32,000 nucleotides of DNA from assembly GCF_900079115.1 (NCBI RefSeq), contig NZ_LT549890.1, positions 2,850,001 through 2,882,000 of the forward strand. The letters are read 5' to 3'. The notes below the pieces were generated by a model. That model had not been told where the DNA came from and searched no databases. It saw only the letters and a list, made by a program, of their open reading frames with translations. Positions 1 through 32,000 of this stretch are shown here, piece after piece. The first letter of the stretch is position 1; every line of letters begins with the position of its first letter. This DNA comes from Saccharolobus solfataricus. GTDB lineage: Archaea; Thermoproteota; Thermoprotei_A; Sulfolobales; Sulfolobaceae. The translations under genes and the position numbers were made by a program.

Positions 1-2
1 AT

Positions 3-224
3 ACCCAATTAGCCTTAGCGTGGATTTTCAAGATTCAAGAAATCAATCAAATTACCATAGTCCCTATAATAGGGGTTACAAAAATTAATCAGCTAGAGGA
101 AAACATTGAGAGCCTAAATGTGAAGATATCGAATGATACATATAAGAAGTTAGACGAAATTTCAAAACGCGTTAAGGTAAATTGGGAAATTAAATATAAT
201 AAGATTATAAAAAGATTTGAATAA
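3..224 (+). CDS. aldo/keto reductase family protein, C-terminal fragment (5' end lies outside the window)
   Basis: Frame 3 is open from the window edge to TAA at 222-224. It translates to TQLALAWIFKIQEINQITIVPIIGVTKINQLEENIESLNVKISNDTYKKLDEISK..., which matches the conserved AKR C-terminus (QxALAW...IPG....QLEENL..L...L). Confidence 0.6.
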   Translation, partial: TQLALAWIFKIQEINQITIVPIIGVTKINQLEENIESLNVKISNDTYKKLDEISKRVKVNWEIKYNKIIKRFE

Positions 225-304
225 CTTTTGAGTACTTTGCCAATATAATTTTAAATTACAAAAAATCTATAGTTAAGTCATTTATATTCAACATTTGGAA
301 ATTA

Positions 305-2158
305 TTAGATAGTTTTATATGGATCCGGCACTGCCTCTATTAAACGTTTAGTATACTCATGAGATGGATTGGATATAACTTCATAAGTGTTTCCCTTTTC
401 TACTATCCTTCCCTTATAAATAACCATAATCTCGTCAGCAATATAATTTACAGTTGCAATGTCGTGGGTTATGTATAATATGCTGATACCATTCTTTTTA
501 AACTTCTTAATTAGATTTAATATGCCTGCCCTCAACGAGGCATCTAACATGGAAACTGGTTCATCAGCAACTAACACTTTAGGTTCTACAGCAGTTGCTC
601 TAGCTATTGCCACCCTTTGCCTTTCTCCACCAGATAGCTCATGAGGATATTTATATAGATATTTCTCGGGTGGCTTTAATCCTACATTTTTAAGAACCTC
701 AATTATTTTCGGTAATAATTGATCTTTATTTGAAACCTTTTTATGTATGAGTAAAGGTCTCTCTACGTGCCACCTAACAGTATGACGAGGATCAAGCGAA
801 GAGTAAGGATCTTGGAATATCATCTGAACGTTCTCCTTATACCACATAGAGTTCCTCACGCCGTATTCACTCACATCTTTTCCTAATAGAATTATCTTAC
901 CAGAAGTCTGTTGAATCATACCAGCTAGTATTTTAGCGATAGTAGACTTACCATGTCCACTTCCGCCTACCAATGCTGTTATAGTGCCCTTCTTTAACTC
1001 AAAGGATACATCATTAACAGCATTGATGGGTTCACTTAAAATAAGGTTTTTTCTAATATAATAAATTTTACTTAAATTCAGTATCTTCATTACAACCTCA
1101 TGTTGATTGCTCTCTGATAAATCAGTTTCTGCCTTCTCCTCAGCATAATATTCTAACGGTATGGGAAGAGTAGATAAGTCAACATATCCCCCTTTTTGTA
1201 GGAAACACCTAGCCTTATGACCATCCATTATATCTCCTAAAGCTGGGTTAAGAGTGCTACATTTTTCCATCTTGAATGGACATCTATCATAAAACCTACA
1301 TGAATTAGGTACTTTCGATAGCATAAGTGGTGGATTCCCTGGTATTGATAATAATTTCTCTCGTCTCTTTACCAAAGACGGGAGGCTACTTATAAGAAGG
1401 TATGTATATGGATGAGACGGCCTTTTTATAATTTCCTCCTTTGATCCAATCTCTACTATCTCACCAGCATACATTATGCCTACTCTATCCGATATCATCA
1501 ACAACATTGATATATCATGAGATATAATTACTAAAGAAACACCTAACTGTCTTTGTATTCTCTTTAGATCCTTAAGTATTTCATATTGGACAATAACGTC
1601 CAGTCCTGTTGTAGGCTCATCGAGTATTATTAAAGAGGGGTTTAAGAGAATAGACGTAGCTATTACAACTCTTTGCCTCATACCGCCTGATAACTCATGC
1701 GGATACATATTAACTACATTATAAGGAAGATCCACTAACTCCAGTTTCTCTTTTATTAACTTACGTGCCTCTTCCACATTTACTCCATGACTTACCGCAG
1801 CTCGCATCATTTGATCACCTATTTTAGCTACTGGATCTAACGCATCCATAGCAAACTGAGGTACATACACGAACTCTTTCATTCTAAGCTTTCTGAGTTC
1901 TTCCTGAGTAATTGATAAGATATCTTTGTCTTTCAAATAAACGTGGCCCCTAAGGACTACTCCAGGGTACTTAAGTAAGCCGTAAATTGCCATTGCTAAC
2001 GTAGACTTCCCACATCCAGATTCGCCCGCTATAGCGAAAATCTCATTTGGATATACCTCAAAATTAACGTTAGTAACACCAATTACAAATCCATCTTGAT
2101 TAAAATAACCTGCTGTTAATTCATTTACCTTGAGTAAACTATCCATAATCTCCTCCAC
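305..2158 (-). CDS. fused tandem-NBD ABC transporter ATP-binding protein, Dpp/Opp (peptide/nickel) class
   Basis: 617-aa ORF with two complete nucleotide-binding domains. Walker A: GESGCGKS and GGSGHGKS. Signatures: LSGGMRQR and LSGGERQR. Walker B: LIILDEPT and VLVADEPV. A Cys-rich oligopeptide-type extension (CRFYDRCPFKMEKC) follows NBD1. Confidence 0.9.
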   Translation of the reverse strand: MEEIMDSLLKVNELTAGYFNQDGFVIGVTNVNFEVYPNEIFAIAGESGCGKSTLAMAIYGLLKYPGVVLRGHVYLKDKDILSITQEELRKLRMKEFVYVPQFAMDALDPVAKIGDQMMRAAVSHGVNVEEARKLIKEKLELVDLPYNVVNMYPHELSGGMRQRVVIATSILLNPSLIILDEPTTGLDVIVQYEILKDLKRIQRQLGVSLVIISHDISMLLMISDRVGIMYAGEIVEIGSKEEIIKRPSHPYTYLLISSLPSLVKRREKLLSIPGNPPLMLSKVPNSCRFYDRCPFKMEKCSTLNPALGDIMDGHKARCFLQKGGYVDLSTLPIPLEYYAEEKAETDLSESNQHEVVMKILNLSKIYYIRKNLILSEPINAVNDVSFELKKGTITALVGGSGHGKSTIAKILAGMIQQTSGKIILLGKDVSEYGVRNSMWYKENVQMIFQDPYSSLDPRHTVRWHVERPLLIHKKVSNKDQLLPKIIEVLKNVGLKPPEKYLYKYPHELSGGERQRVAIARATAVEPKVLVADEPVSMLDASLRAGILNLIKKFKKNGISILYITHDIATVNYIADEIMVIYKGRIVEKGNTYEVISNPSHEYTKRLIEAVPDPYKTI

Positions 2159-2265
2159 CTTAACAAAAAATATAGTAACTCTAAAATAAAAACTTTTTGC
2201 GATATATTGTTATTCTGTATTTTCGTACAGAAAGACGATCGAATCGATTTAGTTTAATCTTAGTA

Positions 2266-2274
2266 TCAGAATGA
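2266..2274. repeat. left copy of the 9-bp target-site duplication TCAGAATGA of the ISC1058-type element
   Basis: An identical 9-mer occurs at 3333-3341. The spacing of 1067 bp equals 1058 + 9. The match extends 3 nt further (GTA), so the exact junction is ambiguous by up to 3 nt. Confidence 0.75.
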
Positions 2275-3332
2275 TGCTTTGTGGATTGCTTCAGAATTGT
2301 ACAAAAAGTTTATAAATTATTCGTTTAAGTATTACCTATGGAAAAGAGTAAGTACAAGAGGGACTGGAGCAAGTACGACGAGAACGTCATTACTAGATAT
2401 AAGTTGATGTTCCCCTTCTACGTATTCGAACATTGGTGGGACTTATTAGCAGAGGAGAACAGGAACGCTAGGACAAAGTATAAAGCTCCGAAGGAGTTCG
2501 ACGAATTCCTAGCCTTCCTCCACATCTTCCTACCTTACAGAGCAATAGAAGGAGTATTAAGAGCCTTAGAACAATTGAAGATCATCCCCACAAGCCTCGA
2601 TTACTCAACAATATGGAAGAGAGTGAGGAACATGAAAATAACCTTCCCCGAGGCAAGTGACGAACTTGAAGTAATTGCAGACGCTACAGGCATTAGCACA
2701 AACACGGGAGGACAATACATTGTTGCCAAGTGGGGTAAGACTAGGGATTCAAAATTCCTCAAGATCGAGATAGTAATGGACAATAACGAATTCAACGTGA
2801 TAAACGCTGAGGTCACTAGCAACGAGGTTGAAAGCGCTGTAAAAACAGTTAAGGATCTTCAAGATAAGGGAAAGAAGGTCAAGAAGTTTTATGGAGATAA
2901 GACATATGACGCCAATGAGGTTTACAAGACCGGAGTTGAGGTTGTAGTTCCTCCCAAGAAGAACGCTTCTACTAAAAGGGGCCATCTTGCTAGACGTAAG
3001 GCTGTGCGGGAGTTTAGGAAGTTGGGTTATGATCGTTGGAGGGAGGAGAAGGGTTATGGCGTTAGGTGGAGGGTCGAGTCCTTGTTCTCTGCGGTGAAGC
3101 GTACTTTTGGGGAATCGGTTAGGGCAACAAGTTTTGCTGGACAAGTAGTTGAGGCTAAGCTCAAGTTCTGGGCTTACGCGTGGATGGTTCACTTGGCGAA
3201 TTCTGTAGTCGGTAGGGCTCCGGGCATTAGGGTGTAAGCTTGAGAGGAACGTTGAAATAAATATTAATTACTGAAAAATTAGTGTTATACAATATCGTTT
3301 TAATGAGACAAATTGAACAAATCAACAAAGTA
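2275..3332 (+). mobile_element. ISC1058-type IS5-family insertion sequence, exactly 1058 bp
   Basis: Imperfect terminal inverted repeats: TGCTTTGTGGATTGCTTCA... at the left end versus the reverse complement of the right end, TACTTTGTTGATTTGTTCA... (about 15/19 identical). It has a flanking 9-bp direct repeat and a single 299-aa DDE transposase ORF. The element name is inferred from its length and from the Sulfolobus IS nomenclature recalled from memory. Confidence 0.85.
2338..3237 (+). CDS. IS5-family DDE transposase (ISC1058-type)
   Basis: 299 aa. Candidate catalytic positions lie in ..VIADATGIS.., ..FYGDKTYDANE.. and ..RWRVESLFSAVKRTFGE.. (the IS5-type E-containing motif). The ORF lies inside the IR-bounded element. 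Confidence 0.9.
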   Translation: MEKSKYKRDWSKYDENVITRYKLMFPFYVFEHWWDLLAEENRNARTKYKAPKEFDEFLAFLHIFLPYRAIEGVLRALEQLKIIPTSLDYSTIWKRVRNMKITFPEASDELEVIADATGISTNTGGQYIVAKWGKTRDSKFLKIEIVMDNNEFNVINAEVTSNEVESAVKTVKDLQDKGKKVKKFYGDKTYDANEVYKTGVEVVVPPKKNASTKRGHLARRKAVREFRKLGYDRWREEKGYGVRWRVESLFSAVKRTFGESVRATSFAGQVVEAKLKFWAYAWMVHLANSVVGRAPGIRV

Positions 3333-3341
3333 TCAGAATGA
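3333..3341. repeat. right copy of the 9-bp target-site duplication TCAGAATGA
   Basis: Identical to 2266-2274 and immediately follows the right IR. Confidence 0.75.
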
Positions 3342-3429
3342 CAAAAGTTTATATACAATGGTAAAACATAATTATATTTGGTGATACCTGACGAAAGTAA
3401 CTTATATTCTCTACAAACTTGCAATTTAT

Positions 3430-4398
3430 GTGGCCACATTTTTTGTGGTCATAACAGTAAACTTCATATTACCAAGATTAATGCCAGGAAGCGCTCTTGC
3501 TGTAGTAATATCCTTAATTGAAGGACAGAATGGTGTCGCTGCTACAGCTGGAAGTAGCGCGATAGCCCTTGAAGTAAGCCAGCTTGAAGCTGCATTTGGT
3601 TTAACTCCTGCACCATGGTATGTACAGTATGCGCATTACATACAAGGAATATTTACGCTAAACCTAGGAGCCAGCATAACATATTACCCAACTCCTGTAC
3701 TCTCCATAATTTTAAGCGGACTACCTTGGACATTATTTCTAGTCGTAGTTGGAGCAATCATAGCCTTCTTCCTTGGAAGTTATCTTGGAAGTATAGCCGG
3801 TTTTAACAGAAGAAGTAGAAAAGATTTAGTAATATTAATAATTACATCAATCTTGGCTGCTTTGCCTTCATTCGTTATTTTAATGTATTTAGAAATGTGG
3901 TTATCCGTGCAACATGGAATATTTCTTATAAGCTTCCCAAGCAAGATTAATACTAGTCCCAATTCAATTATGGCCCTTTCAAGATTTTATACACTCCCAA
4001 TAATAGCGTTAATGTTTACATCATTATCGGGATTTGTGCTGGGAATGAGAAATAATATGCTACATACGATTAGAGATAATTATGTAACTTACGCAGAGAT
4101 TCTTGGATTAGATCATAATCGAATTAGAAAGATGGTTTACAAAAACTCATTGTTACCAAATATAACCGCCTTTGCAATAATATTGGGTCTCGCAATAAGC
4201 CAGTCACTGACTGTAGAAGGTCTATTAACGACACCAGGTGTGGGATTCTTCTTCGGGTTAGCATTAACTTCAAAGGATTTACCCCTTCTCCAAGGGATTT
4301 TCTTATTTATCGCAATAATGTTAATACTTTCAATAGCTATAGTAGAAGCAATCTACACTATTCTAGATCCTAGAGCAAGGGTGAGTGAAAGTGAGTAA
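3430..4398 (+). CDS. ABC transporter permease, DppB/OppB-like (N-terminus probably compromised)
   Basis: 322-aa polytopic membrane ORF. The segment ..FILPRLMPGS.. corresponds to the conserved DppB/OppB N-terminal segment. The GTG at 3430 is simply the first start codon after an in-frame TGA at 3382-3384. A 14-nt overlap with the next permease gene indicates an operon. Confidence 0.8.
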   Translation: MATFFVVITVNFILPRLMPGSALAVVISLIEGQNGVAATAGSSAIALEVSQLEAAFGLTPAPWYVQYAHYIQGIFTLNLGASITYYPTPVLSIILSGLPWTLFLVVVGAIIAFFLGSYLGSIAGFNRRSRKDLVILIITSILAALPSFVILMYLEMWLSVQHGIFLISFPSKINTSPNSIMALSRFYTLPIIALMFTSLSGFVLGMRNNMLHTIRDNYVTYAEILGLDHNRIRKMVYKNSLLPNITAFAIILGLAISQSLTVEGLLTTPGVGFFFGLALTSKDLPLLQGIFLFIAIMLILSIAIVEAIYTILDPRARVSESE

Positions 4399-5356
4399 AT
4401 ATTACAATAGAATTAGAAAAGCATTATTTAATAATAAATTTATATTAGCTGGAATTGTAATAATCTTAGTAGACTTTGCGATAGGGATAGTGGGAGCTTT
4501 TTGGACACCGTATCCAGTTTCAGAAACCTTCGGAATTTCTCTTCCTCCTAGTTCCGCTCATATCTTAGGGACTGATGAATTTGGTCATGATGTTCTCTCA
4601 GTGATGATGGCATCTACGCTAACCTCTCTAATTGTAGGAATTTCAGTTGGAGCATTAATTGCAATTATTAGTACGCTAATTGGATTGTTTGGAGGCTACT
4701 ACGGTGGTAAGATAAGTGGTGTAATAATTGATATATTAACTATTACCGCTTTAACTATACCAGGTGTCATCTTATTAGTAATAATAGAAGCGTACTTTAG
4801 AGCTGCTAGTTCGACTATAAATATAACCTTGAGTTACATAATAGTTGTTATAGGACTTGCGATAACTAGTTGGGCTTTCGGTGCCAAGCAAATAAGAGCT
4901 CAGGTCCTTTCTATATCAAAAAGGGATTATATTATAGCTTCAAGATTAATTGGAGAGAAATCTTGGAGAATAATATTTAATCAAATATTACCATCGATAC
5001 TTCCATTAACAGTTGCACAGTTTCTTTTTGGAGTACTATATGGAATCTTATCACTAATTACTGCAGAATTTTGGGGTGTATTGCCAACTAACATAAACAA
5101 TTTAGGAACTATGCTATTCTTTATCTCATCCAACGGAGCTTACCTAAGTAATCAGTGGTGGTGGATATTAGGTGCGATAATACCAATTATGGTATTAGGC
5201 GCTGGTCTAGGGATATTGAATATAGGAATAGACGAGTTTATTGATCCTAGACTAAAAGAGGTTAAACCTAAGGTAATTCCGGAAAAGATTGTTATACTTG
5301 AGGAACAGGAGATAATAGAAGTACCAATGTTAGGAAATTATAAGAATAGAAAATGA
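4385..5356 (+). CDS. ABC transporter permease, DppC/OppC-like
   Basis: 323-aa polytopic membrane ORF. It has an N-terminal TM, an extracellular loop and then five TMs, with a typical ..IDEFIDPRL.. C-terminal segment. It overlaps the upstream permease gene. Confidence 0.85.
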   Translation: MKVSKYYNRIRKALFNNKFILAGIVIILVDFAIGIVGAFWTPYPVSETFGISLPPSSAHILGTDEFGHDVLSVMMASTLTSLIVGISVGALIAIISTLIGLFGGYYGGKISGVIIDILTITALTIPGVILLVIIEAYFRAASSTINITLSYIIVVIGLAITSWAFGAKQIRAQVLSISKRDYIIASRLIGEKSWRIIFNQILPSILPLTVAQFLFGVLYGILSLITAEFWGVLPTNINNLGTMLFFISSNGAYLSNQWWWILGAIIPIMVLGAGLGILNIGIDEFIDPRLKEVKPKVIPEKIVILEEQEIIEVPMLGNYKNRK

Positions 5357-5956
5357 TTCTAATGTATTAAGAAGATATATTCAGATTTTTACTATTTTAA
5401 AAACTTTTACTAACTTCCTATACATTAAATCAAGTTAGGGATTAGATATATTTAATACTAGCAATTAAGAACATAGATAAAAGAAATCACACAAAGATAT
5501 GTGATACTCATAATTCATTGTACTAAGTAGTATATAATTAAAAGGGAAACTTATCCATATGAAATAACTGAATTTTAACTTAAATTAAATTTACCTAGAT
5601 AAAGAACTCTGTCATATTTAAATTTTACTAGATACTTATATAGGTTAGTACCGCTATTTAAACCCGAAAAATCACATAAATAAATATTTTAACTTCAGAT
5701 CCGTAACTATTAACAATAATGTATTTTCACGTGACGATATGCTAATTCTTTTTCATAAGGAAGCGGTATTGTAGACAATTTTACAAGCATTATTCAACTT
5801 TTATACGAATTCTCTTAACACAATACAATTTGAATACATCCTTTTGAAGTTCCCGTTATAGTATGCACTAGGTATCTGGGCAAAGAGATTTGAAGCCTAT
5901 TGAATACTAAGCAATAGTAAATTGTAACCCAATAATATACTACTAAGTAGAGCTAA

Positions 5957-7443
5957 CTATCTATAATCTAGGATAACCCTTATAACAAGAGGAGCCCTTA
6001 TAACTTCCTCTATTTTTATCTTTAAACCTTCATCACTTAAACTCCACTCTAACTTACCTTTCCCATCTAATCTGCTTACATCTACTATTACAGCTTCTTC
6101 TATTAGCTTTAGATTTTTCATAAACGACCTTAACGTAATTTCCTTAGGCTTTCCGAAGAGAATAGCGTAAATATGCCTTTGTCGCGGATAATAGTCTTTC
6201 ACAGTGTATCTCACATCTTGATAGCCTAAAGTAATTTTTCTCTCTGTAAAGAATCCCCCTTCATTAATTCCAGAAGGACCTTCTCCGTAAACTCTCCACG
6301 GTTTTGATCCGAAAATCGCTTCGCCATTTACATTTAGCCAATCCCCAACATCAAGTAGAATTCTCTTAGCCTCTTCTGGTATCGTACCGTCAGCTTTAGG
6401 TCCTATATTCAAGAGAAAAACTCCATTTTTACTAACAACATCACCTAAATGGGATAATATAACACTAGGTAGCTTGTATTCAGCATCTTTGATGTAACCC
6501 CAGGATTTGTAGTCTATAGAAGTGTCAGCTAACCATGTGGAGGGATATACGTTCTTTATTGTTCCCCTTTCAGCTAAATCCGGTATGGCTGTACCTTCCC
6601 CAAATGCCCCTTGCTTGTAAATTATTACGGGTTCTATTCCCCATTTATATGACCTATTATAGTAATAGGACGCAAAGGCCTTCAAATATGGTTGGAAAGA
6701 GGGATTGGCAATCCACCAGTCGAAATAGACTAGCCATGGCCTATACTTTTCAACAGCCTCAACAATTCTAAGCAACCAATCCATTAGAAACTCATCATTT
6801 GGCTGTACATTATCCAGTGAAGGTGGATCTCTAGGATTTAGGGAAGCAGACTGAGCTGGGCCATATAAATCAAGATATCTGGGGTCCTTTACATCAGACT
6901 CTATTTTCATCCCTTGATCGAAAAACCACCAGTGCTCAGCCCTATGATACGAAATGCCAAATATTAGCCCTTGACCTTCAACAGCTTCCTTAAGTTCTCT
7001 AACAATGTCCCTTTTAGGTCCAATCTTGGTTGCACACCACCTAGTGTAATTTGATTCCCATAGTGCAAATCCATCGTGATGTTCTGCAACTAGGACTACG
7101 AATTTAGCTCCACTTTTCTTAAAGACCTTAGCCCACTCATATGGATCCCAATTCTCTCCAGTGAACATCGGTATGAAATCCTTATATCCGAAATCGGTTA
7201 CTGGGCCGAATTTTTTAGGTGATATTGGTGTTCTGGTCTATCTGGCATGTACATGTATCTAGGGTACCATTCATTACCAAATGCTGGTACTGAGTATACT
7301 CCCCAATGGATAAAAATACCGAATTTAGAGGTGGTAAACCACGATGGGACTATATACTTTTTTAATGAACTCCAAGTAGGTTTGAAAGGACCATTAGATG
7401 GTACTGGAAGTGATTTCAAGATTTTGTAAGAATTTTGTGACAT
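5957..7443 (-). CDS. fucA1: GH29 alpha-L-fucosidase, split into two ORFs joined by a programmed -1 ribosomal frameshift
   Basis: An 81-aa ORF (7443-7198) and a downstream ORF open to 5957 overlap in the -1 frame. Slipping at A-AAA-AAT gives ...HLKN|FGPVTDFGYKDFIPMFTGENWDPYEW..., a conceptual product of 78+14+403 = 495 aa with GH29-like sequence throughout. This matches the published S. solfataricus fucA1 (SSO11867/SSO3060) arrangement. Confidence 0.9.
7210..7216 (-). promoter_or_regulatory. -1 frameshift slippery heptamer A-AAA-AAT
   Basis: The minus strand reads cac cta aaa aat tcg gcc cag taa. The heptamer sits 4 codons before the 0-frame stop, and the -1 frame is open from here to 5957. 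Confidence 0.8.
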
Positions 7444-7546
7444 TTAACTGACCTACCTATTGATTAAAGGAAGTACACTTAAACTTTTCTTAAGTTGATT
7501 AACATTTAGCTGATAATGTCTTTCAGGGTAAAGCAGTTTTGGGAAA

Positions 7547-8284
7547 ATGCTTTCATTAACGTATAATTGGAAAGCTTTTAAACTTTTAAAAAAGTATGAA
7601 CTTGTGAGCCATAAGTACATTAACGTGATGGTTTCGCATCATGGCTGTTGGTCAGAGCTCACGAGTGTAAATTATATTGATACGTTAATTAACATTGAGT
7701 ACTCTAGTTTTGAGATACTTAAGGCAAGTAGGATTGCTATGATTAGAGGGAGTAAAGAAAATATTAAAGGGCAGATTAAGAACATTATAACTAAAGATAG
7801 GAGTATTATAGACTTTGATATATCAGAGATTGTTAGTGATAATAATAAGTACTCAATCTATTTAATATCAATGTTACAAGAGGCTGAGAATACGATGATA
7901 AGTAAACTGAGAGCTAAGGGTACTTCTATCATTGGGACTACCATACGAGATGGTAAGGAGATCTACGACGTTATAGTACCAAGAGACGTTAAGACTTTAG
8001 TTGTAGACGCCATAATGAAGGATGACAGGGTAAAAATTATCAACTTCGTGGAGAAGGACGTTAATGAGGAATTAATATTCAAAGTAATAAGTAGGAACTC
8101 GTTCGAAATGCTTCTAACTGAAAAGGAGAGAATGCTATTGAGAAAGGCAAGGGAGTTAGGTTATTTTAATGTGCCTAGAGATAGGAACTCTCAAGAACTA
8201 GCTAAACAATTAGGAGTTAGTAAGATGAATATCTCTTTCTCTTTAAGGAAGATACTTAAAAAAATCTCTGACTTGATAGATTAA
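7547..8284 (+). CDS. HTH_10 / Bat-like (COG3413-type) transcriptional regulator, divergent from fucA1
   Basis: The C-terminus LTEKERMLLRKARELGYFNVPRDRNSQELAKQLGVSKMNISFSLRKILKK matches the LTxxQxxxLxxAxxxGYFxxPR...LAxxLGISxxT..xxLR signature. The N-terminal HHGCWSE motif is typical of this family. The true start may be ATG 7628 (MVSHHGCW..), which is preceded by a TATA-like TTTTAAAAAAG. Confidence 0.75.
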   Translation: MLSLTYNWKAFKLLKKYELVSHKYINVMVSHHGCWSELTSVNYIDTLINIEYSSFEILKASRIAMIRGSKENIKGQIKNIITKDRSIIDFDISEIVSDNNKYSIYLISMLQEAENTMISKLRAKGTSIIGTTIRDGKEIYDVIVPRDVKTLVVDAIMKDDRVKIINFVEKDVNEELIFKVISRNSFEMLLTEKERMLLRKARELGYFNVPRDRNSQELAKQLGVSKMNISFSLRKILKKISDLID

Positions 8285-8285
8285 C

Positions 8286-9225
8286 TCAATCTGAACTTAA
8301 AGTTTTTAGTAAGATTTGGACAAATTTCTCATAATCGATGTCATATACGACTTCGGCGTTAGGTTTATTGTTACCAATAATATGTCCAGGGTCCACGTAA
8401 TCTATTATAGTGACACCTCTAGTCAACCCCTCATTAGTTTCAACATCTACGTGCTCTTTATGAGATTTTTTAATAATTTTTGGGTTAATGGCTATAGCTG
8501 CTGTAATAACGTCTGGATGTGGATTTCCCCTCATTCTTTGTATCTGCATTGAAAATGTTCTATAATGTGAATAAATCTTAACGTAAAAATTAGAAAGTTT
8601 GGTATTAAGGGATTTTATGAAATTTCATATATTAGGATCAATAGCATTAGCCACTGCAACCTCCCAAGGAACTAATGTTACGTTGGTGAAACCAGCGTGT
8701 AATGCTATCTTTACTGCATCTGGTCTACCCAAAAATTATATTCTGCTATGGGTGTAATGTTGCCTCTTCCATAGATTGTACCACCCATAATGTATAGGTG
8801 ATGTATACATTCAGTTAATCTAGGATACTTTAGATATGCTAAGGCTAAATTAGTTAACGGAGAGATAGCTAAAAACTCTAATACCTTAAAATACGTTTCA
8901 CATAACTCTGTTATAGCATCAAAAGCATGCTTACTTTGTGCCTTAAGTCTTATTGGTTTCACAATCTCATTTCCTACTCCTCCCTTTCCATGAACATCTT
9001 CTACGGTTTTAAAAGACTTAACTAGTGGTCTTTTTGAATTGGATATACTGGAATATCGATATTTAGAAACTCTAAAGCCCATAACATAGTGTCTACTTGC
9101 TGATTAAAGTTTACATTACCTTCAACAATAGTAATCCCGACAACTTGTATATTGTTTTTAATCAGCATTATCAAACTCATTATATCATCTTCTGCAGTGT
9201 CACAGTCTATTATGAAGTATCTCAT
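8286..9225 (-). pseudogene. inosine/uridine-preferring nucleoside hydrolase, disrupted by several frameshifts
   Basis: Fragments in different frames tile one IUNH-type protein. 9225-9022: [14 protein letters not shown].. (the DXDXXXDD motif). 9082-8711: ..[34 protein letters not shown]... About 8725-8620: ..[23 protein letters not shown]... 8549-8286: the C-terminal part. Confidence 0.8.
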
Positions 9226-9426
9226 CTATTTCACTTTTTCCATTTAATATAAGTAATATAACAATGCCTCTATGAGTGAGCCGATGCTCTAGCCACAGCC
9301 CAAAATATGAATATTTTTGAAGGAGACATATAACCGAAATTCTTGGGTATAGGTCTTACTCCTATTGCCTTAAATCCTTGTACCTTTCATATATACTTCT
9401 TCAGACTTATTTTCTCGCTCACTCAT

Positions 9427-9490
9427 CTGACTTTCTCACCGCCCTGGAAGGGCGATGGTTCCCCTTCCAGAGGGATCATCGTTCCCACCA
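9427..9490 (-). repeat. structured right-end module following a tnpB remnant (locus C of a 4-member family)
   Basis: The minus strand reads TGGTGGGAACGATGATCCCTCTGGAAGGGGAACCATCGCCCTTCCAGGGCGGTGAGAAAGTCAG. It contains a 9-bp hairpin, CTGGAAGGG/CCCTTCCAG, and starts directly after the tnpB-like stop codon. Confidence 0.5.
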
Positions 9491-9685
9491 TCAATTCGGG
9501 TTTACATCTCTCATCTGGTAGGCAGACGAGAGGGCCAGAGACCCCCTCCCGTTTAAATTCATAACTGCAATAACATCACGATCATTCTCATAACCGCATG
9601 AACACCTAAACCAACAATATCCCCTTTCTTCCATCCTTCTACCACACCTAGGGTTAGGAGTATGGTCGGTAGTATTTCTGAAGCT
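9491..9685 (-). pseudogene. C-terminal remnant of an IS200/IS605-family TnpB (OrfB)
   Basis: Translation is ..[48 protein letters not shown]... This matches the TnpB C-terminal zinc-finger region plus the RuvC-III motif (CPxCG...CxxCG...DRDxNAAxNI). The upstream part is separated by the IS110-type element, and most of the gene is missing. Confidence 0.65.
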
Positions 9686-10729
9686 AAGTCTTCGGTTTCC
9701 GGCGTGACCGACCCCTACTGTCGGACTGAACATTGTGAGAAAATCCACCCATATAGGTGTGACAAGGAGGTAGGGGTCCTAGGAATAGACGTGTCAAAAG
9801 ATAATTTAATCACGAGCAGGGGAGGAAAATACGAGAACAACCTAAAAGGCTATGAGAAAATCCTCGATATGAAGCCTTGCACGATAGTCCTAGAGCCCAC
9901 CGGAGTATACTCAATAAAGCCTTCCCAATACTTCAAGGAAAAAGGAATAAGAGTACTACAAGTAAGCCCAAACGTGCTATCAAGGGAAAAGGACTTCAGG
10001 GAAAAGAAAACAGATTTTTACGACGCAGAAAAATTAGAAAACATGGTCGACAAGGCAAAGGAGTACGAGTATAACGTCCTTAGAGAACTCGTAACTCTAT
10101 ACCTGTTCTTAAAGGACATGGAAGTAAAACAAAAGAACAGACTAAAGAGAGCACTATTCCTAGTAAGCGACAACGACAAGATAAATAAGGAGAGATTGGA
10201 AAGACTAGCAAGCGGAGACTTCGCACAAGAAGTACTCTACCAACTAGAATACACGCCAATAGTACTTGAAGAAGTCAAAATACTGGCTAAGGCCCTCTTT
10301 GAGACGCAAGAGAAGTTAAAAGAGGTCAAGGAGATGATAGAGAGCCAAGTACCGGAAGACCACGTCCTACTGACGATTCCGGGAGTTGGGAAGCTTGCTG
10401 CAGGGATAATCATTGGCGTTGTAGGTGATATTAGGCGCTTCCCTAAGCCTGAGTCTTTCGTAGCTTATTGCGGTCTAGATCCGGTAGTGGAGAGGAGCGG
10501 TAAGGCGGTGGTAAGTAAGGGAATCTCAAGGAGGGGTAACAAGTATTTGCGCAGCCTTTTCTACTTTCTTGCGCAGATGAACTGTTCAAAGAACCCGACC
10601 TTATTGAGGTTTTACGAGTCTCATAGGAATAGACTTCACGGTAGGAAGTTATACACTGCCTTGGCGAGAAAGTTGGCTAAGGTTGTGTGGAGCGTTTGGT
10701 ATAATAATAAGCCTTATGAGCCCAAGTGA
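9662..10729 (+). CDS. IS110-family (DEDD) transposase
   Basis: The N-terminal ..[11 protein letters not shown].. is the hallmark IS110 motif. The C-terminal half has ..[24 protein letters not shown].. and ..[13 protein letters not shown]...RGNKYLR... The annotated ATG at 9662 lies outside the inferred element boundary, so the true start is probably internal, for example GTG 9704. Confidence 0.85.
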
Positions 10730-10794
10730 CCCAAAATCGCCACGTGAATCCTTTCAATTCACGTGGCAATCTTAGTTGACACTATGCTTGAAGT
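9686..10794 (+). mobile_element. IS110-family insertion sequence (about 1105 bp) inserted into the tnpB remnant
   Basis: It carries a DEDD-type transposase ORF and has no terminal IRs. AAGT occurs at both junctions (9686-9689 and 10791-10794). Excising 1105 bp rejoins the tnpB-like fragments in frame. Boundaries are inferred and could be off by a few nt. Confidence 0.65.
10739..10767 (+). repeat. perfect 11-bp stem / 7-nt loop hairpin in the 3' non-coding end of the IS110-type element
   Basis: GCCACGTGAAT-CCTTTCA-ATTCACGTGGC, located 10 nt after the transposase stop codon. Confidence 0.8.
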
Positions 10795-10971
10795 TCAACC
10801 GAAATATTTATTACTGAACGCCCCCAACTTTGTAAAATACTTATCTAGATTCTTTATTTTAGCATCTTTACTAGTAAAGACGCAATAATGCTTAGCTTCA
10901 TTTAAAACCTCTAATTATATTAGAGATGTAAAGGGTTAAGCACTTAATAAGAAAACGTTTAATTATTAATT

Positions 10972-12513
10972 ATGAAGATAAAGGGAAAAGAAGAGTTTTG
11001 GGAACCTAAAACTCAAATTGATACAATTAATGAAAGTGTAAAGTTATTCAAGGATAGGATTGCACTAGACTATTTCGGAAACAAAATTACTTTTGAAGAG
11101 CTTCGTCATATGGCAAACTCTATTGCTAGCCAGCTATCAGAGTACGTTAAAAAAGGAAATGTTGTAATTATATCTACACAAAACATTCCCCAATTTATTA
11201 TAGCAGAATATGCAATATGGAAATTGGGAGGAGTTGTATTACCAGTTAATCCTTCCTATACTGAATATGAATTAAAATACTTAATACAAGATGCTAATCC
11301 AAAAATAGCTATTGCCTCATGTGAATCTAACGTTAGGAAATTAAGTCACATAATAAAAATAATCACAACTAATCCCAATACTTTCCATGAATTACCATAT
11401 GAGTATAAGGAAAAATGGAGAGTCGAAGATTATTGTGAGGAAGAATTGAACCTCAAAAGTAATAAATTTAGAATGGATAACGTAAAGGTAAACGTTGATG
11501 ATTTAGCCTTATTAGTATACACTTCGGGTACTACGGGAAAACCTAAAGGCGTTCCAATAACTCACTCTAATATTTACGCCTCCTCGTGGATTTATAAAAA
11601 TTGGTTCAAGTATACTGAAAATGACAAGATACTAGGCATAGCTCCATTTTTCCACATAACTGGCCAAATATTTCACATAACAACTTCAATCCTAGCCGGC
11701 TCATCAATTTATACTTCATTTAGATTTGATCCAGAACTTTCCCTTAGAATTATTGAAGAGAACAAAACTACATTAACAATGGCCGTAGCAACCGTATATA
11801 GGGCTATGCTGAACGTATTAGATAAGCAAGATTTGACAAGCATGAGACTTTGGTCCTCTGGAGGGATGCCCATGCCCAGGGTAATAGAGGAAGAATGGAG
11901 GAAGAGAGTAGGGGATTGGGTTTACATGGCGTGGGGATTAACTGAAACTACTTCGCCTGCAACTTTATGGCCATATCCCTATAACGGTAATTTGCCGGTT
12001 GAGCCAGAATACGGTATTGTGAGTTCTGGAATTCCAGTATACAATACTGAAATAATGATAGGGGAGGATGGGGAAATATTCGTTAGGGGACCTCAAGTTG
12101 TTAAGGGGTATTGGGGGATGGGTGAGTTTAAGGATGGTTGGTTGCCAACTGGAGACATAGGAAAAATAATAAACAATTGGGTTTACATTATCGATAGAAA
12201 GAAGGATATAATAAACGCCTCTGGTTTTAAGGTAATGCCTAGAGAGGTTGAGGAAGTAATATATCAACATTATGCCGTAGATGAGGCTGTAGTTGTTGGA
12301 GTGCCAGATGAGTATAGGGGAGAAAATATTGTGGCTTACGTAAAGCTGAAAAAGGGATATTCGCTTTCAGATGACTTGGCTGCCGATATAATAAATTATT
12401 GTAGAATGCATTTAGCTCCATATAAGGTTCCCAGGCAAGTTAGATTCGTGAATGATATCCCTAAAACCCCATCTGGAAAAATAATGAGGAGAGTATTTAG
12501 AGATGAAGCTTAG
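10972..12513 (+). CDS. AMP-dependent acyl-CoA synthetase/ligase
   Basis: 513 aa. AMP-binding signature: LVYTSGTTGKPKGV. Further conserved motifs: ..WGLTET.., ..LPTGDIG.. and the C-terminal ..PKTPSGKIMRR... Confidence 0.9.
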   Translation: MKIKGKEEFWEPKTQIDTINESVKLFKDRIALDYFGNKITFEELRHMANSIASQLSEYVKKGNVVIISTQNIPQFIIAEYAIWKLGGVVLPVNPSYTEYELKYLIQDANPKIAIASCESNVRKLSHIIKIITTNPNTFHELPYEYKEKWRVEDYCEEELNLKSNKFRMDNVKVNVDDLALLVYTSGTTGKPKGVPITHSNIYASSWIYKNWFKYTENDKILGIAPFFHITGQIFHITTSILAGSSIYTSFRFDPELSLRIIEENKTTLTMAVATVYRAMLNVLDKQDLTSMRLWSSGGMPMPRVIEEEWRKRVGDWVYMAWGLTETTSPATLWPYPYNGNLPVEPEYGIVSSGIPVYNTEIMIGEDGEIFVRGPQVVKGYWGMGEFKDGWLPTGDIGKIINNWVYIIDRKKDIINASGFKVMPREVEEVIYQHYAVDEAVVVGVPDEYRGENIVAYVKLKKGYSLSDDLAADIINYCRMHLAPYKVPRQVRFVNDIPKTPSGKIMRRVFRDEA

Positions 12514-12664
12514 AAGATCTTAGATAATCTGAGTTTGATCTTTTATGTGCATTGTGGTCATGTTGAATTTTCACGATCATTTAAGGACTCCCATAAACAT
12601 AAATTATGTATCAAAACATTAATTGAAATATAGATAATAGTTATATTATAGTTATTTTTAGAAA

Positions 12665-12720
12665 AACATCCAATATGTTAACAAAACGTCTTTTACGGAA
12701 ATATATAAATGTTAAACAAG
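12665..12720 (+). promoter_or_regulatory. candidate upstream activating region of the araS promoter
   Basis: A split palindrome AACAT-N5-ATGTT lies at 12665-12679. Two direct copies of ATGTTAA(A)CAA lie at 12675-12684 and 12709-12720, 34 bp apart. The second copy ends 13 bp upstream of the TATA box. Confidence 0.4.
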
Positions 12721-12732
12721 TTAGGTATACTA

Positions 12733-12741
12733 TTTATAAAA
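12733..12741 (+). promoter_or_regulatory. TATA box of araS (TTTATAAAA)
   Basis: A canonical archaeal TATA element about 30 bp upstream of ATG 12770, consistent with a very short leader. Confidence 0.6.
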
Positions 12742-12769
12742 TAGTTAGGTCATAAAAGTACCCGAGAAT

Positions 12770-14665
12770 ATGTCTAGGCGTAGATTATACAAGGCGATAT
12801 CTAGAACAGCAATAATAATAATTGTAGTAGTAATCATAATTGCAGCAATTGCTGGAGGTCTTGCAGCATATTATAGCTCTAGCAAACCACCCGCTACCAG
12901 TACGAGTTTAACCAGTACGAGTAGCAGTTTATCCGTGACGACTTCTTCTACAACTTCTACCTTATCTTCTATTACGACAACGACGTCAACTGCTTCATCA
13001 TATGTAGTAGACTTTATAAATCCGTGGGGTGCTGAAGACCCTGTAGGACTAAAATGGATTGGAGGAAATTTCTCAATTTACTACCCTGGCTATTCAGTGC
13101 AATTCACATCATTACCAGGAGCTAGTGGTGTAGAGGAGAGGTATGTTGTAATTAACGATATTGAGGCTGGTAAGCTACAGGGTATCTTTTGGGCTCATGG
13201 AGGCCCAGAAGTACTTTCCTATGTGGAACTATTACCTAGCCCCCACGATTTATACAATATGACCCCACTGTTAGCCCAAGAGGGATTATTCCAGAAGGGT
13301 GTCACGGAAGCACTTATGGCTATATCTTATAATGGTACAATATTCGGCTCTCCAACAAACGTGCACAGAGCAGAGGAGTTATACTTCAATCCTCAAATCC
13401 TTAAGAAATACAATTTACCAATTCCTACCAATTTAAGTTTACTAATCTATGATACTCAACAATTAGAAGCACATGGAATAAATCCGTGGGCAATGTCTGG
13501 CGCTGAAGGTGGATATGAACAATTACATTTGTGGTTCGCAATATTCCTATCTGTAGCTGCGCAATACTATGGAGCTGCAGGAGCTGCTAAATTATCAAAT
13601 GAGTTAATGTATGGAGTGCTTAACTTAAATAACGCAACAGTTCAAAAGATTATTAACGAAACTGATAACGTATTCTTGCAGTTTGTAGGTCAGAACGCTG
13701 TAATTCCAAGCTGGCAAAGTCAATCTATATGGTCCGCTTTAGCATTGGTAATAAAGGGACAAACTGTATTCGAAGCTGGTGGCAATTGGCTTGCTGAATA
13801 TGCAGCAATATGGTACAATACTACTACTTATCCTGCGACACAGCCATATCTAAGCTGGTCCAATGTCACATTAATGGCAATGCCATTCCCTGGTACACAA
13901 GGTATTTACGTTATAGATATGGACTCTGTTGCAATACCTACTGTTAATAATCCGCAAGAACAAGCAGCTATAAACTTCGCAAAATTCTGGACTTCGTATG
14001 AAGGGCAGAAAATATGGACGTATTACAAGGGTGTGTCAGTATGGGCTAATTCAACAGATTACTATGCTACTCCAATGCAGTGGTATGATTATCAATCTTT
14101 ACTAAATACTCCGCCTCAGAACTTCACATGGGCGTTCGCTGATGGTACACTATTTGATGATGTGTTCTACTTCCTCATAGCACAAGAACTGAACTTGCAG
14201 GAGCAAGGTTCATCATATATTCCCACATTTAACGCAGCTCTATTCAAAGCTGAAAATATGACATTCCATGAATGGCAAATAGCTGCGAAAGATGGTTTCG
14301 GCTTCGTAGGACAAAGAGGAAATCCATTTGGTGATTATCTACCACCATGGGTTAATCCAAGTACTTACACATATAATTCAAGCTATACACCATCATTCTT
14401 ACTAACACCACCTCATTACTTATTACCATACTTAAAGAAACTTGGACAACAGCAAGATGCTAATAAGGTTAATGGTATAAATTACTATATTATCAATAGT
14501 GTCAATTTGCTACCATATCCATTGCTAATTGTACTAATGGTATATTTGGATCAAACTAGATATAAATATATTATAAATACGTTCGTAAATAAGATAAACT
14601 TTTTTTCGAATGTATTTTTATCTAAATTTTTAATCTCAAATTCTACTTTATACTTAGGTGTTTAA
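12770..14665 (+). CDS. araS: sugar (arabinose)-binding protein of a CUT1-type ABC transporter
   Basis: 631 aa. N-terminus: MSRRRLYKA|ISRTAIIIIVVVIIIAAIAGG, a class III (type IV pilin-like) signal as described for Sulfolobus sugar-binding proteins. This is followed by a roughly 45-aa Ser/Thr-rich linker and then a large solute-binding domain. It is the first gene of a 4-gene transporter operon. The position a few genes after fucA1 fits the SSO3066-3069 locus as I recall it. Confidence 0.85.
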   Translation: MSRRRLYKAISRTAIIIIVVVIIIAAIAGGLAAYYSSSKPPATSTSLTSTSSSLSVTTSSTTSTLSSITTTTSTASSYVVDFINPWGAEDPVGLKWIGGNFSIYYPGYSVQFTSLPGASGVEERYVVINDIEAGKLQGIFWAHGGPEVLSYVELLPSPHDLYNMTPLLAQEGLFQKGVTEALMAISYNGTIFGSPTNVHRAEELYFNPQILKKYNLPIPTNLSLLIYDTQQLEAHGINPWAMSGAEGGYEQLHLWFAIFLSVAAQYYGAAGAAKLSNELMYGVLNLNNATVQKIINETDNVFLQFVGQNAVIPSWQSQSIWSALALVIKGQTVFEAGGNWLAEYAAIWYNTTTYPATQPYLSWSNVTLMAMPFPGTQGIYVIDMDSVAIPTVNNPQEQAAINFAKFWTSYEGQKIWTYYKGVSVWANSTDYYATPMQWYDYQSLLNTPPQNFTWAFADGTLFDDVFYFLIAQELNLQEQGSSYIPTFNAALFKAENMTFHEWQIAAKDGFGFVGQRGNPFGDYLPPWVNPSTYTYNSSYTPSFLLTPPHYLLPYLKKLGQQQDANKVNGINYYIINSVNLLPYPLLIVLMVYLDQTRYKYIINTFVNKINFFSNVFLSKFLISNSTLYLGV

Positions 14666-14668
14666 CTT

Positions 14669-15526
14669 ATGAGGAAGGGAGCTATCCTAATGTCTATACC
14701 GGGATTCATATTTGCAGCTTTTTTGATATACTTATTGGTTCTAAATGTTTACTTTTCACTTTTGAATTGGTCATTATTTAATTTACACCCAACTTTTGCG
14801 GGTTTAGGCACGTATCAGACTTTATTTTCAGAATACTTTTTTAGTTTGGCGGTTACTCATACAGTTGTTTATACAATAGCCGCTGTTGCAATAGGTAATA
14901 TACTGGGAATCCTGGGAGCTGGAATTTTATATTTTTTAAAGAGCAATGTGAGAAGAGCCATTTACCTATCTGTATTTTTGTATCCATTAGCTGTACCTTC
15001 TTCTACTTACGCGATAACTTGGCAGTGGTTATTTAATCCGCAAACTGGTATTAACTTAGTCTTGAGAATATTCCACTTCCCAAATATAATTTGGCTAACC
15101 ACACAACCCACTATTTATGCAGGGATGATAATTATAGAAACATGGGCATATACTGGGTTAGCGGTGCTATTCTTCCTTGCTTCGTTTATGAGTGTTGATA
15201 AATCCATTATTGAGGCAGCTAAAATAGATGGTGCAAACAATTTTTATCTATTATTTAGAATCATATTACCAAACTCAATGAATGGTTTAATAGTATCTAC
15301 AGCTCTTCTATTTCTATTCTCATTCAGAATATTTACTGTACCATTTACTATAGGAGGACCTACAAATCCAAATATGATGAGTCTAGTAGAATACATTTAC
15401 ATTTTGTTTAGTACTGAATACTTCTCCCTATCTTCAGCGTTGTCGTCTTTAGTGGCATTAATAGCGGCAATAGTAATTATTCCTTACGCTATACTCGGTT
15501 TAAAAAGGTGGGTATTTAGGAGGTGA
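14669..15526 (+). CDS. araT: sugar ABC transporter permease (MalF/CUT1-type)
   Basis: 285-aa, 6-TM ORF with the EAA loop ..IEAAKIDGANNFYLLFRIILP... It starts 3 nt after the araS stop. Confidence 0.85.
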   Translation: MRKGAILMSIPGFIFAAFLIYLLVLNVYFSLLNWSLFNLHPTFAGLGTYQTLFSEYFFSLAVTHTVVYTIAAVAIGNILGILGAGILYFLKSNVRRAIYLSVFLYPLAVPSSTYAITWQWLFNPQTGINLVLRIFHFPNIIWLTTQPTIYAGMIIIETWAYTGLAVLFFLASFMSVDKSIIEAAKIDGANNFYLLFRIILPNSMNGLIVSTALLFLFSFRIFTVPFTIGGPTNPNMMSLVEYIYILFSTEYFSLSSALSSLVALIAAIVIIPYAILGLKRWVFRR

Positions 15527-15532
15527 GATAAA

Positions 15533-16420
15533 ATGGAAAGATCTGTAAGTAAAGGCAGTTATATAGCAAGTTCGATTAAGTACGCGTTATTAGAAATAGT
15601 AGCTGCAATACTCGTTATCATGTGGTTGGTTCCACTTTACGCCATGATTTTAGGGGGATTGAAATCCAATTTAGAAGCAGCCAGTACTCCAATACTTCTT
15701 CCTCCATCTAAACCATCACTAGACGCATATGCCTTTGCTTGGTTTGGATATGCAACTATTCCCGGACTGGAACCTACATTGTTAAGATATCTCCTTGTAG
15801 TTATACCATCCGTCCTATTATCGGTAGTGATAGGGACAATGACCGCTTATTTCTTCTTCGTACTTAGTGAGAAACATGGAGTTATGAGCAATGCCTTATT
15901 TTCCATAATGGCCCTAGCAACCTTCCTTCCCATAGAAACAGTGACGTTTCCATTGATTGAGTTAGAGACTTCGCTAAACGTTTACAATACTTATATAGGG
16001 TTGATATTTGCTATGCTAGTATTCTATGTGCCTACTTCTGCATTATTAATGTCAATATTTCTTCCCGTGGTTCCTAAGTACTTAATAGAATCAGCTAGAA
16101 TGGATGGGGCTGGAGACTGGACTATATTATGGAGAGTGGTTTTTCCATTAATATTCCCTGGATTTCTATCAACTTTAATATTCGTTTTCTTACAGATTTG
16201 GAACGAGTTCTTCATACCATTAATACTTACAAATACGCCAAACATGTTAATGTTACCAGTAGCAGCTAGATTCTACACTGCTGCCTATGCGTTAATTTAC
16301 AATAGGTCATTTGCAGCTGGAGTTATTTCTTCCTTAATACCGTTGATAATATTTATATTTCTTGGAAGATATTTTATACGTGGGTTAGCAGCACTGGGTG
16401 GAGGAGCTAAAGGGGTGTAA
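15533..16420 (+). CDS. araU: sugar ABC transporter permease (MalG/CUT1-type)
   Basis: 295-aa polytopic ORF with the EAA loop ..IESARMDGAGDWTILWRVVFP... Confidence 0.85.
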   Translation: MERSVSKGSYIASSIKYALLEIVAAILVIMWLVPLYAMILGGLKSNLEAASTPILLPPSKPSLDAYAFAWFGYATIPGLEPTLLRYLLVVIPSVLLSVVIGTMTAYFFFVLSEKHGVMSNALFSIMALATFLPIETVTFPLIELETSLNVYNTYIGLIFAMLVFYVPTSALLMSIFLPVVPKYLIESARMDGAGDWTILWRVVFPLIFPGFLSTLIFVFLQIWNEFFIPLILTNTPNMLMLPVAARFYTAAYALIYNRSFAAGVISSLIPLIIFIFLGRYFIRGLAALGGGAKGV

Positions 16421-16425
16421 AGGAA

Positions 16426-17541
16426 ATGACCACAATTAGAGTAGAAAATTTATCCAAAATATTCAAAAAAGGTAAAACGGAAGTAAAAGCAGTTGATAAT
16501 GTCTCAATAACAATAGGCTCAGGGATGGCTTTTGGTGTTTTGGGACCGAGCGGTCATGGAAAGACCACATTTTTAAGGTTGATAGCGGGATTAGAAGAAC
16601 CTACCAGTGGATATATATATTTCGATAATGAGGTAGTATCATCACCACGTAGGGTTGTAATGAGTCCGGAGAAGAGAGGTATTGCGATGGTGTTTCAGAA
16701 TTGGGCTTTATATCCCAACATGACTGTTTTCGATAATATCGCCTTTCCATTAAAGCTAGCCAAGGTACCTAAAGATAAGATAGAAAAGAAGGTTAGGGAA
16801 GTTTCTGAAGAATTAGGCTTATCAGGTGTTTTAAATAGATACCCTAAGGAACTTTCTGGAGGTCAAATGCAAAGAACAGCAATAGCTAGAGCGTTAGTAA
16901 AGGACCCTAAGGTTCTTCTATTAGACGAGCCATTCAGTAATCTGGATGCACAGATTAGGGAAAGTGCTAGAGCTCTAGTAAGGAAGATACAAAGAGAGAG
17001 AAAGTTAACTACACTAATAGTATCCCATGATCCAGCAGACATATTTGCAATAGCAAATAAGGCTGGAGTTATTGTTCATGGAAAATTCGCTCAAATAGGT
17101 AGTCCGACTGAAATATATGAGTATCCTGCAACAGATCTAATAGCTAGACTAACCGGTGAAATAAACTTGCTACAAGCAAAGGTGATGGAAAATAATGCGA
17201 CGTTAGGTAACCTAAAAATACCTCTAAATAATGTGGAACTAAAAGGAATGAACAATATAATTATAGGAATAAGGCCAGATGATTTAACACTTTCTGACAC
17301 TTCACTAGATAAATATATAGACGCGGGTATTGTAAAAGTAAAGTTAGTAAGCTATGGTGCTGGTATATTTAAGATAGTAGTATCTCCAATTACTGACGAA
17401 AATATAGATATAATAGTGGATGCAGAAGAACCATTAGAGACTGGAATTGAAACTCATCTATTAATTAAATCAGGTAAAGTAAAGATATTCGATATAAATG
17501 GGAGTAATTTGCTTACGGGTAAAACGCAAATCATAAAGTAG
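16426..17541 (+). CDS. araV: sugar ABC transporter ATP-binding protein (MalK-type, with C-terminal regulatory domain)
   Basis: 371 aa. Walker A GPSGHGKTT, signature LSGGQMQR, Walker B VLLLDEPFSNLD, H-loop VSHD. A roughly 130-aa MalK-like C-terminal beta domain follows. Confidence 0.9.
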   Translation: MTTIRVENLSKIFKKGKTEVKAVDNVSITIGSGMAFGVLGPSGHGKTTFLRLIAGLEEPTSGYIYFDNEVVSSPRRVVMSPEKRGIAMVFQNWALYPNMTVFDNIAFPLKLAKVPKDKIEKKVREVSEELGLSGVLNRYPKELSGGQMQRTAIARALVKDPKVLLLDEPFSNLDAQIRESARALVRKIQRERKLTTLIVSHDPADIFAIANKAGVIVHGKFAQIGSPTEIYEYPATDLIARLTGEINLLQAKVMENNATLGNLKIPLNNVELKGMNNIIIGIRPDDLTLSDTSLDKYIDAGIVKVKLVSYGAGIFKIVVSPITDENIDIIVDAEEPLETGIETHLLIKSGKVKIFDINGSNLLTGKTQIIK

Positions 17542-17604
17542 CTAGGGTATTTTTCCACGTATTAAAATATTATACTTATTTCTACTATTATTTTACCCTA
17601 TAGT

Positions 17605-17637
17605 TATGTTAACAGATTAGCGAAAACGTTATTATAA
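17605..17637 (+). promoter_or_regulatory. candidate promoter of the cyclase-family gene, with an araS-like upstream motif
   Basis: TATGTTAACA at 17605-17614 is identical to 12674-12683 upstream of araS. It lies 14 bp upstream of the TATA-like TTATTATAA (17629-17637). The TATA centre is about 27 bp before ATG 17660, which suggests a leaderless mRNA. Confidence 0.4.
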
Positions 17638-17659
17638 TGGTAGTAGCTTATTCTTCACT

Positions 17660-18391
17660 ATGATTAAGGAGTTATTCGATCAAATGTCAAAGGGTAACTT
17701 ATTATTAATAGATATGAGTTACGAAATGTTTAATGGGATGCAGACCTATATTGGAGATCCACCATTTAAACATGAATACTTTAGGAAAGGTAATAAGTAC
17801 GGCGAAGTCACACTTTCAACATTGTACATGGGACTACATTCTGGTACCCATATAGACCTTCCTTTACATTTCGTACCTAATGGGGAAAGTGTTGAGAAAT
17901 TTAACATAATGCAATTTATAGGTTATGGAAACGTTTTAGACTTAAGCTATAAGAAGTTAGGAGAACCAATATCTAGCAACGATCTAAAGAAGTTTGATGA
18001 CAGGATAAAAGAGAATTACGTTGTAATGCTCTACACTGGTTTCTCAGCAATGAGGGGTAAAGAAGATTTCTTGTACAATTGGCCTTACCTTGATTCTAAT
18101 GGTGCTGATTATTTAGTGAGTAAGAAGATAAGGGCAGTGGGGATAGAAAGCATGAGTATTGCCGGTTGGGCAGGAAAGGAGTATCCTCCTAGAACAAACT
18201 GGGATGAGGTAGTATACGTACATCATAAGTTACTTAGTAACGGCATAATAGTATTGGAAAGTGTGAACAATATGAGGAAAGTGTTAGAAGAGTGTAAAAA
18301 TGGTGAGGCATTGTTCTTCTATGCACCTCTAAAAATTGTTGGCGCTGAGGGAGGGCCAATTAGGTTATTTGCTATTTGTGAGAAAAAGTGA
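17660..18391 (+). CDS. putative cyclase / arylformamidase-family metal hydrolase
   Basis: 243 aa with the family signature HxGTHxDxPxH (LHSGTHIDLPLHF). Confidence 0.8.
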   Translation: MIKELFDQMSKGNLLLIDMSYEMFNGMQTYIGDPPFKHEYFRKGNKYGEVTLSTLYMGLHSGTHIDLPLHFVPNGESVEKFNIMQFIGYGNVLDLSYKKLGEPISSNDLKKFDDRIKENYVVMLYTGFSAMRGKEDFLYNWPYLDSNGADYLVSKKIRAVGIESMSIAGWAGKEYPPRTNWDEVVYVHHKLLSNGIIVLESVNNMRKVLEECKNGEALFFYAPLKIVGAEGGPIRLFAICEKK

Positions 18392-19273
18392 AAGATCTTT
18401 AATTCTCTCCCGTATCTTATTTTCTTCTTCGCATATTGTTAAAGGTGGCCTTACTACATTTTTTATAGGCATGTTTAATACCTTTAACAGTAGTTTTATT
18501 GACGCGGTGTATGAGTTACAGTAGTCGTAAATGTCAGTTATATTTAACACGTCAACCCAGTATTTGTTAGCGTCCGAAAGATTACCGTTTTTCCAACTTT
18601 CGTATACCTTCAAATGGAGCTTCGGTATAGCGTTGGCTAGTCCCATTACCCCACCGTTACCACCCATGTATAGAAGTGGTAATAGGTACTCGTCAAATCC
18701 CGTAAGTATGGAAAAATCCTTTCTAATTTCCCTTATTTCGCTAATCAACTGCTTGAAGAAAATTAGGCTGTCTAAGGTTACTTTAGTTCCAATTATGTTA
18801 GAGTATTGAGATACTAATGTCTTGTAAACGAAGATTGGTATATTAATTCCAGTGAAGAGGGGTATATTATATATTATAAGGGGAATGTCTACTTTCTCAG
18901 CGATCATGGAAAAGTGGTTTAATAACTCTTTTTCTCTTACTTTAAAGAAATATGGGGCCATAACTACTATAGCGTCAACTCCCATATCCTTAAAATCCTT
19001 AGCTAACTTTATGGTTTCCTCTGTGAAGTTGGTAGAAGCTCCAGCGAAAATTAGCGTATTATCGCTTCTTCTAGAATCTAAGGCTATCTTCGCCACGAGT
19101 TTCATTTCATCTAAAGTTAAGCTAGCGAACTCACCCACACTTGAATTTACAAATATTCCATTAACCCCATTTTCACTTAAGTAGGATACTAGCCATTTAA
19201 GACCTTCTTTATCTATTGAGTAGTCCTCTAAAAATGGTGTAATTAATGGAACTACTACACCTTCTAATCTCAT
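18365..19273 (-). CDS. DHDPS/NAL-family class I aldolase (DapA-like or 2-keto-3-deoxy-sugar-acid aldolase-like)
   Basis: 302 aa. The N-terminal ..VVPLITPF.. and the ..YNIP.. tyrosine motif are present. The Schiff-base lysine context is ..IIGTKVTLDS... Confidence 0.85.
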   Translation of the reverse strand: MRLEGVVVPLITPFLEDYSIDKEGLKWLVSYLSENGVNGIFVNSSVGEFASLTLDEMKLVAKIALDSRRSDNTLIFAGASTNFTEETIKLAKDFKDMGVDAIVVMAPYFFKVREKELLNHFSMIAEKVDIPLIIYNIPLFTGINIPIFVYKTLVSQYSNIIGTKVTLDSLIFFKQLISEIREIRKDFSILTGFDEYLLPLLYMGGNGGVMGLANAIPKLHLKVYESWKNGNLSDANKYWVDVLNITDIYDYCNSYTASIKLLLKVLNMPIKNVVRPPLTICEEENKIRERIKDLSLFLTNSK

Positions 19274-19310
19274 AAATAAATAAACACTACATGGTTTTTT
19301 AATATTTTGA

Positions 19311-20072
19311 TTAGAAAGTCGTTCCTCCTAATATATCCAGCAAGACTTCAAGTCCGTAAGTAGTAGCTATGCCAATAAATAGCCAAGTCCAGAACCTGGC
19401 CTTAAATCCACCTAGTAATGATGCGGCATTTATGTTAATTCTTATCATAACGAATACTAGGGAAGCTGAAGCAACTACGTTAAGAAATGCTAGGAATATC
19501 TCGTTTGAAATTCCAAGATAATATATTGAAGCCCCAAGGGTAGTAGGTAGACCAGCTAGTAGGGATAATGGTATCAGAAACTTTAATCCCATGGTTCTTT
19601 TGGACATCATTGCTGGTGACGATATGGCAAATCCCTCTGTCGCGTTATGGACTGCAAAGCCTATTGTAAAAGCCCAAGCTAAAGGAACTGATCCAGACAA
19701 TAATGCAGCGGCTATAGCAAATCCCTCCCCTATATTATGAAATCCTAGAGCGCTCGCCACAACAACTGGTAACCCTTCCCCACTTGGGCTTTTTTCGAGG
19801 AGACTTAAAAGTAACCATGTCCCTAATAGCCCTATTGAAGTTAAGATAAGGGCAATGGTGAAATCTGGGTAATCTTTAGCTGATAAGAAATTTGTAACTA
19901 TTTCTTCAGCTCCCGAACCAGTATCTAATGCTAAATACGAGAGTATTCCTCCAGTAAATGCTCCCAGATATCCAATTGTTGTTTTGCTGAATTTCCCTTT
20001 GGATATTATTATTGCACCTATAGCTACCGTACCTCCCGCTATTAGACCTAAAAGGATCGGGAAGTAATTCAT
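19311..20072 (-). CDS. ZIP-family divalent metal transporter (ZupT-like)
   Basis: 253 aa, about 8 TM, with the paired ZIP motifs HNIGEGFAIAAA and HNATEGFAISSP. Confidence 0.85.
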   Translation of the reverse strand: MNYFPILLGLIAGGTVAIGAIIISKGKFSKTTIGYLGAFTGGILSYLALDTGSGAEEIVTNFLSAKDYPDFTIALILTSIGLLGTWLLLSLLEKSPSGEGLPVVVASALGFHNIGEGFAIAAALLSGSVPLAWAFTIGFAVHNATEGFAISSPAMMSKRTMGLKFLIPLSLLAGLPTTLGASIYYLGISNEIFLAFLNVVASASLVFVMIRININAASLLGGFKARFWTWLFIGIATTYGLEVLLDILGGTTF

Positions 20073-20150
20073 TTCTTTTCGCCATGTCGTAATTGTATAA
20101 AGAAACTTATAAGCTTATCTATTATATCAATTATACAGGTTAAAATAGAG

Positions 20151-20465
20151 GTGAACTCACCCCGCCCTTAGGACGGGGCATCTCCACCTCGCGGTGAAGA
20201 TTTCCTGCTTCTCAGATTAACCTCGATCCCCATAGCGGAGGTTCCAACGAACTGTTCTGTAATGCCCCGTGTGGAAGAGAGGTTACGGAGGGTTTTCTCT
20301 CCACAGGCTTAAGATCCCCCAGTCCCGATGGTACCGACCCAGCTCTTTCAGCCGAGGTCTAAGAAAATTTTGACATATAACTTTAAAAAACGTTTCTATA
20401 AGGGGGCTATCCATCCCTCACAGAAGGGGACTTTCGCCCCCTTAACCCCCGTTAGAGTTAAAGAA
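20151..20465 (+). mobile_element. GC-rich ~315-bp non-coding element (locus A); probable TnpB-less IS200/IS605-derived element
   Basis: It is homologous end to end with 27291-27612 on the opposite strand. Frame-shifted translation gives ..DFLLLRLTSIPIAEVPTNCSV../..CNAPCGR.., resembling a degraded tnpB 3' end. It ends in a conserved hairpin module: GGGGGCTATCCATCCCTCACAGAAGGGGACTTTCGCCCCCTTAACCCCCG. Confidence 0.5.
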
Positions 20466-20607
20466 TTTCGTAAAAACTTGTGAGGTAATATATCAACTAT
20501 TTACTACCTTTATTGCTAATTTGAAATACTTTATTAGTTTAAGGCTATAGATATGAGCACCATACATCATGCATTATTTTTAAGAAAAATTACTAAGTAT
20601 AAACTCA

Positions 20608-21369
20608 CTACTCTATTATCTTCTTAAACCTTATAGATGCTAAGATATACATCGTTATATTAAATATTAAAATGGCTAAAACATCACCTACTATACTATC
20701 CATGTTACCGGTTATCATTAACCGTCTGCAAATATCTATAATATAAGTTAATGGATTACCTAAGGCGATGTATTGGAGTACTTTTGGCATTAGTTCTATG
20801 GGATATAGCCCGCTACTTGCAAAGAATAAGGGCATGGTAATTGCTTGTCCTATTCCCATAAACCTCTCTCTGGTTTTCATGAAAGAGGCTATTACGACTG
20901 ATAGTGAGGCAAAGCCACTAGACATGAAAAATATAATCAAAGAGGCAATAAGAAAGTAAAATACATTGTAGAATTTAACGCCGAGTAGGAGCGCTATTGT
21001 TGTTATAATTATTATTTGAAATAGGCTTCTTATTCCAGACGCTAAAGATCTACCTACGACTATAGAATACCTAGGCAATGGAGTAGTTATTAACTTTTTC
21101 AATATTCCAGATTCCCTCTCCCAAACCAAGGTTAAACCGTAAAATATCGAGATGAATGTCGAGGATTGAATAATTATTGCAGGAGTTATGTAATCAATAT
21201 AGGGTATACCACCCGTTGGTATTGCTCTAATTCTACCTATCACTGTACCGTAAAGTACTAACCACAATATTGGTTGTATTGCTCTAGTATATAGCTCAGT
21301 TCGATCGTTCTTTATTTTCCTTAATTCCAGCTCAAGCATTGTAGTTATATACTCTAGTACGTTAACCAA
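20608..21369 (-). CDS. ABC-2-type exporter permease
   Basis: 253-aa, 6-TM ORF starting 3 nt downstream of its ATPase gene, with the typical ABC-2 topology. Confidence 0.85.
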   Translation of the reverse strand: MVNVLEYITTMLELELRKIKNDRTELYTRAIQPILWLVLYGTVIGRIRAIPTGGIPYIDYITPAIIIQSSTFISIFYGLTLVWERESGILKKLITTPLPRYSIVVGRSLASGIRSLFQIIIITTIALLLGVKFYNVFYFLIASLIIFFMSSGFASLSVVIASFMKTRERFMGIGQAITMPLFFASSGLYPIELMPKVLQYIALGNPLTYIIDICRRLMITGNMDSIVGDVLAILIFNITMYILASIRFKKIIE

Positions 21370-21372
21370 TTT

Positions 21373-22374
21373 TTATCCACCTCCAATCCTACTTCTTACT
21401 TGTCTCACCTCACTAGTTCTTCCCCTTACTTCTATGCTACTCCCCACGTACTTTATGAATACGTCATCCAGAGTTATTTCTCTTACCTCTATCCTTCTAT
21501 ACTTTACACCATTGCCCCTAATGAAATCTATGAGATTTGGTAAAACAGTGTCAATATCCTTAACTACAACACTAACTTGGTTATTTTTAATTATAACATC
21601 TTCAACGTCAGATATGGACTTTATTTTGTTTAAAATTTCTAAATTTACTCCTTCAACTTCGAAAGAGATTATCACATTACCAATACTCCTCTTAAGCTCC
21701 TCAGAAGTTCCGGTCTTAACTACTTTGCCGTTATCAATCAGTGCTATCCTATCAGAGTATATATCAGCCTCATCCATATAATGTGTGGTAAAAAATATAG
21801 TCATTTCATGTTCCTCCTTAAACTTTCTCAACTCTTCCCATACGGTTTTCCTAGCAACAGGATCTAATCCTATCGTCGGCTCGTCTAAAAATAAGATCTT
21901 GGGCATAGTTAAAAGAGCACAAGCTATTTCTAATCTCCTTATCATCCCTCCAGAAAAGGTCTTTACTAAATCTTTTCTGACCTCATATAAGCCTAACCTA
22001 TCTAGGATGTATTCTATTTTCTCTTTCCTTTCAGAAGATGGTATACCGTAAATTTTACTGTAGATTAGCAAATTGTCATATGCTGTGAGGTCAGTCCAAA
22101 CACTTATCTCTTGAGGGACATATCCTATTATTTTTCTAACCTTGTCTGCCTCATCAGTTACACTATAGCCCCCGACATAAGCTGAACCGCCACTGGATGG
22201 TATTTGAGTTGTTAATATTCTAATTAAGGTAGTCTTTCCGGCTCCATTAGGACCTAGAAGGGCAAAGGCACTACCCCACTCAACTTCTAAGTCAATACCA
22301 TTAAGGGCCTTTACTTTATCATTATATATTTTAACTAGACCTTTTACGTAAATGGCTAGGTTGTTAAAAAACAC
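21373..22374 (-). CDS. ABC-2-type exporter ATP-binding protein (DrrA/CcmA-like)
   Basis: 333 aa. Walker A GPNGAGKTT, signature FSGGMIRR, Walker B ILFLDEPTIGLD. It has a C-terminal accessory domain. Confidence 0.9.
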   Translation of the reverse strand: MFFNNLAIYVKGLVKIYNDKVKALNGIDLEVEWGSAFALLGPNGAGKTTLIRILTTQIPSSGGSAYVGGYSVTDEADKVRKIIGYVPQEISVWTDLTAYDNLLIYSKIYGIPSSERKEKIEYILDRLGLYEVRKDLVKTFSGGMIRRLEIACALLTMPKILFLDEPTIGLDPVARKTVWEELRKFKEEHEMTIFFTTHYMDEADIYSDRIALIDNGKVVKTGTSEELKRSIGNVIISFEVEGVNLEILNKIKSISDVEDVIIKNNQVSVVVKDIDTVLPNLIDFIRGNGVKYRRIEVREITLDDVFIKYVGSSIEVRGRTSEVRQVRSRIGGG

Positions 22375-22766
22375 AAGATATCGTAACCGAAATAAATTTT
22401 AAAGTTAACTGAAAGACTAAAGAAAATTCGCCCCTTTAGATAAGCGAGTTAACTTACTGATAATATTTATAAAAGATCGAAAGCCTAGCTCTTTGCGGTA
22501 GATCCAAAATCATCCGTTGAAAATAACTCTACAGCATTATTAAGCGTTTCCCCCATTTCAATAGGATTATCTTCCGCTATGGACGATTCAGTTCTCCTTT
22601 GCGGATTATAATTTGTAAATAATGTGGTTGTAAAAATATCAACATTGGTAATCATATGTCCTCTATTAGTCGGTCATCTTCATTCAGTTAATTTCGTAGC
22701 AATTTTTGAAATAAAGTGAATTCATAATGGATAACTGAATCCCTCGAAGAGGGCAGATGAAATAGT

Positions 22767-23546
22767 TTATCGTCTGAATGCAAAATATATAGAAATCAAG
22801 GTTATTGTTCCTCCTACGATTTCTTGTATATCTGGTATTTGGTGAAATATAAGTATTGCTAATATTGTAGCGACAACTGGTTCAATCAATTCAGCAGAAG
22901 TAACTAAACTGATCGGTAACTTATTTGCAGTATATATGACTGAACCATGACCAATAAGAGTAGGAACTAGCACTAAACCTAGCACAGCTAATATTGATGT
23001 TAGGTTAATGTCACCTAAACCATAAAATGGAAGGACTGGGATCATGAAAATAGAGGATATTAAATAAATAATAGGTATGGTTGAAAGAAAATCATAATTT
23101 AGTCTAGAAAGAAGATATGTATAGATGGCAAAGGAAATTGCGGATAGTATAGCAAGTATATTGCCAAAAATGTATCCGAATGAGGTATTAAAATTCATTA
23201 CAAATATCCCTAAGATTGCCATAATTATGAAGGGATCAATTTTCTTCTTGAATAACATTGCAAATATCGGGCTAGTAGAAACTAAAATAGTCGAAGAAGC
23301 TATTGTAGTTAGAAATACACTAGAAACAAAGAATAACATGTGAAGAGAAAGAAACAGAGATGGTAAGATAAATCGTTTTAAGAAGATTTTCCTTCTTCTC
23401 TTTAACACGAATGGAAGAAGAAGAATCCCTGCTATTAAAAATCTTAGAAAAGTTATAAAGGGAGGAGTTATACTACAAAATTTTACAAAGATTGCAGCTG
23501 TTCCAAAGGCTATACCTCCTAAAAATAAAATTATTTTATCTCTCAT
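22767..23546 (-). CDS. EamA/DMT-family transporter
   Basis: 259 aa, about 9-10 TM helices with the internal two-repeat organisation of DMT carriers. Confidence 0.75.
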   Translation of the reverse strand: MRDKIILFLGGIAFGTAAIFVKFCSITPPFITFLRFLIAGILLLPFVLKRRRKIFLKRFILPSLFLSLHMLFFVSSVFLTTIASSTILVSTSPIFAMLFKKKIDPFIIMAILGIFVMNFNTSFGYIFGNILAILSAISFAIYTYLLSRLNYDFLSTIPIIYLISSIFMIPVLPFYGLGDINLTSILAVLGLVLVPTLIGHGSVIYTANKLPISLVTSAELIEPVVATILAILIFHQIPDIQEIVGGTITLISIYFAFRR

Positions 23547-23850
23547 ATTGTGAAAATAATCGGTAGGATATTTAAGTATGCCTTTTCCATCATATTACCT
23601 CACGCTCGTCCCCTATTAGTCTTTGAAATGCAGAATCAATTATTCTAAACACTTCTACGGAAATGAATTAAAATTATTATGAATATATGAATTAATCTCA
23701 AAAAACCTTATCATAATTATATAAATCAAAATATCATGAAATTAAATGAAAAAGAAAATTTTAGATTTTATTAATCATAATCCAGTCAGAAGAGTAAGTT
23801 TTCCTTTTTGTGTAAGAAGGTTTTAATATAAGTCTGACTAAGGTATATTC

Positions 23851-23997
23851 ATGAAGACTAAAGTACGTGTTGGCAAAAAATTAACAATTCATATCCCTAA
23901 AGGTATTGCAGAGGAACTTAACATAAGAGAAGGGGATATATTGGGAGTGTTCTCATGCAGTCATCTTATTCGATATCATATAGTAAAATTAAATTAG
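23851..23997 (+). pseudogene. AbrB/SpoVT-type (VapB-like antitoxin) gene truncated by a MITE
   Basis: MKTKVRVGKKLTIHIPKGIAEELNIREGDIL is a typical swapped-hairpin AbrB N-terminus. From codon 32 the frame runs into MITE sequence and stops at 23995-23997. Confidence 0.55.
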
Positions 23998-24272
23998 GTT
24001 AGAAATTTTCATAATTAGTCGTTTCGATCTAGATGTAGCTAAGGAATTAGAACGTGAAAAACAGCCTCTGAAAAGGGTTTATGTGGGAGGGTTATGAAAT
24101 CTTTTTGTGGTAGTACTAGAATGAACCTCGTAAACTCTTGCACATAAGCTTTTCTAAAATAATGTCTCTGTTCAAATTTCTATATCTTAAACGTTAAATG
24201 AGCGTTTTCCCATATTACTCCAATATTTTTACAAACATTTTTTGAATTTCATGACTGTTTGAGAACACTGCC
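23943..24272 (+). mobile_element. 330-bp non-autonomous (MITE-like) deletion derivative of ISC1173
   Basis: The first ~210 bp are nearly identical by eye to the left end of the ISC1173 copy at 24515. It ends in a degenerate copy of the IR (..CATGACTGTTTGAGAACACTGCC) and has no transposase ORF. Confidence 0.75.
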
Positions 24273-24403
24273 AATTATAGTACTGCTTCTTAAGTAATAC
24301 ATAAATATTGAAGTATTTAGTAAGATTTTTACTTTAAATTTTAGCTAGTTGTCAGATAGTTATAAACTTTAATTGCTCAATTTTTATGATATTTCGAAGT
24401 GGA

Positions 24404-24455
24404 TTATTTCTGGAAATAGATTTTGGGTCTATCGTTCAGGGCGGGGAGAAGTCAG
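24404..24455 (+). repeat. decayed copy (locus D) of the IS200/IS605-type right-end module
   Basis: TTCTGGAAATAGATTTTGGGTCTATCGTTCAGGGCGGGGAGAAGTCAG aligns with the minus strand of 9427-9475 (..TCTGGAAGGGGAACCATCGCCCTTCCAGGGCGGTGAGAAAGTCAG). The last ~22 nt are nearly identical. Confidence 0.45.
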
Positions 24456-24506
24456 AATATAAGTTGGCGAATTGCTTTTCTTTATGGAGTTTTGATAAAG
24501 ATTGAT

Positions 24507-24514
24507 AATACGTG
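24507..24514. repeat. left copy of the 8-bp target-site duplication AATACGTG of ISC1173
   Basis: An identical octamer lies at 25688-25695, directly flanking the IRs. Confidence 0.85.
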
Positions 24515-25687
24515 GGGAGTGTTCTCATGCAGTCATCTTATTCGATATCATATAGTAAAATTAAATCAGGCTAGAAATTTTCACAATTAGTCGTTTCGAT
24601 CGAGATGCAGCCAATGAATTAGAACATGAAAACAGCCTCTGAAAAAGCTTATGTGCGAGGGTTGCGAGATTTTTTGTGAGGGTTACCAGGATGAACCTCG
24701 TAACCCTCGCACAATTAATACTTATGATTCTAAGAAATTTAAATCTTAAGCCGAGAAAGTACGAGCTAAAGGATATTGCATTAGCATTAGCAGCCTACTC
24801 CTTGGGAGTTCAAATCACGAAAACGGGAATCCCACCATCAACCCTATACTACTATTTGAGGAAAGTAGGGATAAGGAGGAGAAGAGAAAGCAGACCAACA
24901 TGCCCATCATGTAACTCTAACAGAGTAGTGAAGAACGGCTCATCTAGAGGGAAAGCAAAATACAAGTGTAAAGCATGTGGAAAGACGTTTTACGACGTCA
25001 CAAGTCATAGAATGGATAGGGAACAGAGGGAGAGAATCTTAAAGGAGTACTTGAACAGGATGAGCATGAGGGCAATATCAAGAGTTGAAGGTAAACCATT
25101 GACTACTGTTTACAGCCTAGTGAGGAGGATTGGGATAAGGGCCTTTACGAATCTAACGATCTTGAAGGGTGAGCTCAAGAATTTCACAGCTAAGTCTACG
25201 GTGTTTGACGAGTTCTGGACTTATTTCCGTGTTAGGCATGGGGTGATGAGGGAGGATTTGTGGATTTGGACTGCTCTTGCTGATGGTGTGCCTTTCTATG
25301 AGTTTGGGGATAGGAGTTATGGGACTTTTCGTTATCTCTTGGGTTGGTTACCTAGGAGTGAGGTAAACTATACTGACTACTATTGTGTTTATCAAGTTCT
25401 CGATAATCGTGTAGCGGGTAAGAAGTATACTTATCTTGTGGAGAGCCATAATTCTTGGTGTAGGTCTCATTTGGCGAGGCTGGCTAGGGATACTAAAGCT
25501 GTTACTAGGAGTGGGAGGATGACGGAGTACAGTTTGGCCTTGTTGAATGTAATGTACCCTCACGTATTCTCAAGGGAGAGAACTCCCTTAAATGAGGCAT
25601 ACTTGAAGGGAGTACAGTATATTAGAGAAAACTTGATATAATTTTACTATATGATATCGAATAAGATGACTGCATGAGAACACTCCC
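24515..25687 (+). mobile_element. ISC1173-type insertion sequence, exactly 1173 bp
   Basis: Near-perfect terminal IRs of about 45-49 bp (GGGAGTGTTCTCATGCAGTCATCTTATTCGATATCATATAGTAAAATTA...), an 8-bp TSD and a single transposase ORF. Confidence 0.9.
24676..25641 (+). CDS. transposase of ISC1173, with an N-terminal C2C2 zinc finger and an IS1-like catalytic region
   Basis: CPSCNSNRVVKNG...KYKCKACGKTF zinc finger. The ..FDEFWTYF....LWIWTALAD....GDRS.. region resembles IS1-type transposases. The real start may be ATG 24691 (MNLVTLAQ..). Confidence 0.85.
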   Translation: MRVTRMNLVTLAQLILMILRNLNLKPRKYELKDIALALAAYSLGVQITKTGIPPSTLYYYLRKVGIRRRRESRPTCPSCNSNRVVKNGSSRGKAKYKCKACGKTFYDVTSHRMDREQRERILKEYLNRMSMRAISRVEGKPLTTVYSLVRRIGIRAFTNLTILKGELKNFTAKSTVFDEFWTYFRVRHGVMREDLWIWTALADGVPFYEFGDRSYGTFRYLLGWLPRSEVNYTDYYCVYQVLDNRVAGKKYTYLVESHNSWCRSHLARLARDTKAVTRSGRMTEYSLALLNVMYPHVFSRERTPLNEAYLKGVQYIRENLI

Positions 25688-25695
25688 AATACGTG
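25688..25695. repeat. right copy of the 8-bp TSD AATACGTG of ISC1173
   Basis: Identical to 24507-24514. Its last 4 nt (CGTG) are the first 4 nt of the ISC1234 left IR. Confidence 0.85.
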
Positions 25696-26925
25696 AGAGT
25701 GTCCGGAATGTAAAAAATTGAATTTTTATTGGCAAGAATAAATTGGTTTCTAGTATTATCTTGGATTAAATTGGAGTAACACTTAAGTTATGGGAGTAGA
25801 GGGTAGTACCATGGCAAGAACATTAAGACACATACCAAACCTGATGTACTACCCTCTTCCCCCAATAGAGGATATGCCGTGGAGGGAAAAATGGTTAACG
25901 GAGATCAAGCCCGTGCTGGACACCATGGATTTGGAGAGGGTTCTGGGCGAGGGTGCGCTGGTTTACCTGAAGTTGTTAATCGTCATGGTGCTCTACTCTT
26001 GCTCCTATAGGGACGCGGTGAAAATGGTCAACGTGAACGTGGTCGTGGCCTGGTTCGTGGGGAGGAAGGTGGGGAAGAGCACGCTGCACGACTTCGTGGG
26101 CAGGTTGTACGGGGTGAGGAAGAAGTTGTTGGAGATTTCCTTCAAGCTTGAGGAGAAGTGCCTACCCAGTTACCTCCCTGCGAGCGCGCATCTCGTGGAC
26201 TTCATGGCGTGGCTAGTGGACTCCTTCCTACTGGACTTACCTCCTGGGAAGAGGAGCGTGGAGACCTTTCGGGAGAAGGCGGAGCTGGAGAGGAGGGAAG
26301 GTAACCTGGAGAGGGCCAGGAAGCTGCTCTCCCTGGGGAGAACCAAGAGGAGGTTCGAGGGAAGGTGGACCAAGAAGAGAGGGGTCTCGCACTACGGGCT
26401 CAAGGCAGTGGCCGTGATCTCCGTCTCCCTCTTCGTGAGGTCCATCACGGTGAAGCCAGCCAACTTCTCGGACAAGAGGTTCAAGTCACCGCTCAAGGGG
26501 ATTAAGATCGCGGACAGGGGATTCTCTCCCTCCCCGACACAGCTCATAGCGCGGGAGAAGCCCTTCACTACCCTGAGGGCCCACGTGGAGTTCTTCGGCA
26601 CCTACCTGAACGCGTTCTGGAGGCCCTACGGGACCACGACCTGGAGGAACGACGTCTTCCTTCACGTCCTGGGAGTGATCTACAACATCAAGATGTTCCT
26701 CGCGATCCAACGGAGGACTCCTCCAGGACGTAGAGCCGTTCAGCTCTGAGACGCGCCTCCTCGCGATCAGGCAACGCTATGCGCGATAGGTAAATCCTCT
26801 CGTCTTGATATTTTTCCATTATAAAGTTTTTCTCGGTTATCCGGGTTTCACCCTTCTGGCAATATTAATATTTATCATTCTGTTTATCTATTCGTTCAGA
26901 TAATTACATTCCGGACACTCTCACG
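25692..26925 (+). mobile_element. ISC1234-type insertion sequence, exactly 1234 bp
   Basis: Perfect terminal IRs of about 22 bp (CGTGAGAGTGTCCGGAATGTAA at the left end, reverse complement at 26904-26925), flanked by TA on both sides. It has a single GC-rich 319-aa ORF. Confidence 0.85.
25790..26749 (+). CDS. transposase of ISC1234 (family recalled as IS5; not verified)
   Basis: It is the only long ORF in the IR-bounded element and is strongly GC3-biased. I could not recognise catalytic motifs with confidence by eye. Confidence 0.7.
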   Translation: MGVEGSTMARTLRHIPNLMYYPLPPIEDMPWREKWLTEIKPVLDTMDLERVLGEGALVYLKLLIVMVLYSCSYRDAVKMVNVNVVVAWFVGRKVGKSTLHDFVGRLYGVRKKLLEISFKLEEKCLPSYLPASAHLVDFMAWLVDSFLLDLPPGKRSVETFREKAELERREGNLERARKLLSLGRTKRRFEGRWTKKRGVSHYGLKAVAVISVSLFVRSITVKPANFSDKRFKSPLKGIKIADRGFSPSPTQLIAREKPFTTLRAHVEFFGTYLNAFWRPYGTTTWRNDVFLHVLGVIYNIKMFLAIQRRTPPGRRAVQL

Positions 26926-27205
26926 TAACAGAAGTTCATAATTAACCTCAATTAATCTCTCGTCATCAAGTTTGATTATCAACGTATCCCTAGGATCAAT
27001 TCCTTGAGAAATCAGTTTCCTCAGGACTTGGAAAGCTATGGTAGATTTACCGCTTCTCCTTATTCCAGATATTGCAATAACGTTAACTCCCTTAAGCAGA
27101 GAGAGAATACGATTTACATAGTCTTCTCTCTATCCATGTTTTATTAAACCTTCCCCAGTAGTTCCAGTCTGTCATGATTTCAAGGAGTTCCTCTTCCACT
27201 AACAT
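26926..27205 (-). pseudogene. AAA_14/DUF4143-type archaeal ATPase, frameshifted and truncated by ISC1234
   Basis: MLVEEELLEIMTDWNYWGRFNKTWIER is followed by a frameshift near 27135. The sequence then reads EDYVNRILSLLKGVNVIAISGIRRSGKSTIAFQVLRKLISQGIDPRDTLIIKLDDERLIEVNYELLL (Walker A GIRRSGKST). It ends abruptly at the IS junction. Confidence 0.6.
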
Positions 27206-27290
27206 TAATATATAGTTGGAAAATTGGTAATTAAATCTTGTCTTGTATGACAAACGTAACTTTCTAGACTCTTTTGTCGTAGCCAAACCC

Positions 27291-27612
27291 TTTATCTTTA
27301 TCGGGGGTTCAAAGGGGGCGGAAGACCCTTTCCGTGAGGGATGGATAGCCCCTTTGTATAAGAAATATCTGTTTTCATCAAATATGTTGATGACAGTCAT
27401 CGACGGGGCAAGCGTCACCGAGACACCTTGGTTAAAGCGAGGGTCAATGAGGTACGCCTCTGTCCTAACCAGTAACGCTAATGGCGTCATGTTTAATGCG
27501 GGGTGGGAGCCACCCTTAGTGCTTGTGGAACTCCGCCTCTACCAGTACTGATGTACTGGCAAGGTGGGGTTATGAAGCAGGAAGCCATGTCCGTTAGGGT
27601 AGGATAGCTCAC
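27291..27612 (-). mobile_element. GC-rich ~322-bp non-coding element (locus B), inverted paralogue of 20151-20465
   Basis: It shares both end points with locus A. The terminal module (plus strand 27301-27352, GGGGGTTCAAAGGGGGCGGAAGACCCTTTCCGTGAGGGATGGATAGCCCC) is highly similar by eye to the reverse complement of 20401-20455. The interior is diverged but alignable (shared TTCCTGCTTC and GGCGGAG(G)TTCCA blocks). Translation gives ..RRSSTSTKGGSHP.., resembling a degraded TnpB TSxxCxxCG region. Confidence 0.5.
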
Positions 27613-27979
27613 ATAACGATTGCTAGATCCAATACGTCGTATAGTTGATTACAATACTTTAGAGATGGTTATTCAATCTCATTACCATCAATTATTAGTT
27701 TTAAATAGGTTAATGATATCGATGCTAGTTCTCTATCGGTGATAATATATGTTATTGGGGTTTGGACTTCGTAGGATTTCATGAATTTGTGGCTAATCCA
27801 TGAAGTTTTAAAATTACTATATTTTAATTGGTGTAGTACGTTGATTGGAAGCAGAAGCTTGCTTCTTATCTTTTTACTTTTTCCTTGCTTTATGTCTTCT
27901 TTTTAAATACATAAATGGCAAAATTCTGAAATAAATAGAAAGGGAAAAACATTTAACTACAGATTTAGAAGAATATCAT

Positions 27980-28645
27980 GTGATAAAAAGTTATAGTGTA
28001 CTATTATCCCATGAAGACTGGAGTTTACTAACCGACAAGTTTAATGAGGAAGAGTTAAGAGTGCTGATGAAAGTTCGTACGCCATCATTAGAAAAGATGG
28101 AGGAGAATATAATAGCTGAAGCTTATGTAAGAGATCCTTTGATACTTAATGAACTAATTAACATAATTAAGTCCAATAATAGGGTGATCAGAGTTAAAAT
28201 TATTGAAAACGTTAGGACTAAGAATGAGTTAAGGGCTTTAATATTGTTGTCGGCTAAGCTAAGGGGAGGAATTAGTGAACTCTTGATGAATAAGGGGGCC
28301 TACTATATCTCTGAACGGATTTCAAATGGGTTAGAAAAATGGTCTTTAGTAATAGAGGATAAGGTATTTAGAGAAATAATATTACCCACCTTGAGGGAGA
28401 ATACTTACAGTTTAAAGATTATTGAGAGAAATGATGGGAATTTGCTTTCTGTAAAGAATTTGCTCACAAGTAAGGAGTATGAAATCATGTATAAGGCGTA
28501 TAAGATGGGATATTTCGATTGGCCTAAAAAAGTGGATTTGAAGGAATTATCAGAGGAACTAGGGATAAGTAAGGCAGCTACGTTACAGGCTTTAAGAAGG
28601 GCAATGGGCAAATTAATTAGGAATTATGTAGATAATTTGACTTAA
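27980..28645 (+). CDS. HTH_10 / Bat-like (COG3413-type) transcriptional regulator, paralogue of 7547-8284
   Basis: C-terminus LTSKEYEIMYKAYKMGYFDWPKKVDLKELSEELGISKAATLQALRRAMGKL. The N-terminal ..LLSHEDWSLL.. corresponds to the HxxCW motif. The start codon is GTG. Confidence 0.75.
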   Translation: MIKSYSVLLSHEDWSLLTDKFNEEELRVLMKVRTPSLEKMEENIIAEAYVRDPLILNELINIIKSNNRVIRVKIIENVRTKNELRALILLSAKLRGGISELLMNKGAYYISERISNGLEKWSLVIEDKVFREIILPTLRENTYSLKIIERNDGNLLSVKNLLTSKEYEIMYKAYKMGYFDWPKKVDLKELSEELGISKAATLQALRRAMGKLIRNYVDNLT

Positions 28646-29025
28646 AACTGATTGTTTTTTCTCTTCTTGAATCTAATTATCTCTAGTACAATCCCTACTA
28701 TTATAAGGGAGATTCCTACTGCAAGATAGTATTGATTGTAAAAAATCTTGTACCCCTCTAACAAGATAGTAGCGTTACCAACTCCATATAATACTGAGGA
28801 CGGTTTAATGGTAATACTTCCCCTTACTAGCAATATATACGTATAGTTATGATATACTATGAGAAAACTTCCACTACTTACACTAACTTTTGCCCTTTCA
28901 TACCACGGAGGGATTATATACATACTACTATTGTTCACGTGTAATGTAGTGTTTAGGGGAAACGTTATTTCTCCTAACACTAATATTAAAATACCTATTG
29001 ACAACAAATATATGCCTACTCTCAT
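28642..29025 (-). CDS. bitopic membrane protein (N- and C-terminal TM around a beta-rich exposed domain), function unknown
   Basis: 127-aa ORF. Its start overlaps the stop of the upstream membrane-protein gene by 1 nt, and it is the last gene of the co-directional cluster. Confidence 0.55.
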   Translation of the reverse strand: MRVGIYLLSIGILILVLGEITFPLNTTLHVNNSSMYIIPPWYERAKVSVSSGSFLIVYHNYTYILLVRGSITIKPSSVLYGVGNATILLEGYKIFYNQYYLAVGISLIIVGIVLEIIRFKKRKNNQF

Positions 29026-29642
29026 TATATCTGCACCTTTCTAAAGGCGTAATATGCTAGATAACCCAAAACTAGATCTAGAGGTAAAAGGTAATTAAAT
29101 ATAAACATATACCCTATTATTTCTATTCCGAGAACGAGGAAGATTAGGCTTATGCTCATGAAGAAGCTTCTAAAGGGTCTTTTAGTCAATATTGCAATTA
29201 TGTAAGATGAGTTGCAGAGGAATAAGTATTCAGATAAGAAAATATTTATCCATGTAAATGATGAATTAAATGAGGATAGGAGAAATATCAATTCTGAAAT
29301 TAAAACAAATAGTCCACCTATTAATAAAACGTCAATGAAGTATGATAGGAGAAATATTGTCTTCCTGCCCCTCATTTGCAAAAACGATATTATCGTTCCA
29401 TCATATAGATCTTGTCCCATTCCTAGACTTATATTCTTTATAACCAGTATGGATAATATTATACCTATTGTAAACGTAATTATATCGAACAAGAGTTGGT
29501 CGACACTTGCATTTCTAGTCTGGGGATGAAAGAAATTAAATGAAGCTACTACACTAACGCTTAAAGCTACTTCTAAGTCAATATACGAGAGTAATCCATA
29601 TTCCCCATATCGATGCTTTATTAGGAAAGTGATTACTCCCAA
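29025..29642 (-). CDS. polytopic membrane protein, probable permease partner of the adjacent ABC ATPase
   Basis: 205 aa, about 5-6 TM. It has a 10-nt overlap with the ATPase gene. No recognisable family motif. Confidence 0.6.
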   Translation of the reverse strand: MGVITFLIKHRYGEYGLLSYIDLEVALSVSVVASFNFFHPQTRNASVDQLLFDIITFTIGIILSILVIKNISLGMGQDLYDGTIISFLQMRGRKTIFLLSYFIDVLLIGGLFVLISELIFLLSSFNSSFTWINIFLSEYLFLCNSSYIIAILTKRPFRSFFMSISLIFLVLGIEIIGYMFIFNYLLPLDLVLGYLAYYAFRKVQI

Positions 29643-30508
29643 CCAGTCTCCCCTTTGATACTTTTATCTATTATAGAATTTCTCACGTAAAATATTCTTA
29701 CACCAGCGTTTGATAAGAGTTTCGAAATTTCAGCCAGGTTACCCGAAACCCTTATCTGATTGCCTATGACTTCTATCTTCCTATCCTTTAATGTCTCTAA
29801 AGCTTTACCTATGTTATCAACCACTATGTAAAACTCTTCTAGAAAATTATTTCTTAGTAGCTTTTCTACTTTACCGAAGAATTTCATAATACCATTGTTT
29901 ATTGCCAGGACGTGAGTTGAAAATGCTAAAATTTCTGCCGGTATATGGGATGAGATTAGTACAGTTAAGCCCATCTTTTCCCTTAACACTGCAAAAGTAT
30001 TGTAGACTTCATATCGTGATGTTATATCCAGGTTGGCTGTAGGCTCATCTGCTATAATTATTTCTGGATTTTTCATTAAAGAAAAAACTACCTGTAATTT
30101 CTGTTTAGTACCAGCTGAAAGTTCTCTAACTTTATTTTTCATAAAGTGTAACAAATTAAAGTCCTCTAATAACCTTTTGGCATCGCTAAGAGGATAATTA
30201 AATTCACTGGAGACTTCCTTTACTATGTCAATTACAGTGAGGTATTGTGGTAAAAATGGCTTATCCAAAATTATACCAACTTTTCTCGCTATTTTATTAC
30301 TATTCCAAGGATCCTCTCCTAAAACACTTATATAGCCAGAGGTCCTATTTATTAGCCCACCAATTATCTTAAGTAGTGTCGACTTACCAGCACCATTAGG
30401 ACCCATCACCAAGGTTATACTCCTATCCTCTATGGAGAATGTAAGGCCATGGAGTACCTCAATATCACCATACCTCTTTGTTAGATTGTCTGCTTCAATC
30501 ACGCCCAT
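29633..30508 (-). CDS. ABC transporter ATP-binding protein (ABC-2/CcmA-like)
   Basis: 291 aa. Walker A GPNGAGKST, signature LSAGTKQK, Walker B IIIADEPTANLD, H-loop SSH. Confidence 0.9.
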   Translation of the reverse strand: MGVIEADNLTKRYGDIEVLHGLTFSIEDRSITLVMGPNGAGKSTLLKIIGGLINRTSGYISVLGEDPWNSNKIARKVGIILDKPFLPQYLTVIDIVKEVSSEFNYPLSDAKRLLEDFNLLHFMKNKVRELSAGTKQKLQVVFSLMKNPEIIIADEPTANLDITSRYEVYNTFAVLREKMGLTVLISSHIPAEILAFSTHVLAINNGIMKFFGKVEKLLRNNFLEEFYIVVDNIGKALETLKDRKIEVIGNQIRVSGNLAEISKLLSNAGVRIFYVRNSIIDKSIKGETGWE

Positions 30509-30542
30509 ATCACGAAATACGTTATTAACACTAAAAAACTTT

Positions 30543-30905
30543 TTAAAAGACTAATGTGGCTTTAGCCTCGGAACTCCTTAATGCGAATTCAGAAACACCG
30601 CTTACCTTAACCTTATCCAACAGCCTTTCATGATCAACGTTCTTAACTTTCATTCCAAATTCACATGCTGTAAGTTCTATGTCATCTCCTCCTAATTCTA
30701 TCAGATTTTCATAGTAATATGATAATGGCTTTACGTTAGGTAGCTGTATTTTCTCTATTTCCTTTGTTACTCCCCTTAATCCATCCATAGTGAAGAACAT
30801 ATATACTTTATTTCCAGAAGAGGCGTAACCTATTGCAGTTATATAGGCCATATAGAGTTTCTCGGCTTCTCCAGATATTACCATTATTGCATATAAATCG
30901 CTCAT
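30543..30905 (-). CDS. DsrE/DrsE_2-like sulfur-relay family protein
   Basis: 120 aa. It has a Rossmann-like small-protein pattern (MVISGEAEKLYMAYITA...MFFTMDG..) with a conserved Cys context ..ELTACEFGM.. typical of DsrE-like proteins. Confidence 0.65.
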   Translation of the reverse strand: MSDLYAIMVISGEAEKLYMAYITAIGYASSGNKVYMFFTMDGLRGVTKEIEKIQLPNVKPLSYYYENLIELGGDDIELTACEFGMKVKNVDHERLLDKVKVSGVSEFALRSSEAKATLVF

Positions 30906-31189
30906 TCCTTATTCGCCTCCTCCAATTCTCTAACCGTCTTAACTAGATTATACCAGAAGAATATGAGTCCCAAATAAACTACTATGTAACAAATGTATCT
31001 AGTTACCTCTATATATCCTTGCAATTGGGATGGGAACACATAAGCTGAAAATACACCGTTTTCTAACGCTACATTATTATTAGGGACTATATATTGCACA
31101 GAGAATTCATACCAACCTATTGCAAATAAACTTACTATTAAGGGTGACAATAGTCTCCTAATAATTGGCAAGAAAATCATCATAACCAC
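30902..31189 (-). CDS. small two-TM membrane protein, function unknown
   Basis: 95-aa ORF that overlaps both neighbours (10 nt and 4 nt), suggesting translational coupling. Confidence 0.5.
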   Translation of the reverse strand: MVMMIFLPIIRRLLSPLIVSLFAIGWYEFSVQYIVPNNNVALENGVFSAYVFPSQLQGYIEVTRYICYIVVYLGLIFFWYNLVKTVRELEEANKE

Positions 31190-32000
31190 CTTTCTTGGAC
31201 TTTAACCGCTAAATAAACTCCTAACAACATTCCGAATAGGAATATGATACCGTCATAACCTAATTGAGCGAAATTGGTCCACATCAATCCTACATTGCAT
31301 CCGAGAGCCATCCTAACACCTATACCAACTAACATTCCTCCTCCAAACCCTATCAGCAATCTACTCTTATTCCTAGGTATTCGTATTTTGAAGTCGCCAC
31401 TTAAATACGATGCCGAGAAAGCTCCAATACACAACATTATTACCATTAGCGTACTGGGGTCTATGATTGGTAGCGAATCGTTAAACCATGGTGTGTTTAG
31501 AAATAACTTGACATTTCCTAACATTAACAAGTACTCGAAGAACCTACCGCCGTCAGATGAGGTTATCACAAGGTAATTGAAGGTATATCCAGCACCAACT
31601 ATGAAAACTAAAAGCAAATCTAATGCTAATATTATCGTAGTTAAATTAGTTCCATATGGTTTTCTTAAAAGTATCAAATCTTTAATTTCCTTGGTTAACG
31701 ATACCTTTTCTTCTCCAGATGTGCTTAGGTTTTGATTATAATACGCTCTCGCAGTAGGTAAATTAATGCTTAGACCAGATGAGATTGCCCATTTTCTCTT
31801 AGTGTACTGTTGTAAGTATATTCCAATGAATATTAGCGGTAGACTAACTACTAGCGTGGTTATATAGATTGACATATTTGAAATGGAGTGAAATATAAGA
31901 TAAGGTAAGTATTCTACATATCCTCCGTTAATAGTAGATAAAATTCCATTCGTCATTGTGTATAGCTGGAAAGGCCATATGCCTATGGCAAATACGTAAG
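31180..32000 (-). CDS. YeeE/YedE-family sulfur-compound transporter-like membrane protein (5' end probably outside the window)
   Basis: Polytopic, with C-terminal ..GVRMALGCNVGLMW.. (the GCxxG motif of YeeE/YedE). The frame stays open upstream of ATG 31956 to the window edge (..YVFAIGIWPFQLYT-M..). Confidence 0.65.
   Translation of the reverse strand, partial: YVFAIGIWPFQLYTMTNGILSTINGGYVEYLPYLIFHSISNMSIYITTLVVSLPLIFIGIYLQQYTKRKWAISSGLSINLPTARAYYNQNLSTSGEEKVSLTKEIKDLILLRKPYGTNLTTIILALDLLLVFIVGAGYTFNYLVITSSDGGRFFEYLLMLGNVKLFLNTPWFNDSLPIIDPSTLMVIMLCIGAFSASYLSGDFKIRIPRNKSRLLIGFGGGMLVGIGVRMALGCNVGLMWTNFAQLGYDGIIFLFGMLLGVYLAVKVQERWL

What the first reader, a model, noticed from the sequence alone, without database searches (positions are those of the whole stretch)
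5957..7443. alpha-L-fucosidase expressed through a programmed -1 frameshift (A-AAA-AAT)
Two ORFs (81 aa, then 403 aa from the first Met) overlap in the -1 frame. The minus strand reads cac cta aaa aat tcg gcc cag taa. Slipping on A-AAA-AAT (7216-7210) yields ...HLKN-FGPVTDFGYKDFIPMFTGENW..., one continuous GH29-like protein. My codon count gives 495 aa, the size reported for full-length S. solfataricus fucA1 (SSO11867/SSO3060, Cobucci-Ponzano, Moracci and co-workers). Recoding of this kind has rarely been demonstrated in Archaea. It is already described, but it is the clearest non-standard decoding signal in the window and it anchors the taxonomic assignment. A weak stem (AAUUCGG-N8-CCGAUUU, one mismatch) starts within the slippery site; I do not regard it as proven.
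Basis: partly seen in the sequence, partly recalled or inferred. Interest (0 to 1): 0.7.

Follow-up and report, generated by a model that had tools for sequence, protein, structure and literature searches.

The report
Known frameshifted fucosidase gene, recently broken
This is the already published split alpha-L-fucosidase gene (fucA1) of Saccharolobus solfataricus, read through by a -1 ribosomal slip at A-AAA-AAT; comparison with relatives adds that the break is a very young one-base loss that varies between close strains.

Summary
On the minus strand an 81-aa ORF (7443..7198) and a -1-frame ORF (open from 7237, first Met 7168, stop 5957) overlap by 40 nt. A-AAA-AAT sits at 7216..7210, and a -1 slip gives a continuous 495-aa GH29 protein. 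The two ORFs are exact matches to AAK43160.1 and AAK43159.1, the fucA1 fragments SSO11867/SSO3060 of S. solfataricus P2. Published work (PMC1616953) shows -1 frameshifting at this heptamer in E. coli and in S. solfataricus extracts. The finding is therefore already known.

- **Young break:** the closest intact alleles read CTA-AAA-AAA-TTC (A7). One of them (CP160827.2) differs from the window gene by that single A and nothing else in 1485 nt. More distant S. islandicus and S. shibatae genes read AAA-AAC-TTC.
- **Polymorphic break:** the interrupted A6 state lies on two haplotype backgrounds, each interleaved with intact A7 alleles.
- **Not conserved:** 77 of 79 species-level homologues read through this site in one frame.
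- **No dedicated stimulators:** the proposed CAC codons and stem are identical in intact genes. The stem is no better than shuffles and is unstable at 80 °C.

The slip mechanism stands. "Programmed" in the evolutionary sense is weakly supported.

The parts
5957..7443 (-). Whole split alpha-L-fucosidase gene fucA1 (SSO11867 + SSO3060). The conceptual product is a 495-aa GH29-A enzyme.
   Evidence: sequence and fusion; PF01120, 321 bits for the fusion; exact matches to AAK43160.1 and AAK43159.1; GH29 review lists these accessions as Ss-alpha-fuc, subfamily A.
7198..7443 (-). Zero-frame ORF1, 81 aa, N-terminal fragment. It holds Glu58 and ends at TAA 7200..7198.
   Evidence: [quoted passage not shown]
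7210..7216 (-). Slippery heptamer A-AAA-AAT. It comprises the last base of CTA 7218-7216, AAA 7215-7213 and AAT 7212-7210. This is the site of the -1 shift.
   Evidence: [quoted passage not shown]
7198..7237 (-). 40-nt overlap in which both the zero frame and the -1 frame are open.
   Evidence: last stop in the ORF2 frame lies just before 7237; ORF1 stop at 7198-7200. This agrees with the published 40-base overlap.
5957..7210 (-). Part decoded in the -1 frame after the shift. The first codon is TTC (7210-7208, re-reading T7210) and the stop is TAG 5959-5957. It holds Asp242 and Glu292. Its first ATG, at 7168, gives the 403-aa ORF.
   Evidence: The paper saw no product from SSO3060 alone.
7219..7230 (-). 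Two CAC His codons (7230-7228 and 7221-7219), proposed in the literature as 'rare codon' pause sites.
   Evidence: In this window CAC occurs at 3.9 per 1000 codons against 8.5 for CAT, so it is less used but not very rare. The same codons are present in intact S. islandicus and S. shibatae genes.
7191..7212 (-). It is not supported as a stimulator.
   Evidence: dG is -3.6 kcal/mol at 37 °C and +4.4 at 80 °C; z-scores run from -0.08 to -0.63 and the 7-pair stem is not part of the MFE fold of the longer segments; the sequence is identical in intact orthologues.

Best explanation
The locus is fucA1 of Saccharolobus solfataricus, a GH29-A alpha-L-fucosidase gene split by a missing base.

Mechanism:
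- Most ribosomes that start at ATG 7443 stop at TAA 7200-7198 and make an inactive 81-aa fragment.
- A minority slip one base backwards while tRNA-Lys and tRNA-Asn sit on AAA-AAT of A-AAA-AAT (7216-7210). They re-pair on AAA-AAA and continue with TTC in the -1 frame.
- This minority is about 10% in S. solfataricus extracts and 5% in E. coli, both published values.
- The result is the active 495-aa enzyme with the junction ...HLK-N-FGPV....
- Shown in the literature: the slip, its position in E. coli, and its dependence on the heptamer in both systems.
- Inferred: that tandem P/A-site slippage is the route in the native host.

Added here (shown): the break is a derived one-base loss.
- More distant orthologues read AAA-AAC-TTC (K-N-F).
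- The closest intact alleles read AAA-AAA-TTC, an A7 run (K-K-F).
- The window reads AAA-AAT-TCG (A6).
- A6 and A7 alleles coexist among near-identical genomes.

My inference: the 'signal' is a recent deletion in a mutable A-run (A7 to A6) that happens to leave a classical slippery heptamer. Expression is therefore throttled rather than lost. There is no evidence of dedicated stimulatory elements.
For: Identity and continuity:
- Exact protein matches to the P2 fucA1 fragments.
- The primer from the paper matches with only its designed mismatch.
- The GH29 domain is continuous only after the -1 shift, and the fusion aligns without a gap to PDB 7ljj across the junction.

Mechanism, from PMC1616953:
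- Junction peptides NFGPVTDFGYK and KFGPVTDFGYK were found by MS in E. coli.
- Efficiency was 5% in E. coli and about 10% in S. solfataricus cell-free translation.
- The sm and tm heptamer mutants gave no product in the archaeal system.

In vivo, from PMC8037382:
- A strain carrying the repaired gene has 8-fold more activity and 100-fold more mRNA.
- The deletion strain is viable.

Evolution:
- Three junction states were found in fetched DNA.
- CP160827.2 (L083) differs from the window gene only by the extra A, with 0 other differences in 1485 nt.
- JGI and ENA contigs 98.7-99.8% identical across the locus carry A6 or A7.
- 77 of 79 species-representative homologues read through residues 70-90 in one frame.
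- The flanking CAC codons and downstream sequence are identical in intact orthologues.
Against: - No junction peptide has been obtained from S. solfataricus cells. The native band runs about 8.7 kDa heavier than the recombinant enzyme and MS failed.
- The cell-free test used T7 transcripts, so a small contribution from polymerase slippage on A6 is not formally excluded there.
- No downstream structure is detectable, which is unusual for an efficient tandem-slippage site.
- The A7-to-A6 direction is inferred. Loss of the C from AAAAAAC-TTC would give the same window sequence in one step.
- Folding energies at 80 °C are extrapolated parameters.
Confidence: 0.85

Rival explanations
1. Adventitious bypass rather than programmed regulation. 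The gene suffered a recent, possibly recurrent, one-base deletion in a homopolymeric A-run. The low-level full-length product is an unselected by-product of the same run being slippery, as in the 'InDels arise in and are bypassed at homonucleotide repeats' model. The gene is drifting towards a pseudogene or is a tolerated low-expression allele. This rival concerns the status of the event, not the slip mechanism, so it overlaps with the best explanation.
For: - An intact allele differs from the window gene by one A only.
- A6 and A7 are interleaved on the locus tree. No SNP supports A6 monophyly, whereas 22 + 6 + 4 SNPs support groupings that mix A6 and A7.
- The frameshift is not conserved in S. 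islandicus, S. shibatae or 77 of 79 homologues.
- No dedicated stimulator is evident.
- The neighbouring nucleoside-hydrolase gene carries two similar one-base run deletions and is clearly decayed.
- The deletion strain is viable, and the wild-type mRNA is 100-fold lower than the repaired gene's mRNA, which the authors attribute to degradation of the stop-containing mRNA.
- A major recoding review only says the Sulfolobus case 'merits investigation'.
- The conceptual framework is in PMC3812077.
Against: - Efficiency of about 10% in the homologous system is high for error-level slippage.
- The published work reports condition-dependent changes: wild-type mRNA rose 10-fold after cold shock and also increased on xyloglucan, with a 2-fold rise in activity.
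- The A6 allele persists in all sequenced S. solfataricus isolates and in a second environmental lineage without further damage to the reading frames.
- Tandem slippage restores exactly the ancestral K-N-F protein, which the paper found 4-fold more heat-stable than K-K-F.
Confidence: 0.5
2. Transcriptional slippage. RNA polymerase adds one A while copying the A6/T6 run. This produces an in-frame A7 mRNA that is translated normally into the K-K-F protein, identical to the natural A7 alleles.
For: - Peptide B (KFGPVTDFGYK) seen in E. coli is the product expected from an A7 transcript.
- Both heptamer mutants that abolish the product in S. solfataricus also break the A-run.
- The template for the cell-free test was a T7 transcript.
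- None of the four papers on this gene that I searched discusses the possibility; the term occurs only in their reference lists.
Against: - Peptide A (N-F...) requires decoding of AAU in the zero frame followed by a ribosomal shift.
- The A-AAG-AAT mutant still frameshifts in E. coli and gives E-F..., which is only possible by ribosomal P-site slippage.
- To my knowledge, runs of six A are shorter than those that give appreciable polymerase slippage. This rests on memory and was not tested here.
Confidence: 0.08
3. Sequencing or assembly error. The gene is really intact (A7) in this genome.
For: Homopolymer length errors are common on some platforms, and close relatives do carry A7.
Against: - The identical A6 sequence occurs in several independent assemblies from different sources.
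- The authors cloned and fully re-sequenced the wild-type and mutant constructs, and the cloned wild-type gene produced a termination product with only 5% full-length protein.
Confidence: 0.01
4. Two separate functional polypeptides, or re-initiation at Met 7168, give an active enzyme without any frameshift.
For: Both ORFs individually score above the Pfam threshold, at 73 and 216 bits.
Against: - The split falls inside one catalytic domain (profile positions 9-74 and 88-345).
- ORF1 carries Glu58 and ORF2 carries Asp242 and Glu292.
- The paper detected no SSO3060-only product and states that the N-terminal piece is not an independent domain.
Confidence: 0.02

Closest known systems
fucA1 (SSO11867/SSO3060) of Saccharolobus solfataricus P2, Cobucci-Ponzano et al. 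2003/2006
   Same: Identical. The two ORF products, the 40-nt overlap, the A-AAA-AAT heptamer, the 495-aa product and the primer sequence all match.
   Different: Nothing differs at the locus. The window is also 100% identical over 6.2 kb to CP033235.1, so the exact strain is not fixed by this gene.
E. coli dnaX -1 programmed frameshift (A-AAA-AAG)
   Same: Both are cellular genes with an A-rich X-XXY-YYZ heptamer decoded by tRNA-Lys. The S. solfataricus paper cites dnaX as the model.
   Different: The paper cites dnaX as setting the ratio of two functional products, tau and gamma. From my own knowledge, not tested here, dnaX also uses an upstream SD-like element and a strong downstream stem-loop and is conserved. 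Here the zero-frame product is an inactive fragment, no structure is detectable, and the shift is not conserved.
Helicobacter pylori alpha(1,2)-fucosyltransferase (futC)
   Same: The S. solfataricus paper cites it as the only other carbohydrate-active enzyme gene interrupted by a -1 frameshift and expressed by programmed frameshifting. That its interruption lies at a repeat tract that varies between strains, on top of a slippery heptamer, is my recollection.
   Different: In futC, tract-length switching is an established phase-variation mechanism with a clear selective rationale (immune evasion). Here, switching is only suggested by A6/A7 polyphyly, and recombination is not excluded.
Bypass of frame-shifting InDels at homonucleotide repeats (Rockah-Shmuel et al. 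2013, PMC3812077)
   Same: The one-base indel lies in a homonucleotide run, and that same run promotes slippage that restores some full-length protein. That paper cites the fucosidase work.
   Different: That model treats bypass as sporadic infidelity. The reported efficiency of about 10% in the homologous system and the strict heptamer dependence are closer to a classical slippery site.
Intact orthologues in S. islandicus (L.S.2.15, Y.N.15.51, M.14.25, REY15A-type) and S. shibatae
   Same: They are 90-100% identical proteins in the same gene neighbourhood, with the HTH_10 regulator upstream and ABC permeases downstream. Flanking codons are identical.
   Different: Their reading frame is uninterrupted. 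The junction reads AAA-AAC-TTC (K-N-F) or AAA-AAA-TTC (K-K-F).

Membership tests
GH29 alpha-L-fucosidase (Pfam PF01120) | Significant match to the family profile over the whole catalytic domain | tested here: met
   The fusion scores 321.3 bits (cut-off 25.2) over profile positions 10-345 of 345. ORF1 alone covers 9-74 and ORF2 alone covers 88-345.
GH29 alpha-L-fucosidase (Pfam PF01120) | Catalytic nucleophile Asp and acid/base Glu residues at conserved positions | tested here: met
   Glu58, Asp242 and Glu292 are present. Asp242, in the motif YFDWW, aligns with the D of WFDWT in PDB 7ljj. The catalytic roles of these residues come from Cobucci-Ponzano 2003/2005 as I recall them, and the paper says ORF1 holds essential catalytic residues.
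GH29 alpha-L-fucosidase (Pfam PF01120) | [quoted passage not shown] | not testable with these tools
   Published values are KM 0.028 mM and kcat 287 s-1 on 4NP-Fuc. The closest solved structure (7ljj) is named an exo-alpha-L-galactosidase, so specificity cannot be read from homology alone.
Programmed -1 ribosomal frameshift site | X-XXY-YYZ slippery heptamer in the zero frame at the point where homology changes frame | tested here: met
   A-AAA-AAT lies at 7216-7210. The alignment to intact homologues has no gap between ...HLKN and FGPV....
Programmed -1 ribosomal frameshift site | Stimulatory RNA structure 5-9 nt downstream of the heptamer (spacing as stated in PMC8211752) | tested here: not met
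MFE z-scores run from -0.08 to -0.63 against shuffles. The caveat is that 80 °C parameters are extrapolated, and P-site-only slippage does not need a structure.
Programmed -1 ribosomal frameshift site | Phylogenetic conservation of the frameshift and its signals among orthologues | tested here: not met
   The gene is intact in S. islandicus and S. shibatae. It is polymorphic (A6/A7) among loci 98.7-99.8% identical. 77 of 79 homologues read through in one frame, and the few frameshifted ones break elsewhere.
Programmed -1 ribosomal frameshift site | Experimental detection of the trans-frame product and its dependence on the heptamer | not testable with these tools
   Published: MS junction peptides in E. 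coli, and full-length product lost in the sm and tm mutants in the S. solfataricus cell-free system. The junction peptide from native cells is still missing.
Phase-variable (contingency) homopolymer locus | In-gene homopolymer whose length differs between close relatives and switches the frame on or off | tested here: met
   A6 (interrupted) and A7 (intact) occur in genes with 0-3 other differences.
Phase-variable (contingency) homopolymer locus | Independent, recurrent length changes | tested here: inconclusive
   A6 occurs in two clades, each with A7 sisters, and no SNP supports A6 monophyly. However, a tract of about 1.37 kb around the junction has no clade-distinguishing SNP, so a short recombination tract could explain the pattern equally well. 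One supporting contig (L103) looks like a 454 assembly and is unreliable for run length.
Phase-variable (contingency) homopolymer locus | High switching rate within clonal populations | not testable with these tools
   This needs deep amplicon sequencing of cultures.

The most novel reading that the evidence does not exclude
The A-run in fucA is a naturally switching site in Saccharolobus populations. Genomes toggle between A7 (full expression, K-K-F enzyme) and A6 (about 10% expression through ribosomal slippage, which restores the ancestral and more heat-stable K-N-F enzyme). What has been described as the only archaeal cellular 'programmed' -1 frameshift would then be one state of a two-tier, phase-variation-like expression switch, or simply a recurrent lesion with built-in leakiness.
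Probability: 0.3. Interest if true: 0.55.

Novelty: already known. Interest (0 to 1): 0.3.

Why it matters
The locus is the reference case for -1 ribosomal frameshifting in a cellular archaeal gene, so recognising it correctly anchors both the annotation and the organism. The comparative result matters for how the case is cited. An intact allele differs by one A, the frameshift is polymorphic and not conserved, and the proposed stimulators are ordinary coding sequence shared with intact genes. This fits a young homopolymer deletion with built-in leakiness better than an evolved regulatory device. If confirmed, the claim that programmed -1 frameshifting of cellular genes is a conserved regulatory strategy in Archaea would rest on weaker ground. 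The locus would instead become a natural model for how slippery runs buffer the frameshift mutations they cause.

Tried and rejected
- **Genome scan:** the scan with the fusion returned no Saccharolobus locus (the best hit was Ignisphaera at 72%), so it could not show close relatives. These came from the protein cluster and exact-protein look-ups instead.
- **Selection test:** I judged a dN/dS test on the interrupted allele not worthwhile. Interrupted and intact alleles differ by only 0-3 substitutions, so there is no power.
- **RNA structure:** I searched for a downstream stimulatory structure at several window sizes and at 37-80 °C. Nothing was better than shuffles. Rfam gave no hit in the window and no tRNA genes are present.
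- **Literature on intact alleles:** the four held papers on fucA do not mention S. islandicus in this context. The 2012 Extremophiles review is not held, so prior description there cannot be excluded.
- **Convergent breaks:** I looked for frame breaks at the same site in other GH29 genes and found none. The four frameshifted homologues break at other positions, and three of the four are metagenome-assembled genomes.
- **Recurrent deletion versus recombination:** site-compatibility counts left this unresolved, because about 1.37 kb around the junction carries no clade-distinguishing SNP.
Full report
**1. Observation**

The minus strand of the window reads CAC CTA AAA AAT TCG GCC CAG TAA.
- ORF1 runs 7443..7198 and encodes 81 aa. 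A second ORF in the -1 frame runs from its first ATG at 7168 to the stop at 5957 and encodes 403 aa.
- The second frame is open from 7237. This gives a 40-nt overlap and a 426-codon open frame.
- AAAAAAT occupies 7216..7210. Shifting -1 after AAT gives ...HLKN-FGPVTDFGYKDFIPMFTGENW... and a product of 78 + 14 + 403 = 495 aa.

The heptamer alone is not remarkable in this 36.7% G+C sequence. There are 14 copies against 21.3 +/- 4.7 expected, and 19 in-frame X-XXY-YYZ heptamers in 6939 codons. What makes it non-random is its position.
- ORF1 matches Pfam PF01120 at profile positions 9-74 and ORF2 at 88-345. The fusion matches 10-345 at 321 bits.
- The fusion aligns without any gap across the junction to solved GH29 structures. 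An example is pehqyhlknfgpvtdfgykdfipmf against PINKYHVQTYGPLTKFGYKDFIPMF of 7ljj.

**2. Identity**

- Both ORF products are exact matches to AAK43160.1 and AAK43159.1. These are annotated as the N- and C-terminal fragments of fucA1 of Saccharolobus solfataricus P2. The same accessions are listed for Ss-alpha-fuc, GH29 subfamily A, in a family review.
- A mutagenic primer printed in the 2006 paper matches 7233..7202 with only its designed mismatch.
- The paper describes ORFs of 81 and 426 aa, a 40-base overlap, A-AAA-AAT, flanking CAC codons, a putative stem-loop and a 495-aa product.

The finding is therefore the published gene.

**3. What is experimentally established (PMC1616953 and PMC8037382)**

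In E. coli:
- The wild-type split gene yields about 5% full-length protein.
- Two junction peptides were identified. NFGPVTDFGYK arises from tandem P/A-site slippage. KFGPVTDFGYK arises from P-site-only slippage.
- The C-AAG-AAC mutant abolishes frameshifting. The A-AAG-AAT mutant shifts only by the P-site route.

In S. solfataricus:
- Cell-free translation at 70 °C from T7 transcripts gives about 10% full-length product from the wild-type gene and none from either mutant.
- In cells, antibody detects a band and a very low activity.
- MS of the native protein failed, and the band runs about 8.7 kDa heavier than the recombinant enzyme.
- A strain with the repaired gene has 8-fold more activity and 100-fold more mRNA. 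A deletion strain is viable. Wild-type mRNA rises after cold shock and on xyloglucan.

The slip and its site are therefore shown. The exact route in the native host is inferred.

**4. New comparative evidence**

The 2006 paper stated that fucA1 was the only archaeal fucosidase gene known. Many are now available.
- The 90%-identity protein cluster of the window's product contains intact 495- or 500-aa orthologues from S. islandicus and S. shibatae.
- I fetched their DNA and found three junction states:

| State | Junction | Frame | Carriers |
|---|---|---|---|
| S1 | CTA AAA AAC TTC (K-N-F) | intact | S. islandicus M.14.25 type, REY15A/LAL14 type, S. shibatae |
| S2 | CTA AAA AAA TTC (A7, K-K-F) | intact | S. 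islandicus L.S.2.15 and Y.N.15.51, CP160827.2, JBRCUT01, ENA and JGI contigs |
| S3 | CTA AAA AAT TCG (A6) | interrupted | the window, CP033235.1, several Logan runs, a second environmental lineage |

- More distant homologues in Ignisphaera encode E-N-F and K-S-F at this junction, and the S. islandicus and S. shibatae outgroups read AAC, so S1 looks ancestral.
- The S2 alleles are the nearest relatives of the window. CP160827.2 (L083) differs from the window gene only by the extra A, with 0 other differences in 1485 nt. Whole loci are 98.7-99.8% identical.
- The simplest history is AAC to AAA, which creates an A7 run, followed by loss of one A. Direct loss of the C from S1 gives the same sequence and cannot be excluded.

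**5. The break is polymorphic and possibly recurrent**

A scan of JGI metagenomes for the junction found three A6 and two A7 contigs. I aligned 4.4 kb of the locus from 16 sources. Site counts were made on the 12 A6 or A7 sequences with full-length coverage, polarised with S. islandicus M.14.25 (L086).
- 22 SNPs and 11 indel columns separate two clades.
- Clade I contains the window and CP033235.1 (A6) together with L.S.2.15 and CP160827.2 (A7).
- Clade II contains five A6 contigs together with three A7 contigs.
- Six further SNPs join one A7 contig (L084) to the clade II A6 group.
- Four SNPs join the window to its A7 relatives.
- No SNP supports monophyly of A6.

So either the deletion happened at least twice (or reverted), or a short tract was exchanged by recombination. 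About 1.37 kb around the junction carries no clade-distinguishing SNP, so I cannot decide between these. One further A7 contig on the clade II gene haplotype (L103) looks like a 454 assembly, and I do not rely on it.

Outside this group the site is not a frameshift site at all. 77 of 79 species-representative homologues read through residues 70-90 in one frame, and the four frameshifted ones break elsewhere.

**6. Proposed stimulators**

Its dG is -3.6 kcal/mol at 37 °C and +4.4 at 80 °C, and it starts inside the heptamer.
- Segments of 35-90 nt downstream fold no better than dinucleotide shuffles, with z-scores from -0.08 to -0.63. At 80 °C the local MFE is the open chain.
- CAC is the less-used His codon in this window (3.9 against 8.5 per 1000) but is not very rare.
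- The CAC codons and the following 60 nt are identical in intact S. islandicus genes and nearly so in S. shibatae. They are coding sequence for the conserved FGPVTDFGYKDF motif that predates the frameshift. They are not adaptations to it.

**7. Interpretation**

- Mechanism: a -1 ribosomal slip on A-AAA-AAT gives the 495-aa enzyme. I hold this with high confidence, resting on the published experiments.
- Status: the comparative data favour a very young deletion in a mutable A-run that leaves a slippery heptamer. The gene is throttled rather than lost.
- This fits the idea that indels arise in, and are bypassed at, homonucleotide runs (PMC3812077). It also fits the cautious wording of a major recoding review, which only says the Sulfolobus case merits investigation.
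- Tandem slippage on the A6 allele restores the ancestral K-N-F protein. The paper found that protein 4-fold more heat-stable at 80 °C than K-K-F and questioned whether K-K-F functions in the archaeon. Yet K-K-F is exactly what the natural A7 alleles encode.
- Against a purely adventitious reading stand the relatively high efficiency of about 10% and the reported condition-dependent mRNA changes.
- Transcriptional slippage is unlikely as the main route, because of the N-F peptide and the behaviour of the A-AAG-AAT mutant in E. coli. It has not been tested in the native host.

**8. Context**

- The gene lies between a divergently oriented HTH_10 regulator gene (7547..8284) and ABC transporter genes. 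This arrangement is conserved in all relatives.
- The region shows decay typical of S. solfataricus. There are two IS insertions and a nucleoside-hydrolase pseudogene with two one-base run deletions.

**9. Verdict**

The feature is already known, and its novelty as a finding is low. The useful addition is that the frameshift is a one-base, polymorphic, non-conserved change without detectable dedicated stimulators. This weakens the evolutionary sense of 'programmed' and suggests concrete tests.

Noticed in passing
window 8289-9225 (minus strand): An inosine-uridine nucleoside hydrolase gene (PF01156) is broken into three frames by two one-base deletions in short runs (AAA to AA, CCC to CC). The comparison is with the intact 313-aa orthologue of S. 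islandicus M.14.25 (L086:1217-2158), which is 93-97% identical at the protein level. It is a second interrupted gene about 850 bp from fucA1.
   Followed up: yes
window 2275-3328: An insertion of about 1054 bp carries a 299-aa DDE transposase ORF (2338..3237, PF01609). It lies between the ABC ATPase gene and the permease genes and is flanked by a repeated AGTATCAGAATGA. The insertion is absent from L080, L082, L083 and the other related loci.
   Followed up: partly
window 9427-10830: An IS110-family element (355-aa transposase at 9662..10729, PF02371/PF01548) is absent from S. islandicus M.14.25 (L086). It is present upstream of the fucosidase locus in L082 and L092.
   Followed up: partly
P0131 (S. 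shibatae QXJ33916.1, 422 aa): Another strain's fucosidase orthologue diverges into unrelated sequence after ...DVGDWLN and ends early. This suggests an independent disruption of the same gene at a different place.
   Followed up: no
fusion protein against PDB: The closest solved structures (7ljj, 7lnp; E about 1e-116) are named exo-alpha-L-galactosidases, and a near-identical chain (7snk) is named alpha-L-fucosidase. Substrate specificity within this GH29 branch is therefore not uniform.
   Followed up: no
L103 (JGI 2100351008, contig BSEYNP_contig01656, 58 reads): This contig carries the clade II gene haplotype (P356S and G at gene position 1173) with an A7 run, whereas five other contigs of that haplotype have A6. 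The naming suggests a 454 assembly, so the run length may be an error.
   Followed up: partly
L032, L042, L048, L050 (genome contigs homologues): Four bacterial GH29 homologues show frame changes at query residues of about 195-350, none at the S. solfataricus site. Three are metagenome-assembled genomes and one is the Zobellia laminariae CP130738.1 chromosome.
   Followed up: partly
(genome-contig scan): No Saccharolobus genome was returned for the fusion protein, although such genomes clearly encode it. The nearest hit was Ignisphaera at 72%. The source region may be masked or not indexed in that collection.
   Followed up: no

Follow-up and report, generated by a model that had tools for sequence, protein, structure and literature searches.

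Non-autonomous derivatives of IS200/IS605 insertion sequences move by a TnpA-catalysed, single-strand "peel and paste" process, with TnpA supplied in trans. One such element, SMN1, was reportedly first described by Berkner and Lipps in 2007 (J Bacteriol 189:2145). The passages on SMN1 in PMC3718332, PMC3839810, and PMC1919505 present it as a 320-bp "Sulfolobus mobile non-inverted repeat" element. Across these accounts, transposition is recorded in strain REN1H1. PMC3718332 gives 7-9 copies in Icelandic S. islandicus strains, those concerned being REY15A, HVE10/4, and LAL14/1, and states that the element depends on the ISC1733 transposase (citing Berkner and Lipps 2007).

The IS605-type elements of S. 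islandicus that carry both tnpA and tnpB encode a TnpB of 401 aa and have TTTAA as the TAM and insertion site (PMC10640517; TTTAA also in PMC11043419), while the motif of the solo-tnpB elements is TTTAT (PMC10640517). The right end of the IS605-type elements stops at an invariant TTCAC, and the guide begins thereafter (PMC11043419). The activity of SisTnpB7 needs approximately 113 nt derived from the coding sequence together with a right end (RE) of 38/39 nt, a scaffold of approximately 151 nt in all, and TnpB is able to use RNA supplied in trans (PMC11043419). In bacteria, the PATE-like elements of Geobacillus stearothermophilus are said to "often encode omegaRNAs" whose use depends on a TnpB gene located elsewhere, and the idea of TnpB acting in trans has already been stated in general form (Meers et al. 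2023, PMC10055086). Here, we describe an element of Saccharolobus solfataricus, termed locus A, whose ends and retained interior can be compared with each of these systems, together with a related locus B.

Results

Locus A is a discrete, multi-copy, GC-rich unit

The window analyzed here, meaning the whole 32,000-nt stretch of S. solfataricus DNA, has a mean GC content of 36.6%. Locus A is a discrete unit at 20151-20462 with 52% GC. Within it, a GC block at 20151-20360 (56% GC) and a module at 20396-20457 (57% GC) are separated by a spacer of 17% GC. When one GC-rich insertion sequence was excluded, only 0.02% of the other 210-nt segments were as GC-rich as the GC block. Locus A contains no transposase or TnpB gene, and holds short remnants of TnpB codons with frameshifts and stops. 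A Pfam search of the ORFs overlapping the locus returned zero matches.

BLASTN searches of plasmids and archaeal viruses aligned locus A over its full length, at 81% identity, with pARN4 and pHVE14, both plasmids of S. islandicus, and with Acidianus tailed spindle virus (ATSV). Two more genomes carry copies, Sulfolobales HS-7 at 84% identity and Sulfolobus sp. UBA167 at 75%. Four independent copies, those of pARN4, pHVE14, ATSV, and HS-7, align from GTGAAC at 20151 to ...TTAAA at 20462 and are unrelated outside these limits. Without the TAM, the copies in pARN4 and pHVE14 are 321 bp, and the copy in the Saccharolobus chromosome is 307 bp. Relative to the 321-bp form, locus A has deletions of 5, 5, and 8 nt; the left-end hairpin and the inner hairpin both carry small deletions. 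The window contains one copy of the locus A type and likewise one of the locus B type.

Hot-spring metagenomes were searched with an element-specific pattern, which yielded 65 contigs, many of them broken within the element, as repeats are. The 16 complete metagenome copies all run from CTT, directly after TTTAA, to GTTCAC; their flanks differ, and target duplication was seen in none. Two pattern scans of IMG/VR gave zero matches. The unit in pARN4 sits between two genes that abut in pHVE14, an empty site, and the pARN4 unit is therefore an insertion. Strains of S. islandicus are without the element in their orthologous DNA upstream of the ZIP-family gene, and homology to the window restarts exactly at 20150, the first base beyond the element. 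The intergenic DNA on the left-end side (20463-20607) has diverged from S. islandicus, and the contigs found with an identical ZIP protein all already carry the element. The locus A family has no terminal inverted repeats, makes no target duplication, and lies 3' of a fixed motif, as is characteristic of non-autonomous IS200/IS605 elements.

Both ends of locus A match a tnpA+tnpB insertion sequence

Matches to the 60-nt module of locus A in pMGB1, ATV, and SMV3 lie directly upstream of a tnpB or tnpA start, which identifies the module as the left end (LE) and, by homology, the minus strand of the window as the true orientation of the element. The first 62 nt of locus A in the plus strand match the opposite extremity of the SMV3 element, and this pairing of ends defined an IS of 1,736 bp. 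Intact relatives of 1,735-1,737 bp code for two proteins, a Y1 transposase of 135 aa (Pfam Y1_Tnp) and a TnpB of 401 aa (OrfB_IS605, Cas12f1-like TNB, and HTH_OrfB). Judged from these alignments, both termini of locus A match those of a 1,735-bp tnpA(Y1)+tnpB IS of the SisTnpB1 type that is ISC1733-like, a name that rests on length and gene content. No TnpA or TnpB gene was found by tblastn within the 32-kb window. A weak TnpB-like tblastn match at 9776-9868 was rejected, as it belongs to an IS110-family transposase. In its own orientation, locus A has the following parts:

20458-20462, minus strand: TAM TTTAA, target DNA directly 5' of the left end; 16 of 16 full copies lie beside TTTAA (or TTAAA/GTTAA), with unrelated DNA upstream
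20396-20457, minus strand: left end (LE), a structured GC-rich module with an outer stem GGGGGC/GCCCCC around a short hairpin; presumed TnpA binding site
20381-20397, minus strand: putative BRE/TATA-like promoter, AGAAACG TTTTTTAAAG, derived from the parental tnpA promoter
20361-20380, minus strand: variable spacer, downstream of the BRE/TATA
20151-20360, minus strand: GC block, interpreted as remodelled tnpB 3' end plus right end, the omegaRNA/reRNA-coding region (blastx, identity to the parent IS, shared architecture)
20180-20201, minus strand: penultimate 9-bp hairpin, AUCUUCACC-GCGA-GGUGGAGAU (DNA fold; covariation)
about 20159-20179, minus strand: subterminal right-end hairpin, CCCCGCCCTTAGGACGGGG (DNA fold; two pairs with compensatory changes)
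20151-20158, minus strand: right-end tail, GAGTTCAC, 3' of the subterminal hairpin, with the element terminus at 20151
20131-20150, minus strand: flank, CTCTATTTTAACCTGTATAA, host DNA upstream of the ZIP-family gene; would be the guide if a transcript reads through

The LE of locus A is 85-95% identical to the first approximately 88 nt of the 1,735-bp tnpA+tnpB IS copies. In its fold, a 9-bp outer stem surrounds an inner hairpin, with a z-score of just -1.35; the right-end hairpins fold strongly (z = -3.3) and covary. The last 62 nt, comprising the two hairpins and TTCAC, are approximately 90% identical to the parent IS. Within the right-hand part, RSRKSSPRGGDAPS (20212-20171, minus strand) matched the TnpB C-terminus at 100% by blastx, and the HS-7 copy aligned with TnpB aa 372-411 (blastx, E = 5e-6). 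Locus A thus keeps remnants of the final approximately 50 codons of tnpB, where the guide RNA is encoded.

In the parent IS, the counterpart aligned with the TATA box of locus A is AGAAACC-TTTTTATA, located approximately 30 nt upstream of the tnpA ATG. The GC block starts where the tnpA ATG would sit, and the distance from the TATA box to this junction equals the parental distance from TATA box to ATG. The BRE/TATA is kept in all SMN1 copies; the spacer downstream of it is variable. From its agreement with the Sulfolobus promoter consensus, we infer that the BRE/TATA of locus A acts as a promoter. A scan for sigma-70 promoters and terminators was uninformative here, the host being an archaeon.

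These results bear on an earlier note on this DNA, which had proposed a discrete GC-rich element at locus A, read in the plus strand, and had suggested a search for copies and a comparison with full-length tnpB elements. The GC contrast and the sharp limits shared with pARN4, pHVE14, ATSV, and HS-7 uphold the element itself. The search found its copies in plasmids, a virus, HS-7, UBA167, and the 65 metagenome contigs, and defined its ends, while the comparison matched LE and the last 62 nt to the 1,735-bp tnpA+tnpB IS. The central proposal of the note, a TnpB-less, non-autonomous IS200/IS605 derivative that might still yield an omegaRNA-like transcript, is supported by the match of both ends to this IS, by the multi-copy, insertion-polymorphic distribution, and by the remnants of the final tnpB codons. 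Other parts needed revision. The terminal hairpin CCCCGCCCTTAGGACGGGG is real, with compensatory changes across copies, but forms the right end once the orientation is corrected. The hairpin module of approximately 55 nt and the AT-rich spacer of approximately 45 bp are present, but are now reinterpreted as the left end and the old tnpA promoter. The peptides quoted for their resemblance to a TnpB C-terminus (IPIAEVPTNCSV and CNAPCGR) are antisense and at the level of noise (blastx E about 10), but true TnpB remnants do occur on the minus strand.

Taken with size, host, the plasmid copies, and the ISC1733 link, on which the family assignment rests, locus A is very probably a divergent member of the SMN1 family with TnpA-dependent mobility.

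Part of the parental guide-RNA architecture is retained

Four parts make up the predicted fold of the parental 151-nt region: a small stem on the 5' side, then a long hairpin closed off by a long-range CCUGU/GCAGG stem, next a pair of 9-bp hairpins, and finally the tail AGUUCAC. Among six sequences, 7 of the 52 pairs carry compensatory changes. Retained in SMN1 are the 5' segment and long-range stem as well as the two 3' hairpins with the tail, and the enclosed hairpin is swapped for a longer, unrelated one. In locus A, the retained scaffold parts are a 5' part (AGAGCTGGGTC..GGGACTG..GCCTGTGGA) and the 3' 62 nt, and the longer central hairpin closes at the same stem. The central approximately 50 nt of the parental scaffold are replaced in SMN1 by approximately 95-105 nt of unrelated sequence, a change that leaves compatibility with TnpB uncertain.

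In 17 sequences, parental and SMN1 taken together, the two terminal hairpins were 96% paired, with 3 pairs altered on both sides, and their covariation score was matched by 1 of 500 shuffles. For the penultimate hairpin, 98% of cells were paired in the same 17 sequences, and 1 pair was altered on both sides. Covariation for the upstream SMN1 helices was positive but thin, because the SMN1 copies are very alike. Mean pairwise identity among SMN1 lineages was 87% in the GC block versus 60% in the spacer. The minus strand of locus A folded better than shuffled sequence (z = -3.8).

Locus B is a derivative from a sister lineage

Locus B lies at 27291-27612 in the opposite orientation, and has the following parts:

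27291-27295, plus strand: TAM TTTAT, the motif of S. islandicus solo-tnpB elements (PMC10640517)
27296-27377, plus strand: left end and promoter remnant, matching nt 1-87 of a 1,339-bp solo-tnpB IS of HS-7 (L038) in blocks of 91-100% identity
27378-27498, plus strand: GC-rich interior, whose sole relative is an ORF-less HS-7 element (L024; 69% over 252 nt)
27499-27612, plus strand: remnant of the last approximately 42 solo tnpB codons and right end ...GGATAGCTCAC, with the terminus ...GCTCAC at 27612

The junction of the L038 element in HS-7, TTTAT/CTTAAT, is the same as that of locus B. Positions 27499-27612 are 79-81% identical to the tnpB 3' ends of ATV ORF409 and L038, and tblastn matches to TnpB span 27483-27607. 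The interior, 27378-27498, had no match when compared with TnpB proteins or with locus A. The right-end hairpin of locus B has two mismatches, and its DNA fold is no better than that of shuffles (z = +1.6). With this hairpin decayed, locus B is probably an immobile relic.

Comparison of the two loci gave clear homology for the left-end module (71 nt, 83% identity, E = 7e-16), marginal similarity for the final 62 nt (a score at least matched in 6 of 500 shuffles), and shuffle-level similarity for the interior of approximately 175 nt (144 of 500 scored as well). A repeat finder joined the loci via a 50-nt inverted repeat only, 20394-20443 versus 27312-27361, at 86% identity. The earlier note had seen an inverted relative of locus A at 27291-27612, aligned with it from end to end. 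Both of these limits proved to be functional termini (TAM and ...GCTCAC), but the relative belongs to a sister lineage and is not a second copy, and the end-to-end alignment did not hold, since the left-end module alone is clearly homologous, the last 62 nt being marginal and the interior at the level of shuffles. By these alignments, locus B is a derivative of the type seen in locus A, arising from the solo-tnpB lineage.

The short-hairpin form of the LE module, common in other Sulfolobales genomes, is found in both A and B, and we infer from this module that one TnpA type may have acted on both loci. The identification of locus B as the SMN2 of pMGB1 was also considered, and was rejected as sequence similarity is absent.

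Discussion

A proposed origin and a possible guide RNA

The sequence marks locus A as an internal-deletion derivative of a 1,735-bp tnpA+tnpB IS, ORF-less and with both TnpA-recognised ends kept. Locus A would not be self-mobile; a Y1 TnpA from a full-length relative would excise it and insert it as single-stranded DNA 3' of TTTAA, with target duplication absent. Mobilisation in trans by TnpA, which is presumed for locus A, has also been asserted for SMN1 and ISC1733 (PMC3718332).

The same deletion would join the tnpA promoter to the guide-RNA (omegaRNA/reRNA) region. Because the tnpA ATG would lie at the start of the GC block, a transcript is predicted from approximately 20360, with a scaffold of approximately 210 nt running into the flank at 20150-20131. 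This flank is unique in sequence within the window, and guide-like flanks have no second target there. The scaffold RNA might serve a resident TnpB in trans, which would lead to the cutting of SMN1-free alleles. Both promoter activity and the use of locus A RNA by TnpB are predictions made from sequence, and a functional guide RNA from locus A is in our judgment possible, though somewhat short of an even prospect. Locus A is 79 bp upstream of the ZIP-family transporter gene and in the same direction, and read-through could therefore touch the ZIP promoter.

Taken further, and more tentatively still, SMN1 could be a "guide-RNA-only" selfish element, each copy of which would make a guide directed at its own empty site. 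The element would then parasitise two proteins of the full-length IS, using TnpA to move and TnpB for restoration by homing, and its central hairpin would have expanded once free of coding constraint. If true, this could explain the spread of SMN1 in the chromosomes, conjugative plasmids, and viruses of Sulfolobales.

Alternative explanations

The chief rival shares the deletion origin and differs on the GC block, which would be an inert leftover in a pure TnpA substrate, with a guide RNA neither made nor used. To this reading we give an even chance. In support of it, the scaffold defined by experiment has had its central part replaced, one derivative (L049, 265 bp) has the tnpB 3' end without the promoter, and the solo (IS1341-type) tnpB genes of S. 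islandicus, the lineage of locus B, give no reRNA transcript (PMC11043419). The two terminal hairpins could also be retained for TnpA alone, and the similarity of the copies could stem from recent spread and not from selection. Set against this, the CCUGU/GCAGG stem and the long hairpin it encloses survive although the coding frame is destroyed, the block is more conserved than the spacer, and the TATA box is at its parental distance from the junction. Furthermore, in each of four independent derivatives (SMN1, locus B, L049, and L016) no fewer than the final 42-57 codons of tnpB are retained, far beyond the two terminal hairpins. This last pattern is suggestive, but is partly an ascertainment effect.

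Two further explanations were considered. The earlier note had offered as an alternative an unannotated structured ncRNA family, which we weighed as an independent housekeeping or regulatory gene family unrelated to transposition. The minus-strand fold (z = -3.8) and a GC enrichment typical of the structural RNAs of thermophiles are in keeping with it. However, both termini are the ends of a tnpA+tnpB IS, and the copies, whose surroundings in chromosomes, plasmids, and viruses are unrelated, all sit beside TTTAA, with empty sites known. A housekeeping-RNA match, which the note had named as an outcome that would speak against its own proposal, was absent in Rfam: the whole window gave no match at the gathering score, and matches at E <= 10 around both loci were noise only. 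Nor did a tRNA search (ARAGORN) find any tRNA. We reject the ncRNA family as highly improbable. Even less credible is that the unit is a piece of a conjugative plasmid or virus that had integrated. The top database matches are indeed pARN4, pHVE14, and ATSV, yet the similarity ends at the limits of the approximately 320-bp unit every time, the flanking plasmid and virus genes are missing from the window, and the unit in pARN4 is itself an insertion relative to pHVE14.

Significance and annotation

The element family, SMN1 (PMC3718332), and this kind of element are already known. New here are the corrected orientation and anatomy of locus A, and the recognition that locus B comes from another lineage and has decayed. 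New as well is the tentative reading of SMN1 as a promoter plus guide-RNA region, which does not feature in the SMN1 passages of PMC3718332 and PMC3839810. We suggest that locus A be annotated as an SMN1-family copy and locus B as a solo-tnpB-derived relic, and that neither be labelled as an ncRNA gene or a pseudogene. In SMN1, a promoter and the TnpB guide-RNA region would persist in the absence of the protein, a natural case from the archaea. If the RNA were functional, it would provide a compact, thermostable scaffold variant for SisTnpB editing systems, and an archaeal counterpart to the use of guide RNA in trans that has been proposed for bacterial PATEs, thereby extending a known idea.

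Comparison with known elements

Locus A resembles SMN1 in being ORF-less, of the approximately 320-bp class, devoid of terminal inverted repeats, present in multiple copies in Sulfolobales, and tied to ISC1733. It differs in its length of 307 bp, in the deletions in LE and the inner hairpins, and in its residence in a Saccharolobus chromosome, the comparison with SMN1 being made via the plasmid copies. With the IS605-type tnpA+tnpB elements (ISC1733, and SisTnpB1 and SisTnpB7 of S. islandicus REY15A; PMC10640517, PMC11043419), locus A shares the LE of approximately 88 nt including the promoter, the last 62 nt, TTTAA, and, as remnants, the TnpB C-terminus. Unlike them, it is without tnpA and approximately 1.1 kb of tnpB, and its central scaffold hairpin is longer and unrelated.

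The solo-tnpB elements (IS1341-type: ATV ORF409, HS-7 L038, pNOB8, and pHGQ25) stand in a similar relation to locus B, with which they share the LE (91-100% for L038), the last 114 nt (79-84%), and TTTAT. Locus B differs from them in having no tnpB gene, a 120-nt interior, and a decayed right-end hairpin. SMN2 of pMGB1 and SMV1 (PMC3839810) belongs to the same class, being ORF-poor, MITE-like, found in Sulfolobus plasmids and viruses, and thought to be moved by an IS200-type transposase, but its copies of approximately 265 bp (pMGB1 14472-14735 and 27375-27635) have no detectable similarity to A or B. Finally, the PATE-like elements (PMC10055086), and likewise the haloarchaeal PATEs, resemble locus A in being minimal and in having both ends, LE and RE, in common with an IS605 family, a resident one in the case of the PATEs; they are mobilised in trans, as is presumed for locus A. 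The Geobacillus elements belong to another host domain and are unrelated in sequence, and in locus A, unlike in these, the old tnpA promoter is apparently fused to the scaffold.

The region upstream of the ZIP-family gene

Locus A lies upstream of the ZIP-family transporter gene and in the same orientation, and the element terminates 79 bp ahead of the start of the gene (intervening 20073-20150).

20072, minus strand: start of the ZIP-family gene

A read-through transcript from locus A, if any is made, would traverse the promoter region of the ZIP-family gene. Examination of S. islandicus LAL14/1 (CP003928; contig L132, 6-1250) revealed that the same intergenic region is occupied there by a different IS200/IS605 element, a solo tnpB encoding 385 aa, lying in the opposite orientation and having its left-end module at 1198-1246. 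The ZIP-upstream intergenic region appears to have received insertions repeatedly.

In another contig (L124, 1-376; Logan SRR29706757), the 3' part of a copy of the ORF-less mini-transposon SMN1, similar to that of Sulfolobales HS-7, was observed at the ZIP-upstream site, with 92% identity to the window. Unrelated DNA is found in place of the expected SMN1 left end; either the SMN1 copy has been truncated at its 5' end or the contig is a chimera produced by assembly.

Other insertion sequences in the window

Several further transposase genes and insertion sequences were located in the window.

9662-10729: IS110-family (DEDD) transposase gene
24676-25641: IS1-like transposase ORF, within 23936-25691
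25690-26927: insertion sequence of 1,238 bp, with 33-nt inverted repeats at 25690-25722 and 26895-26927
25790-26749: DUF772-type transposase ORF, 319 aa, inside the 1,238-bp insertion sequence

The GC content of the DUF772-type ORF is 55-62%, well over the 37% of the window, and the 1,238-bp insertion sequence appears to have been acquired recently from a source of higher GC content. Upstream of the IS1-like ORF are duplicated segments of approximately 190 nt (23936-24133 and 24508-24703; 73-91% identical), an inverted copy of the first 60 nt or so of which is found at 25630-25691; rearrangement or nesting of an IS may account for the stretch 23936-25691. The weak TnpB-like tblastn signal in the IS110-family gene was rejected as false, arising because the IS110-family transposase has a RuvC-like fold. 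Downstream of locus B, the broken-frame translation of 27050-27250 on the minus strand resembles, by eye, an archaeal ATPase N-terminus (..GVNVIAISGIRRSG..).

ISC1733-like elements and derivatives in other assemblies

ISC1733-like sequences, both intact and internally deleted, were found in comparison contigs.

L053, 3325-5059: intact 1,735-bp ISC1733-like archaeal IS
L022, about 4043-4984: left end of an ISC1733-like IS, at the contig edge
L049, 65-329: internal-deletion derivative, 265 bp
L016, 3047-3851: internal-deletion derivative, 805 bp

The first two contigs bear the labels Planomonospora alba JCM 9373 and Streptomyces gamaensis; their GC content is just 25-29%, and they are almost certainly contamination of the actinobacterial assemblies. 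The two deletion derivatives, hosted by Desulfurococcales and Caldisphaera MAGs, are independent, and their 3' junctions (TnpB aa 345 in L049 and 372 in L016) fall near those of SMN1 and locus B.

A third ORF-less element was observed on the reverse strand of contig L100 (4780-5100). Its inner domain and the SMN1 inner domain are similar, with 72% identity across 76 nt, but its right end differs (...GGGGTACCTCAC), which hints at a broader range of derivatives of the guide-RNA region.
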